From positions 207,005 to 271,004 of the forward strand of contig KV454013.1 of assembly GCA_001661245.1 (NCBI GenBank): 64,000 bases of DNA. Reading direction: 5' to 3'. How positions within the stretch are numbered: the first letter of the stretch is position 1; every line of letters starts with the position of its first letter. The DNA comes from Pachysolen tannophilus NRRL Y-2460 (taxonomy: Eukaryota). The position numbers and the translations under genes were made by a program. Below, one piece after another: positions 1-64,000 of this stretch. The notes under the pieces are model-generated. The model saw only the letters and a list, made by a program, of their open reading frames with translations. It made no database searches and had not been told where the DNA came from.

Positions 1-20
1 ACATAACACCGTCAACAACA

Positions 21-976
21 ATGAGTACCGATACTTCTAATAGTAATTCCTCGGTAACACATCAATTGGTGACTAATGATCCGAGTTTTGATTTACAAAA
101 GGCAACATTAGATGCAGCAATATATTATTCTCAAAATAAAAAAAAACTTCTTTAGAAAAAGTTGCAAAATTATTTGGTACAACTGTTAAACGTGTGAGAA
201 ATAGGGTTAAAAAATTGAATGAAAATCCAGAATTTAATCCTACAAATTTTATTGTCACTGCTCCATCAGTACCAAGACCACCACCACACAAATCTTTACA
301 AAGCCCGAATAAAATTAAAAAGGCAAACTCTTTAGGAGCAACAGGAACAGGATCTGGATCTGGAACTGGATCTGGAGGAGTAGGAACAGGAACTAGTGGT
401 AATAAGAATTCCTCACATCTGCACCATCATCACCTTCAACGACTGCTGCAACTGCAAGCACAGCAGCAACTGCTGCTGCTGCTGCTGCTGCAAAATGCCC
501 ACTACCAATTACAAGAGGCCTTGTCGAAACAACAGCAACAGGTGGCCCAATCTGTAGCGACTAATACCCTCGTTGTAGATCCAAATATACATCAGGCAAA
601 CACTACCGATCCACAATTGATTCAATTGAATACAATGGCACAACAACTGCCACCACAACCCCAGCCGCAACTGCTGCCGCTTTTGCATTACCAGCAATCA
701 CCACAACATAGATCTCAAAGACATTCACTTTCTCAACATTTGAATCCATATCAATCACAACAGATTGAACAACAGGTTCTGCTGCTGCAACTGCTGCTGC
801 AACAACAACTGCAACAACAACTGCAACCTCATCACCACAACTTACCTCATCATGGAACTATCATTGACTTTAACAATTTAGAAAACTTAAAACTGCTTGT
901 CAATAATGATAAATTAACAATCGAAGAAATTAAATACGTTATCAATTATTTGATAAATAAGACTTTATGCCAGTAG
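21..976 (+). CDS. Q/A/H-rich protein with N-terminal HTH-like segment; frame broken at A9 run 138-146; may extend 5' of window
   Basis: ATG21 frame stops at TAG 153-155. One extra A in the A-run joins it to the 194..976 frame (AAIYYSQNKK-TSLEKVAKLFGTTVKRVRNRVK). Low-complexity Q/CTG runs follow. Confidence 0.6.
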
Positions 977-1586
977 TTACGGAATTATGGAATTACAAAA
1001 TTACATGCTCATTATATATTTATTTATATATAATTTTGAGTTTGTTAGTTTTTCACAGGATTATTATAAGATGTTGGTTAATTTTTTCTTCTCTTTTTTT
1101 TTTTATTATTATTTTTTGTTCAATTCTTTTATTATATCAAATAAGTATGTTTTTTTTTTTTTTTTTTAAACTTGTATTCTCTTGATTTTTTTTTTGTTTT
1201 TTTTTTTACTTTTTAAATTAACTTGTCGTTATTTTGTCTTATATTTTATAATCTTACTCTTTTATATCTTTTTTTATTGCTCTCACTCAGTATTTGTTTT
1301 ATGCTTTTGTAAATTATAAAAAGCTAATGATTTTTTTTTTTTTTTCAAGAAGAAAAACTGTATACATTTTTTTTTACTTACTACAAATTTTTTGTTAAAT
1401 TTAATATTTTATTAGAACATTTTTTTAAAATTACTATAAAACAAAAATCCTTTTAAAAAATTGTTATTGTTACGTTACTATCCATGTATTTTCATTTCTA
1501 CTTGTCTTAACCCTTTAGTTTGTGTGTGTTTTTTTTTTGTAGCACATTAAGACTTTATTTTTATTTCCAATTCATATTCAACATCT

Positions 1587-4124
1587 CTAAAATTTTTTAT
1601 AATAATATTTCATTCTATCATAAAATTTATCTTGATCAATTTCAAGTTTAACACGAGTTTTCCCTTCCATACCTTCTTTAGATTCATTAGTAACATTTAC
1701 TTCATCTAATTCTAAATCTTTCGTAACTAATTCACTTAAACTATCAAATCCAAAATGATAATGTCTCATTATCGTTAAAAATAATGCATAACCTAATTTA
1801 TAATCTTGTAAAATCAAGAAAATATCAAAAAATTTTATCATTAAATTTAATGGTAAAATCGATAATAAGTTTATAAATGTTAAAGTTTCAAACTCAACTT
1901 GATACAAACTAATATCATCCTTTGAAACACTAAGATATTTCTTTATTGTAGAATTTGATAATACTTTATGTGCTGCAAATAAATCACTATTATCATGATT
2001 AGCAAAACCAATAGTTAAGTGATTAAATATTTTTAATAACACAAAAATTTCTTCATTTGAATATAACTCGGTCAAGATCAACTTGGAAGTTATAAATGGA
2101 TAAATTTGAATTTCTTCATCATTACAAATGGCATCAATTTTTAAGAAAACCATCATTTTTTTATAAAAATTAGAATTTTTATCTTTAAATTGTGGGTAAT
2201 GTATTTCTATTTGTTTAAAAATTTTTTCAATTTCTAATGAATTTTCCATTGAAATATTTTCAATATTTTGTTTAGATGATAATTCTTTAAATCTTGAAAT
2301 AATCAGTGCTAGATCAAATTTAGAATCTAACCTTTTAACTAGTTTAATCATCATTTTAAACTTGATATCATTAGGAATATCTGTGTTAAATAACATCATC
2401 CCACATTCATGTACATGTTTTTTCTTTATATTTTCTCTTAAAAATAAATCTTGAAATCTTGCCTTGTTCAAAGCACAAATTTCCAGATTACGTTTAACTA
2501 ATTCTTTAGATTTTAATTCAAATTCTGCTGCTTTAGCAAATACTTTAGAAATTTCTCGTTCATGTTTATTAACTTCTTTCAAATCTTTTGGTGGCAACCA
2601 TATAGGTCTTGTTGAACATAATCTTTGTAATTTTTCACCTGATAAAAATTTTGCATCATCTAAACCTTGAGTATTTGCTTGTTGAAATTGAAACATTGCA
2701 TGACTATTTGAATTTCTACGATCAAGTTCTTCTTGAAAATAATTTGTAGAACTTGATTCATAATAAGAACTAATTTCTCTTGCAGTTGGTGATAAATTTT
2801 GAAATGAAGGTTGTTTTTGTAATTTTGGAGAAAATGGAGATGAATTTCTAACATTTCCTCCTGAATTTGAAGAAGATGCTGGAATTGAAGGTGGTCTAGT
2901 AAAATAACTACCTGGTAAGGGAGAAGGTGGCATTGAAACTGAATTGCTATTTAACATTGAATTTATTAAATTTGGAGATTGACAAGTTTTTTCATTAGCG
3001 AAAAAATTTGCAGTTCCACCTACTGCCATAGGTACATTCCATACTATTGAATCATTTGGTATTTCATCATCTGAATCATAATCATCATAATTTTTTTCAA
3101 TATCTTTTAAAGTTAATCTTGAAGTTTGTCTTCTTAATCTAAATTTTTGAGTTGGTGTCAAAGTTACTTGACTACCACTTTGAACACTTTGAACTGATAA
3201 TAAAGATGAAGAAGGTGAAGGTGAAGCACGACGATTCAATCCTAATGAGTGATGTTTTCTATTATTACTTAATCTCAAATTAGGTACAGATGACATTTTC
3301 AAAGTTGGTGGTGCTTGTTGTTTAGTTGGTGTAGATAAATCATGTAATTGTAATTGTTCTTTTTTTTGCAAATGTTGTTGTTGTTGCAGCAGTTGTTGCA
3401 GCAGCTGTATTCTATTATTATTATTTTTATCATCATCGGTTATTGTTGCCAACAGTGGTAAGCTTGCGGTAGCTAAACTTGTTTTCCTAACATTAGAGAC
3501 ATTATTTGCAGGAGATGAAAAGGGAGAAGATGTTGAGTTACAACTTGTCATTGAACTGACTCTAGAATTTGGTTCTTCTCCATCTTCATCATCCTCATTA
3601 TGTGATGACAGTTCTTCAGAATTAGAAGATAATGATGAAGTTGTTGAAATTGGTCTATTATTTATAATATTACTTTGACTTTCATTTCCACTTCCATTTC
3701 CACTTCCGTTTACACTTCCATTAGCCTTTGCATTCTTCAAACTAATCAATACTGAATCACTAGGTCTTCGGGAAACGTTGATCCCCAATCCAACAGCGCT
3801 TTTACTAAAATTATTCCCATAAGGTCCAACTTGACCTAACCGCGGTTGTGAAGAAAAAGACAGCGATGGCGGCTGAACCGACATCGATCTTCTTGAAGAA
3901 TATTTCCCATAACTTTTAACTGCACTAGGCGAACCTCCTCGAACCAGATCTATCGAATTATGATGTTGTTGTTGTTGATGCTGATGATGATGATGATGAT
4001 GATGATCTAACTCTTCGGTAAACAAAACATCCGTAAAATCTTCTTCTTTCAAACTCTGAAGCGAAACCTGAGATATATTGAAATTATTCCCGGAATTCGA
4101 TGATGATGATGATGATGATGCCAT
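1587..4124 (-). CDS. SBE2: Sbe2/Sbe22-family Golgi protein
   Basis: 845 aa; TPTQKFRLRRQ, LSPTAREISSYYE and STRPIWLPPKD..E..KHE motifs. Confidence 0.8.
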   Translation of the reverse strand: MASSSSSSSNSGNNFNISQVSLQSLKEEDFTDVLFTEELDHHHHHHHQHQQQQHHNSIDLVRGGSPSAVKSYGKYSSRRSMSVQPPSLSFSSQPRLGQVGPYGNNFSKSAVGLGINVSRRPSDSVLISLKNAKANGSVNGSGNGSGNESQSNIINNRPISTTSSLSSNSEELSSHNEDDEDGEEPNSRVSSMTSCNSTSSPFSSPANNVSNVRKTSLATASLPLLATITDDDKNNNNRIQLLQQLLQQQQHLQKKEQLQLHDLSTPTKQQAPPTLKMSSVPNLRLSNNRKHHSLGLNRRASPSPSSSLLSVQSVQSGSQVTLTPTQKFRLRRQTSRLTLKDIEKNYDDYDSDDEIPNDSIVWNVPMAVGGTANFFANEKTCQSPNLINSMLNSNSVSMPPSPLPGSYFTRPPSIPASSSNSGGNVRNSSPFSPKLQKQPSFQNLSPTAREISSYYESSSTNYFQEELDRRNSNSHAMFQFQQANTQGLDDAKFLSGEKLQRLCSTRPIWLPPKDLKEVNKHEREISKVFAKAAEFELKSKELVKRNLEICALNKARFQDLFLRENIKKKHVHECGMMLFNTDIPNDIKFKMMIKLVKRLDSKFDLALIISRFKELSSKQNIENISMENSLEIEKIFKQIEIHYPQFKDKNSNFYKKMMVFLKIDAICNDEEIQIYPFITSKLILTELYSNEEIFVLLKIFNHLTIGFANHDNSDLFAAHKVLSNSTIKKYLSVSKDDISLYQVEFETLTFINLLSILPLNLMIKFFDIFLILQDYKLGYALFLTIMRHYHFGFDSLSELVTKDLELDEVNVTNESKEGMEGKTRVKLEIDQDKFYDRMKYYYKKF

Positions 4125-4342
4125 TCTTTTAAGCTAATATATGATTTTTAAAAAAAAAAAAATTATTATTATTATTATTAAGCTAGTTGATCTGATCTAA
4201 TGTTTGACATGTATATTTACACCTATGTGTATTCCATACATCAAAACATAAAATTTTAAAAGAATGAAAATTTATTATTAAAAAAAAGCGAATGACTATT
4301 ATTTACACCTTGATTAAAACTCAGCAAAATAATAAATAAACT

Positions 4343-4942
4343 NNNNNNNNNNNNNNNNNNNNNNNNNNNNNNNNNNNNNNNNNNNNNNNNNNNNNNNNNN
4401 NNNNNNNNNNNNNNNNNNNNNNNNNNNNNNNNNNNNNNNNNNNNNNNNNNNNNNNNNNNNNNNNNNNNNNNNNNNNNNNNNNNNNNNNNNNNNNNNNNNN
4501 NNNNNNNNNNNNNNNNNNNNNNNNNNNNNNNNNNNNNNNNNNNNNNNNNNNNNNNNNNNNNNNNNNNNNNNNNNNNNNNNNNNNNNNNNNNNNNNNNNNN
4601 NNNNNNNNNNNNNNNNNNNNNNNNNNNNNNNNNNNNNNNNNNNNNNNNNNNNNNNNNNNNNNNNNNNNNNNNNNNNNNNNNNNNNNNNNNNNNNNNNNNN
4701 NNNNNNNNNNNNNNNNNNNNNNNNNNNNNNNNNNNNNNNNNNNNNNNNNNNNNNNNNNNNNNNNNNNNNNNNNNNNNNNNNNNNNNNNNNNNNNNNNNNN
4801 NNNNNNNNNNNNNNNNNNNNNNNNNNNNNNNNNNNNNNNNNNNNNNNNNNNNNNNNNNNNNNNNNNNNNNNNNNNNNNNNNNNNNNNNNNNNNNNNNNNN
4901 NNNNNNNNNNNNNNNNNNNNNNNNNNNNNNNNNNNNNNNNNN
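4343..4942. other. Assembly gap (N run)
   Basis: ~600 N. Confidence 1.
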
Positions 4943-5070
4943 TTTCTTCCTCTTTTCTTCTCTTTTTGCTAGCTCAGTAGTACAATTTTTGATTCATATC
5001 TCTCTCTTTCTTTCTTTCTTTTTATATATATATTATATAAAATTCATCAATATAATATATAGTATTGAAA

Positions 5071-6234
5071 ATGTCAGTTTCGCCTTCTCAAGAGATGGAT
5101 GATGATGGGAATAAGGGCGGTAAAGCATTCAATTCAATAATTCAATTATCAAAACCGTTTCTTTCAAAAGATGAAGTGGAATATTGTCAAAGACAATCAA
5201 ATATACTTTCAGATGATAAAAATTTATTAATATATCAATCAAAAAAAATAGATATTATATTATTTTTAAGAAAATTAATTAAAATATTAAAATTTCCATC
5301 AAATATATTACAATTAACTTTTTATTATTTTCAAAAATTTTTTTTATTTAATGATTTTAATAAATATAAAAATTATTTATATGAAATTTCAATAACTTCA
5401 TTATATCTTTCAGCAAAATTAGAAGATTATATTAAAAAATTAAGAGATGTTATAAATTTAGGTAATGAAATTTTGAAAACTTCAACTTTAAATGAACAAA
5501 AAATTTTAACAATTGAAAGAAAATTTCTTGAAACTATTTCATTTGATTTTAGATTTTATCATTCAGAAGATTATTTAATTAAATTTTGGAAAAAATTAAA
5601 TTTTGAAATTGAAAATGGAAATTTTGAAATTGAAATTGAAAATAATAATGATAATATTAGTTATACAAGTTGGTTAATAAATAATGATTCTTATTTAACG
5701 AATTTACATTTAAGATATTCAGGAAATTATATAAGTTTAAGTTGTATAAAATTAGCAATATTGATTAAAAAAGAAATTTTATTAACAGAATTAAATCATA
5801 AAAATGAAAAAGGAGAACTTATATATCAAACTGATGAAGAAAGAGCTCCATTAGAAGATAAAATAAATTATATTGAAGATCTTTTAACTACAAAAATTAA
5901 TAAATCATTAGATTTTAAATGTAATTTTGAAATTTTTATTAATCAATCTATTGAAGAATTATTACAATTTTACTTAGATAATTATAATTATTCATATTTA
6001 ATTTCAAAATATAGTAAAATTGAAATAATGGATATCTTGATAAATTTAAAAATTCAAATTACAAGAGAAATTAATAAAAGTAAAAAATTAAAATCTTCAA
6101 ATTATAAATTTGAAAATGATAAATTTTTTAATGCAGATGGTAGAACTTATAATAAAGATGATACAATAAGGTTTGTTTATCAAAAAAAAGATTTTGCTGA
6201 TGAAATAATCAAAATTGATGAAGAAAAAAATTAA
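5071..6234 (+). CDS. CTK2: CTD kinase I cyclin subunit (cyclin K/T-like)
   Basis: Cyclin box SLYLSAKLEDYIKKLRDV, ERKFLETISFDFR; N-terminal LSKPFLS; first ATG 5071. Confidence 0.75.
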   Translation: MSVSPSQEMDDDGNKGGKAFNSIIQLSKPFLSKDEVEYCQRQSNILSDDKNLLIYQSKKIDIILFLRKLIKILKFPSNILQLTFYYFQKFFLFNDFNKYKNYLYEISITSLYLSAKLEDYIKKLRDVINLGNEILKTSTLNEQKILTIERKFLETISFDFRFYHSEDYLIKFWKKLNFEIENGNFEIEIENNNDNISYTSWLINNDSYLTNLHLRYSGNYISLSCIKLAILIKKEILLTELNHKNEKGELIYQTDEERAPLEDKINYIEDLLTTKINKSLDFKCNFEIFINQSIEELLQFYLDNYNYSYLISKYSKIEIMDILINLKIQITREINKSKKLKSSNYKFENDKFFNADGRTYNKDDTIRFVYQKKDFADEIIKIDEEKN

Positions 6235-6270
6235 ATAATATATATATATATATATTATATATATATGAAT

Positions 6271-7299
6271 TTATAATGTATTACTATTTTTCCTAATTAA
6301 TTCTTTTATCAAAGTAGTGGTCTTAATACACCATGGATTATTCTGTCCATTATTATCATCTTTCTCTAATTCATTTAATTCTTCAACTTTCTCTAACATT
6401 TTATTTAAATTTTGTAAATATTCATCTTTGGATAATTTATCATAAAAAAATTTTGAACTTAAAACCCATCTCATATATACCCAAACAGATGAATCTTCTG
6501 CATCAGTGAAAATTGCATTAATCAATAAGTCAATTTCAAGATTTATAAAATTTTTCAAATTTTCAAATAATTTAAAATTATTTATATATTCATCAATAAT
6601 ATTATTATTATTATTGTTTTGAATTTTTTCTTGTTCTAATCTTTGTAATATATTAGTATAATCCAGATTTAATAATTGTTCAAATAATTTAACAACTAAT
6701 TTTGATCTATTATGCCATGCTGAATAATTTGAAATATTTCTATTAATCATCTTAGAAGTATAACTGAGTTCTTTTAAATTAATTAACACTAATGAATATA
6801 AATCATCTTTATCAATTAAACTTTCCATAGAAGATATAATGAATCTTCTATAATGCCAACCATGGAAATTTCTACTATCTAAATCCAACATTTTTGAAAC
6901 AGTCATCAATTCTATATCCCAATTAGAAATTTTTTTATCATAACTTAACATCCAAACTCTATGATTCCATATACAATAACATTTGGGAAATTTCTTCAAT
7001 TGGGTCATTGTAAATAATAGCTCATCAGATATTATTTTTTTCAAATCTTCTAATGACTTATCCTTAAGTACATAATTAATTAAAATATCTCTTCTATAAT
7101 TCCATATTGTATAAAATTCGGGATTTAAATCCAATAACTTGGTAGTTTTATCAAGTGCCATCTGATCAAATACCAATGAATCTTTTAAATCCAAGACATC
7201 ATCTTGTAATGATCTATATGTTTTGATCTTCACCTTATCCTTTTCCAATTTCCTCAATTTAGCATCTTTGCTCAAATGAGTTCTCTTAATTCCATGCAT
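6271..7299 (-). CDS. BET4: Rab geranylgeranyltransferase alpha subunit
   Basis: MHGIKR start; PPTA repeats NPEFYTIWNYRR, RNFHGWHYRR, SNYSAWHNR. Confidence 0.95.
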   Translation of the reverse strand: MHGIKRTHLSKDAKLRKLEKDKVKIKTYRSLQDDVLDLKDSLVFDQMALDKTTKLLDLNPEFYTIWNYRRDILINYVLKDKSLEDLKKIISDELLFTMTQLKKFPKCYCIWNHRVWMLSYDKKISNWDIELMTVSKMLDLDSRNFHGWHYRRFIISSMESLIDKDDLYSLVLINLKELSYTSKMINRNISNYSAWHNRSKLVVKLFEQLLNLDYTNILQRLEQEKIQNNNNNNIIDEYINNFKLFENLKNFINLEIDLLINAIFTDAEDSSVWVYMRWVLSSKFFYDKLSKDEYLQNLNKMLEKVEELNELEKDDNNGQNNPWCIKTTTLIKELIRKNSNTL

Positions 7300-7570
7300 T
7301 GCTATTATCCAGTTTCAAAAAAAAGTGACATAAGACAACTAATATATCACTCTCTGATCATACAAATAAACTCCGTTTACTCATCATCCATCATTTTATA
7401 TATTAAACTGTCGTATAATGGTGATCTTTTATTTGTCTTTTCAAACGACCTTTAATTTTTTCTTTTCTTTTTTTTTGTATATGAAAAAAAGAGAAAAAAT
7501 TTCAACTATTTTCATATACAAATTCAATTAAAAGAGAATAAAAATAAAAGAGAGTAATAGGTGATTGAAG

Positions 7571-8608
7571 ATGGATGTTATAAGTATTATAAGGCCTAAG
7601 GTGACTGGTTATGATGAAGAGGACTCTGATGTAGAGATGTCCGATGTTGAGGTAAATTTAGACAAGGATTCAGGTTTAAAGACAGATGTTGTAACACCAG
7701 GTGAATTAGTTACGGATGATCCAATATGGATGAGAGGACATGGTACTTATTTTTTGAATGAGAAAACTTATAGTGCAGTTGCTGGGAGTATTTTGAAAGT
7801 CAATAGATTGTTGAGTGTTATTCCATTAAGGGGTAGATATCAACCTGAAACAGGTGATCACATCATAGGTAGAATAAAAGAAGTTGGACATAAACGATGG
7901 AAGGTGGATATTGGAGGGAAACAAGATGCAGTATTAATGTTGGGATCTGTCAATTTGCCTGGTGGTGTGCTAAGAAGGAAGTCGGAGAGTGATGAATTAC
8001 AAATGAGAAATTTTTTAAAAGAAGGTGATTTATTGAATGCAGAAGTACAATCTTTATTTCAAGATGGTGCTGCTTCATTACATACTAGATCTTTAAAATA
8101 TGGGAAATTAAGAAACGGATATTTTGTTAAAGTTCCCTCATCATTAATCGTTAGATCTAAAAATCATTCACATCAACTTCCTGGGAATATCAGTATAATT
8201 TTAGGTGTAAATGGTTATATATGGATTTCTAAAAATGTTTCTTCTAATTTTGATTCAACAAATTCCAAGACAAACAAACATGAAGCAAAATTAGTAAATC
8301 ATGGTAAAGAATATAATCCAGGTCAAGGTACATTATCTATTCCAAAATTAGAAGAATCGTCTTGGGAAATTTATAGTGATAAAAATGATCCTGATATTTC
8401 TGAATCAATTAGATCTACAATAGCGAGATACGTTAATTGTATCAAATGTCTTAGCCATTGTGAGATTGGAATTACAGAACAAAGAATTGTTACCGCATAT
8501 GAAGCAAGTATGGCTTATGAAAATGCAGGAAGTTTAATTGATGTTGAAGTCATGGAAAATATCGGAAGTGATGTCATTAATGGTGAAAAAATGAGAGGTA
8601 ATGGCTGA
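7571..8608 (+). CDS. RRP4: Exosome S1/KH subunit Rrp4
   Basis: WMRGHGTY, LGSVNLPGGVLRRKSESDELQMR, ILGVNGYIW. Confidence 0.97.
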   Translation: MDVISIIRPKVTGYDEEDSDVEMSDVEVNLDKDSGLKTDVVTPGELVTDDPIWMRGHGTYFLNEKTYSAVAGSILKVNRLLSVIPLRGRYQPETGDHIIGRIKEVGHKRWKVDIGGKQDAVLMLGSVNLPGGVLRRKSESDELQMRNFLKEGDLLNAEVQSLFQDGAASLHTRSLKYGKLRNGYFVKVPSSLIVRSKNHSHQLPGNISIILGVNGYIWISKNVSSNFDSTNSKTNKHEAKLVNHGKEYNPGQGTLSIPKLEESSWEIYSDKNDPDISESIRSTIARYVNCIKCLSHCEIGITEQRIVTAYEASMAYENAGSLIDVEVMENIGSDVINGEKMRGNG

Positions 8609-8765
8609 TTTATAGATAAATAATAGTATATATCCATTATCGAAAAATAAAATAAGTAGACTTGGTCTTTTTTTTTGAAGGTTACCAGTATCGTTGAATA
8701 TAAACCCTTGAATACAAAAGAAATGTAGCAAGCAAGCAAACAACCAAGCAAAAAAAAAAAAACCT

Positions 8766-8839
8766 TGATTTTGCCCAGGATCGAACTGGGGACGTTCTGC
8801 GTGTTAAGCAGATGCCATAACCAACTAGACCACAAAACC
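8766..8839 (-). tRNA. tRNA-Val(AAC), intronless
   Basis: Minus strand GGTTTTGTGGTCTAGTTGGTTATGGCATCTGCTTAACACGCAGAACGTCCCCAGTTCGATCCTGGGCAAAATCA; A and B boxes; oligo-T Pol III terminator follows. Confidence 0.98.
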
Positions 8840-9139
8840 AGTGTTTTCAGCAATGAAAAATCATAAGGTAACCTTTAGAGAGTATGTATGTGTTCACGTA
8901 TTAACTGTGAAAGATAAGTATATTAAATATTAGATTACCAAGAACCACCACATGTTTAAACACTCATGATAACTAAAAATAAAAAATAAAAAAAATTCCC
9001 CGGGAAGTGAAGTATATTTAAAAGCCATAGTTTACCAATGTATTAAGTATGCATTGGAAAGAAAAAACTATACAAGGACATTCATTGAATCGAAAATACA
9101 GAATATTGAAATGAACTAGTAGAGCTAAAGAAATAAGAA

Positions 9140-9178
<39 letters not shown>

Positions 9179-9226
9179 TTAAAATCCTAAAACTTTGTTA
9201 AGTTATAAACCTTATTGGGAATCCAA

Positions 9227-9883
9227 TTACCAAACAGCGTCATTTCTTCTAAATTTAATTCCTAAATATCTTGCTAATTCATCATAGATATCATCTAATT
9301 GATCTTTTTTAAAATCAGTGACTTTTGGTGGAGTTGCTGAAGCCAATTGTTTTTCTAAATTTAAATTTTCTACTTTACCTTCTAAATAATCATTCATTTG
9401 CTTTTGTTCATCAGCAGATGGTGGTAATAATCCATAAAAATTTCCCAATTCAATTAAATCTTCATCTTTTAAATTTTCAAAATCTTTTAAAGTTTTTGGA
9501 AAAGCTTCTTTTGGTGGTTCTTCACCATCAGTATTTGGTAAAGGTGCAACAATAGAATCTAAGCCTAAATTTGAATTTACTAATCTTCTAATTGTTCTTG
9601 CTTCAAGAAAATCTAATTGACCTTGTAATTCTCCAACTAATTGAACAACATCATCATTGGTAACAAAATCATCAAAATTTTTAGGAATTTGAGTTCCCCT
9701 AACTGATTTTACAGATCCACCATCTAATGAATCAAATTTTTGTTTTGTTTGCTTTACTTGTAAATCTAAAACTTGTTGACCCGTTGTAGTAATAAGTTTT
9801 GATTGCTTCTTAACTATCTCTGTAAGCTCAAGAACTTTGTTAGATAAATCTTCAACTGTAACTTCTTTGGCTGAACCCGACAT
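9227..9883 (-). CDS. MRP8: Mrp8-family protein
   Basis: VKKQSKLI..TGQQVLDLQ, TNDDVVQLVGELQGQL, IRRLVNS, APLPN.DG. Confidence 0.9.
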   Translation of the reverse strand: MSGSAKEVTVEDLSNKVLELTEIVKKQSKLITTTGQQVLDLQVKQTKQKFDSLDGGSVKSVRGTQIPKNFDDFVTNDDVVQLVGELQGQLDFLEARTIRRLVNSNLGLDSIVAPLPNTDGEEPPKEAFPKTLKDFENLKDEDLIELGNFYGLLPPSADEQKQMNDYLEGKVENLNLEKQLASATPPKVTDFKKDQLDDIYDELARYLGIKFRRNDAVW

Positions 9884-10625
9884 TTTTTTTTTTTTTTTTT
9901 ATCTAACAAAAAATTAAAAATATTCTTGATTTAATATTTTACCTTAAATGCTTTTCCTAAATTCACACCTAGTTTAACAAATAATCTTCTAAAATTATTT
10001 AACAACAGAATTGCTGCTAACATCTAATGCTACGTTTATCTTTGTGTGCACCTGCGGTCAGCAAGCAGGCGAAGATGATAGGAAAAAACATGGATTTTTA
10101 ACACGACATTTTTTACCCCTTTCCAAAGAGCAATTGTGTTTTCCATTTTTTTGTCTTCCTGTGCCTAGCTGGCCCTTTAGAAAAAACCCCCATTTGTGGG
10201 CCGCCGCCCACTGAGTAAATAATAATATAATAAATAATAAGATAAGGTATAATTGAACAATAAGCCATTTTAGCTAAGTTGCTCTTTATATCTTAGTATG
10301 AGTTTCCAATACACCTATATATATTAAATCTTGCTTTTTATGTATTTATTATGCTTTTACGGGAAAAAAAAAGTGTAGCCTTCCTGATATATACGATTAA
10401 TACATACATACATACATACATAAGGATTCTCGACTGCAAATAAATGTTTGTCATTAACTTGACATCAAATTTTTTCTTTAATAATGAGTATGACTGGAAT
10501 AATATGCAATTCATATGAGATTTGAAATATATATATAAGGATTTAGATTTTTAAATGGAAAGGTGCCAACGTCAAAAAAAAAAAAAAAAAAAAAAATATC
10601 ATCAAATGAATATTACATAGAAAGT

Positions 10626-11094
10626 ATGGCTGTAGAAAAAAAAGAAAAGTAAGTCATTTCAAAAGAAAATTAAATAATTATGAATCAAGAACATCAAGAA
10701 ATTTACTGACTGTTATCTTGTTAGGATTAAAATTGTTGCTACTGATTTTGATACTAATCCCAAGATGAAAATATTACCACTGAATAAAGACGATACGACA
10801 ACTGGAAATTCAAAAATTTGCTTTGATGACGTCATAGATGATTTGGAGCAGTTATCATTTTCAAATCAAAAACCTTTTGAAAATAGTGAAAAACAGATTG
10901 CAAATCAGTATATAATAAATGATTCTGAAAAACAAGAAAAGAAAGGCAATGCAATGGAGAAGATAAAGACGCTAGTGGAAAATTTTACTAGAAAAAGAAA
11001 AATTTTAAATCAAGTTGATATTCTGGTAACTGATGATGAAGGAAAAGAATGGTACCAATTTCTGGAAGAAGGTGTAGTTAAGAAAGAACATTAG
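10626..11094 (+). CDS. Hypothetical ~130-aa protein; exons 10626-10648 and 10725-11094
   Basis: ATG10626, GTAAGT donor 10649, TACTGAC branch, TAG acceptor ending 10724; splices in frame onto ORF 10765..11094. Confidence 0.65.
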
Positions 11095-11536
11095 AGGAGG
11101 TGAGTATAATCCTTATGTAGATTTTAATTAAATCATTAAATAATATAAAAAAAGAAATCTTTCAAGTAGTTAGCTAGAACTAGCAAGAGAGCTGGCTCTA
11201 GCTATAATCATAATGTCCTACTTTTTCTCTTCTTCTCTTTCCCCTTTAGGAACATGAGCCGCATCAATATAACATGCATCACTTACAGACTTTAATACAA
11301 TTCAAGATGAGGACATAATTATCAGAACAAAAATTTTGTGAAAGAAATAATTGAACTCATCGCTTCAATTTCCTAATCTTTTAGATGGAATTCTTGATTA
11401 GCCATTAAAATTGAGAAATATTTTTTATTCTGCTTGTATTTAATTATTGTATAAAATGTAGGAATAAACACACTTTTTGATACTTATGTGATTTAAACTA
11501 TATATGTTTTACGGATAGATCTTCGAACCATAAATA

Positions 11537-12901
11537 ATGAGCAGAAAAAAACACAAGTATTCTCATAAGAGTTTTTTTTTGGTTTTCGCAATGGCAATAC
11601 CATTTTTATTAGGTTCAGCTTATGCATTACCTATTTTTAAAACGTTTGAAATTAACGGATCAGAATTTTCTACCAATGTTCCCAAACCATTTATTGGATC
11701 ACAAAATAGTTATATGAAGTCAAATAATAATGAATCAATGACAGGAGTTTTATCATTGATCTCTAAAATTAAGGAAAAAAATATTCAAAATAACAATTCT
11801 GATAACAAATACAAATTTCTGACTGCCATTACAAGTGGGATTTTCATTCCTGTATTTTTTGCTATTGTAGTTATTACATTATGGAAAGAATTTATCAAGA
11901 GAAATAATTTCAATGACAATGATGATAGCCTAAGCCAAGAAGATAATAATAATTGGAACGATGATAATGGTTCAAACTCCAATAACGAATTTGATACTGA
12001 TACTTCCTGTGAGATGGTGGAAGTCCAAAGAGATAGTGAGTTTTCTGGTAAAAACTTAGACCTGGAACTTCAAAGAAAATACCCTTATAAAAATTTAGAT
12101 TTAAATGAAATTTTGGAAGAAGAAAACTCTTTAGAGACATTGATTAAAAATAATGATCTTTATTCATTCATTTTGGCACAGTTTCGAAAGTACAAATTAA
12201 CATTCAATGGATGGGTTTTATTACGATTGTTGGATGAAGAAAACATAAGAGCTTCATCTCAATTTTGGAATGAAACACACCCAGTATTGAGGTATCATTT
12301 GGAAATAAATGTCCCAAAATTGACATATGTCATTATTAAGGAAATAAATAAAGGTAAAAATTTTTTTAATGACCAATCTTATAATATTCATAACGAATAT
12401 TGCGACTTTATCACAGCTAAAGAAAACAGACTTTTATTTGCTCGAAAGTATAAGCATATTTTTGATCAAAGTTCTTCATGTACAAAAAACCAAAATTCAA
12501 AAAAATATTTGGATGAAGATCTTATTATTTCTAATATGGAATCAACTTGTGCTGTCTGTTACACTGCTTTTGAAGAAATAGAGTCAATTAGAATGTTGCC
12601 CTGTAAACATATTTTCCATTCAGGTTGTCTTCACGGCTGGATGGTCAATTGCCAAGGTGTTTGTCCAACATGTAGATATAGAGTGGACAATTTTCTTATG
12701 AATTTATACTCAAAATTTAAAGATTTAGCAAGTTATTTTGTAAAAAAATCAATAGAGATGCAAAGACTTGAAATTATTTTTTGGAGAGATGTTTATGATT
12801 TAGTCTTAGAGAACAAACAAAAAGAAGGGACTCAACAGGAAAATTTCAAAGATATTTCCAATGTTGATCAAAGAAATAAATATATAGAAATGAAACTATG
12901 A
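11537..12901 (+). CDS. Membrane-anchored RING-H2 ubiquitin ligase
   Basis: N-terminal hydrophobic signal, one TM helix, CAVC...LPCKHIFHSGC..W.....CPTCR. Confidence 0.8.
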   Translation: MSRKKHKYSHKSFFLVFAMAIPFLLGSAYALPIFKTFEINGSEFSTNVPKPFIGSQNSYMKSNNNESMTGVLSLISKIKEKNIQNNNSDNKYKFLTAITSGIFIPVFFAIVVITLWKEFIKRNNFNDNDDSLSQEDNNNWNDDNGSNSNNEFDTDTSCEMVEVQRDSEFSGKNLDLELQRKYPYKNLDLNEILEEENSLETLIKNNDLYSFILAQFRKYKLTFNGWVLLRLLDEENIRASSQFWNETHPVLRYHLEINVPKLTYVIIKEINKGKNFFNDQSYNIHNEYCDFITAKENRLLFARKYKHIFDQSSSCTKNQNSKKYLDEDLIISNMESTCAVCYTAFEEIESIRMLPCKHIFHSGCLHGWMVNCQGVCPTCRYRVDNFLMNLYSKFKDLASYFVKKSIEMQRLEIIFWRDVYDLVLENKQKEGTQQENFKDISNVDQRNKYIEMKL

Positions 12902-13035
12902 ATTAGAGGCCATGTATTTAATTATAAATTTAATAATACAAATATATGTAATACCTGAAAAAAAAATGCAATATATTTATTAATGGATAGCCATTTTAAC
13001 CAAAAAAACAAAGAATAAAAAAAAAAATAATTCCT

Positions 13036-14004
13036 CTAAACCAACAAAGAAGTAGACTCATCAATCATTTCAGTTTGTTCATCAATTCCCGTCAATTCAA
13101 GGTTCTGATATGAACCGTATAACCATCTCTGATAAAAATAAAAAACATCAAATATAATAGTGCCGCTACTTCCTAATATATAGGGCAACTCTTTTAACAA
13201 ATAAACATTCTTTTCTTCACCCCATATGAAGGTGCAATTAGTTAGAATAGACAATGTATAAGTTAAATTACCTATAGAAGCAGCAAGAAAAAGTAAGGGA
13301 GATACCCCATCAACTGATTTTCTTTTATAGTTTTTAAACAACTGAGGGAGTCTTGAAGATAAGTAAATAACCGTACAAGTCCAGGAAATTACTGTACCGG
13401 TAAACTCTTTACTATATAGTTTAGAAGAAACATCAGAAGCAGAAAAAGATGAAGGAAAAATCAGGGCAGATACAGACGATGAATTAGCCATTAGAATTGC
13501 TGCCTGAATCAATACTTTATTTTTGTCAACATTTTTCTGTCCATAGGAACTAGTATCTTCTTTGACATTATTATCATCTTCTAAATTTTCGTCAAATACT
13601 TCAACACCATCAATAACCCTACTGTTTGTGTTCAATAAATCGTTGTTATGACCATGTAAACCCCTTGAAAGTTTATGTTGGAGGTGTGTATGATTTCCTT
13701 GAGGATAAACATATGAATAGTAATACCATTGTCCAAATAATACAAAATCATTATAAAGAAAATACAACGCTAAATAGATTTGAAATTCTAACTGATTCGT
13801 CAAGATACATCCAACTAAAGATGTCAAATCACCTAAAAACCACAAGATTAAAAAAGATAATGAAATCCCATCAACCGTCTTGTTTTGATAATTTGTTATC
13901 TGTTGAGGTACTTGTGCCACTAGCCATGATATCATTGAAATATACCCCAATAACGATGAAAAAAAAGTCAAACTCTCACATGATGGTAACAGAAACAAAA
14001 ACAT
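13036..14004 (-). CDS. PQ-loop vacuolar cationic amino-acid transporter (Ypq/Rtc2 family)
   Basis: AQVPQ..NYQNKTVDG and SRLPQLFKNYKRKSVDG loops; C-terminal ESTSLL dileucine; first in-frame ATG 14004. Confidence 0.9.
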   Translation of the reverse strand: MFLFLLPSCESLTFFSSLLGYISMISWLVAQVPQQITNYQNKTVDGISLSFLILWFLGDLTSLVGCILTNQLEFQIYLALYFLYNDFVLFGQWYYYSYVYPQGNHTHLQHKLSRGLHGHNNDLLNTNSRVIDGVEVFDENLEDDNNVKEDTSSYGQKNVDKNKVLIQAAILMANSSSVSALIFPSSFSASDVSSKLYSKEFTGTVISWTCTVIYLSSRLPQLFKNYKRKSVDGVSPLLFLAASIGNLTYTLSILTNCTFIWGEEKNVYLLKELPYILGSSGTIIFDVFYFYQRWLYGSYQNLELTGIDEQTEMIDESTSLLV

Positions 14005-14203
14005 ACTGTTACCATAAAACACATATATTATATAATTTATCAATCAATAATTCACAAAATGTGTTATCTATAAATTGATTGTAGTTTTTATTAGTGATTT
14101 ATTTTTTTTTTTTTACTTTTCACATATTGCTTTATCTAAGCGCGTACAGACGAACAATTGCTCAATTAGGTAACATATACAAATTTACTATCTATATAAT
14201 CAA

Positions 14204-15916
14204 TCAAGTCTTATACAAGGTATCCAAGAAGCCTACAATCAACTTGCTAGCAACCCCAGTTGTCTTAACACTTCCTGCTACACCGTATAATGCCGCGGTC
14301 TCACTGTCTGAGGGTTTAAAGTCGGTACTGATCAATTCTTGAACAGCATCTTTTAAATCTTTGACCAAGTCATCAACGATAGGAATTGATAATTTAGTTA
14401 CAGCCAAATGTAAAGCTGGTGGTTTCTGTAATGCACTAAGATGCCATCCTTTTTCATTTAGCTTATCTGCTAGAGCATAGATATTTATTTTGTCACTGGT
14501 AAATGAAACCACCGAGGCGATAGGGTCACCAATTACTTTCAATTCTTTTAATTCTTGTTGTATCGCCTTTTTCAATTTCCTTGCAGTATTAATAATTTCT
14601 TGACAAGATTTAATATAACCTTTTTCACCCATATTGACCATTGTTGCCCAACATCCAACCATAACAGCACCGTTTTTGGAACCGGCCAAACCTGGACTAC
14701 CATATAATCCACCCATCCAAGAATCTGTAACAAAATATTGACATTCTCTTAATTTCTCATTTCTATACATTATTATTGAAGAACCTTTTGGTGCAAATCC
14801 ATATTTATGAGTATCGCATGAAATTGAAGTAACACCTGGAAGTCTGAAATCAAATAATGGCACGTCCTCAAACCCTGATTTTTCCATAAATGGCATGATA
14901 AATGAACCAAGACAACAATCAACATGAAGTGGAATCTTATGTTTAACAGCTAATTCACTTAATTCATCAATTGGATCAATAATACCATGAGGGAAATTTG
15001 GAGCAGATCCACAGATCAATATAGTATTTGAATTAATGAATTTTTTCAATTTGTTCATGTCTACTTTATACGTTTCCTTATCTAATGGAATATGATGTAA
15101 TTTAATTCCAAAATAAAAAGCTGCTTTATCAACACCAGCATGAATTGAAGCAGGCGCAATAATTTCTGGTTCCGTGATACCTTTATATTTTCTACCATAT
15201 TCTCTTGCAGATAAGCAAGCCAATAATAAAGATTCTGTACCACCAGAAGTTGTTGCTCCACAACCAGTTTCTTTTGGAGCATTGAACATATTTAAAACCA
15301 TTGAAACAACTTCAGATTCCATCTTACGCACCCCAGGAAATACATCAGGATGTAACTGGTTAGAAACACAATACATATGGAAAGCCTTTGTTTGTAAATC
15401 AATCAAATCATCACCACCATGATAAACCGCACCTGAAACTTTACCTCCTTTCCAATCATTATGTTTTATATTTTGATAGGATAACAATTCCGACATTACC
15501 TCTTGTTCAGGTAATCCTGTTGAAGGTAATTGATTAAAATAATTATATTTCGGATCATGAACTATCATTTCATCACGCATTTGAGTAATTGCTTGAGCAA
15601 CTTCTTGTTCAACTCTTTTCTTAAAAGGAGGCAAAGATAAGAAAAACAGAAAGAAAGATTTAGAAGCATTTTGAAATAAAACTTGAATTGATCCAACTAA
15701 TCCATAACCTGAAATAAACCGAATAGCGTATACGAGTCTATTATAGATAAAACTAATAAATATAACATCTCTAATAGCGGTTAATAAACTAAGATTCTTG
15801 TAATAATTAAACAAAAATGATTTAATAATTTCAACATGATTTAAAGCTAAATACAAATTAATATTTTCTAATAACCTATTCTTAAAATCTTCAGAACCAT
15901 AAAAAGTTAAATCCAT
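14204..15916 (-). CDS. DPL1: Sphinganine-1-phosphate lyase
   Basis: NQLHPDVFPGVRKME, SGGTES, SCDTHKYG PLP lysine. Confidence 0.97.
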   Translation of the reverse strand: MDLTFYGSEDFKNRLLENINLYLALNHVEIIKSFLFNYYKNLSLLTAIRDVIFISFIYNRLVYAIRFISGYGLVGSIQVLFQNASKSFFLFFLSLPPFKKRVEQEVAQAITQMRDEMIVHDPKYNYFNQLPSTGLPEQEVMSELLSYQNIKHNDWKGGKVSGAVYHGGDDLIDLQTKAFHMYCVSNQLHPDVFPGVRKMESEVVSMVLNMFNAPKETGCGATTSGGTESLLLACLSAREYGRKYKGITEPEIIAPASIHAGVDKAAFYFGIKLHHIPLDKETYKVDMNKLKKFINSNTILICGSAPNFPHGIIDPIDELSELAVKHKIPLHVDCCLGSFIMPFMEKSGFEDVPLFDFRLPGVTSISCDTHKYGFAPKGSSIIMYRNEKLRECQYFVTDSWMGGLYGSPGLAGSKNGAVMVGCWATMVNMGEKGYIKSCQEIINTARKLKKAIQQELKELKVIGDPIASVVSFTSDKINIYALADKLNEKGWHLSALQKPPALHLAVTKLSIPIVDDLVKDLKDAVQELISTDFKPSDSETAALYGVAGSVKTTGVASKLIVGFLDTLYKT

Positions 15917-16184
15917 TTTCCAATCTATTTATAATATATTCTTTTTATTTCAAAATCACTATTGATTCGATTGAATTCAATTATTATTTTGTAAATTAAC
16001 CAATCTCATTAAAAGCGGTCATAAAAAATTTATATATCCAAGAAAGGGACGGGAAAAGGGGTTTTTGTCGCCGAGGAATTCCGAACAAATTTTTGGCGGC
16101 AGCCAGCGGAAAATTTCGAATCAAATTGCTGGGGAAAGTTGTTCAAAACAAAAGTCAAAACAAAAGTTAAATCATTAAATATAT

Positions 16185-16215
<31 letters not shown>

Positions 16216-16254
16216 CATAACTATATAATAGTACAGTGTAAAAGCTATCTAATG

Positions 16255-18417
16255 TTACATCCTTGGAGTGCCTGACCTGCTGATTCTACTTCTACTTCCA
16301 TGCAGCGGTAAGTTTTTAACAATGTCGTTTAACTTGGTGACATAGTTATTTAAAAATTGATTTCGAGTTTTCAATTTTGATAATTCATCATCATATAAAT
16401 GAATATTTTTAGATTGAGCTTCTAGTTTCAAATTCTTGGAGTTGTTTTCCAATTTTGCAGAGAGTTGCAAGTTTTGTTCTTTCAACAGTTTTGCTATTAA
16501 AGATTTATCTGCAGCTTTGGATGATTCTGTTTGGTAATTAAGTCTTAATTCTTCATTTTGTTCCATTAAATTTGCAGATTTTTTCATCAAATCTGCTAAT
16601 TTCAATTCTAATTCCTGAACTTCCTCATCTTGTTTCAATAATAAATCTTGATCAACTGTATCTGTATTATTTAAAGATTCAATTTTTTTCAAAATATCAT
16701 TTTTTTCATTCAATTTGGAATTAAATTTAGAAAGTTTTTCCAATTCAACATCTGCTCTTTCAGATCTTTTCTCCCCAGCATTTATTTTATTTTCTATATC
16801 TTTAGTCTCCTTATATATCTCTCCTATTACAACATTTGTCTGTTCAAGTTCTAATTGTTTTAAACTTTCTCTTAGTTTTAATGAATTCAATTGATTGGTA
16901 CCTAAATCTGTTAGTTTATTGATTTCTCCAAGTCTTTCATTAATCAATTGGGTTAAAGATTTTTTATATTCAAACAATGATAATGCTTCCTTTGGTACAA
17001 ATAATTCTTTTTCATTTTTTTCAATTTTTATCTTTTTCAGATTATTAATATCATTTGTAATATTTTCTTTTTCTAAATTGTACAATTTCAATGAATAGTC
17101 TTTATTCAACGAATCCACCAACAGATCAAAGTCAAAATTCTCATTGGCAATTTTCGATAACGAAAATGGCCACTCTATATTCTTTTTATCTTTAAACCAT
17201 TCTACTAGCAATTTCATATGATTTTTAAGAAAAGTTTCATAATCAGATTCAATTAAACCAATCTTGTCAAGATTGATTATACTTGTAAATACTATGTTTT
17301 TCAAATAGTTCAAATCAGTTTTAGTGATTGAAACATTCCCTTTACTTTTTTCTTGTAATACAACATGTTCTATACTATTAAATGGCATCAATTTTAAAAT
17401 TGGTATTATTTGATTTTTTTTAGCAGAATTATGTTTCCTCAAATATTTTAAATTTTCAGATTTCACATCATTAAGGAAAGTATCAAATGAAATCATTAAT
17501 TTAAATTTCAACTCATCTGGGAAAACCATGGTATTTAAGTTATTTGTAGTAATCAAATGTAAAGTGGCATAACGTTTTTTATTCTTATAATATCTAACTT
17601 CTGGGTTATTTTTTGACTTTCTTGGAACATAATCAACTTCTTTTAAGTGATTTTTCTTATTCTCTCCTTTATTTTTTTTACTAGTGCTACTATGATTGTT
17701 ATTAGTATTATTACTATTGCTGTTGTTATTACCGTTGGAGCCAGTGTTATCACCATTCCCATTATTATTACCACCATTATTACCATTGCTATTACTGTTA
17801 TTGTTATGATTTACGTTATTCTTAGTGTTCTCAAGATCGTGATAATAAGAATAACTCTGGCTTCCACTATTTTCATATAAAGATGCACCAGTATACCTTT
17901 TATAATTGATTTTCCTACCTAAAATCAACCTCTCAATCAAGTCAAATTCTTTAACACTCTGTCCTACTACTATAACATTATCAGTCGCATCTAAATGTTC
18001 CTCCAAGATATTCAAAATCTCGTCAAATCTAGCGAACTTCCCACTAGAATTGGCTAGCCTATCCATTGGCTCCATTAACAATAAATTTTTAGGTATATAA
18101 TGATCAACTAATAAGAAAGGATGGATTAATATTGCTTCAAGATTATTTTTCAAAAGATCCAACATATCAAAATCTGTTAATATATAATTATCACTTTTTG
18201 AATTGGAATCAGAAACCATCAGATCTTGTTGCGAAACATTTTGGGCATCATTTATTAATTTTAACAAGTGTGGTTTATGTAACTTAATTATTAACTCTAT
18301 CAAGTCTCGCTGTAATAAGGATATCTCCAGTGGCATATAATACACATCATCTTCAAATGAATTGAGAACATGCTTACTTATCACCGGCTTTGAATCCAAT
18401 AAAATATTCAAATCCAT
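16255..18417 (-). CDS. HDA2: HDA1 complex subunit (Hda2-like)
   Basis: VYYMP..I...QRDLIE, HPFLLVDHYIP, C-terminal coiled coil ending RSGTP. Confidence 0.8.
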   Translation of the reverse strand: MDLNILLDSKPVISKHVLNSFEDDVYYMPLEISLLQRDLIELIIKLHKPHLLKLINDAQNVSQQDLMVSDSNSKSDNYILTDFDMLDLLKNNLEAILIHPFLLVDHYIPKNLLLMEPMDRLANSSGKFARFDEILNILEEHLDATDNVIVVGQSVKEFDLIERLILGRKINYKRYTGASLYENSGSQSYSYYHDLENTKNNVNHNNNSNSNGNNGGNNNGNGDNTGSNGNNNSNSNNTNNNHSSTSKKNKGENKKNHLKEVDYVPRKSKNNPEVRYYKNKKRYATLHLITTNNLNTMVFPDELKFKLMISFDTFLNDVKSENLKYLRKHNSAKKNQIIPILKLMPFNSIEHVVLQEKSKGNVSITKTDLNYLKNIVFTSIINLDKIGLIESDYETFLKNHMKLLVEWFKDKKNIEWPFSLSKIANENFDFDLLVDSLNKDYSLKLYNLEKENITNDINNLKKIKIEKNEKELFVPKEALSLFEYKKSLTQLINERLGEINKLTDLGTNQLNSLKLRESLKQLELEQTNVVIGEIYKETKDIENKINAGEKRSERADVELEKLSKFNSKLNEKNDILKKIESLNNTDTVDQDLLLKQDEEVQELELKLADLMKKSANLMEQNEELRLNYQTESSKAADKSLIAKLLKEQNLQLSAKLENNSKNLKLEAQSKNIHLYDDELSKLKTRNQFLNNYVTKLNDIVKNLPLHGSRSRISRSGTPRM

Positions 18418-18902
18418 ACTCAGAGTAGTAATTTCACTCTTGTTTACTTAGTTCTTAAACCTTGAACATTTAAAATTATAAAATGAATTTATTTTGAAAA
18501 TAGTTAAGCTTAAAAAAAAAAATAGAAAAACCGAAAAAAAAATTATTTAACGATTTTTCAATACAAAATAATAACTTTCATCATCACCAAATTTATTGAA
18601 TGAAAAAATGACTTACTTAATAAGAAGACATATATATTATATATACTTAAAAATTGGAATTATATAACAACAGTGGAAACAACTTTTCTTTTCTAATTTA
18701 AAATGAGAAAAAAAAAAAAAATAAAGAAAAATAAAGTAAAATTAATCAAAAATAATAATAATAAAAATTATATAAAAAAAAAAAAATTGAAAAGCAAAAC
18801 AACTGACATTCTTTCTTTCTTATCCTTCCTCAAGAAGAGAAAATTGAAAGCACTTAAGTGACTTCTCACACCCTAACACATCATATTTTTTGATACAACC
18901 AA

Positions 18903-21391
18903 CTAACTTGAATTTTGAACAACTAATCTTGCCAAATGTTGGAAAAAAGTTTTTAAAGACACATCTTCTGTATGAACAACGGTACCTGCTCCAACATCGT
19001 TCGAAGGAATATAACCACCGATATTTCCACCACCTACGGCATAATTCTGGTCATTTTCTGAAGGATTTAATTTCGAATACAAAAATCTAGCTTGTGATTT
19101 ACCTTCATCTGTGGTAACATATCTTGGTAATGGGAATCTATCAGCAATTAAATTGGCAGCTTCTTCTTTTGGCATTTCAAACATCTCATAAACGTTTGAA
19201 TAAGTTTCTCTATCCAAATTTGAATCTCTCCATTCAGCTGCTGTGGAACCGTAATATATGACTATATAGAAGAAAGCATCTAATAATAAGACTCTATCTT
19301 TTTTCAAAGATGCAGAATCTAACAAGACAGGTTCTGGTTCTCCAGATTCAGCAGAATACGATGTTAAAGTTGGTTGGATCATGACCAAAGAATCGTTAAT
19401 GTTTGTTCTTAATAATGTGTGGTGGTAAAAAGCGGTTTCATCAGGGGAACAATTGAAAACTTGTAAAAATTGAGATCTTCTTAAATGATAAATAAATTGT
19501 GGTAATAAAGAAAATTTATTTGTCAATCTAAAAGAATTTGGATCATTTTTAGAATAATCTCCAAATACTGAACATAATTTAACCAATGTTTTATCAATCC
19601 ATCTAAGTAAATCTGAATATTCACCTCCATTTTCTAATTTATGAACAATCATTCTTGCTAATAATACTGCTGCAGCTTCTTGATCAAAAGTATGTGTTAA
19701 TTCTGCACTATTTGTTGTTGGTCTTTTCAAAGTTGTGATTCTTATTCTCCATGAACCATTTGTATGCCTATAAGTTGTTTGGAATTGAATTGTGACATCA
19801 GGAACAGATGAATTTCTTTGATCTATAGATGGAACTGTTTGCATATCAAAGAAAATTCCATAAGTATGCCTTGGTGATAATGAATTTAATTTCCATTTCT
19901 TTGTAAAACCATCACCAATTTGAACATCTGCAATATTTTCACCATCTTCTTTACAAGACATTACATGTCCAATAATACCTGCAACTTTTAATTTTTGAGA
20001 AGTTAATACTTCTAATTCTCCACCTAAATAATTTATAGGATAACCTTCTGGATCTTTAGCAAATACTTCAAAAAATGAATTTTTAAAAATTGAAGTTTGG
20101 AAAGAATCTGTAACTACCAATACACCTCCAGTTAAATTTGCTAATGATCTCATTTCATAAATACCAACTTGATCATAACAACCAGCAAAGATATCTACAG
20201 AATAAATTGAAGTTGAACCAGGATCATAATTTTTATCCTTTATTTCTTTTCTAACACCAGTACCTTTTATAGCAATTTTTTTATAAAATGAAACTGCTTT
20301 TTTATAATGTTTTGCAGTTAATCTATCAATATCATTATGTGATCTAATTGGTTCTTTTAATTCAGTACCAACAATCATACCAGGACCATATGTACATGGA
20401 CCACCTGCAAATAAACTAATTTTTGCAGCACATTGAATAAAAGAACCTTCAATTAAACTTGAAGCAATTGAAATAGCAGCACCTGTTACTCTAATAGCTC
20501 TTTGACCTGGTTTAATAACCCATTTTGAAGCTTCTAAATTTTCAATAGTTTTCGTTATTTGAAATTCAGCATCACTATCATTTAAAGGTAATAAGAAACG
20601 ATTAATTGTTGTAAGTCCTGCAGGTCCAGCAATACTTGGAGAATTAAATTGATCAATCCAAGATTTTTGACAATTATTTGAAATTTTTAATTGTTTTTGT
20701 ACATCTCTTGTATCATATTCTTTACCACCATTAAATACATATTTTTTGAAACAAATATCAGAACTTAATTCATGAACATTGACTACAGAATCAAAAGTGA
20801 TTAATCCAAATAAACTTCCAGGTGGATGTAATGATAATGAAGTAATTAATACATCTTTTAAAGCTTGTAAATCTTCAGGTTCTTGACATAAATCAACAAC
20901 ATATAAAAAAACAGGAGGAGGAGGAACTTGTTGTCTTTGTGAAACATATTCAATTGTCGATGATGCTGGATTCAATTCAATTGGTAATTGGGTCTGTGTT
21001 AAATTCGAATAATTTGTAGGAAGTTGATTTCTCAATTGACAAATTGAACATGTCCAAAGTTTTGCAACCACATCAATTGGATTAAAAGGATTCAATACAG
21101 CACGACACTTGCGACACATAACTGGATCATAATTCGCAACAGGTAAATCTTCTCTTGCATTTAAAGGTGTATATAAACATCCAACTGGCATAGCAGCATT
21201 TTCAGCTTCAGATCTAGTCACAATTGAGTTTTATTAATTATTTTTATTATTATTCTTTAACTACTAACACTGTTTCTTTTTTTTTTTTTTTTTTGTTTTT
21301 TGTTTTTGTTAGGATTATTATGATATTGAAGAAGTGGATGGTGTTAGGTTCAATTGGAATTCTTTTCCTTCATTTCATTAATACATACCAT
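18903..21391 (-). CDS. SEC23: Divergent Sec23 paralog (COPII); 5' end interrupted by inverted segment as assembled
   Basis: PVGCLYTPL, Zn finger [43 protein letters not shown] 21391 directly followed by GTATGT. Confidence 0.9.
21222..21369 (+). other. Inverted segment carrying SEC23 intron branch point, 3' splice site and exon codons [19 protein letters not shown]
   Basis: Plus strand TACTAAC 21262-21268, poly-T tract, AG ending 21312, then 57 nt encoding the Sec23 N-terminal motif, opposite to the gene strand. Confidence 0.93.
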
Positions 21392-21775
21392 TTTCAATAT
21401 AGAAAAACAAACAATTGTTTTAAAAAAATGTTCAAGTATTTAATTAACAATAAATATATAATATATATATATATATATTATATATAATACATATACATAG
21501 ATATCTATATATATATATGGATATTAGGAGGCCTGCTATCTATCTATCAATCTATCAATCTATACGATAAATCGACTCAGATGCTATACTATTAATCCAC
21601 CTACCTATATTAAAACAATATCTTATTATATTGATTATTTGATTAATTAATTGTATATATATTTTTTGATTTGATTTGGACACTTCACCTTTAAGGAAAA
21701 AAAGCCAAAAAAAAATCAAAAAAAAAAAAATTAAAAAAAATTGTTTGCAAAAAATAAGTGACTCGTAACCGTACT

Positions 21776-21813
21776 AAACAAGAGTAATTAAACAAGAGTA
21801 ATTGAACAAGAGT
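21776..21813. repeat. ~2.7 copies of 14-bp tandem repeat (T)AAACAAGAGTAAT
   Basis: taaacaagagtaat taaacaagagtaat tgaacaagagtt. Confidence 0.8.
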
Positions 21814-22846
21814 TCTTTTTCAACTAAGAGAGCATTGTGGGTTATAAGTAGACGATGTTAGTTTTTTTTTTTTTTCAATTATTACACTTTGTTAGGTGTT
21901 GAAGTAATTGTAAATTAAGTATTGTATTCTGGATTGATATTTATTTATCTATATTTCCAAAAAAATGGTTAGTAACTGTTACAGGTTACTTAAAGGTTAC
22001 ATGTTACGGTTTACGGCGGTAAAGTATTCTTCTTTATTAGATTATAGTTAATTTAAATCTATTGAAATCTATCACTAAACCAGCTCATCGCTATGATATT
22101 AAAATGTGAAAGATCGATCAATCATATTTTTTTTTCTAACTCTATTGCGGTTAAACAGCATAGAATCACGTTTATTATTGTGGCATGGGTACTATTTATT
22201 ACTTTAATAATAATACCTTAACTAAAAAATTTTTTTTATCTAGATTATGGCTCGCTTAGTGAATTAATACATACAATACATACAATACATACATACCTAA
22301 TGGCGATAAGAGAATTTCTCTTTTTTTTTTTTTCACTTTTTGGTGGGCAATTTCTCTTATTAATCCAATGGGTAAAAAAATGCTTTAAAAATGTGTTTTG
22401 GTTTCATTTTTCATTTTTTCTTTTTTTTTGGCGCTAAACACTGTTTATTCACTGCTGGAATTATTTTTCCGGTATGTTCAGTTGCAGATAAGGTGTCTTC
22501 ATACAGAAACCTACATATACATGAATAAATCTCTAATCATATCGTATCTTCGTCCCCTGATAGAAATTGATATATATTTGGTTCGGCAATTAGGTACATT
22601 GACTCCGTATCAGAGAATGATTGGCTTTGTTCTTTGATTTTCTGTTTTTTCTGTTTTTTTTTTTTTATCTTTGATCTTTTTGTTACATCTATATAAATGT
22701 GTGGCATATGCCTTGAGGTTTAAAGAAATAAATATTAAAAAGTATTTCAATTACTTTTTTTCACCAACTTTATCTTTTTTTTTAAGACCACTGGTATACC
22801 ACTGGTATTGTTTGATTGGGTACAAGTTTTTTTTTTCTATTTGAAG

Positions 22847-24565
22847 ATGGGGTTTATAAGTTTTGTGGAAAAATTGAAGGTTAAACCTTCAGAGACTGCA
22901 ACAATCAATATTATGACAAATCCTGATTTGTTACCTATGCCTGCAGAAAGACGTATATGGGGTTGGTTTGGGTTTCTTTTTTATTGGTTAATCAGTAAAT
23001 GTCTTATTTCTACTTGGACAAGTGCAAATTCTTTATTATCTTTAGGATTTAATGTTGGTGAAATTATGGGGATTATAATTATAAGTAATGTTATAGTTGT
23101 TGTTCTTTCTTTACTGAATGGTCAAATAGGTTCAGATTATTATATTGGTTATACAGTTGCTACTCGTATAATTTTTGGTATTCATGGTTCTTATTTTGGA
23201 GTGGCTATAAGAACTATTTTAAGTATTGTTTGGTTTGCTTCTCAATCATGGTTAGGTGGTTTATGTGTTTGTTGTGTTCTTTCTTCTTGGTCAAAAAGTT
23301 TTCTTTATATGGAAAATACTTTCCCAGATAGTGTTCATTTTACTTCTCAAGAATTAGTTGGATTTGTTATATTTCAACTTTTATGTTTACCTTTAATTTT
23401 AATTAAACCTGAAAAATTGAAACCACATATTGTTAGTTCTTCATTAGTAACTTTAGCTGCAATGCTTGGTATAATAATTGCTGCAACAAAGGCAAATGGA
23501 GGTACAGGTCCTTTAATGACTTCAAAAACTACTATTAGTGGATCTACTTATTCTTGGAATTGGGTTTATGGTATTGTAAGTCAATATGGTAGTATTGCTG
23601 CTGGTGTTACAAATATGGCCGATTATACAAGGTTTAGTGAAAAAAAATATTCTCCTTATCCTGGTACTATTATTAGTTGGTTCACTTTAGGTGTTGTAAT
23701 TCCATTAATGGGGTTAATAACTCTGAGTGCCATTGAAGGACGTTATGGTGTTACTTATTGGAAACCAAATGATATTATGAATTTATGGTTGGAAGATAAT
23801 TATACTCCAGCAGTTCGTGCAGGTGTTTTCTTTGCCTCCATGGCATTTGTAAGTTCTCAATTGGTATATAACGTCATGGGTAATGCTATTCCAGGTGGAA
23901 TGGATATGTCTGGTCTTTGTCCTCAATTTATCAATATTCGTAGAGGTGCTTATATTACTGCCTTACTTTCATGGGTTATTCAACCATGGGATTTCTATAA
24001 TACTTCATCAACTTTTGTCACTGTTATGAGTTCTTTTTCAGTCTTTATGACTCCATTGATTGCTTGTTGGATTTGTGATTATTTCATTATTAGAAAAAGA
24101 AAATTAAAATTATCAGATTTATACAGTTTAGAAGAAGGTGGAGAATTTTGGTATTGGAAAGGTCTTAATTTAAGAGGACTTTTAGCATGGGCTTGTTCTT
24201 CAGCACCAGGTATTGCTGGATTAGTTAACCAAGCAAATACAGATCTTCCAATATCAGAAGGAGCAAAACATTTTTATGATGGTAATTTATTCTTTGGTTT
24301 TGTAATTGCATTTTTCGTTTATTATGTTTCAAATTTGATATTCCCAATGAAAAAATTAGATGAACTTGATCAAGTAGATTATTTCAAAATATATACACCT
24401 GAACAAATTCAACAAAAGGGATTGATCAGTTACGAAGAATACAAAGCAGGCGTTCTCCCACAAGAAGATGATTCTGTTGAAAGTGGTTCTGCAAGTGGAA
24501 GTAAAGAAATTACTCAAATAGAGTACGAACTTACAGGTGATAAAACTGCTACTGTAGAAGTTTAA
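22847..24565 (+). CDS. NCS1 nucleobase/thiamine permease (Thi7/Nrt1-like)
   Basis: NPDLLP.P.ERR.WGW, GGMDMSGLCPQFINIRRGA, QPW.FYN.SSTF.TVMSSF; multiple TM helices. Confidence 0.9.
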   Translation: MGFISFVEKLKVKPSETATINIMTNPDLLPMPAERRIWGWFGFLFYWLISKCLISTWTSANSLLSLGFNVGEIMGIIIISNVIVVVLSLLNGQIGSDYYIGYTVATRIIFGIHGSYFGVAIRTILSIVWFASQSWLGGLCVCCVLSSWSKSFLYMENTFPDSVHFTSQELVGFVIFQLLCLPLILIKPEKLKPHIVSSSLVTLAAMLGIIIAATKANGGTGPLMTSKTTISGSTYSWNWVYGIVSQYGSIAAGVTNMADYTRFSEKKYSPYPGTIISWFTLGVVIPLMGLITLSAIEGRYGVTYWKPNDIMNLWLEDNYTPAVRAGVFFASMAFVSSQLVYNVMGNAIPGGMDMSGLCPQFINIRRGAYITALLSWVIQPWDFYNTSSTFVTVMSSFSVFMTPLIACWICDYFIIRKRKLKLSDLYSLEEGGEFWYWKGLNLRGLLAWACSSAPGIAGLVNQANTDLPISEGAKHFYDGNLFFGFVIAFFVYYVSNLIFPMKKLDELDQVDYFKIYTPEQIQQKGLISYEEYKAGVLPQEDDSVESGSASGSKEITQIEYELTGDKTATVEV

Positions 24566-24888
24566 AACTAAATATCATCCACATTTGCAATCTTGCTTTT
24601 TTTTTCTTTCTTTTTCTTTTGTTTGCTTTATATGTTTAGTTATACAACACGAGTTGAGTCTTATATGAAATAAGTTTATAATTGTAGTCATTCTAATTCT
24701 CATTCTTATAGTTGTAGTCGTGTAACACTTTTTTTATAAGTTCAAAAAATATAAGTGGTGAACTTCTTGATTTGGAAATGAACTATGATATGATTAGTAT
24801 TATATGAGAATAGAACTACACGGTATTAAGTTAACGTGAAGAAGCTCAATTCTTTGAGTAAATGGTATTGTGAGACTGAAGAAATATA

Positions 24889-27500
24889 ATGGATTATTCC
24901 ATAGAAGGTATGCTATTATTTGTTTGATATGTATTTTGTTTTGTGGATGATTACTAACGGTTCATTTTTATAGGTATACAATCAATTGACATAAACAATG
25001 ACAGTAGTAAATATATTGATATAACTGATCAATTTTTTGATGTGACAAAAGGTATGTTGTCTGTACTTGAATAATAGTTGAGTTAGGGATTGGTTTTGCT
25101 TTATGGTAAAGAAATTGTGTATACTAACAGTATCAATATGGGATGGGCGGGTTTGTTTTTTTTTGTTTCATAGACATTAAGCATGGTGAAATAGTTAAGG
25201 CTAAATCATTTTCTCTTTTCCAAGGCACACATGCTTTGGAAATGATGAATAAAAGGTTAGATACAGGATTGGTGGAATTGTCTAAAGAAGAGAGGGAATT
25301 TGATGTTACCGCTGGGAGAAACTTTGATGAAGTCTTGGCTATAATGAATGATCTTTTGAAATATCTTATGTCATGGTTAAATAATTCGTCATTGTCTCGT
25401 ACGATTTTATCATGTAGATACGTTGAAGTTTTACTAGTCAATTACTGTACTGGGAATAAAAGCTTGCTGTCATGTCGTTTTGGGGCCAACGTTGAATTGA
25501 AAGATGATGATGATGAGGAAAGTTTATTGATCCATAAAGTGTTAAGATCTTTTATCTTGGGCTGTTTAGAATTTGTTAAATTTGTTTTATTTTTAGGCCA
25601 GCAAGGTGTCTTATATGAAGAAGAAGATATTAATACAACGAGTATGGGGCTAGATATTTTATCAAAAATTTCAAAACAAGATATTATAAATGAATTAGAA
25701 AAATCGATTAATTGGTTACAAAAATTTTGCAATCATATGAATAAAAATTATATGATAGATTTATTGTTAATGATAAATAATTTGATAAAACCAAATTTAT
25801 TGACAATAACCATAACTTTTGATCAATCATCAAGTCCTAAACCAAAAGAATTATTATTTTTACAGGAATCATTAAAGATTGCCAAATCATTAAAATCAAA
25901 TAAAGAATTTTTCAGTAAATTACCACAAGTTCCCAAAGGTTGTCTTTCACAAGGTGTACAAAGAAGATTAGACAATGGTGTGCCATTAACACCTTTAAAC
26001 ATGGATCCATTTGATTCCGTATATGATTCTTTTATAAACATGATTCAAGATATTCTTGTAATATTTGAATTAATTAATATTCAAAATATCAATCATATTA
26101 ATCTTTTCATCATGTGTTTTATGAATAAACGTGAAGATCCAATCCACATTATTGCAAGAGCTTTTTTACAATTGTTTTATATTAGAGAAGATAGATCCAT
26201 AATGGGTGATCCAAAAACTAGAATAGATTCATTATTATTAAAAGATTTAATATCATTAACTTGTTGTGATTCCAAAATTTTCCAAGAATATGAAAATTAT
26301 GAAAAAAAAGGATCAAAGATTAATAATCATAATAGAATAGAATATATTGACAAATTTCTTGAATTATTAGCAAATTTAGAAAATAATTATTATTCAAATT
26401 TTTTAACAATTTCACAAAATCCATGCAGACAACGTCAACATTTCAATAGATCGATATTAACTTGGGATACTTTACAAGTTCAATCAGAAATGTTTGAGCA
26501 AGAATTATTTCAGAAATATAATATAAATGATTTTTATAAGGTTGATGGTAATAATAATGATCATCATCAAGAAGAAATTCAATCGATGCCTATATCATCA
26601 TGGATTTATTATCATAAATTGAAGAGTATGTTAGAAGTGGTATTAAGAGGTGTGGAGTTAGAAATTTATAAAAAATGGGAACTTTATTCAATTTTTTGGT
26701 ATTCATCATATTTGTATGAGATTTTAATTGAACATCTTCATAGAATTCAACATGCAAATTCATATAAAAAAAATTTGATTTTAAATATGCCCAAGAAGAT
26801 TAAGAAATTAAAATCTGGTGAAAAAAAGCAACAATTAAAAGAAATATATAAAATTAAATCAAAACAAATTTTACCTCAATTAATTGAAATTGAAACAAGA
26901 TTAGAACAAGATTTTACAATTTTCACAATTTTGAAAAATTTATCAGATTGTGAAAAATATCTTTTTTCAATTTTAGATGATTTAAAATTATTAGAATTAC
27001 CCAAGTTAAATATGGTACCAGAATCATTAAGTTATGGATTAAAGATGAAACCTTTCCAATCTGTTGGTGTACCAGAATTTCCAACTTTTACAAAATGGCA
27101 AATGGTAAAGAAATCGTTACAAACAAATGTGGATACTAAAGAGAAAAAATTACACACTTTAACTTGTATTAAAAAATTATGTGATTTTATTAAAACTCAA
27201 ATTTCAGATACAATTACTAAATTGAACAATAACAATAACAATAACAATAAAGATAAAAATGAAAATGGAAAATCACAATTTACAGATTTCGTTCAAAAAG
27301 AATTAACACTTTGGCATAACCAATTGTTAAGAAGCTGTATTGGAATATCTTTAACATGTTCGCTTTTATCAAAACAATTAGTTGACCCCAATTTCCAGGA
27401 TATTAATCAAATACATCATAAATATACAGTATTATTGCAAAGAGATGGGTATCATAGATACTTTCCCTGTATCAAAGTTGTGGAAAACCCCATGAAATAA
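24889..27500 (+). CDS. MAK10: NatC auxiliary subunit; exons 24889-24907, 24974-25051, 25174-27500
   Basis: Two introns (GTATGC and GTATGT donors, TACTAAC, TAG) splice in frame; FSLFQGTHALEMMNKRLDTG, QNPCRQRQ, MKPFQSVGVP. Confidence 0.92.
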
Positions 27501-27525
27501 TCTTCACCTTCTGCACTTATCTATC

Positions 27526-27557
<32 letters not shown>

Positions 27558-27573
27558 GATAGATAGATAAGCA

Positions 27574-27930
27574 TTAGGGCTACTGGCCCTTTTCTTGCAG
27601 ATATTCACCCACACGCTCACACACCCATACACCACACACACACACACCTATACATACTCATTACGCGTACATTGTTTTTCCTTGCCAATTCCGGTATTTC
27701 ATGTGACTTGCAAAAAATTGAAAACAAAAACAAAGACAATAATATCAGTTCTTGTATGTTTTTGTGTAAGTTTCCCACGACCCATTATTCATTATCAAGC
27801 AAAAAAAAAGAATGAAAAGTTTTGTACTGGAAAAAGAGTGTGAAAAAAAAAAAAAAAAAATTTCACCGAAAAGAAAAAATCACATACAAATTTTTTAATT
27901 CCAAAACACACGACCTCATTTCGCCTAATA
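27574..27930 (+). promoter_or_regulatory. RPL12 promoter: Tbf1-like, Rap1-like and IFHL-like sites
   Basis: TTAGGGCTA 27574-27582, ACACCCATACACC 27621-27633, ACACCTATACAT ~27644, TTCGCCTAA ~27920. Confidence 0.6.
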
Positions 27931-28036
27931 GCGTTAATTTCTCTCATAAATCATATATATATAAATTTTTTTTAAAATATTGTTGATTGTAATATTTTGA
28001 AATCACAAAAAAAAAAAAATATTATAGAATAGCAAG

Positions 28037-28534
28037 ATGCCTCCAAAGTTAGATCCAACTGAAGTTAAATACTTGTACTTGAGAGCTGTTGGTGGTGAAG
28101 TTGGTGCTTCATCTGCCTTGGCTCCAAAAATTGGTCCATTAGGTTTATCACCAAAGAAGGTTGGTGAAGATATTGCAAAGGCAACAAAGAACTTCAAAGG
28201 TATCAAGGTCACTGTTCAATTGAAGATCCAAAACAGACAAGCTGAGTGTTCTGTTGTTCCAGCTGCCTCATCTTTGGTTATTACAGCTTTAAAAGAACCA
28301 CCAAGAGATAGAAAGAAGGAAAAAAATGTTAAACATAGTGGTAATATTCCATTGGAAGAAATTTATGAAATTGCTAGACAGATGAGAGAAAAATCTTTTG
28401 GTAAAACTTTAGCTTCGGTTACTAAAGAAATTTTAGGTACTGCTCAATCTGTTGGTTGTCGTGTTGAAGGTAAAAACCCACATGCTATTATTGAAGCCAT
28501 TGATGCTGGTGAAATTGATGTTCCAGAAAACTAA
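28037..28534 (+). CDS. RPL12: 60S ribosomal protein L12 (uL11)
   Basis: [49 protein letters not shown]. Confidence 0.99.
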
Positions 28535-28972
28535 TCAAGAAAAGAAAAAAATGGAAAGTTTTGTTATTATGCGAGTTTCTTCTCTTTTTTTTTTTCTTCT
28601 TCTTCTATAGGGTCAATGTATTTAATTATTGTGTGTTTTTAAAAAAAAAAAAAAAAGAAAAATTTTAATTAAAAAGCAAAAGCAAAGGCAAACTGATTTT
28701 TATTCAAATCTTTTTGAATTTTTTTATTTTATTTTATTTTATTTTTTTTTTTCTTTTAAAAAGAAACTTTAGATGGAAGAAGTTGGTTTACTATCTCCTG
28801 AATTGAAAAGCATTTAATATAATGATGAATATAAAGTATCTTGTAATATTGTAATATTGTAATTTTTTAGTAGTTTGTTACTACCAAAATGTGTAATATT
28901 AAAATTGATAGCAAAAAACCGCAAAAAGGTAAACACACAGAAAGATAACTAAAGGCAAAAGACATAAATAAA

Positions 28973-29003
<31 letters not shown>

Positions 29004-29095
29004 CTATATTTGATTATAAAGTTGGTATTAAAGAAATAAAGAAAGTTGAATAAAGGTTGATAGTTTTGTATTGGTTGATTGTGTTATTTTCAATA

Positions 29096-30112
29096 ATGTC
29101 GGATACAATAGATAGGGTCTTTGTGAAGGCCATAGCAACAATTCAAACTCTTTCTACAAGATCGGGATCTGGTTCTTTACAACGACCACCTTTAGAAAAT
29201 CGAATTAAATTATATGGACTTTATAAACAAGCTACTGAAGGAAATATATCACCAATGTTTTCAAGACCTGTGGGGAGTTCTCAAGAAGATGATGCTGCTA
29301 GGAGGAAATTTGATGCTTGGAAAGATCAACAAGGACTATCCAAGACTGAAGCAAAAAGACGTTATATTTCTTACCTTATAGATACAATGAAACTTTATGC
29401 TAGTGGTACTCATGAGTCTAGAGAATTATTAAGTGAATTGGAATATTTATGGGATCAAATTAGTGATTTGAAAAGTTCTCCTGAAATTGGTAATGATAAT
29501 AGTGGTGCCGCTGGCGGTGAAAATATAATTTCAATGACAGATTCACCTAATTTATCATCTCCTAGTATATTATATAATAGTTTTACAAATTTTGCAAATA
29601 ATCATCCATTGTTTAATACAAATAATAGTAGAGTGGCATCTATTTCTGAAGGAATAGCAGGAAATAGAAATAAAAATGAATTCCTACAGACTCCAAGAGG
29701 TGGTGGTGGTGGTGCTGAAGGTGTTGAAAATTTAGAAAATTTAGAAAATTTTAGACCAGCTTTAAATTATTCTTCTTCAATATCAGCTCCTGTAATTTCA
29801 CAAGGAAATCAAAATTATATAGGAGATTCTCTTATAAAATGGCAATGTGATGTTAATATAACTTTAAACAAATTGATACATGATTTGGAAATTATTAAAA
29901 GAGAACATGAAAGAATCATAATTGAAAAGACAAAAAATCAAAAAAATAAAGATAAGAAATTAAAATTTTTTAAATTCTTAATTATAGCATTATTAATTTA
30001 TCATGGTGATTCAATTAAAAATTTATTGATCTTCTTATTCAATTTTCTTAAAAATTATAAAAAAAAATTGATTTTTAATTTTAAACAGAAAAAATGGTTT
30101 ACTATAATATAA
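29096..30112 (+). CDS. ATG37: Acyl-CoA-binding peroxisomal membrane protein (pexophagy factor)
   Basis: IDRVFVKAI, ACBP domain LYGLYKQATEG..KFDAW, ELLSELEYLW, C-terminal TM. Confidence 0.85.
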   Translation: MSDTIDRVFVKAIATIQTLSTRSGSGSLQRPPLENRIKLYGLYKQATEGNISPMFSRPVGSSQEDDAARRKFDAWKDQQGLSKTEAKRRYISYLIDTMKLYASGTHESRELLSELEYLWDQISDLKSSPEIGNDNSGAAGGENIISMTDSPNLSSPSILYNSFTNFANNHPLFNTNNSRVASISEGIAGNRNKNEFLQTPRGGGGGAEGVENLENLENFRPALNYSSSISAPVISQGNQNYIGDSLIKWQCDVNITLNKLIHDLEIIKREHERIIIEKTKNQKNKDKKLKFFKFLIIALLIYHGDSIKNLLIFLFNFLKNYKKKLIFNFKQKKWFTII

Positions 30113-30614
30113 TATAGACTTTTTATACAGTTTTTTTAAGACTTTTTTTTTAAAAACAAAAAATAATGTAATTTACTACATTTTTTGAATAAAAAAACTT
30201 TGACTTCTTCATTATAAATTCATAAAATTTCAAAAATTAAAATATCCAACTTGTATATAATATAAATATATATAAACATACAAGAATTCAATTACCATAT
30301 TACCTAAAAATTATATTTAAAAAAAAAAAAAANAAAAAAAATAAACCGATGTATATGATGTGCATTATTAGATCAATAAAATATTAAGTATAAAACAAGA
30401 TAACCATTCCAAAATATTAAAATTAAAATTAAAAGAAAAAAAAAAAAAAAAAAGTAGAGCAGATTAATTAAAACAACCAGATAATTAAAAAAAAAAATTC
30501 AAAAATCAAAAACAAACACCTATTATCAACTTAGAAACCAATTACTAGAAGAATTTTTAGCATTAGCAAAATTATTTAACAAATCATCGTTATTACTAAT
30601 CCCAGCATCTTTTT

Positions 30615-32444
30615 TCAGTAATAATTCCAGGGCCCATTTTTTTTTTGTGCTTGATACCTTCCTTCCAATAATTCGTTAACATCTGAAGAACTTACAACTA
30701 CACCCTTTTCTGAACATTTCAGCTTTTGTTTTAATTCTTTACATAATCCATCAATGTCCAATTCAGAATATTTTGGATGTGAAGTAATTCTTTCCCATAT
30801 TGCTGAACACTTCATCAAATCGGCATCAGTTGCAGGAACCATCTCCTTTTCATTTTTGCCATCCTCAGCATCTTTATCCTCATCGCCAGTGGCTTCTGGA
30901 ATACTATCAAGAGCACCTTCATTCTCGTTATACTTTTCTTCTGATTTCATTACATCATTTTTTCTAACTACTGGATTCAAATACTTGACGTATTTTACAT
31001 TCTCATTGAGATGTCCTTGATCATCAACATTGCCTCCAAACATTCCTAATGGATCATACAATGATTCCTCGGTAACCAATCCTTCCAACTTACTACCGTT
31101 TCTATCATTATCGTTATTTGTGACATCGTTTATCCAATTTTGATCATTATAATCAAATACCAAAGATGGATCAAAAGATGTAGAGTTTAAGAAAGAATAT
31201 GCATCCAACTTATCATTACCTAAATCTTGCAAGTAGTTGTAATCATTACCAGCAGTCAATGTACTGAATGGAGATAACGATGTACTTGTTTCATTAAATG
31301 CAGGTGAGTTCTCCAGCTTATTTAGTATCGGTGATTGTGAGTGCGATTGCGATTGCGATTGAGAGGGCAGTTGCAGATTCAGTTGTTGCAGTGGCTCCAG
31401 CACCGATTCCAGCACTTGCTGTGGATTAATATTAGAATTAGAATTTGAGCGCTCAGCAACTGGAGATGAGACTGAATGCTCAGACTTGACAAAGTTGAAA
31501 GGTGAAGAAGCATTGGAAAGTGATTTAGGAACAGGACAACTTTTGCTTCCACAAACTTCTGACAAGTTCAAACAAAAATCAGAAACTTTTTCATCAAATT
31601 GGTTTTCAACATCACCCGATTGTTGTGATAATTCTTCTTTTTCATTCAATATCGATGATCTTCTAATATTTGAATTAAACATTGGTAATTTTGAAGGGTT
31701 AGTTTCATTATTAGAAGTATCCAATACATCTGGCGATGTTGAAGCTGTTGTTGGATTTGACGAAGAACTATCATTTGTTAAACCGGGATTATTGTTCTTT
31801 ACAGAGGAATTATCCGTTCCATTATTCTTGGGACCTACTGAGGAAGAAGTTAAACTACTTCCCGATTTTGTTGAATGATTTTTACTCCATGGAAATTCGA
31901 ACGTAAAGTTTTGATCAATATGTGAACCTGCTGTTGTACCAGTGGCACCTGATGTTGTTCCAATGGCACCTGATACACCCGAAGTACTTGATGCCGTTGA
32001 ATTTGGGGTAGAAAGATTCAATGAATCATCTTTTGAGTAAGAAGATACCGAAGATAGGCTACTTACACTATGCTTATTGGCACCAGAACCACCACCATTC
32101 AACGTCCCTGTGGATGAAAGCAAACTATCTATATCCTTTTTCCCTCTAAACTTGGTCAACTCTGTCATTAAGGTCTCAACTTGCATTCTTAAAAATTCCG
32201 ACTCATTATGTAAAGCCAATTTTTCATTCTCCAAAGTCCCAACCAAATCCTCCAACTCCTTCATCTTACGCTCTTTCCTCTCACGGAAAGCTCTTTGAGC
32301 TGCTCTATTCTGCAGAGTTCTCTTATTCTTTGGCTCTGAATTTAAAGGTTTACGTCCCGGCCTATTCAATTCCTGTCTCTTAGCAGCGATATCTGCGGGA
32401 CTGCTAACCTCAGAATTCAACCTCTTATTTATTATATCTGACAT
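30615..32444 (-). CDS. YAP1: AP-1-like oxidative stress bZIP factor
   Basis: bZIP QNRAAQRAFRERKE, FTFEFPW, n-CRD FCLNLSEVCG..SCPVPK, c-CRD CSAIWERI..IDGLC..CSEKG. Confidence 0.97.
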   Translation of the reverse strand: MSDIINKRLNSEVSSPADIAAKRQELNRPGRKPLNSEPKNKRTLQNRAAQRAFRERKERKMKELEDLVGTLENEKLALHNESEFLRMQVETLMTELTKFRGKKDIDSLLSSTGTLNGGGSGANKHSVSSLSSVSSYSKDDSLNLSTPNSTASSTSGVSGAIGTTSGATGTTAGSHIDQNFTFEFPWSKNHSTKSGSSLTSSSVGPKNNGTDNSSVKNNNPGLTNDSSSSNPTTASTSPDVLDTSNNETNPSKLPMFNSNIRRSSILNEKEELSQQSGDVENQFDEKVSDFCLNLSEVCGSKSCPVPKSLSNASSPFNFVKSEHSVSSPVAERSNSNSNINPQQVLESVLEPLQQLNLQLPSQSQSQSHSQSPILNKLENSPAFNETSTSLSPFSTLTAGNDYNYLQDLGNDKLDAYSFLNSTSFDPSLVFDYNDQNWINDVTNNDNDRNGSKLEGLVTEESLYDPLGMFGGNVDDQGHLNENVKYVKYLNPVVRKNDVMKSEEKYNENEGALDSIPEATGDEDKDAEDGKNEKEMVPATDADLMKCSAIWERITSHPKYSELDIDGLCKELKQKLKCSEKGVVVSSSDVNELLEGRYQAQKKNGPWNYY

Positions 32445-32562
32445 TTCCTCCTTTGCAATATATAAACCTATCTTAGAGATGTTTTCAACCGATAATATTT
32501 CTTATAAACTTATCTCTATTTCACAAGTATGAAAAATAAAATAATAATTAATCTTGTGCTAA

Positions 32563-32569
32563 TTAGTAA
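32563..32569 (-). promoter_or_regulatory. Yap response element TTACTAA upstream of YAP1
   Basis: TTAGTAA on plus strand ~120 bp upstream of ATG; short AT-rich motif. Confidence 0.45.
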
Positions 32570-33018
32570 TCAACTCTTATAATATGTATGTATAAGAGCA
32601 AAAAAGAAAAAAAAAAAAAAGTTAAAATCGCCGTGTCACCGTGTCACAAAATGTCAAGTGTCGCAAAGTGCTAAATGTCTCTCTCGTGTGTCAGGTGTCT
32701 TAAGTCCGGTGTCACAAGTAGTGCTCACAAAATCAAAAAGATAACAACGTTATTTTTGCCCTTTTTGGCAGCTAATTTGGTAAATAGTTATTTGGTAACA
32801 ATAGTGATATTAATTTTTGTTAATTGTTAAAATAGCAATTGTTAATAGCAATGGCGTTTAATTTTAATAATTCTTCAATTCCTTATACCAGTAATCAATT
32901 GATTATTTGTTAAAACTTGAAATTGAAAAATTCTTTATTTTTTTCTTTTTCTTTTTTAAAAAAATTAAATTAAAATAAATAAAATATCTTTATCTTTTTC
33001 TTTTTATATTTTCGCCAC

Positions 33019-33055
<37 letters not shown>

Positions 33056-33324
33056 TGTATATTATTATATTTATGCAAATGAGTAAAAAGTGTTTTTTAA
33101 TTAAAACGTTTTTTCTCATTTTCTCTTTATCTCGAATTTACCGGTCAAAAAATTGGTGCATGGAAAATTTGCTGTAGGAAATAACGAAGTTAACAAAATA
33201 CAATAAATGTATTGGAAAAACATATTGTTCTAGAAACACATTCAAATTTATATTATATATATATATATATAGATAAAGAAAGAAAGAAAAAAACATTTGT
33301 ATTATTTATTTTTATTTATTTTAA

Positions 33325-34467
33325 TTATTTTGCATCTAAAGGTTTTCTAACAATGTATAACATCATAGGTGTAAAAAGATGTTGTTCACCACCTTTTACT
33401 AAATTAACTGCTGCATCTTCTAAAGCGATAGTTACTTGTCTTGAACCTTTTGGAGCAATACCTAATTTTTCTAAAAATCCAACAGTTTCAGTTGTAATTC
33501 TTCTACCAAGTGTAGAAGTTCTAAAATAAGTATATAAATCACCTAAAGTTTGAACATATTTCCAATCACCTGCAAGTGGATAATACCAAGGTATTTCATC
33601 ATCAACATCGGCTAAATCTTTTGCATATTCAATTTCAAAACCAACTGTTTTTAATGCTTTTTCTGCAACATCTTTAGAAAACATTTTTGGAATACCATCA
33701 CCAACTTCAATACCATAAGCAATTTGTCTATGTTCTTTGTTATTTTCATCATATTTATCAGTCATAACCCATTCATAAACTCCAAAAACACCACCTGGTT
33801 TTAAAACTTTATAAATTTCTCCATAAACACCTTCTAAAACTGGAGCATGAACTGTTGCTTCAATAGCATAAACTGCATCAAATGAATTTGGTTCAAAATC
33901 CATTTGCATAAAATCACCTTTAACAAATGATAATTTATCATCAAGTTTATATTGTTTTGAATAATAATTGGCACGTTCGATTTGATAATCATTATTATTT
34001 AAACCAATAATTGAACAATCAGTAAATCTACAAATTTCTCTTGCTGGTCCACCAACACCACATCCAACATCTAAAACTTTCATATTTTCAGTAATACCCA
34101 TCTTTGCAGCTAAAAAATGTTCATGTCTTGCACTTGCTTGTCTAAAAGGTTCACCTTTATAATACCTTGAAAAATGAAATGAAGAACCCCAACCATATTC
34201 ATAAAAATCAGTAACTAAATTATAATAATGTTTTGTTAAAGCTGAATAATCTTCTAATCTTTTTTGTTCAGTTTGTTCATCTGTATTTCCATCCCAATGC
34301 TTGAAATACCCATCAAAAGCAATTTTTTGAGCATCACTAGTCTTACTTATCCATGCTCTCATTCCTGTCTTTTCACCAACATTTTTACCATGTAAAGCAT
34401 GTGCAAACTCTTTATCAGCGGTAAAATTTTTTGGTGCTAATTTTTGTTTTGAAATAGTTGAAGTCAT
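33325..34467 (-). CDS. ERG6: Sterol 24-C-methyltransferase
   Basis: [31 protein letters not shown]. Confidence 0.99.
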
Positions 34468-34528
34468 TTTTAAAAATTTTGAAAAATATTATATACAATA
34501 AAAAAAAGTAAAAAAAAANAAAAACAAA

Positions 34529-35122
34529 NNNNNNNNNNNNNNNNNNNNNNNNNNNNNNNNNNNNNNNNNNNNNNNNNNNNNNNNNNNNNNNNNNNNNNNN
34601 NNNNNNNNNNNNNNNNNNNNNNNNNNNNNNNNNNNNNNNNNNNNNNNNNNNNNNNNNNNNNNNNNNNNNNNNNNNNNNNNNNNNNNNNNNNNNNNNNNNN
34701 NNNNNNNNNNNNNNNNNNNNNNNNNNNNNNNNNNNNNNNNNNNNNNNNNNNNNNNNNNNNNNNNNNNNNNNNNNNNNNNNNNNNNNNNNNNNNNNNNNNN
34801 NNNNNNNNNNNNNNNNNNNNNNNNNNNNNNNNNNNNNNNNNNNNNNNNNNNNNNNNNNNNNNNNNNNNNNNNNNNNNNNNNNNNNNNNNNNNNNNNNNNN
34901 NNNNNNNNNNNNNNNNNNNNNNNNNNNNNNNNNNNNNNNNNNNNNNNNNNNNNNNNNNNNNNNNNNNNNNNNNNNNNNNNNNNNNNNNNNNNNNNNNNNN
35001 NNNNNNNNNNNNNNNNNNNNNNNNNNNNNNNNNNNNNNNNNNNNNNNNNNNNNNNNNNNNNNNNNNNNNNNNNNNNNNNNNNNNNNNNNNNNNNNNNNNN
35101 NNNNNNNNNNNNNNNNNNNNNN
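34529..35122. other. Assembly gap (N run)
   Basis: ~600 N. Confidence 1.
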
Positions 35123-35296
35123 NTATAATAAGTTCAAGAAAAAAAAAGAAATAAAAAATAAAAATTTAGAAAATAATAATGAAAAAAAAAAAAAAAAAAA
35201 CAAACAACAACCAACAATTTACATAAAAAATCATAACCCATCTATTCTTCTCTTTGCTTTTTTTCTAGTTTTGCGTCTTTCTATAATCATTTATGC

Positions 35297-35917
35297 TTAA
35301 ATGGATTCGTTTAAGATTTTATTTAATTTTGCAATTTTGGAAGAGACGGACAAGTCAACTGTATTGTCAGCAATTTCAACAACTAAACCACCCAAGATTT
35401 CTGGATCAACTTCATTTTTAATTTTTAAAGTCTTACCTTGACCAACATATTTAGAATCTTGAATAGCAGTACTTAATCTTTTCAAAATTTTAGAATCCAA
35501 TGGTTTAGTGGAAGTAACAATAGCTTCAACAACACCTTTATGAGCATCATTTAAAACTGAAAATTGCTTTGAAATACCTGGCAAGAGTGATAAACGATTG
35601 TTCTCAGCAAGAACTTTCAATAAATTAACAACTGTAGAATCCAATTGAACTTTAGAAGAAAGTGTATCAACAACAATTTTTCTATCATCCAGTGATAATG
35701 CAGGATTCGATAAAGTATGACTTGTACTCTTGTCACCACTTAATAATTGAGTCAACGATTGAATCGATGTGGCCGCCTTCTCAATTGTAGAATCCTTTGC
35801 TGCAGCAGTATACAATGCCGATGCATAAGTACCATCTAAACCAAACAATTGAACTGGTGGTTTAACGCTCTTAGAAGCAGTGGCCATTGACCTAATAAAC
35901 ATACGAGAAGCCATCAT
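35297..35917 (-). CDS. ATP5: ATP synthase OSCP subunit
   Basis: PPVQLFGLDGTYASALYTAA, LAENNRL, ILGGLVVE. Confidence 0.97.
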   Translation of the reverse strand: MMASRMFIRSMATASKSVKPPVQLFGLDGTYASALYTAAAKDSTIEKAATSIQSLTQLLSGDKSTSHTLSNPALSLDDRKIVVDTLSSKVQLDSTVVNLLKVLAENNRLSLLPGISKQFSVLNDAHKGVVEAIVTSTKPLDSKILKRLSTAIQDSKYVGQGKTLKIKNEVDPEILGGLVVEIADNTVDLSVSSKIAKLNKILNESI

Positions 35918-36714
35918 GCAAAAAAAAATATATAATTAAATTTCAAAAAAAAAAATAAAAAAGTCCTTCTCCTTTTTCTTTTCTTCCTAATATCTAATTA
36001 TCAATTGATTGATAGATTGATCAATTCACAAAAGATTAAATAGTATATATATATATTTTTTTTTTTGCAAATTATATAATTTTGTATTATATTGACAATT
36101 CATTATTAAAAACTTTATGAATGGAATTTTCCCTACAAATTGGCGAATTCTCGAGTAGTTGATTTGCCAAAAAGCAAAAAGCCCAAAAAAAGTTGAAAAA
36201 GTTCTGAGAATTACCAAGACGAATTTAGTAGGCGGGCAAAATTATCACGACAAGGGAAAATACTTTTTTTAGTCCAGGGGAACTAACCGGGGTGTCTTTC
36301 CAGTTGGCACGGGAAATTAGCAGTTAGGTCTTGGGCAGTGTCCTCAGTTTTTTATACGGGTAATTTACGGCACTAATATTTTTCTGCTAACAAAAAAAAA
36401 ATTTTTTTTTTTTTCAATCGCCGAATTTGGTGGTCGTGAAGGCGGCCGCAGAGAAGAGTAAGGGTGGTCGAAGTTGTGGCCGCTCGCCGCCCTCCTGCCC
36501 TGTCGCCTATTTATTGGTTTAACGACCAAATGGGCTGCAACCAAATGGGCGACGATATTATGGTTCGGTTTCTTATATTATTTCTTTAATAAACCAACGA
36601 CAGTATACGCAACTTTTATTGAGCTTGAAGCTAGCTGAAGCTAAGAGTTAGAGTTAGAGTTAGTGTCAAGAAATAGAGGTTGTTGTTATTATTTTTTTTA
36701 ATCATATCATTATT

Positions 36715-37944
36715 ATGTTTGGGAGTAGTTTGAAAAGAAGTGGAGGTGGTCTTTGGATGCTGGCTGTTCGCAGTTCATGTCCATTATCTTATACTTATAG
36801 TTTGAATAAGTTAGGACCTGTGTTATTGAGTTCTAGGTTTGCTTCTGGATCTACTAGATCCACTGGATCTACAGGATCAGATATTTCTTCTTCAAGTTCT
36901 TCTTCTGGGCCCTTGATATTGACTCTGAAAAATTTGAAAATTGTTCCAGAAACAACAGATTTAACTGAATTAGAAAAACAAGATGAAATTATTCAACGTC
37001 AAAGAAAATTATCCAAGACAGTTGTTCAGTTGAAAAAATTGAAACCAACATCTCCAGGTCTTAGATGGTGGAGAAAACCAATTTATCCTTATTTATGGAA
37101 GGGAAAACCAATGAGAAGTTTAACTATTAAAAGAGTTAGTCAATCTGGTAGAAATAATAGTGGTAGAATTACAGTTAGACATAGAGGAGGTGGTCATAAA
37201 CGTAGAATTAGATTGTTGGATTATGAAAGAAAAATTCCTGGGAAACAAACAGTTGTAAGAATTGAATATGATCCAAATAGAACTGCTCATATTGCATTAT
37301 TAAAACATAATGAAACAAATGAATATTCTTATATAATTGCATGTGATGGACTTAGAGCAGGTGATGTGGTTGAATCTTTTAGATTAGGTATCCCAAAACA
37401 ATTAATTAAAGAAATGGGAGGTAAAATTGATCCAGCAATTCTTAGTGCAAAAACTGCTCATAAGGGTAATTGTTTACCAATATCAATGATTCCTGTTGGT
37501 TCAATAGTTCATAACGTTGGTGAACATAAATTAGGACCAGCAAAATATTGTAGAGCTGCAGGTTCTTATGCAAGAATTTTATCAAAGATACCATTAAAAA
37601 ATAAAGCTATTGTAAGACTTCAAAGTGGTGAGCAACGTTATGTATCATTAGAAGCTTGTGCAACTTTAGGTGTCACTTCAAATATGGATCATCAACATGA
37701 AAGCTTAGGTAAAGCTGGAAGATCAAGACATAAAGGTATAAGACCTACAGTAAGAGGTGTTGCTATGAATAATTGTGACCATCCAATGGGTGGTGGTAGA
37801 GGTAAATCCAAGTCAAATAAATTATCATGTTCTCCATGGGGAGTCTTGGCTAAAGGTGGATTCAAGACAAGAACAGGTAAGAATATCAATAAGATGAAAG
37901 TTAAGGATAGACCAAGAGGTAAGAATAAGAAATCAAGACAATAA
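36715..37944 (+). CDS. RML2: Mitochondrial ribosomal protein uL2m
   Basis: [48 protein letters not shown]; presequence. Confidence 0.97.
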
Positions 37945-38017
37945 ATCAAATCTTGATTAAATCTTTTTATAATTTTTGTTTGTTTGCTTTCTTAAATTTT
38001 ATTCTTTCTTTTTTTTT

Positions 38018-38025
38018 TGTACATA
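38018..38025 (+). promoter_or_regulatory. Puf3 element in RML2 3' UTR
   Basis: TGTACATA ~75 nt after the stop of a mitoribosomal gene. Confidence 0.6.
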
Positions 38026-38056
38026 GTAATATATTTTAATTTCAACATGAAATCAC

Positions 38057-38716
38057 TCACTCAAATATAGGGAAAGGATCAAGTTCTAATAAAGGATCAA
38101 ATTCAATTTTTTTATCTTCTTCTTTTTCTTTTTCTTTTTTCTGTCCATAACAGTTTTCATATCTGGGATCATAATATATCCAAGAATATTTTTTATTATC
38201 AATAATCTCATCTTTATCAAAAAATTTGAAATCTTGTAATTCCAAAACACAATATTTTTGAAAATTTTGGTAAACAACATTGCAATCTTTATTCAAAATT
38301 GAAGACTGATTGTTAAGATATATCCCAAATTTTTTGAAAACTTGTAATTTTGAGTAAAACTTGATTGAAAATTCTCTAACTAACATCAATACATTTTTAT
38401 TGTTTTGAGTAAATCGTTTTCTCATTGACCTTTCTAACATTTTCACCAACTTGAGATTAATCTCCGATAATATTAAAAACCCATTCAAATCCCCTAATAT
38501 CACATAATAACCTGAAGATTTCACTGGTGTCCTACATATCTTTAAGAATTTTATAATCTTGAAAAAAACTGGATTTTTAGTATTCTTGTGGGTTTTAACA
38601 TAATTCTTAATTACCAACGGTGAATTGTAAACAGGCTCTGAAGTTATAGCTTCAATTAACCAATCCTTATTGGGTAAATAGTAGTTTCCATCATTAGCTT
38701 TCAATGGTTGAGGCAT
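38057..38716 (-). CDS. EST3: Telomerase subunit Est3 (TPP1-like OB fold)
   Basis: MP...DWLIEAI, KIIKF, ILGD....ILSEI..K.V...ER....RFT....NVLMLV pattern resembles Est3. Confidence 0.7.
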   Translation of the reverse strand: MPQPLKANDGNYYLPNKDWLIEAITSEPVYNSPLVIKNYVKTHKNTKNPVFFKIIKFLKICRTPVKSSGYYVILGDLNGFLILSEINLKLVKMLERSMRKRFTQNNKNVLMLVREFSIKFYSKLQVFKKFGIYLNNQSSILNKDCNVVYQNFQKYCVLELQDFKFFDKDEIIDNKKYSWIYYDPRYENCYGQKKEKEKEEDKKIEFDPLLELDPFPIFE

Positions 38717-38895
38717 CCTTCATGTTCTTAAGCTCATATTGATATTATGTTTTAAAATTAGTAGGTAAACAATTAAAATTTCCTAAAAAATAAGTTGACT
38801 TTTCTTCATCTACTAATTAATTCTAATATTTAATACCAATAAATCCAGTACAGAATAACTGCAATACAGAATTACAAAATCAACAAGAATATAGA

Positions 38896-40395
38896 ATGTT
38901 TTATGTGAAAGTCTTGTTGGTGTTTTCGCTTCTATTGAGGAGTTGTCAGTCTCAGTCCTATCAAGCTGTTCTGGAACTGCAAAATGGTGTTGATTCTTTT
39001 TTAGAAGAGAGCAAGTCATTATTCGATGTTGGTACAAATAACGATGGTAAGAGAACAATCGTATATGAAGACGCTAGTAAACATAAGAAGCAAGTGCTGA
39101 TAATTAGCGAAGCTGATAAGTTGGAATTAAAGAAAAAGGGAATAAAATTTCATGATATTACGAACCAGGTGATAAAGAGCAATGAAAATAGAAATTATTA
39201 CTTAAATTCTGAAATATATTTACCAAAATATAATTATCCAAATAAGACCAATTTCCATAGCGAGAAAGTAACGGAATTGATTAATGAGATTGATACCCAG
39301 TTGATGTTTGATAAGTTGTCTAATTTTTCTTCTTTTTATACTAGATATTATAAATCCGAAACAGGGTACGAATCTACACTTTGGTTATACAAGGAAATAC
39401 ATTCATTAATTTCTGATAAGATAGCTCCAAGAGTTGAGGTGAAATTGTTTGATCATAGAGACTGGAAACAGAACTCTATAATTGTGACTTTGTACGGAGA
39501 TAATGCAGTTAAAAATCCTTCTGGAGAAGGATATTCAGATAAAGGTCCAATAGTTGTATTAGGCTGTCATTTGGATTCCATCAATTTGCTTTTCCCTAGT
39601 CTATTGCTGGCACCTGGAGCAGATGATGATGGTAGTGGTGTTACCACAGTATTGGAAACATTAAGAATTATTTTGGCTTCTGCAGGAAGAAAATTTACTT
39701 TCAAAAATACCATTGAATTTCATTTTTACTCTGCGGAGGAAGGTGGATTGTTAGGATCATTGGATATTTTCCATGAGTATAGGAAAACTCAAAATTTAAC
39801 GGTTGTAGCAATGCTACAACAAGATATGACTGGTTACATTCAAAGATCATTAGAAAATGGTCGTCTGGAACATATAGGAATTATGGATGATCATACTTCA
39901 CAAACATTGACAAATTTTGTGAAAGAATTAATTAAAACTTATTGTTTAATCCCATATCATGATCTGGAATGTGGATATGCATGTTCCGATCATTCTTCTG
40001 CTTTGCAAAATGGATACCCAAGTGCTTTTGTATCTGAAGCTGAATTGAAATATGATAACCCTAATATTCATTCTGTTAGTGATACAGTGGATAAATTGTC
40101 ATTTGAACATATGGCAGAATATGTAAAACTTGGTCTTGGATACGTCTACGAATTGGGTATGTGGGAGGATATTAAAGAAATTGAAGGCGAAAAAGAGTTG
40201 GTTGCATTTCTGAAATGGAACTTTATGATAAAGAGATTTTTCTTTAGTCATTATGAAAGGTTTCTAGTTGCAGTATTGTTAAGTTTGGGTGTTATTGTCT
40301 TTATAACCTTGGATTTAGTTAGGAATTTTAATTTTAGGAGACTGCTAAGGAATTTTAGATTACGTCGGAAATATAGGTTTTTAAGTCAGAGTTAG
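38896..40395 (+). CDS. M28 leucine aminopeptidase with signal peptide and C-terminal TM
   Basis: GCHLDS, APGADDDGSG, EFHFYSAEEGGLLGS, QQDMTG, CGYACSDH. Confidence 0.93.
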   Translation: MFYVKVLLVFSLLLRSCQSQSYQAVLELQNGVDSFLEESKSLFDVGTNNDGKRTIVYEDASKHKKQVLIISEADKLELKKKGIKFHDITNQVIKSNENRNYYLNSEIYLPKYNYPNKTNFHSEKVTELINEIDTQLMFDKLSNFSSFYTRYYKSETGYESTLWLYKEIHSLISDKIAPRVEVKLFDHRDWKQNSIIVTLYGDNAVKNPSGEGYSDKGPIVVLGCHLDSINLLFPSLLLAPGADDDGSGVTTVLETLRIILASAGRKFTFKNTIEFHFYSAEEGGLLGSLDIFHEYRKTQNLTVVAMLQQDMTGYIQRSLENGRLEHIGIMDDHTSQTLTNFVKELIKTYCLIPYHDLECGYACSDHSSALQNGYPSAFVSEAELKYDNPNIHSVSDTVDKLSFEHMAEYVKLGLGYVYELGMWEDIKEIEGEKELVAFLKWNFMIKRFFFSHYERFLVAVLLSLGVIVFITLDLVRNFNFRRLLRNFRLRRKYRFLSQS

Positions 40396-40619
40396 GTTTA
40401 TGGTGATGAATTTTTTTGATATATATATTTATGAAGGAAAAAGAATGTTTTTAGATTTTTAAAAGAAACAAAACTTAGTAGCAATGGAACAGAAATTCAA
40501 TAATGAATAGTTAAAGAAAGAAACAAAAAAAGAAAAAGAATAAAAAAACGTAAAAAAATAAGAGAAGAAGAAGAAGAAGAATTATAAAACCAGATATAAA
40601 TATATTAGAAGAAAATTCA

Positions 40620-41552
40620 TTAAAAAATAACATCATCGTTATCTTGATTGTCCAACAAATTTTCACCTTCTGCATTCTCTTTTGCTCCGTTACCATTACT
40701 ATTACCATTACCAGTTTCATGTAATTTCTTGGAATCGCCATTCAATTTTTGTTGTTGCATTTTTGCTCTTATCTCTGCATCTTCAATTTCTGCTTTTTGA
40801 ATTTTCTTTTCTTGAACTTTCTTTAATCTATAAAATTCTTCTCTGTCTAACTCATCCAATTCAGAATTAATATATGCTATAGTATTTTCAGTTCTTGGTA
40901 TAACAACATGTTCAATAGCGTTGACTCTTCTATTCGTCACTTTAATAACTTCATCCAATATGATAAAAGCGGTTTGTAAAGATGCTAACTCAATTAATGT
41001 CTCCACAGCTTTTGTATATACGTTTTTACATTTCTGTACCTGTTGTCCACCTCTTCCTAAACCAGTCATTTTAAAATCGTTAATACTCTCATTAATATCA
41101 ATCTCAAATTGAGGAAGATATACACCACTAACATTTTCCTGCCTTGCCCTTACTTTAAATCTCGGCTGTTTAACACTTTCTTGAACTTGATAATTGATGT
41201 TAGAACCAGTTGCATAAGTGACTTCGGCTAATGAGAAAGCAGCAGTTTCCATGACACGGCCCATCTTACGTTTAGCATCATCAATTCTCTTTGTAATGTC
41301 TCTAAACCTCTTGGTCAAGGCCTCCGACTTTCTTTTCAATAATGAATGGCCTTGCTGAGCACCTTTTAGTTTACTCTTCATTAGACCTAACGTCATCCTC
41401 GTGGGGAAAACTTGTTCTCTATATATATATATAATAACAGTTGTTAGTACCACAATATATAATATATATATATATAACTAATTAATTAATTAAATTGGCC
41501 AAACAATCATATGGCAAATCAATTAAACATACCTGTTACCAGCACCAGACAT
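40620..41552 (-). CDS. VMA8: V-ATPase subunit D; exons 41552-41533 and 41418-40620
   Basis: Intron 41419-41532 (GTATGT/TACTAAC/TAG) gives [26 protein letters not shown]. Confidence 0.98.
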
Positions 41553-41787
41553 TGCTTCCTAAATAATTATCGTTTTATATATCGGTATTATTCTTTTATC
41601 AATTAAACTGTTGAAACTTTTATTTCATTTCACCTTTTCTTTTTTTTTAATGCAAAAAGCTAAGTAAGTAAGAAAAAAAAAAACGAAAAATTTGTGTGTT
41701 TAACTCTTCATTCAATATATATATATACACAAGAGAATTAGAAATTAGAATCACAGGCTTATAAGAGTAGAGTGAGCATATAGAGCT

Positions 41788-44268
41788 ATGCCATTAGCAG
41801 TGATAGATCAAGAAGATTTGAGATATGAAAAATTATTGTTGCAAAATCCTCATAATTTGAAAACATGGTTGAAATATTATGAGTATAAATCAAGTAATGC
41901 ATTATCATCTTATCATGATTTGGTATTTATTCTATCAAGATCGTTGAGTTATTTGAAGAGATCATATAAGTTATGGATGTTATATTTAAACTTGAAAGTT
42001 TCTTATCAAATTGAAACTGTTCATGATGTGGTGAAAACTTTTGAAGTTGCAGTTGAATTTTTGAATAAATACCCAAATTTTTGGTTATTGTATTTAAATT
42101 ATTTGATTGACAACAGCGTGGATATAAAGCTGACAAGGTTAAAATTTGACACTTGCTTGAGGATATTACCAATTGCTCAGCATTTTAGAATATGGCCAAA
42201 GTTTTTGAAATTTGGTGATTTATATGGTAATATACTTGGATTCAATATATATAAAAGATACTATATTTTTAAGAAACTGATGGGTGATTTAGAGAAGGAA
42301 AACAGTGTGAAATATGAAGATATTCTAGATAAGTTGATAGAATTTGCAACTAAAGATAATCTAGTTGATTTATGTGGGGTTTTCAATGAATTTATTAGAT
42401 CTCCTTCAATATTGTCATCATTGACGAATAAAACTGAATTAGATTTGTATTTAGATTATTTAAACAGTTTGATTAAACATAATGATAATGATTATAATCA
42501 AATTGAAAATCTTGTGACAAATTCAATTTCTAAATTTCCAGATCAAAAATTTAAATTTATTTTAAAATTAACAACTTTTTATATTAATACGGGAAATTAT
42601 GGTAAAGTTAGAGATATATTTGAAGCTAATTTGTCAAATTGCCTTACAGTTAAAGATTTTGTTTCAATTTATGATGCATATCTAGAATTTGAAGAGGCAA
42701 ATATTACTAAATTAATGGGGGAAATAGATTCCAAATCTAATGATGAAGATCCTGAATTAAATATTGAATTAGAGTTAAGATTAAAAGTTTTTGAAAATTT
42801 AATGAATAAGAGAGAATTTTTATTAAATGATGTATTTTTAAGACAAAATCCAAATAATGTACAGACATGGTTAGATAGAATAAAACTTTATGATGAATCT
42901 AATCAAGTAATTGAGATTTTAGAAACTTATGTAAAGGCTATTACCACTATTGATCCAAGAAAAGTAAATTCAAACTTACATATGATTTGGTTAGGATATA
43001 TAAAAATTTATGAATCAAATGGTGATATTGTTACTGCTAGATCAATTTTCCCAAATGCTGTAAAAGTACCTTTTAAAAATGTTACGGATTTGGTGGAAAT
43101 TTGGTTAGAATGGTGCAATTTTGAAATACGAGCAAATGAAGAAGAAGGAATTGATAATGCGATTACATTATTAGAGAATTGTTTAAATATAAAAGGAGAT
43201 ATACAACAAATACAAAAAATTGATTTCAATGATGAATCAATTCCAGCACAATCACGATTACTTAAATCTATTAAATTATGGTCATTTTATTTAGATTTAG
43301 TTGAAACTACTGGAGATATTTCAAAGACAAGTGGTCTTTATGAAAGGATGATTGATTTAAAAATAGCAAGACCAATAAATATTGTGAATTATTGTAATTT
43401 TTTAGAAGAGAATAAATTATTTGAAAAAAGTTTACAAATTTATGAAAGAAGTTTAAAAATTTTTAAATTTCCTATATTATTTGAAATATATAATATTTAT
43501 TTGGCCAAATTTTTAAAATTTCAAAAAATTATCAATATTTCCAATGAAAGAGTTAGAGATGTATTTGATGATCTATTGGAAAAATGCCCTAATTCTGATA
43601 TGGTTAAACCTATAACTATATTATATGCTAATTTTGAAGAGGAAAATAAATTACTTTCTAGAATGTTTAAAATTTATAATACTGGAATTAATAAATTAGA
43701 ATCCCCTTCAGAGAAATTAAAATTATACAAGATTTATTTATCAAAAGCATCACAATATTTACAAATTACTTCATTAAGAACAATTTATGAATCTATAACT
43801 AATGATGAATCATTACCAATAAATGAAGATTTAATGTCTATTGTTGAAAATTTTGTCAATTTAGAGATAAAACTTGATGATTTGAATAGAGCAAGACTGA
43901 TTTTAAAACATTTTTACGATATTTGTTCATCAATTAAATCTGATGTATCCATCAGGTTAAGACAAAATTTAAAAGAATTTTGGAAATTAATAGAATTGAA
44001 AAATGGTAGTGAAGAAACGTTTAAAGATATGTTGAGATATGAAAGATTATGTGATTTGAAATATGGTAGAGAAAATGAAGAGGAAAACTCTAAAGTCTTG
44101 AAAGGATTTGTCAAATCAAGTCAAGCACCAATAATTGAAGATAAGACTAACAATGACGAAAAAGATGTTAACCCAGATGCTATTGATCTAAACATGGATG
44201 ACGATGAAGATGACGACGACGACGATAACGATGAAGATGAAAGCTCACATGTTCATGACAATGCCTAA
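41788..44268 (+). CDS. SYF1: NTC splicing factor Syf1 (HAT repeats)
   Basis: DLRYE..LLQNP, RSYKLW, LRQNPNNVQTW, SIKLWSFYLDLVE, NPDAIDL. Confidence 0.92.
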   Translation: MPLAVIDQEDLRYEKLLLQNPHNLKTWLKYYEYKSSNALSSYHDLVFILSRSLSYLKRSYKLWMLYLNLKVSYQIETVHDVVKTFEVAVEFLNKYPNFWLLYLNYLIDNSVDIKLTRLKFDTCLRILPIAQHFRIWPKFLKFGDLYGNILGFNIYKRYYIFKKLMGDLEKENSVKYEDILDKLIEFATKDNLVDLCGVFNEFIRSPSILSSLTNKTELDLYLDYLNSLIKHNDNDYNQIENLVTNSISKFPDQKFKFILKLTTFYINTGNYGKVRDIFEANLSNCLTVKDFVSIYDAYLEFEEANITKLMGEIDSKSNDEDPELNIELELRLKVFENLMNKREFLLNDVFLRQNPNNVQTWLDRIKLYDESNQVIEILETYVKAITTIDPRKVNSNLHMIWLGYIKIYESNGDIVTARSIFPNAVKVPFKNVTDLVEIWLEWCNFEIRANEEEGIDNAITLLENCLNIKGDIQQIQKIDFNDESIPAQSRLLKSIKLWSFYLDLVETTGDISKTSGLYERMIDLKIARPINIVNYCNFLEENKLFEKSLQIYERSLKIFKFPILFEIYNIYLAKFLKFQKIINISNERVRDVFDDLLEKCPNSDMVKPITILYANFEEENKLLSRMFKIYNTGINKLESPSEKLKLYKIYLSKASQYLQITSLRTIYESITNDESLPINEDLMSIVENFVNLEIKLDDLNRARLILKHFYDICSSIKSDVSIRLRQNLKEFWKLIELKNGSEETFKDMLRYERLCDLKYGRENEEENSKVLKGFVKSSQAPIIEDKTNNDEKDVNPDAIDLNMDDDEDDDDDDNDEDESSHVHDNA

Positions 44269-44527
44269 AAGAGTTTGGTTTGTTAGTACGCAATTCTTTT
44301 CTCTTTCTTTTCAATTTGAAAAGTTTTAAACATTGAGACCAATACTGCATGTCTATTATATATTAAAACAATCAGATATGATTTAAGTGTTGTCTATCAA
44401 TTAAAAATTTTCAGATAATGTAGATAAGATTTGATTATTTGTTCATCATGTAATATATATTTTCCATACAATAAACTCTAGATTTGTAACCATAATAGAT
44501 ACATACCTTTAATAAAAATCGATAAAT

Positions 44528-44566
44528 TACTGAATAACTGAATAACTGAATAACTAAATAACTAAA
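44528..44566. repeat. 8-bp tandem repeat ATAACT(G/A)A
   Basis: tactgaataactgaataactgaataactaaataactaaa. Confidence 0.75.
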
Positions 44567-45087
44567 TATTAAAGTGAAAAATTTTTGTACTGTGTTTGGC
44601 CTTCTTTTTGGCTGCCTTAAAAAAAAAAAAAGTGAAAAATTTGAAAAATCCAAAAGTAGTGTTCAACCGAAACAAATTCCGAAAAAGGAACTTCATCATT
44701 TTTTGCTCTATTTTGCACCTCTTTTTCCACTTTAGGAAATTATTAAGTTTGAATTACCTATTAAAGAAATTTAAATAATTTTGGTAATTTTATTTCCGTT
44801 TACAGTAATTTTCTCACTAATCCTAGCACATGTGATAACGAAGAAGAAGCCATCAAACTATCTATAAAAAGAATTAGAAATTCACATTTAGTTGAAGAGT
44901 TTGTTTTATTCATCTTTTTTATTATTTTTTATATTTTTTTTTTCATCATTATTATCATTATTTTTGGGTTTATAATATAATATCAATCCATAGCTAGTGA
45001 AGCAAAAATTTGTTTTTGGGTTGTGATTCCTTCAAGGTTCAAACGTATATATTTAAATATATATGTTAAAAAAATTTTCATTCTTAG

Positions 45088-45615
45088 ATGGGGTTACTTT
45101 CATATTTTGATCCCAATAATCATCTAGTGTTCTTATTGTCATTTTCGTACTTGTTAAATCATAAAGATGTTGCAGCTATAGCGTTGGTGGTTAAATTTTG
45201 TTATAATTTGGTGATTTATTCATCAATTTCTATATCATTTATGGTTTTTTTACCAGTGCTTTTGTTAATAGTTGCTGATTGGTTGATATATTCTTTTAGA
45301 GTAGTAAAATATGATATTTTTAAATGCAGATGGGTTGGAAATTATTCTTCTAGTGGAGATATTCCTGGTGTTACTAATTTGGTTAAAAATTCGCCTTCAT
45401 TAACAAGCTTTTTAATGTTTTACACTTATAAAAATAAATCAGATTTTGATAGTTCAGATTGTCTAGATCCTATTGATGATTCAAGCAATAATGATGAAAT
45501 AATAGGAGATACTTCGAACTCAGGTAAAGTGTATTTAAAAAGTGAGCCAGATTCAAATAAGATCAAGGAATATGATAACACTAAGAAAAATGTGATTTTT
45601 TCTGTCTCTCGTTAG
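45088..45615 (+). CDS. Hypothetical membrane protein, 175 aa
   Basis: ATG-initiated ORF, hydrophobic N-terminal half, acidic tail; family not recognised. Confidence 0.55.
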   Translation: MGLLSYFDPNNHLVFLLSFSYLLNHKDVAAIALVVKFCYNLVIYSSISISFMVFLPVLLLIVADWLIYSFRVVKYDIFKCRWVGNYSSSGDIPGVTNLVKNSPSLTSFLMFYTYKNKSDFDSSDCLDPIDDSSNNDEIIGDTSNSGKVYLKSEPDSNKIKEYDNTKKNVIFSVSR

Positions 45616-46370
45616 TTGATTTTGGTTCATTCATTCATTCGTTCATTAACTAATTAACTAATTTTTCTTTTTTTTAAATTGCATTTTCTTTTTTTTGCTT
45701 TTTCTTTTTTTCTTTGGTGGTTTTTTGTTCTATCTTGGTTTTCTCTGCTGCGTGGAAGGTATTGAGTTTATTGAATATGGGTTAGGCACGATTCTATTTC
45801 CATATAGTTTTGCTGTTAAGAGGTTTTGTTTTAAAAAGTGGATAGTTGAGGAGCTGTTTAGAGAATTGATTTGTCTTGTTAGATTTTCTCAACTTTACTA
45901 CTTATACTCGTATACTACGTTATTTTTTTTAATTTTATGTATAAAATTGATCTTTATTTGGTCTTTCGCAATGTATGAAATTTAATTGGTTTTTATCTTA
46001 ATAGATAACAAATTTTCAGCTTTTTTTCCTTTATTAAAGTAGACTTCATCATGAAAAAATCAATGATTTTCTTATCACATTTAAAACCTCTCTAAAAGAG
46101 CTCTATAGCTTGCTCATCAACATCATATAATGGTATCTAACATCTAATAATTATTTCATTCGTCAGTGTGGTTTGATGTAAAGTGTTTCGTTTCAACTTC
46201 CCCAGATTTCCCGATTGGAAAAAAAATTACAACTTCCGCCGAAGCCCACCCGCTCGGGGATTTTAATCTATACGAGAACTATCTTTATATATTTAATATA
46301 TATTTAATATATATTTAATATATTTGATATATATATTTCAAATACGTAGTTTCTGATAACTGGTTCAAAT

Positions 46371-47622
46371 ATGTTATTCTCTAGAAAAGTGGTTGGTTTC
46401 AATTTAGTTAAAAATTTTAGCTTTTGTACTAGAAAGTTATATTCAACTACTGAAAAATTGAGGCCAGATGAATTGGCCTTTGTATTCGAGTAAGTTTACA
46501 AATAAATTATATTTGAACCTTTTTTTTTCTTTACTAACTCAAAACTTATAATATAGTATTGATGGTGTAATTATGAGAGGCTCAAAGCCAATAATTCTGG
46601 CAACAAAGACATTAAATACTTTAAAATCTTTAAAGATTCCATTTATTTTATTAACAAATGGTGGTGGTAAATTAGAAAAATCTCGTACAAAATTTCTTTC
46701 AGAAAAATTAAGAGTTGATTTATCTCCTTTACAAATTGTTCAATCGCATACACCTTTTAAATGCTTGATTAATAAATTTAGCCGTGTCTTAGTTGTAGGA
46801 GGACCAGAGGATAAATCTCGATATGTTGCTGTAAATTATGGATTTAAAGATGTTATAATTCCAGCTGATGTTATTAGAGCTAATAATGCTGTATGGCCAT
46901 ATGCACAATATACTGATAGTCAATTACTTAAATGGTCATTTGATAATGAAAGAACAAATTTATTTGGTCCAAAGGCAAAACCAATTGAATGTATTTTAGT
47001 TTTCAATGATTCTAGAGATATGGGATCAGATATTCAAATTATATTGGAATTATTAAATTCACAAGATGGGTTTTTAGGAACTAAAAGAAATTTTGATAAA
47101 AATTCTTCTAAACCTTCAATTCCAATTTATTTCTCAAATAATGATTTTGTATGGGCAAATGATTATCAATTACCAAGATTTGGTCAAGGAGCATTAAAAA
47201 TTATGATTGATAGTTTATATAAACATTCAAATGGTGTAGATTTTTTAGAATCTACAGTGATTGGTAAACCAGAAAAAGTTACATACGATTATGCCCATCA
47301 CGCATTAATTGATTGGAGGAAAAATATACTACAAGAAGATCAAAATCATCATAATAACGATTTAGAACAAGTTGTCCCAGAATTAGGGAAACCTCCAGTA
47401 AATTCCCCTTTGAAAAAAGTATTCATGGTTGGTGATAACCCTGAATCCGATATAATAGGTACAAATAATTATGGCTGGGAATCTATCCTAGTAAGAACAG
47501 GTGTCTTCAAAGATCAAGATTTCATCGATGATAAGGCAGGAAAATACGCTAGACCAACCATTGGCATATTCGATGATGTAGATTGTGGTGTAAATCATAT
47601 CTTAAATCATTACTTATCTTAA
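46371..47622 (+). CDS. Mitochondrial HAD-IIA hydrolase (YKR070W/HDHD5-like); exons 46371-46489 and 46557-47622
   Basis: Intron 46490-46556 (GTAAGT/TACTAAC/TAG) rebuilds AFVFDIDGV; LLTNGGG, GKP, MVGDNPESDI. Confidence 0.93.
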
Positions 47623-47948
47623 ATCATTTACAATATGATTTACTAAAATAGCTTTATTCAAATACCGCCCACGACCGAGCCACGTACCCAGTCATCCAAA
47701 GCTGTTTAGTGGAGTAGAAGGAATTAATATATAATATATATAGATGTATATATGTATTTAAAATTATAATAAAGTAAAGTTGGATTAAAACTAATTGTTA
47801 TTTTGTAAAGTTGATGATATATTTTTGAAAAAAAAGTGTGAAATTAATTTATCTTGTTTTTTGTTATTTTTTGTTATTTTTATTGAAGTTTTGAAGTTTT
47901 AGAATTTATTATAGGAGAATCAACGACACACAACTAGTTACACATAAA

Positions 47949-48619
47949 ATGTCTTCAAAATCATATAAATCCTTAAGTGACGATATTTGGAAGAATCGAG
48001 TAGATAAGATAGTGAGTATATATATATCAACGGTTATTTCTAATAAAATATTGTGAGATTTGAATACTAACAAGAACAATTTTTTGTGTGTGTGTATTTT
48101 TTTTCAATTTAGAATTCTGAAGTATTCACATTAACCTATGGTTCGATAGTTGCTCAACTTTGCCGTGATTTCACATATGCAGAGGTCAACACTCAACTTG
48201 AAAAAATGGGGTATAATATTGGTTTACGTCTTGTTGAAGAGTTTTTTGCCAAGACTGGTTTGGGAAGATGTACTTCATTTAAAGATACTTCAGAAGTGAT
48301 TTCAAAAATTGGCTTCAAGATGTTTTTAAACATAACTCCAACAGTAACAAACTGGTCTGGTGATGGGAAACAATTTAGTCTCATACTTGATGATAACCCT
48401 TTAACTGATTTTGTTGAATTGCCTGAAGATAACAATGCTCTGAATGAATTGTGGTACTCTAATGTGCTATGTGGTGTGTTGAGAGGGTGTTTAGAAATGG
48501 TTCAATTGGACTGTGACGTTTACTTTGTTAGCGATGTATTGAGGGGAGATCCAATAACTGAAATGAGGTTAAAATTGAACAAGTTTTTGAAAGATGAGGT
48601 CCCTGCTGGTGAGGAATAA
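47949..48619 (+). CDS. BET3: TRAPP subunit Bet3; exons 47949-48011 and 48113-48619
   Basis: Intron 48012-48112 (GTGAGT/TACTAAC/TAG); DKINSEVFTLTYGSIV, MGYNIGLRLVEEF, LWYSN. Confidence 0.96.
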
Positions 48620-48912
48620 AGGACAAGTATAATATATAGATAAATATATATATATATATATATATCAAATCAAGGTTTTTTGTCTTTCTTTTATTATTTT
48701 GAAAAGAGATAATCTATGATTTGATATCTTGAAATGAATTTCTTGATGCAATGAATATTAAATCAATTTAAATTATGGACATACATACTAAAGACTACTC
48801 ACAAGTATATTTTAAGAAAGAAAGTAAAACAATATGTTGAAAAAAAAAAAAAAAAAAAAGAATTGAATAAAACATTGAAGGAGAATAACAATTGATTTAT
48901 TATTATTATCTC

Positions 48913-51084
48913 CTACTCTTCATCATCATCGTCATCATCATCATCATCACTATCAGCAAAGTTCTGTTCTTTGCTTTTCTCGATAAACCTATCTCTTATG
49001 CGCTTATTAAGACTAATTTTTCCATCAGTATCAAGACCTGTACTGACACCTTCAACAACATCATCAACACTTCTTTTTGTAACATCTGGAGTACCATCAA
49101 GTACAAATCTGGAACTATCTGAAAAAATAGGCACATCTGAAAGATTTTTCACAGAATTAACTCTCGATAAAGAAGTTGAACCTTCTGACATACCGGAATT
49201 TAATGAAACTGATGAAGCAGATTTTTTCAAAGGTGCTTCATCATTGTTTTCTAATTCTTGTTCATCAAATAATTCTAATCCCTTTTGATAAAATTTGTCA
49301 AAATCTGGGAAAACTTTTGGACCTAAATTGTTACATAATTCAGTAACTTCTAAAGATAATTTTTTCCTTTCTTGTTTTAAATTAATTAATTGTTCTTGTG
49401 ATGGTCCTAATGATAATATTAATGGTTTAATTGATTTAAAAATATCCATTCCAACTTCACCGATTTTAAAAGCAGAATATGTTGTCAGAACTAAAATCAA
49501 ATAATTATTGATAAATATGAAAAGCTTATTGACAGTATTGCTTAAGAACCAAAAAGATTCTGGATGATCAAGAATTATAATTGTACCTATAATCGAATAG
49601 ATAATATATAAAATTGGAGCAAAAGCCATTGCAACCATTAATTTCCATGTTGCTAAAACATCTGTTCCTCTAATCTTAACAACAGAATTTGCTAAAGCTT
49701 CCTTTGCCTTACGTTTGGATATTATTTTTGCAGCAATGAAAACAGGTGAAAATAATATTGTTCCAGGTAAAGATAATAATGCAAAAATAGATAAACTTAT
49801 AAGTCTTTGAATCAAAAGTACAAAAGTATTTATAAAATTCGTCTTTGAAAGAGATTCCAATTGATGATCTTTAATACCTAATTGTTCCAATTTTTTATTA
49901 TATTCATTAACATTTTTAGTTAATTGAATAATTCTTGGGTCATCTTTAAAAGTAACATAACCAATTGCTAATCTTCTATTCATTTCTACAACTAATGGTA
50001 ATGGAATTTGCTTTCTCTTTGGGTATGAATATAATCTTCTTGCTGCTTGAATTGTCATTAGTGTCTCATAATCAGGACAAGTTACAGTTACAGTTTTTAA
50101 AGCATTAGTAATTTGATCCATTAATGCTGAAACTGCTTCTCTTGGATTTTCTTTATAATATTCCCCATCTTTTGCAGTTACTACCATTGGTGTTCCAAAT
50201 TCAACTACTGCTCTTGATCTAAATTTATTTGGATGGAAATAATTCATACCACATGGAACTATTTTAATTTCACAAGATGGTTCTGCTGCAACAGCACCAA
50301 GAGCCATAATTGCAACACCTGGTTTAATTGGTAATAATTCGGTTCTATCATGAGAACCACCTTCTGGGAAAATTCCAATTAATCCACGTCTGTGTAAATG
50401 ATCAAAAACTTTTTGGAAAACTTGTGAATTATCAATTTTTGGAGCATATTTAAATTTTGTAAAATTTTTTAATAAATTTGTTGCCTTTTCAGATTTAAAT
50501 GGTTTTTTCAAAATTAATTTTGTATCATCAATAATTTCTAAAATTTGAGCATTTGCAGAAGTTGAAGGTAAACCAATTAAACCTTTTGGAGTAAAATTTT
50601 TTTTAAAATGAGTACCTTTACCTATAATAATACAAGGATCATTTTCAAAATTTTCAAATTTAATTTCTCCTTCAACATAATTTAACATATCTTGAGCTCT
50701 TTCAACAGGTATTGCACCAGCTAATCTTGACATAAATCCAATAAATTTCTTCCTATAATAAGCAGCAGCAACTAAAAAGGAAACATTACGTCCAGAAGCT
50801 TTTTTAACTTGTAACATTAATAATGAAGGATCTACAAATTGATTGGCATGAGGTGCACATACTAATAATGCTGGACCCTTTGTTGGAATATTAAAAGCAC
50901 TTCTTACTTTAACTTCTCTGAAAAAAATATGATATAACCAATTGAAAAAAAGCATCGCACAATCATAAAAAATTTGAGATAAAGTAAAATGAACTTCATC
51001 TTCATAATAAAAATTGGTCTCTTTATTATCAAAGGCGGGAACATGAGCAACTTCATTTGTGGCCCCTCCAGTTAATTGAGTCAT
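48913..51084 (-). CDS. SCT1: Glycerol-3-phosphate/DHAP acyltransferase (Sct1/Gpt2 family)
   Basis: APHANQFVDP, GIFPEGGSHDR, PLPLVVEMNRR; first ATG 51084. Confidence 0.85.
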   Translation of the reverse strand: MTQLTGGATNEVAHVPAFDNKETNFYYEDEVHFTLSQIFYDCAMLFFNWLYHIFFREVKVRSAFNIPTKGPALLVCAPHANQFVDPSLLMLQVKKASGRNVSFLVAAAYYRKKFIGFMSRLAGAIPVERAQDMLNYVEGEIKFENFENDPCIIIGKGTHFKKNFTPKGLIGLPSTSANAQILEIIDDTKLILKKPFKSEKATNLLKNFTKFKYAPKIDNSQVFQKVFDHLHRRGLIGIFPEGGSHDRTELLPIKPGVAIMALGAVAAEPSCEIKIVPCGMNYFHPNKFRSRAVVEFGTPMVVTAKDGEYYKENPREAVSALMDQITNALKTVTVTCPDYETLMTIQAARRLYSYPKRKQIPLPLVVEMNRRLAIGYVTFKDDPRIIQLTKNVNEYNKKLEQLGIKDHQLESLSKTNFINTFVLLIQRLISLSIFALLSLPGTILFSPVFIAAKIISKRKAKEALANSVVKIRGTDVLATWKLMVAMAFAPILYIIYSIIGTIIILDHPESFWFLSNTVNKLFIFINNYLILVLTTYSAFKIGEVGMDIFKSIKPLILSLGPSQEQLINLKQERKKLSLEVTELCNNLGPKVFPDFDKFYQKGLELFDEQELENNDEAPLKKSASSVSLNSGMSEGSTSLSRVNSVKNLSDVPIFSDSSRFVLDGTPDVTKRSVDDVVEGVSTGLDTDGKISLNKRIRDRFIEKSKEQNFADSDDDDDDDDDEE

Positions 51085-53383
51085 TGTGGTCAACACAAAT
51101 CACAATTTTCAAACGAACTCAATAACCAAGAAAAAAAAAAAAAATTTTTTAAAAACAGAATTGAGAATAATATAAAATATAAATTAAATATATTATACAC
51201 TCATTGATGACCACTATTTTTGTAGTTCTTTTTTTTTTTCTAAAATACTTGAATCAATAATTTACCAAAAAAGTAAAAAAAAAAAAATTATTTTTTTAAA
51301 GAGAGAAGAGAGATCTAGAAACAGTCGTGTGCCGAATCAATGCAATAATTACCTAATTAAGAAGTTTTAAAAAGTATTAACAAATTACCGTATTAGGAAA
51401 CGCACTCGATAGCGCACATCTAGACTTAAAATGTGGACGTGCGGATTTCTGCTACGCAATAGCGGTAATGGTTTGCGTATGACAAGATCATCGCAATTGA
51501 GTTTAAAAATTGCGATGGCAAAATGTGCACTGCATCAACTGGCCTGCGTACTGCACCTTTACGTTATAAAACCCTTTCTCTTTTTGTTTTCTTTTCTTGT
51601 TACTCACCCTTGTAAGAAAAATCTACACTGAGTTTTCCCAAATAAGCAAAAGAAAAAAAAAAAAAAGTGATGCTTGACGCTTAAATTTTATACTCGAAGA
51701 AACAGAACAAGGTTGATTTACAGTTTCTAACAATAATAATAAACAAAATAAATGTTTCTGGTTTTCTCGGTTTAACCTGATTAGTCCCAAGTTGAGTTGT
51801 AAAGTTATAAAAAGAATATCAATTTAGTTTTGCTGGAAAAAATAAAAATAATAAAAAATAATAACTGTACTTCTTTCTTTCCTAATGACCGATTTTCAAC
51901 TGTGTTGTTTTTCGAAATAAGTAACAAACAAAAGGCAAGCAGGTAGGCAGACCGGCAAGCAAACAGGCACCCAGAAAGCCGAAAAAAAAAATTTTTTTTT
52001 TGTTTTTTTTTTTTTTTTTGAAAATAAGGAAATGAGGCCCAACTCTTAGTTTGTAGCTTGTTGTAGTTGTCGCAAGAGCATTGAAAAAGCTTAGCAACTA
52101 CATATTAAATCTCGATACAAGTGAGCAGACAAGATTGACAAGAATGATGTATTATTTTTATTTTTTTTTTTGAGTTCTTTTCGATGTAATAAAATATGGA
52201 GGAAAGTTCGCTGCTTAGAGGCGGCTTTTACGCAAAACAATCAAATCAAATTGAGAAAAAAAAAAGCTTTTTTTTATTTTTATTTATTTTTTTTTTTCTT
52301 TTACCAAAGGCAATACTTTACTCATGAACCATTAATATATGTATGGAACAGATATATTTAAACATATCATCAGATCCTTTTAAGTTAAGTTTTATAACTA
52401 AACTAAATTAAACTAAACTAAAGAGATGAGAGGACTTCTTTAATTTACTCACCGTAATTTATTCGTGTTATTTTAACTGAAAATTTTTATGCATACTCCT
52501 ATTTTTTAAAAAACTTACAAATACCGATTTACACGTCAAAGATGCATAATTTCTAATAAATTAGCAGGCGCGCTAATTCAAAGGCGCTTTGAATAAAGAA
52601 TTTTAAAAATAAAAATTATTTTAAACCAATTAATAATAAATAAATAGTATGATAACTTCACTAATTTAAAGCCAAAAAAAAAGAAAAATTTTTTTTGTTT
52701 TTATTTCTCTCACTTTTAGGTCCATCTGTAATACCTACTTTAGATTCAAACAAAGAAAAATCTCAAAGTAAAACGAATCTAACACTAAAGTTTCCTCTAT
52801 TAAAAAGTAACCATTCAGCCCGAAAATTTATTTTACGTCATATTTTAAACATATCTTGTTGGCCGTAGTATGTTACCTAATGCAGTAACAACAATAAAAA
52901 AAAAAAAAAGAAAAAAAATTTTTACTGGTAAAAAAACAAAAAGAGGTATTATTCCATTAAATCCCATTATTACAAGGCTGATGTCAAAGCCTATGCTGCT
53001 TATTGGTGCTATACAGGAACGGGTCAACTACCGGATCGGGAAGTGTGAGGTCTCAAAGATGCAGCAAAAATGGTGGTTTTATGCATGAATAAGCAGAAAG
53101 CTTGAACCTTAATTCACGGTTCTTTGCTAAAAACAATAGATCTAATGGAAAATGCGCAAGGATCTAATTTTTGTATGATCACTCTTTTAATTTCGTGTTA
53201 TCTCTCTCCATTTCTTCGTATTTCTATATATATATATATATATATGGAAGCAATGGCAAAAAAAATTTTTGTTTTCTTTTAAAACTTAGTACCGTTCTTT
53301 TTTTTTTTTCTTTCTTTCTTTTTCATTCAAAGAAAGTTGTATCAAAATCATTAGAAATAATAGAATAAATTATTAGATCAAAA

Positions 53384-53719
53384 ATGAAATTTACAGTAGT
53401 AAAAATTTTCGTGTTTTCGATGGTGCTATTGTTCCACCTCGTGAGTTGTGTACCTGTGATGGCAAACTTGGAATTGTCCAGTTCGCATCACGAAGAGAAA
53501 CAACAATTAATCCATAATAATAATTTAGATGATATTCCAAGATTGAAACCAAGAGTTGCTCCAACTTTAACACTGAAAAATTCCCCATTTTCCACTTTAA
53601 TAATTTCTAATAGTATGAAAACATTATCTCCAAAATTTAAGAAAGAAGTTCGTGGAGATATCGTCTTCAGTGACATAGAAGCTGTTGAGAAATCAAAGGT
53701 TGTTCACGCTAGAATATGA
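53384..53719 (+). CDS. Small putative secreted protein, 111 aa
   Basis: AAAAATG context; signal peptide MKFTVVKIFVFSMVLLFHLVSC-VPV. Confidence 0.6.
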   Translation: MKFTVVKIFVFSMVLLFHLVSCVPVMANLELSSSHHEEKQQLIHNNNLDDIPRLKPRVAPTLTLKNSPFSTLIISNSMKTLSPKFKKEVRGDIVFSDIEAVEKSKVVHARI

Positions 53720-54116
53720 AATAAAAATAAAAAAAATGAAAAAAAATGAAAAGAAAAAAATTTTTTTATCATTTTATTTGACGGGTTTCTTTTAAGTTAT
53801 ACTGGGATGTTTCTATATATAGGGCTTTTTTTTTTTCTTGGGGTATTTTTGTATTTTTTTTTCTTTCCTCTGTTGTTTGCATACTTGTTCCGATGTACTA
53901 TAGGTTTATATTTTAGAGTGACTTTAATTTTGAAGCCACATGTAATCAATTACTAAATTCAATTAATCAAAAACATTTAAATTGTAGAAATCTAATAGAT
54001 ATTCAGTAAGTACTAAGTAGTAGTTATAGGTAAATTAGATAATAAAATATAAAAAAAAAAGGAAATAAGAAAGTTTTAAGAAAGAAAATAAAAAGAAAAA
54101 ATAACTTCTGTTTTGT

Positions 54117-55367
54117 TTATTTTGACTCTTTACTGCTAGGAACTGTGTTATCATCATCTTCATCACTATCGTCTATTAAAAAAGTGTCACCAGAAACTGG
54201 TTCAGGATTCACATTAGCTAACGATTCCCATTTCTTACCACTACTTTTAACCGTACTCTCTTTTGAACTTCTATCCGCACCTGAGACGTCCAATGATTTC
54301 TTAGGTGTACCATAAACATCCTTTTCGGCTTTATCCTCTTGAAGTGCTGCAGTAGGAGTTGTAGGCGGTTGCGAAGAATCTGCTGTCTTATCCGATAATT
54401 GTATACCTGTAAAATCATAGTTCAAAGAGTTTGGTTCTTCATCACCAGCAGATGAAACATTGGTTGTATTTTTTTTAGAAAGCCTTAATGGTCTACCATA
54501 TCCAATATCATCACTTGGTCTAGAAGAGCTACTATTATAAGTATTATTTCCAAATGCAGAGAAAAGTTGACGATTTGAACCATCTCCATTATTCTCCTCA
54601 TATTGTTTTTTCAAATTTCCAAACCAAGATGAAACTTTTGTTCTTGTTTCTTCAATATTTTTATTTATAGTAGATGTAATTTGTGGTAAATCTTCATCTA
54701 CAAATTTGTTTATAAGATTTTCATCATCTCTTTCTTCATCCAAATAATCGTTATAATGAGAACCACGTCTTCTATTACTACCACTCGGATTTGACCTTCT
54801 ACTACCTGTACCACTTGCCTGTGAACGACTAGATCTTCTCTCTTCTTTTGTAAATTCCCTAGCCAATTTTCTAGCAAGCTCTTCATCTTTTTGTAACTGT
54901 GTCTTTTCCTTTCTTCTTGAAGGTAAAACTGGCTTGGGCTCTGGAATCTCCGGTACAAAAGTTGGATCACTTAAATACAACAAGGCATTGAAAGCAGGAT
55001 CTAATTGTCCCGTTGAAGCAATTAACACGGCTTTAATGTATTTTTCTTCAATTGTAGGAAATGCATCTTTCAAATTTTGTTCAGCCTGCTCCAATGGCGA
55101 TAACGGCCTTTTAGGCTTTGGTGGTGGTTTCAAATCCGTATCCCCTTCTTTCCCAGAAGTGGTTGAGGTGGACAACGTCTCTGGCTTTGATTCATCAAGA
55201 GGTGGTTTAACATCCGCTTCAGAATTAGATTCTTGTCCTTTTTCCTTTGATTCTTCTACTTCAGCTGATTTAGAATCTTCTTCAACTTTTTCTGTTTCTG
55301 TTTCTTTTTCTTTTTCTGTTTTCTCTTCAGCAAGCTCAATTGGTTTAGAAACTTCTTTTTCTGACAT
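54117..55367 (-). CDS. CUE5: CUE-domain ubiquitin-Atg8 adaptor
   Basis: LKDAFPTIEEKYIKAVLIAS.GQLDPAFNALLYLSDP, QLQKDEELAR, KKWESL AIM-like motif. Confidence 0.92.
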   Translation of the reverse strand: MSEKEVSKPIELAEEKTEKEKETETEKVEEDSKSAEVEESKEKGQESNSEADVKPPLDESKPETLSTSTTSGKEGDTDLKPPPKPKRPLSPLEQAEQNLKDAFPTIEEKYIKAVLIASTGQLDPAFNALLYLSDPTFVPEIPEPKPVLPSRRKEKTQLQKDEELARKLAREFTKEERRSSRSQASGTGSRRSNPSGSNRRRGSHYNDYLDEERDDENLINKFVDEDLPQITSTINKNIEETRTKVSSWFGNLKKQYEENNGDGSNRQLFSAFGNNTYNSSSSRPSDDIGYGRPLRLSKKNTTNVSSAGDEEPNSLNYDFTGIQLSDKTADSSQPPTTPTAALQEDKAEKDVYGTPKKSLDVSGADRSSKESTVKSSGKKWESLANVNPEPVSGDTFLIDDSDEDDDNTVPSSKESK

Positions 55368-55721
55368 TATAAAAACCGAGATAATATTAAATAATAACGA
55401 TTATTGATTCTTATCGTATCATATAAATTATATACAAAGATAAATAATATTAGCTGAGCTGCCTTTTTCCTTCAAGCGCCTTCATAAAAAAATCAAACTT
55501 CCATTTTGTTAGTGCTGAAATATACCCGTGCTTTGTACCAAATATCAGCGTAATTATCAGAACATTTTTAATAATTCAACAGGAGCATTCAGCATGAGCT
55601 CCTGCTGATAACAACGACAAGTCTTTTAGGAAAATTAAGTTTATCGGATGGTTATATTGTCTACATGAACTTTCAATAATTTTTCCCTCGTCTATTAAAT
55701 AAATATAAATATATAGATAAC

Positions 55722-57383
55722 TTAATGCAGAGTTTGCAATGAACTAATAATATTTTGTAATCCACTGACACTATCTTTATCGTCAAATTCTCCACAACCT
55801 TCTTCGACAATCCACTTTTTGCTATTATAATTGTGATAATCATTTTTATCACTTATGACTTCACATGCCCATCCTGTAACCAATAACCCTGGTGGTCTTG
55901 ATCCACATGTTTCATATGCTTCATAAATATTTTGTAAATTGGATCTAATGATTCTTTGATCTGGACAAGAAGCTCTTTCTATTATACAACAGGGTAATTT
56001 GGGATCCCAATTTCTTTCCAGAATAAGAACATCAGTTAACTGGTTTAGTCTATGTAAACTCATTAAGAATACACATGTCTGTGTCTTATTATAAAATGGA
56101 AGATCTGGTAAAACACCTTTTCTCCCGGTTCCAGTTAAAATCAAAACTTGATCACTAACCTCTCTGTGAGTTATTGGTATTTGAGCCATAACTGGTGCTG
56201 CTAATGCTGAAGTTAACCCTGGTAATACAACAGGTTCAAACCCATTTTCCTTGAAAAAATTATATTCTTCACCACCTCTACCAAATATATACGGATCACC
56301 TTGTTTAAGTCTAATAACTTTTTTCCCCTGATTTAAAGCAGCTAAACCTTTATCCAAGAGTTCCTTCTGTGCCATTTCAGCATTTCCTGGGAATTTTCTT
56401 GCAATAAAAGTTTCAGTTGTACGAGGAATAAGTTCCAAAACTTGTTCAGGGACAAGCTTATCGGAAAGCACCAAGTCCGCTGAATATATCTCCGATAATG
56501 CTCCCAAAGTCAATAAAGATACAGCACCAGGTCCTGAGCCAACAAGTGATATTGTACCTTTTTTCAATGATACTTGCAGTGATGGTTGTTCATTATCATC
56601 TTGATATGCACAGGATAAATCTTCAATTGATAAACTTGCCAATTTTTTCAAAGGATAATACTCAACAATTTGCAGTAACCATCTAGCTCTTTGATATTTC
56701 TTATCCTTTTCTGTCATTTCAAATTCATGAATTAATTTATTTAATTTAAAAGTTTGTATAGAATCTTCTTCATTATCACCAAGTATTTCTGCTTCTTGTT
56801 CATTTTTCAAATTATCAAGATATCCATTATCTTCTTTTTGAATTTTTTCTCTTAATTCTCCAACTTTATTACAAATTTCGTCTATATTTTGTGGTAATGC
56901 ATTTACTAATTCTCTTTTAATCTTTGATGCTAATTTACAACCTTTACCAGAAGTTGTAATACCAAGTTGAAAATCTCCTTTATTATATGTAGATAATAAA
57001 GTAAAAGTACAAAACTCAGGATGATCAGCTATATTTATAGGTATTCTCAATTTTTGACATTTTTGAAAAATATTTTTTTTAAAATTATAATCTTTAAAAG
57101 TTAATGTAACAAAAACTTTATCAACTATATGATCAACTTCTTGTCTCCCCAAAGTAATCAAATCTTTTTCTCCAAAATCTCTAGAAACCCAACTAACTCT
57201 CCCATTATCAATCTGTTCTTGCAAATTCAGTGGAAATTTTTCATCTATTTTTTTCGAAGATACTAATACAGGTCTTGCACCAGATTCCAAGATGGAGTTA
57301 ATCCTGAATGCAGACAACACCGAAACCCCAACAACAAGATGAACTTCTCCTTTACAACAAAGAGAAGCCAACAAATTGGTCAT
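55722..57383 (-). CDS. MET1: Uroporphyrinogen-III C-methyltransferase
   Basis: LVGSGPG, RLKQGDPYIFGRGGEE, ERASCPDQR. Confidence 0.96.
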   Translation of the reverse strand: MTNLLASLCCKGEVHLVVGVSVLSAFRINSILESGARPVLVSSKKIDEKFPLNLQEQIDNGRVSWVSRDFGEKDLITLGRQEVDHIVDKVFVTLTFKDYNFKKNIFQKCQKLRIPINIADHPEFCTFTLLSTYNKGDFQLGITTSGKGCKLASKIKRELVNALPQNIDEICNKVGELREKIQKEDNGYLDNLKNEQEAEILGDNEEDSIQTFKLNKLIHEFEMTEKDKKYQRARWLLQIVEYYPLKKLASLSIEDLSCAYQDDNEQPSLQVSLKKGTISLVGSGPGAVSLLTLGALSEIYSADLVLSDKLVPEQVLELIPRTTETFIARKFPGNAEMAQKELLDKGLAALNQGKKVIRLKQGDPYIFGRGGEEYNFFKENGFEPVVLPGLTSALAAPVMAQIPITHREVSDQVLILTGTGRKGVLPDLPFYNKTQTCVFLMSLHRLNQLTDVLILERNWDPKLPCCIIERASCPDQRIIRSNLQNIYEAYETCGSRPPGLLVTGWACEVISDKNDYHNYNSKKWIVEEGCGEFDDKDSVSGLQNIISSLQTLH

Positions 57384-57565
57384 TTTCCTTCACAAAATAG
57401 TTTCTAATCCCAATAGTATATTTGCTAAACTTACAATCGAGGAAAAGAAGAAAATGAAGCAGCAAAAAAACAAAAACTGAAAAAAAAAAAAAAATAGAGA
57501 AAACTGAAAAAAAAAAAAAGTGAAAAATTTATTTCTTTTTTGATTTCTTTTTGTCCCAAATAAAT

Positions 57566-57573
57566 TCACGTGA
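57566..57573. promoter_or_regulatory. Cbf1 site upstream of MET1
   Basis: TCACGTGA ~185 bp upstream of MET1. Confidence 0.7.
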
Positions 57574-57848
57574 AATTTCTTATCAGTAAAACAAAACGGT
57601 ATTAAAGATGATAAACACAAATAAATAGAAGTAAAAGTAGAATACATACATACTTTTTCCCACCCTGTTAAGTAAGAACTTCACAAATTAAAGACAAGGC
57701 AAGGCAAGAAAATCTTATATCGCTAATCAGATTATAAAAAACTTTCTTTTTTTTTCTTCTTTTTGATAAAAAAAGCGGTATTATTCATTACTAATAGTTA
57801 AAAAGATGATTGTAATTGGTAGTGTGGATTTGACCAACGGTAGAATCA

Positions 57849-57878
57849 GCTCATCTGGTGAGTACAAAAAATTTTCAT
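57849..57878. promoter_or_regulatory. PAC-like and RRPE elements upstream of ETT1
   Basis: GCTCATC and AAAAATTTTCA. Confidence 0.5.
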
Positions 57879-57941
57879 CAATTAGTAGAATATGATTGTT
57901 TCCAGTATTTGTTGAAGTAGAAGTAGATATAGAAGGTTAAG

Positions 57942-59339
57942 ATGGGACCAAAAAGACCTTTAGGATTAGGTAGGTCTTCATTACTGAAGAAGAAACAAAA
58001 AATATTATCTAGTGGACTGAGTCCTGAAGTGGAATTGGAATTAAAACTGGAACTGGAATTGGAACTGAAAAATGAAACTCCAATTTCTTCAGAGGAAGTG
58101 GCTATAGCAGATAATGAATTAACTGTTGAATTGGAAGAGGCTGTAGATCCAACAGATGAGTTATCTCAACTTAGGGCGTTATGGTTTACGTTTCTTAAAT
58201 CAGAAAGAGATAATGAATTGGTGCTTAATGGGATTATACATGAGTGTGATAGGTTATTGAGAAATACAGTTGGAACAAAAGAAAGTTCTTTAAAATCTTC
58301 TTCAAATAGTGACAAATTACCAGCGTATTTCCATTCTATTTATGCATTATCATTAGCTGAATTAGCTCTGTTTAATTCAGAAACTGATAAAGTTAAAGAT
58401 TTTTTCGATGCAGCATTAGAAAGGGTTCAATTGGGATTTGAATCACATCCAAATTCTTCAGAATTGTTTTTAGCAAAGTCAAAAATATTGTTAAATAGAA
58501 TCCCATTAGAATATATAAGTAAGATGGATTTGGACTCTCAGGTTTCTGGATCAAAGAATCCAGAAGTTTTAAATTTATTGGAAGATGCATTGGATTCTTA
58601 TTCTAAAATTAACAAGAATGAAAATTTGAAAAATTCTTATTTTAAAGAATGTTCAGAAATATTGGACTCTTTAAATGATCTTTTGGATATAGTTGAAAAT
58701 TTTGGTAGAAATGATGAAGGTCTAGATAGTGATGATGAAGAAGAAGAAATTGAAGAACAACAACAACAACTTGAACAGAAACTTTCCAAAAAACATCCAT
58801 TATATAAATTACTGCAAAAAATTAAAGATTATACTTTATGGTGGAGAAAAAATACACAAGATTTACTTTTACAATTAGATTTTTATATTAAAGAAAATAA
58901 TTTAGATAAAATTCAAAATGAAATAGGAGAGAATAATGAATTAATTTTATTATATCGTGAAATTAATAAAAAATTGGGACAATCATATTTAATAGAATCT
59001 GAAGAACCTTCTTCAATATATGCTTCTTTAACTTATGATAATGAGGATGATTTAAATGAAATTAATGGTTTAACAGCTGAAAATTCTTCAAAAATTGCTC
59101 AAAATTTAATTAAAAAGGCTATTAGTTATTTACTCAAGGCAGAAGATCCTGAATCACCACAAAGTTGGGTAGATATTGCAGAAGCTCAAATATCTTTAGG
59201 TAATTTATTTGAACTTGAAAGTGATGAACAAGAAAATATTTATAAAGAAGCTGAAAAGAGATTAAGAAAAGCTAATAGAGCAACTCATGGGAAATATGAT
59301 GATATTTTAAACAATCTATGTAGCAATAATGATGATTAA
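57942..59339 (+). CDS. ETT1: Enhancer of translation termination (Nro1 family)
   Basis: KRPLGLG, SERDNELVLNGIIHECDRLLR, LRKANRATHGKY. Confidence 0.93.
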   Translation: MGPKRPLGLGRSSLLKKKQKILSSGLSPEVELELKLELELELKNETPISSEEVAIADNELTVELEEAVDPTDELSQLRALWFTFLKSERDNELVLNGIIHECDRLLRNTVGTKESSLKSSSNSDKLPAYFHSIYALSLAELALFNSETDKVKDFFDAALERVQLGFESHPNSSELFLAKSKILLNRIPLEYISKMDLDSQVSGSKNPEVLNLLEDALDSYSKINKNENLKNSYFKECSEILDSLNDLLDIVENFGRNDEGLDSDDEEEEIEEQQQQLEQKLSKKHPLYKLLQKIKDYTLWWRKNTQDLLLQLDFYIKENNLDKIQNEIGENNELILLYREINKKLGQSYLIESEEPSSIYASLTYDNEDDLNEINGLTAENSSKIAQNLIKKAISYLLKAEDPESPQSWVDIAEAQISLGNLFELESDEQENIYKEAEKRLRKANRATHGKYDDILNNLCSNNDD

Positions 59340-59934
59340 CAAAAAAAAATTTCTTTTTTAATGAAAAAATATATAAATTTTACATTTCTTACAAAAGATG
59401 TTATTTAAATAATAAATGAAATACTATTTTTTATGATTTTGCAAAAAGAAAAACACAAAATTTCAACAAAGAAAAAAAAAATTTTAAAAAAAAAAACATT
59501 CACTGTGAATCTCTAGTAATTGAGAATAAATAAAAGCCATTCTCCCAAACATACCATGAAAAAAGTCGTTAAAAGGCCAATATAATGGTATAAATAAAAA
59601 AAATGAAAATGAAAAAGAAAAAAGAAGAAAAAAAAATGATTAAAAAGTAAAGTGTAAAGATATCATGAAAATTTGTAACAAAACCAACGAACGCAAAACA
59701 TAAAAATTCCAATGAGAGAGAAACAGAAGATAATAATAATAAATAAAAAAAAAAAAAAAAAAATTTAGTGATAAAAGAAAGTTTGAAAATTATCTTATTA
59801 AAAAGATCGATCTACTTTTTCCATTGCCTTTTTTTTTTTTTTTTTTTTTTTAATCTTTATTCTTCATATGTTATTAATAATATTATCAATAATGATTTTT
59901 TTTTTTTTTTTTTTATTTAATTTATATTTATGTA

Positions 59935-60648
59935 TTAAACTTTTGAGGCAACCGTTTGCTCTCTATGTAACTTTGTAGCGTTTTGTTCGAATAATTGGTT
60001 CTTACAATTCTGTAATCCAGAACAACAATGAGATTCCAATAATCTATGTTTTGAGCAGTAATGTCCTTCACAATGTTGACAATCTCCAACAATTTTTAAA
60101 GGTTGATTTGAACACCTAGGGAATGAGCACTTTGACCGTTTATTTGAAGACTTTCTTCTCTTTTTAGTTGTAGTAGTAGTAGTAATTTGTGGATGAATTT
60201 CTTCTGTATTACCATCTTCTGTTGTTATAACCTCATTATTAATTTCTTTTCCTCCTTCTATAGTGGAATTAGCCAATTCAACCGACGGTAAAACCGGAGA
60301 TTCATTTGGATTAATATTTTGGCTATTGTTAATCAAATAAACTACCGAGTTTTCTGTGATTGAATAACTTGATAATAATCTATGTAATTCTAATTTCTTA
60401 CCAGAAAAAATTAATGAAAAATTTGAAAGGGATAAATGTTTAGCAGTACTACTACTATTATCGCCTCCCACAGAAGAAACCAGAACCGGAGTAGAAAATG
60501 TATTGATTAAATCAGAGGGTAATGCAACTAAAGCAGCAGCCTTCAAATCATTCACAGTTGAATTATCAGGTATAGTAAGTGAATAAGAAGAAGTTGTTGT
60601 ATCTTTGCCACCAATAGATGATGATGATAATCTAATAGTAACCTTCAT
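59935..60648 (-). CDS. TMC1: Ubiquitin-like plus AN1 zinc finger protein
   Basis: LIFSGKKL Ubl; C..PRC....KIVGDCQHCEGHYCSKHRLLESHCC. Confidence 0.8.
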   Translation of the reverse strand: MKVTIRLSSSSIGGKDTTTSSYSLTIPDNSTVNDLKAAALVALPSDLINTFSTPVLVSSVGGDNSSSTAKHLSLSNFSLIFSGKKLELHRLLSSYSITENSVVYLINNSQNINPNESPVLPSVELANSTIEGGKEINNEVITTEDGNTEEIHPQITTTTTTKKRRKSSNKRSKCSFPRCSNQPLKIVGDCQHCEGHYCSKHRLLESHCCSGLQNCKNQLFEQNATKLHREQTVASKV

Positions 60649-61490
60649 AGCAATCTTAAAAAAAATAAAAATAAAATAAAAAAAATAAAAAACAAAAAAA
60701 AATTAATTTTTTAAAAATAAATTAATTTTATAATAGATTATTAGAAATCAAATTCTTTTTAATTTTATATATTTTCTAATAATAATAATAAAATGATCAT
60801 ATATATTAATTATAAATTATAATAATAAAATTATAATTATGATTATAATAAGTTTTTAACAGTTAGTAAAAAAAGAAAAAAATCGTCATACATTTAGTAA
60901 AAAGAGGACAGATTCCTTTTTTGTTTCTTTTATTTTTTTTTATTTCTTTTTCCTTATCACTCATTTGACGCACTGCTATTTCGGCACATGATAAAACGGG
61001 AATTACGTAATGAAACTCTGCCAACAACATTTGAAAAGAGAAAATAAAGATAAAATGAACGGGTATGTAAAAAGTGGCAAAGCGTGTAAATTGTGCACAA
61101 TCTACAAGACTTCCCGTACCGTACAAGGAACAAGGGAGCAAGGTAATATAGAGTAAATACTATATAGCAAGAAAGAAAAAAAATAGCTGTAATAGTAGTA
61201 GTAGTGTGCACGACCATGAGTCACGGAAAAGTTGAAAGAGGTTCCGCACTGAGTGACTTGATTCCGCAGTGCACGACTATTGTTATGCTGTTTTTTTTTC
61301 CCTCCCTTTTAATTTGTAATAGAGTGCACTACTTTGTTTTACTACTACTAAAAGAAAACTATTAATTACTCTTTTGGACGTTGGAAAAGATTTTACTCTC
61401 AAATTCTCATCATATATATATATTTATATATATATAATATATTTGATTAATTGGTATTCATTACTTTTCCTATATATTATATTTTTGAAA

Positions 61491-61749
61491 ATGTCTGGTC
61501 GTCCACAAAGATCAGAGAAGAAATCTGCATTTGAATCATTCAAAGAAACTCCGGCTTATCCAGTCTTATTAAACTTGACTTTATTTGCTGTATGTATAAT
61601 AACGTAGTAGTTTTATATTTATTATAGCTACGAATGAGATTAAGTACTAACTTTATAAAAAAAAAAAAAAAAAAATTTTTTTATTTTTTTAGGCTGGTGT
61701 TGTATTTATTCAATCATCGCTGATGGATATGCTTTCTCCACAATTATAA
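61491..61749 (+). CDS. TOM6: TOM complex subunit Tom6; exons 61491-61589 and 61693-61749
   Basis: Intron 61590-61692 (GTATGT/TACTAAC/TAG); FKETPAY...NLTLFAAGVVFIQSSxMDMLSPQL; Puf3 site TGTACATA 61793-61800. Confidence 0.92.
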
Positions 61750-62057
61750 GAAATGGGTGTGAGGTATTGATTGATGTGATTAAGGTTGTCTTTGTACATA
61801 CATACAAATATATATATAAATATATATATATACATATATATTTACAATAAATTTTTAAAAAATTTAAAAATAGTTTGTTAAATTATTATTATTATTATTA
61901 TTTTTAAACTACAGTAAATAAATTTTCCAAACGTCAATCATTACTAAAAATAAAATTCTATTCAAAATTAAAAACAATTTCTTCTTCTTCTTCTTCTTTT
62001 CTTTAAAAAAAAAATTTTTGTTTTCTTTTAGTATAGTAGTACTATTTTATTTTATTT

Positions 62058-62323
62058 TTACCTTGATAAGACGACGTATAAAGCATGTAAAATACCTGGG
62101 AACCAAGCAAAACAACATAATATAATGTTAATGATAAAATCAGAACCAAACCCACATTCCATGAAAACAGCTAATGGTGGTAATATAATTGCTAAATTTT
62201 TAATAAAAGATATTATATTTATTATGTTAGTATAACTAAAAATTAACACATGGGGTTAACTATAAACTTTTTCTGTTTTTTTTACTCACCAAGAATAATT
62301 GCAATAATTTTTGAAGAATCCAT
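62058..62323 (-). CDS. PMP3: Plasma membrane proteolipid Pmp3; exons 62323-62290 and 62191-62058
   Basis: Intron 62192-62289 (GTGAGT/TACTAAC/TAG); MDSSKIIAIILAIILPPLAVF..INIIL..FPGILHALYVV. Confidence 0.92.
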
Positions 62324-62819
62324 CTTGCAAAATCTATTTTAATTTCTTATAATAATCACAATTGATAAATTGATGTATTAAAACAATTAGATAAAAAGAA
62401 AAAAACAAACCACAAGTTTATTATGCCGCTATTTATATATATATTTATATATTTTTATTATATACGTATACAATATATATATTATTTATGGCCTCTTTAG
62501 GGCTAGCGCTATAGCTAGTCGCCGGCTGCATAGAAAAAAAATTGAAATGATAATTAATTTTCCGGAAAAAGTCGGTCTTTTTTCTAGAAAATTTCACGAC
62601 GAAACAACCGAATAACCGGTAGGAGAAGAAGAAATAGATAGAGAAGAAACCTTCTTCAAAAGAAAAAAAGTTTTTATATCTTTTTTAAAATTAGTTTAAT
62701 AATATTAAGCTGTGAATTGTAAACAAAAAAAAAATAAGAAAAAAAAAAGAAAAAGCAGAGAGAAAGAGTGAATGAATGTGATAAAGAATGAATGAATGTA
62801 TTTTTTTTTTTTTTTTTTG

Positions 62820-64000
62820 TTAAAAAATTCTTTCTAAAACGTTTTTAGTTACTGATCTATCAGGATTTGGCAAAATTGTCCACACTATCAAGACAACACT
62901 GAATAAACCAATGAAAACTGGCATGACAACAAAAGTGCCTACAAATTCACTGATTAATCCAACCATAAATGGCCATACTGCACCTCCTGAACTACCTCCA
63001 CTTGTCATGATTGTTAATGAAATGACTTGAATCTTTCTAGGTAATACTCTTGTTGCAACAGTTATCATTAATGGATAAATTGGACCAACAAAAATTCCTG
63101 CAATAGATATAAAGACAGCCTCTAATATGATTATATTTACTAACCATGCTAATAATACAAATATTATGGCACCAATGGCAGCTATAGTGACTCCTCTTTT
63201 AGCACCCAGATATTTATGTATTCTATGAACAAGAAATAATCTTCCAATGGTTAAACCAGCCCAAAAACCAGAAGCAACATACCCAATTGAACTCTTATTA
63301 CCATCTCTATAATTTTCTAAAAATGAAACTATCCATCCTCCCATGGAAACTTCTGCAGCTTGATAATTAAATACAAATAATGTTAAAAGCCATGTTCTTA
63401 AATTCTTAACTGCCAATTTGAAATCTCCCTTTGGTATAACTGGTTCAACGGTATCAATTATTTTAGTTTCACTTCTAACAGGTCTAGTACGTAATTCTAT
63501 ATTTTCTTGTTCTTGTTCTTCTTCTTCAATCGCTGATGAAGTTATTATATCTTCACCATGAACAGCTTCACGATGATCCCATGGTCTTAAATCTTCATCT
63601 GCACCTTGAAATGAAAACCATAAATTAATTAAATTTGATATAGCTAAACCTAAAAGAATTAAATAATAAAAATGCCATTGAATTCCAGCATTTACCATAA
63701 TTGTAGAAATTATTGGAGATGCAGTTGCTCCCAGTCCATATGAACCATGAAACCATCCTAAATAAGTTGATGCTTTATCAAACCTAGATAAAAAAATATT
63801 CATTTGACTAAGACACATTGCTGAACCAAGACCTCCAATGAAAAAACCAATACAAATAATTGGATAAATTGTACCAGAACTAACTATAGCAAACATTATG
63901 GAAGTTAAAAAACATCCACCACAAGCCATTTTCCTCTTCCCCAATTTCAGATCTAAGAAATCACTACAGAGGGCAACAACTATAAAACCCAGAGCATTAC
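62820..64000 (-). CDS. MFS transporter, Bsc6-like (5' end outside window)
   Basis: Frame open to window edge; FHGSYGLGATASP, YQAAEVSMGGWIV, GYVASGFWAGLTIGR. Confidence 0.85.
   Translation of the reverse strand, partial: NALGFIVVALCSDFLDLKLGKRKMACGGCFLTSIMFAIVSSGTIYPIICIGFFIGGLGSAMCLSQMNIFLSRFDKASTYLGWFHGSYGLGATASPIISTIMVNAGIQWHFYYLILLGLAISNLINLWFSFQGADEDLRPWDHREAVHGEDIITSSAIEEEEQEQENIELRTRPVRSETKIIDTVEPVIPKGDFKLAVKNLRTWLLTLFVFNYQAAEVSMGGWIVSFLENYRDGNKSSIGYVASGFWAGLTIGRLFLVHRIHKYLGAKRGVTIAAIGAIIFVLLAWLVNIIILEAVFISIAGIFVGPIYPLMITVATRVLPRKIQVISLTIMTSGGSSGGAVWPFMVGLISEFVGTFVVMPVFIGLFSVVLIVWTILPNPDRSVTKNVLERIF

Follow-up and report, generated by a model that had tools for sequence, protein, structure and literature searches.

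The SEC23 gene of Pachysolen tannophilus is interrupted, in its public sequence, by a 148-bp block that stands reverse-complemented with respect to the rest of the gene. The block lies at positions 21222-21369 of the window (the whole 64-kb stretch of DNA analysed), and carries the 3′ part of an intron together with codons 2-20. We lean towards the view that the flip is an error in the sequence record, the block having been wrongly oriented in a draft scaffold.

The SEC23 locus as assembled

The window consists of AT-rich yeast DNA (approximately 25-34% G+C per 2-kb block) with ordinary housekeeping genes. On its minus strand, a frame of 772 codons is open below position 21221. About 20 residues are absent from the front of this frame; one plus 19 are encoded nearby, the 19 on the opposite strand. 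The locus is made up as follows:

21391-21389, minus strand: SEC23 start codon ATG, the whole of exon 1 (read from the sequence)
21388-21383, minus strand: 5′ splice site GTATGT (read from the sequence)
21370-21382, minus strand: 13 intron bases 3′ of the donor, still in the orientation of the gene
21222-21369, plus strand: 148-bp block, reverse-complemented relative to the gene (scripted flip, tblastn and comparison of the ends)
21222-21312, plus strand: 3′ part of the intron, on the wrong strand (motif reading)
21262-21268, plus strand (wrong strand): branch point TACTAAC
21277-21294, plus strand (wrong strand): T18 run
21310-21312, plus strand (wrong strand): acceptor TAG
21313-21369, plus strand: Sec23 codons 2-20 (19 sense codons), on the wrong strand (tblastn and alignment)
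18903-21221, minus strand: remaining coding sequence, codons 21-792 and stop, uninterrupted, with the five Sec23 domains
21189-21191, minus strand: first in-frame ATG of the remaining frame, at which the public 762-aa model begins

Owing to 1 bp of complementarity between its ends, the block could equally be delimited as 21223-21368. The order GTATGT, TACTAAC, YAG on one strand is broken as assembled, with the donor on the minus strand and both the branch point and the acceptor on the plus strand. Inspection by eye of the minus strand 3′ of the donor found no acceptor that would join the ATG in frame to the body of the gene. The original prediction had described this layout, a minus-strand ATG and GTATGT with no usable acceptor facing TACTAAC, a T-run, TAG and codons on the plus strand, and every element is where it had been placed.

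Reading from ATG 21391 gives 13 codons followed by TGA. Five ATGs precede the one at 21191, at 21391, 21386, 21378, 21373 and 21199, and the frame upstream of ATG 21191 remains open for 10 codons, ending exactly at the junction with the block.

Restoration of the gene by reverse-complementing the block

A script that reverse-complements 21222-21369 produces a 110-nt intron, with its motifs in order and 44 nt between branch point and acceptor, leading into a 792-codon frame whose single stop is terminal. The prediction that the flip would yield a canonical intron and an in-frame N-terminus is thus borne out. Other introns of the same pattern in the window measure 103-242 nt.

The two parts of the protein were located independently of the splice signals by a six-frame tblastn search of the whole 64-kb window with the Ogataea Sec23 protein (P0004). 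Residues 3-21 of this query match only plus-strand positions 21313-21369 (14/19 identical, E 2.4e-5), and residues 22-783 match minus-strand positions 21221-18909 in one segment at 73% identity. Consistently, the match to the solved Sec23 chain 1m2o_A sets residue 2 of the minus-strand frame opposite residue 22 of that chain. The conserved N-terminal segment of Sec23 is present and intact, on the strand opposite to the body, and comes into line only after the flip.

The original prediction had also proposed a comparison with orthologues, and these support the collinear form. Twenty-three of 134 proteins were taken into the junction alignment, the 23rd of which (P0002) is itself a gene call short at its 5′ end. 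Aligned with each of the 16 full-length members of the clade described below, and with six conserved-type Sec23 proteins, the flipped reading crosses the junction gap-free, and the coding junction is exact to the base, zero residues being gained or lost relative to the 16 relatives. Six columns within the block (E8, G12, R14, W17, N18 and P21, Ogataea numbering), defined as invariant from an alignment of 30 Sec23 proteins, are all kept in the flipped piece. In L001, a metagenome relative that is 66% identical, the gene is intronless and collinear, with Ogataea residues 1-783 matching its DNA in one segment. Judged by the gap-free protein alignments and the collinear L001 DNA, the block has the opposite orientation to that found in every relative, and the collinear form is ancestral. 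By the tblastn matches and these comparisons, the split of the N-terminal codons onto the plus strand exceeds chance.

Identity and lineage of the gene

SEC23 encodes the inner-coat subunit of COPII that activates the Sar1 GTPase, and is essential in S. cerevisiae. The 772-aa frame scores above the cut-offs of all five Sec23 Pfam families (zinc finger, trunk, beta-sandwich, helical and gelsolin), and its residues 2-769 match solved Sec23 chains with an E value of 1.9e-211. Among the best 120 of 889 protein matches, 19 proteins share 60-74% identity with the window protein, itself not counted, and every other protein is at most 49% identical. Nine of these 19 are named, all of them Pichiaceae-type: Kuraishia, Ogataea, two Candida, two Brettanomyces, Pichia, Komagataella and Martiniozyma. 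A midpoint-rooted tree was built from 113 of the best 120 proteins, the seven outside 700-830 aa being left out. In this tree the window protein falls in a clade of 19, on a long branch. Identity between clade members and other fungal Sec23 proteins is 44-50%, compared with 52-78% for those others among themselves. A core COPII subunit therefore seems to be unusually fast-evolving in Pichiaceae-type yeasts (window positions 18903-21391; P0001-P0020).

The Komagataella member of the clade (P0015) is UniProt C4R8D5, with which the window protein shares 65-66% identity over its whole length. Table S2 of PMC12120847 lists C4R8D5 as SEC23, with a star that we take as the mark of essential genes, and C4QVY3 as SHL23. 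The window protein thus falls in the same clade as SEC23 of Komagataella (Pichia pastoris), and differs from SHL23 of that yeast in grouping with C4R8D5 instead. A nonessential paralogue of the SHL23 type was considered and set aside, the clade's Komagataella member being C4R8D5 and not C4QVY3 by the accessions of that table.

The conserved type of Sec23 was searched for with the Babjeviella protein (P0048). The best 120 of the 1634 matches reach down to 58% identity and span many yeast orders; most are unnamed, and none of these 120 carries the name of a Pichiaceae genus. The presence of C4R8D5 in the clade, together with this absence of Pichiaceae-named conserved-type proteins among the best 120 of 1634, makes the gene look like the main, fast-evolving SEC23 of its lineage. 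The same two points speak against a diverged extra copy of SEC23, and the label of a dispensable SEC23 paralogue, under which the original prediction had placed the gene, is not upheld by either of them.

A second Sec23 homologue of Komagataella, SHL23, is described in PMC3814151 as localised at ER exit sites and nonessential. PMC12120847, by its account of twelve essential genes in the set studied, counts SHL23 among the essential genes of Komagataella, so the two sources conflict on this point. Since PMC12120847 calls SHL23 essential, the division of roles between SEC23 and SHL23 in the clade is not clear-cut. By analogy with its relatives, Pachysolen tannophilus probably also requires SEC23.

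Consequence for the gene product

With the ATG at 21391 leading only to the early TGA, the product from ATG 21191 is the one left to the gene, as had been predicted. Its translation is identical to the 762-aa protein recorded for Pachysolen tannophilus in NCBI and UniRef, which has 30 residues fewer than the collinear reading. The cluster of this protein has one member, from one contig of 1,751,653 bases. No independent call of the Pachysolen SEC23 showing the N-terminus was found in the protein collection, in which the best other match is 74% identical (best 120 of 889). An annotator can readily overlook a first exon of one codon, so the 762-aa public model fits both a flip carried by the record and a missed exon. 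The closest relative, P0002 (Logan source, 74% identical), is a 761-aa call beginning immediately ahead of the corresponding internal methionine; this call, too, lacks the true 5′ end of its gene.

An AlphaFold2 model of the Ogataea orthologue predicts a helix at residues 4-11, strands at 13-15 and 19-21, and a helix at 24-28. The mean pLDDT of the model is 73.7, and the N-terminal block has means of 86 and 79. According to this model, ordered residues including the six invariant columns would be lost from a product starting at ATG 21191. The stop after 13 codons, the five upstream ATGs and the loss of ordered N-terminal residues indicate that the gene as written is probably null or very weak.

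The arrangement could instead be real, old and functional, giving an N-terminally shortened Sec23 from ATG 21191 with the flipped piece as a relic. The frame from 21191 is open and equals the public model, as this would require. A relic, however, would have decayed, and here 14 of 19 identities, six invariant columns and perfect intron signals remain. In addition, the open frame above ATG 21191 extends precisely as far as the junction, and five upstream ATGs stand in the way of initiation there. We consider a shortened functional gene very improbable indeed.

The ends of the block

The ends of the block are complementary over 1 bp on the inside (21222 A and 21369 T) and 0 bp on the outside; the original prediction had likewise given 1 bp. 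For comparison, 100,000 random intervals of 100-200 bp were drawn from the window. Of these, 71% have 0 bp of complementarity outside and 91% have at most 1 bp inside. As 0 bp outside with 1 bp inside is the commonest random outcome, the ends of the block look arbitrarily placed. Of 120 inverted pairs in 20900-21700, the 25 longest include none that links one block end to the other; these 25 lie in AT-rich low-complexity DNA upstream. Inverted repeats of at least 3 nt, the criterion for template switching or microhomology-mediated break-induced replication (MMBIR), neither flank nor overlap the ends.

These ends bear directly on the idea of a programmed invertible element whose flips would alternately supply SEC23 with its splice acceptor and first codons and withhold them. 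The geometry is suggestive, in that the flip moves the acceptor and the codons together and both states are clean. As in the site-specific inversion switches Hin/Gin/Cin, FimB/FimE and FLP of the 2-micron plasmid, the orientation of a segment decides the expression of a gene. Those systems depend on a recombinase and on inverted recombination sites bounding the segment on either side. Unlike them, the SEC23 block has no recombination sites at its ends, and no recombinase, integrase or transposase family was found by Pfam in the 29 other ORFs of at least 150 aa across the 64-kb window. There is also no match to an Rfam family in 20000-23000, the protein is collinear in 16/16 full-length relatives, and so is the DNA of the one relative compared. 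We know of no such inversion switch for a nuclear yeast housekeeping gene. From the random-like ends (1 bp) and the lack of a recombinase in the 29 other ORFs, a programmed switch appears very unlikely, which agrees with the doubt already voiced in the original prediction, and we give it next to no credence.

Origin of the flip

Two explanations carry most of the weight: an error in the record and a real, recent inversion. In the latter, a one-off and very recent micro-inversion would have inactivated or crippled SEC23 in the sequenced culture. The DNA would have broken at two points 148 bp apart, and the piece would have been rejoined in reverse by end joining without loss. The culture would have survived through heterozygosity, through a second copy or SHL23-type homologue, or through sufficient product from ATG 21191. 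Several observations are consistent with such an event. Both junctions stand in the assembled scaffold and as such would normally be supported by reads, the public model has the shortened 762-aa form, and the absence of decay fits a very young event. The fast evolution of Sec23 in the clade may mean that its duties are shared, and Komagataella has a second Sec23 homologue localised at ER exit sites (PMC3814151).

The closest natural parallel known to us is the set of primate microinversions analysed by Potapova, Kondrashov and Mirkin (2022), whose account in PMC8755829 gives 59/59 human-chimpanzee and 9/9 chimpanzee-bonobo cases as flanked by inverted repeats. All 68 of these well-defined microinversions are 17-33 nt long, with inverted repeats of 3-75 nt, and are ascribed there to template switching or MMBIR. 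Like them, the SEC23 block is an in-place reverse-complemented segment with unchanged flanks and a copy that is precise as judged at the coding junction. It differs from them in its length of 148 bp and in its complementarity of 0 bp outside and 1 bp inside. A microhomology of 1 bp with no flanking inverted repeats, when all 68 primate cases of 17-33 nt had such repeats (PMC8755829), argues against a real lesion.

Several further points stand against it. The coding junction shows no lost base; SEC23 is conserved and probably essential; and the N-terminal residues that would be missing are predicted to be ordered and hold invariant columns. Loss-free rejoining is uncommon for end joining. We regard a real micro-inversion as a serious possibility, though one that falls short of probable. 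A biological flip would be a one-off micro-inversion with loss of function, unusual in its lack of repeats. It is decidedly improbable that the flip is real with SEC23 lost or toggled, whether as a repeat-free reversible inversion or as a null tolerated since an SHL23-type homologue took over the COPII role. A real event would amount to an unusually clean, repeat-free 148-bp inversion disabling a core secretion gene, and would raise the question of whether a second Sec23 homologue carries the essential function in these yeasts.

The reading that we favour, an error in the record, would leave SEC23 collinear in the living yeast: an ATG, a 110-nt intron (GTATGT, TACTAAC, TAG) and then 791 codons. 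The flip would have been introduced during assembly, gap closing, finishing or later data handling, and the 762-aa public protein would then be short of its true first 30 residues. We infer from the following that the flip is absent from cells. The gene shows no decay, with the 772-codon body open and 73% identical to Ogataea, and the flipped piece keeping its invariant residues, branch point and acceptor. The scaffold has the gaps of a draft, namely N runs at 4343-4942 (600 bases) and 34529-35123 (595 bases), and single Ns inside two poly-A runs at 30333 and 34519. The undecayed frame, the blunt ends and the gapped scaffold favour an error over a real lesion, as do the probable essentiality of the gene and the base-exact coding junction.

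Local inversion errors in draft assemblies usually arise between inverted repeats or beside gaps. The SEC23 block resembles them as a short misoriented piece in an otherwise correct scaffold with gaps and ambiguous bases. It departs from the usual pattern in having neither inverted repeats nor gaps at its junctions, and no concrete route to the error presents itself. No routine assembly error known to us would produce so clean an in-place flip where the ends lack inverted repeats. It also counts against an error that an assembler would presumably need reads across both junctions. The 762-aa model is likewise the annotation expected if the public record carries the flip, although it would also be expected if the one-codon exon had been missed.

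Of seven sequencing runs found, five, from two studies, contain 91-94% of the sampled words of 19800-22800, a share compatible with either presence or absence of the words at the junctions; no RNA run was found to contain the stretch. The share is 0.94 in four runs of one sample and 0.91 in the run from the second study. Of the 304 sampled words, about 6 by estimate would cross a junction; nearby low-complexity DNA could explain the missing share.

Should the flip prove to be an error, 30 N-terminal residues are missing from the public SEC23 protein, and the scaffold should be corrected at the block. Clean flips in draft scaffolds would then warrant a check of the reads before any biological interpretation.

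Other observations in the window

Another intron-like pattern lies in the intergenic DNA between SEC23 and the permease gene. On the minus strand, TACTAAC (21968) and TAG come after tandem repeats of the GTATGTATT type within 22296-21949. The pattern is not counted as part of SEC23, and is probably due to chance or a 5′ UTR intron.

CTG codons are rare in the window, numbering 65 of 13,548 in the 30 ORFs of at least 150 aa, with none in SEC23. Several of them are clustered in low-complexity stretches.

Some fungal gene models fuse Sec23 and ribosomal L11 domains (P0092, P0093, P0101, P0111, P0112 and P0114; five from Fusarium and one from Bachmanniomyces). The window has an L11-domain gene at 28037-28534, approximately 6.6 kb from SEC23. 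The fusions may reflect an old neighbourhood of the two genes or merged gene models.

Follow-up and report, generated by a model that had tools for sequence, protein, structure and literature searches.

A CAG tRNA of alanine type and the reading of nuclear CUG codons in a genome matching Pachysolen tannophilus

CTG codons of the window and their homologous columns

What does a yeast insert at CUG when its CTG codons stand where related proteins have alanine? The question is raised by a Yap1/Pap1-like gene in the window, by which we mean the whole stretch of 64,000 nucleotides that was analysed. The window, a stretch of yeast DNA rich in AT (GC 0.14-0.34 per 2 kb), has 36 ORFs of at least 100 aa, and in-frame CTGs make up 82 of the 14,022 codons in the 34 of its ORFs that were counted. 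A preliminary description of this DNA had proposed that CUG is read as alanine, and the codons on which it drew (at 32313, 30720, 43897, 23114, 23723 and 61720, and one in Met1) are all in-frame CTGs exactly where it had placed them. The sites considered here are the following.

30615..32444, minus strand: Yap1/Pap1-like bZIP transcription factor ORF, 609 aa with 9 CTG codons; Pfam bZIP_1 and PAP1; PDB 7aw7, 1gd2 and 1sse
32313..32315, minus strand: CTG, Yap1 residue 44 in the basic region that binds DNA; Ala nearly invariant in this column
30720..30722, minus strand: CTG, Yap1 residue 575 in the cysteine-rich domain at the C-terminus; Ala nearly invariant in this column
31314..31412, minus strand: seven clustered CTGs at Yap1 residues 345-377, in a linker rich in Gln and Ser
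43897..43899, plus strand: CTG, Syf1 residue 704 (ORF 41788-44268)
23723..23725, plus strand: CTG, residue 293 of an NCS1 (thiamine-type) permease (ORF 22847-24565), Ala column
23114..23116, plus strand: CTG, residue 90 of the same permease, mostly-Leu column
56673..56675, minus strand: CTG, Met1 residue 237 (ORF 55722-57383), conserved Ser column
61720..61722, plus strand: CTG, Tom6 exon 2 (exons inferred at 61491-61589 and 61693-61749)

Homologous columns were read with a query carrying X at each CTG. Alanine is found at Yap1 residue 44 in 133 of 142 aligned homologs and at residue 575 in 141 of 146 (149 searched in each case), and residue 575 is alanine in all three PDB homologs found, which bears out the proposal that the CTGs in KRT[CTG]QNR and K[CTG]KCSE take the place of alanine. 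Under the standard code, with CUG as leucine and the alanine-aligned sites as chance substitutions, both of these near-invariant residues would become leucine. The PAP1 domain scores 70.9 when CTG is read as alanine, 67.7 when it is read as serine and 66.4 when it is read as leucine. Three contig sets from sequencing runs contained nothing that matched the Yap1 stretch, which speaks neither for nor against the reading.

Two further sites that had been put forward as alanine positions also stand: Syf1 residue 704 is alanine in three of the four PDB alignments shown (10 matches) and leucine in the fourth, Cwf3, and permease residue 293 is alanine in 75 of 89 homologs. Permease residue 90, cited in the same support, does not, since its column (87 homologs) is mostly leucine (Leu 45, Gly 13, Ala 10) and the nearest homolog has leucine; four of the five supporting sites thus hold. 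The two sites that had been called weak were correctly described, as the Tom6 site is leucine in both PDB sequences found and Met1 residue 237 is serine in 111 and alanine in 4 of 119 homologs. Tom6 and permease residue 90 align in favor of leucine. The Met1 column favors another reading, in which CUG stands for serine (table 12), the code of CUG-Ser1 as well as CUG-Ser2 yeasts, and the alanine-aligned sites are Ala-to-Ser substitutions; we infer instead a Ser-to-Ala substitution at this residue. The other Met1 CTGs lie in variable columns (three) or are unaligned (one). Because they were hand-picked, the sites of the preliminary description overstate the alanine signal.

Tom6 itself is apparently a two-exon gene, with a GTATGT donor at 61590 and a TAG acceptor at 61690-61692, and falls below the length of the ORF list.

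Unselected alignments, domain profiles and public protein records

Midasin, with 28 CTGs and 119 homologs, provided columns that had not been chosen in advance; the 20 sites at which 20 or more homologs aligned were kept, and the other 8 of the 28 were dropped. On average, the CTG columns hold 14% Ala, 10% Gln, 9.5% Lys, 9% each of Glu, Val and Pro, 7% Ser and 5.6% Leu. As controls in the same protein, GCN codons align to 57% Ala (199 sites), CTA/CTC/CTT to 60% Leu (117 sites) and serine codons to 44% Ser (354 sites), so that both leucine and serine are far rarer at CTG than at their own codons. Only one of the four conserved CTG columns of midasin is alanine. Among all eight CTG columns in which one residue reaches at least 60%, four of which are the preliminary description's own picks, alanine is that residue in four and Ser, Val, Gln and Pro in one each. 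Leucine is found in none of the eight, compared to 66 of 75 columns for CTA/CTC/CTT in the midasin controls; the five serine codons there give serine in 90 of 111.

An unselected Pfam sample was drawn from 20 stretches of 10 kb over eight contigs. It comprised 300 CTGs in 81 ORFs, 56 of them within a matched domain, in 48 fragments; 10 fragments had no match and one matched under alanine alone, which left 37 scored in three codes. Alanine scored above leucine in 30 of the 37 (+41.8 bits; sign test, p = 2e-4), and serine also scored above leucine in 30. Alanine and serine were level, which counts in favor of the reading with serine: the summed difference, alanine minus serine, was -0.9 bits, with alanine higher in 11 fragments, serine higher in 24 and 2 ties, and among differences of at least 1 bit alanine led in 5 and serine in 2. 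Whole proteins of the window were scored in the same three codes (18 queries, 17 domains with a CTG inside). Alanine exceeded leucine in 14 of the 17, and the difference from serine, +8.5 bits and 9 to 6 by sign, is not decisive.

Judged from alignments alone, leucine is excluded but alanine and serine are not separated, and alanine is the plurality residue at most. The ortholog comparison that the preliminary description had recommended gives alanine a plurality at most: leucine was rejected by the Pfam fragments, and alanine came first in midasin and tied with serine in the profiles. The lesson for method is that alignment-based inference of a code is weak where the reassigned codon sits in variable positions. 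Since that is where most CTGs of this genome lie, the tRNA and peptides are needed.

The public records point to the species. Over the 3,190 residues compared, and with CTG set aside, the genome's midasin is the same as record P0001, which bears the name Pachysolen tannophilus, and the next match is at 59%. P0001 carries alanine at 22 of 22 midasin CTGs, the database copy of Yap1 (P0121) at 9 of 9 and that of Met1 at 5 of 5. For two of three ORFs tested, Syf1 and Nro1, the public collection contains the table-26 translation and lacks the leucine and serine versions; for the third, a peptidase ORF (38896-40395), none of the three translations was found by exact look-up of the collection, probably because of a different gene model. 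Table 26 is thus already applied in public records. We rejected alanine at CTG in databases as proof of decoding, because it follows the table that the annotators chose and is not independent.

Two of these records depart from the window's ORFs. P0121 (626 aa) follows the Yap1 ORF to about residue 586 and then runs to its end in a different frame, as with a predicted short intron, and several Yap1 homolog matches extend in the unspliced frame to about residue 595 (window 30615-30700, the 3' end); the public model may be wrong at its 3' end. The permease copy P0391 (367 aa) spans only residues 206-572 of the 572-aa ORF (window 22847-24565), homologs align from the start, and the public model looks truncated.

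The CAG tRNA and the published code

A pattern search of the genome gave 11 matches, of which one is a tRNA: a single gene with a CAG anticodon, located beyond the window (G000:C6:217831-217902, minus strand). No second copy was found by a DNA search of the genome. The gene is 72 nt long, folds as a cloverleaf and scores 57.6 bits against the Rfam tRNA model. It begins with G1GGC and has G3:U70, A73 and G37, and its variable loop is 4 nt, without a long variable arm. Among the tRNA genes fetched for comparison, the alanine tRNAs of this genome resemble it most. What alanyl-tRNA synthetase recognizes is G3:U70, whatever the anticodon, and the leucine and serine synthetases require a long variable arm. 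On these marks, the CAG tRNA is likely charged with alanine and nuclear CUG is likely read as alanine, while the missing long arm should exclude the leucine and serine synthetases. The tRNA-CAG with G3:U70 that the preliminary description had asked for is therefore present, with A73 and a short variable loop in addition. PMC4937558 likewise gives alanine identity as G3:U70 plus A73 and not the anticodon. Since alanine identity is independent of the anticodon, a duplicated alanine tRNA can acquire a new one.

In the scans made here, neither the leucine nor the serine reading finds a tRNA of its own. The Leu-type tRNAs found have the anticodons UAA (four), CAA (two), AAG (one) and UAG (one), and the 10 Ser-type genes found have UGA (three), GCU (three), AGA (three) and CGA (one). 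Three pattern scans and an Rfam family search, which an atypical or unassembled gene could escape, turned up no CAG tRNA of Leu or Ser type, and the four matches of a scan with looser criteria for a long-armed CAG tRNA included no tRNA. Of 1003 candidates, 63 were scored in the Rfam search, which did not pick up the CAG gene, and 50 of these 63 places were read directly, so that this inventory is incomplete. For leucine it can be said that G37 and A73 of the CAG tRNA are common to Leu tRNAs; for serine, the sole CAG tRNA lacks the long arm. The only tRNA of the window is a tRNA-Val(AAC) at 8765-8840 (minus strand).

The gene order places this tRNA in a known clade. An ORF with the motif VLPHPPLS starts 858 bp from it, and the 'vlphppls' gene belongs to the tA(CAG) synteny block according to the legend of Supplementary Fig. 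5d in PMC5951914; the likeness to Alaninales in having tA(CAG) beside this gene rests on comparing the motif gene with that legend. The same legend states two types of tRNA-Ala(AGC), and two types are found in this genome. The CUG-Ala clade is the order Alaninales, family Pachysolenaceae, with Pachysolen, Nakazawaea and Peterozyma (PMC5951914; PMC11182611), and its diagnosis in PMC11182611 includes protein family OG0016373 and rDNA phylogeny. The assignment to the Pachysolen/Nakazawaea/Peterozyma clade is upheld by this synteny marker together with the midasin match. CTG is depleted from conserved positions here as in Alaninales, and no difference from that order was found.

The tRNA-Ala(CAG) of Pachysolen tannophilus described by Muhlhausen et al. 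2016 (PMC4937558) is alike in G1GGC, G3:U70, A73, G37 and the absence of a long variable loop, and no difference from the P. tannophilus code was found, the tRNAs being compared by their described features. On origin there is a small discrepancy, as PMC4937558 derives the CAG tRNA from tRNA-Ala(UGC) and the gene found here is slightly nearer to Ala(AGC), with 54 of 75 identical columns compared to 51 for Ala(UGC), a weak difference. The CUG-Ser1 (Serinales) and CUG-Ser2 (Ascoideales) codes are alike in affecting the same codon through an anticodon-shifted tRNA and a synthetase that ignores the anticodon. In contrast, they use long-armed Ser-type tRNAs, of which none with CAG was found in this genome, and a Leu(CAG) gene, which Ser2 species have often retained as well, was also not found here.

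Published peptides bear directly on the choice. In P. tannophilus, alanine was found at 97.2% of 907 CUG positions supported by peptides (PMC4937558), and the mass spectrometry in the supplement of PMC5951914 gives alanine at 243 of 256 CUG sites, leucine at 3 and serine at 0. The genome-wide CTG row in Supplementary Data 2 of PMC5951914 (554 sites) holds Ala 30%, Leu 15.8%, Pro 10%, Gln 7%, Lys 6% and Ser 4.3%. Leucine is second in this row, a point in its favor; with the profile, column and tRNA results set against it, we regard the standard code as next to impossible for this genome. Serine, for all its level Pfam score, is rare in the row and absent from the peptides, which refute it provided that the species match is right, and we consider it very improbable.

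A mixed reading was also weighed, in which CUG is mainly alanine with meaningful leucine leakage, either by wobble of tRNA-Leu(UAG) or because the CAG tRNA, with its G37, is mischarged, and sites such as Tom6 keep some leucine. A tRNA-Leu(UAG) is present, G37 is in place, the Leu-leaning sites Tom6 and permease residue 90 exist, and three of the 256 peptide sites are leucine. Against this, CUG was found to be as unambiguous as AUG (PMC4937558), and Leu-aligned sites are expected from mutation alone, leucine codons being one base from CTG, just as Pro- and Gln-aligned ones are. We consider such leakage unlikely. The one tRNA-Leu(UAG) gene found (G000:C8:422116-422249) has a 52-nt intron, and its product must avoid reading CUG if decoding is to stay unambiguous.

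Taken together, what settles the question is the tRNA along with the published peptides, and we hold with great confidence that nuclear CUG is read as alanine (NCBI table 26) by a single-copy CAG tRNA on an alanine tRNA body. The reading proposed in the preliminary description is supported by the alanine identity of this tRNA and by a midasin identical to the P. tannophilus record, and its remark that the code is not new is correct, since the CUG-Ala code of this species was published in 2016. Three sense-codon reassignments are known from the nuclei of yeasts; this is one of them, and it is now used to define an order. In a sample of 120 ORFs, 104 have at least one CTG (383 of 62,666 codons), and standard translation would thus place false leucine in most proteins; in Yap1, the DNA-binding domain and the redox domain would both be affected. 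The nuclear genes of this genome need table 26 for translation, which also matters for expressing them in other hosts.

Origin of the present CTG sites, glutamine tracts and mitochondrial CUN codons

If CUG is alanine, its poor alignment to alanine calls for an account. CTG lies two or more changes from every GCN codon, and CAG, CCG, GTG, ATG, CGG and leucine codons lie one change away. The residues of these one-change codons make up 40% of the published CTG row (PMC5951914) and 36% of the midasin CTG columns, compared to 11% of the GCN columns. We propose that CUG was first depleted and then refilled, and that most present CTGs would not be old alanine codons but one-base changes from CAG, CCG, GTG or leucine codons at tolerant sites, which would be why CTG aligns poorly to alanine. 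The invariant alanine sites, including both in Yap1, would have had to reach CUG either by way of Val or Pro or by a double change.

CTG codons also cluster with each other and with glutamine codons. Two examples in the window are the following.

779..823, plus strand: CTG run in a Gln-rich tract (ORF 635-976)
3387..3404, minus strand: CTG pairs alternating with Gln codons in a Sbe2-like ORF (1587-4124)

Within-gene shuffles among alanine positions (500 rounds) served as the null. CTG stands beside at least two Gln codons 28 times compared to 12.9 expected, and beside another CTG 55 times compared to 18.2 expected, and in both cases none of the 500 shuffles reached the observed count. With the window excluded, the counts were 22 compared to 10.8 for CTG-Gln and 44 compared to 14.7 for CTG-CTG. 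At the level of genes the CTG-Gln effect was smaller (14 genes compared to 8.6 expected), and 6 of the 500 shuffles reached it. Depletion and refilling of CUG, together with this clustering, would explain the sites that count against alanine without ambiguous decoding.

With CUG as alanine, a single base now separates this residue from Gln (CAG to CUG) and from Pro (CCG to CUG), and Gln tracts could for this reason turn into Gln/Ala tracts. The wider idea is that the code change reshapes proteins, poly-Gln passing into Gln/Ala and poly-Ala tracts and CUG entering variable sites along paths that are not open to yeasts with the standard code; we judge the chances for and against it to be about equal, and do not claim the conversion of Gln tracts as unpublished. 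Eight consecutive CTGs come right after a Gln run in L119:3972-6443 (minus strand, residues 156-163). That ORF has an exonuclease/endonuclease/phosphatase domain, and the run is predicted to be poly-Ala read by a single-copy tRNA.

The mitochondrial contig (G000:C10) was also inspected at L089:5584-6480 and L089:2082-3239, where CTT aligns to leucine and not to threonine. The only CUN-reading mitochondrial tRNA among 24 found has an AAG anticodon, is 73 nt long and has no long variable arm (L010:1791-1863; G000:C10, about 25987-26059). A leucine tRNA without a long variable arm is unusual, and a literature search on this mitochondrial AAG tRNA found nothing. The Cox1 CTT codons are matched by leucine in 6 of 6 cases against both top PDB matches, and the cytochrome b sites read Ile/Ile, Leu/Leu and Leu/Cys. 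PMC9154068 lists Pachysolen tannophilus under NCBI code 3, where CUN is threonine; from these matches, the listing looks wrong for CUN in its mitochondria.
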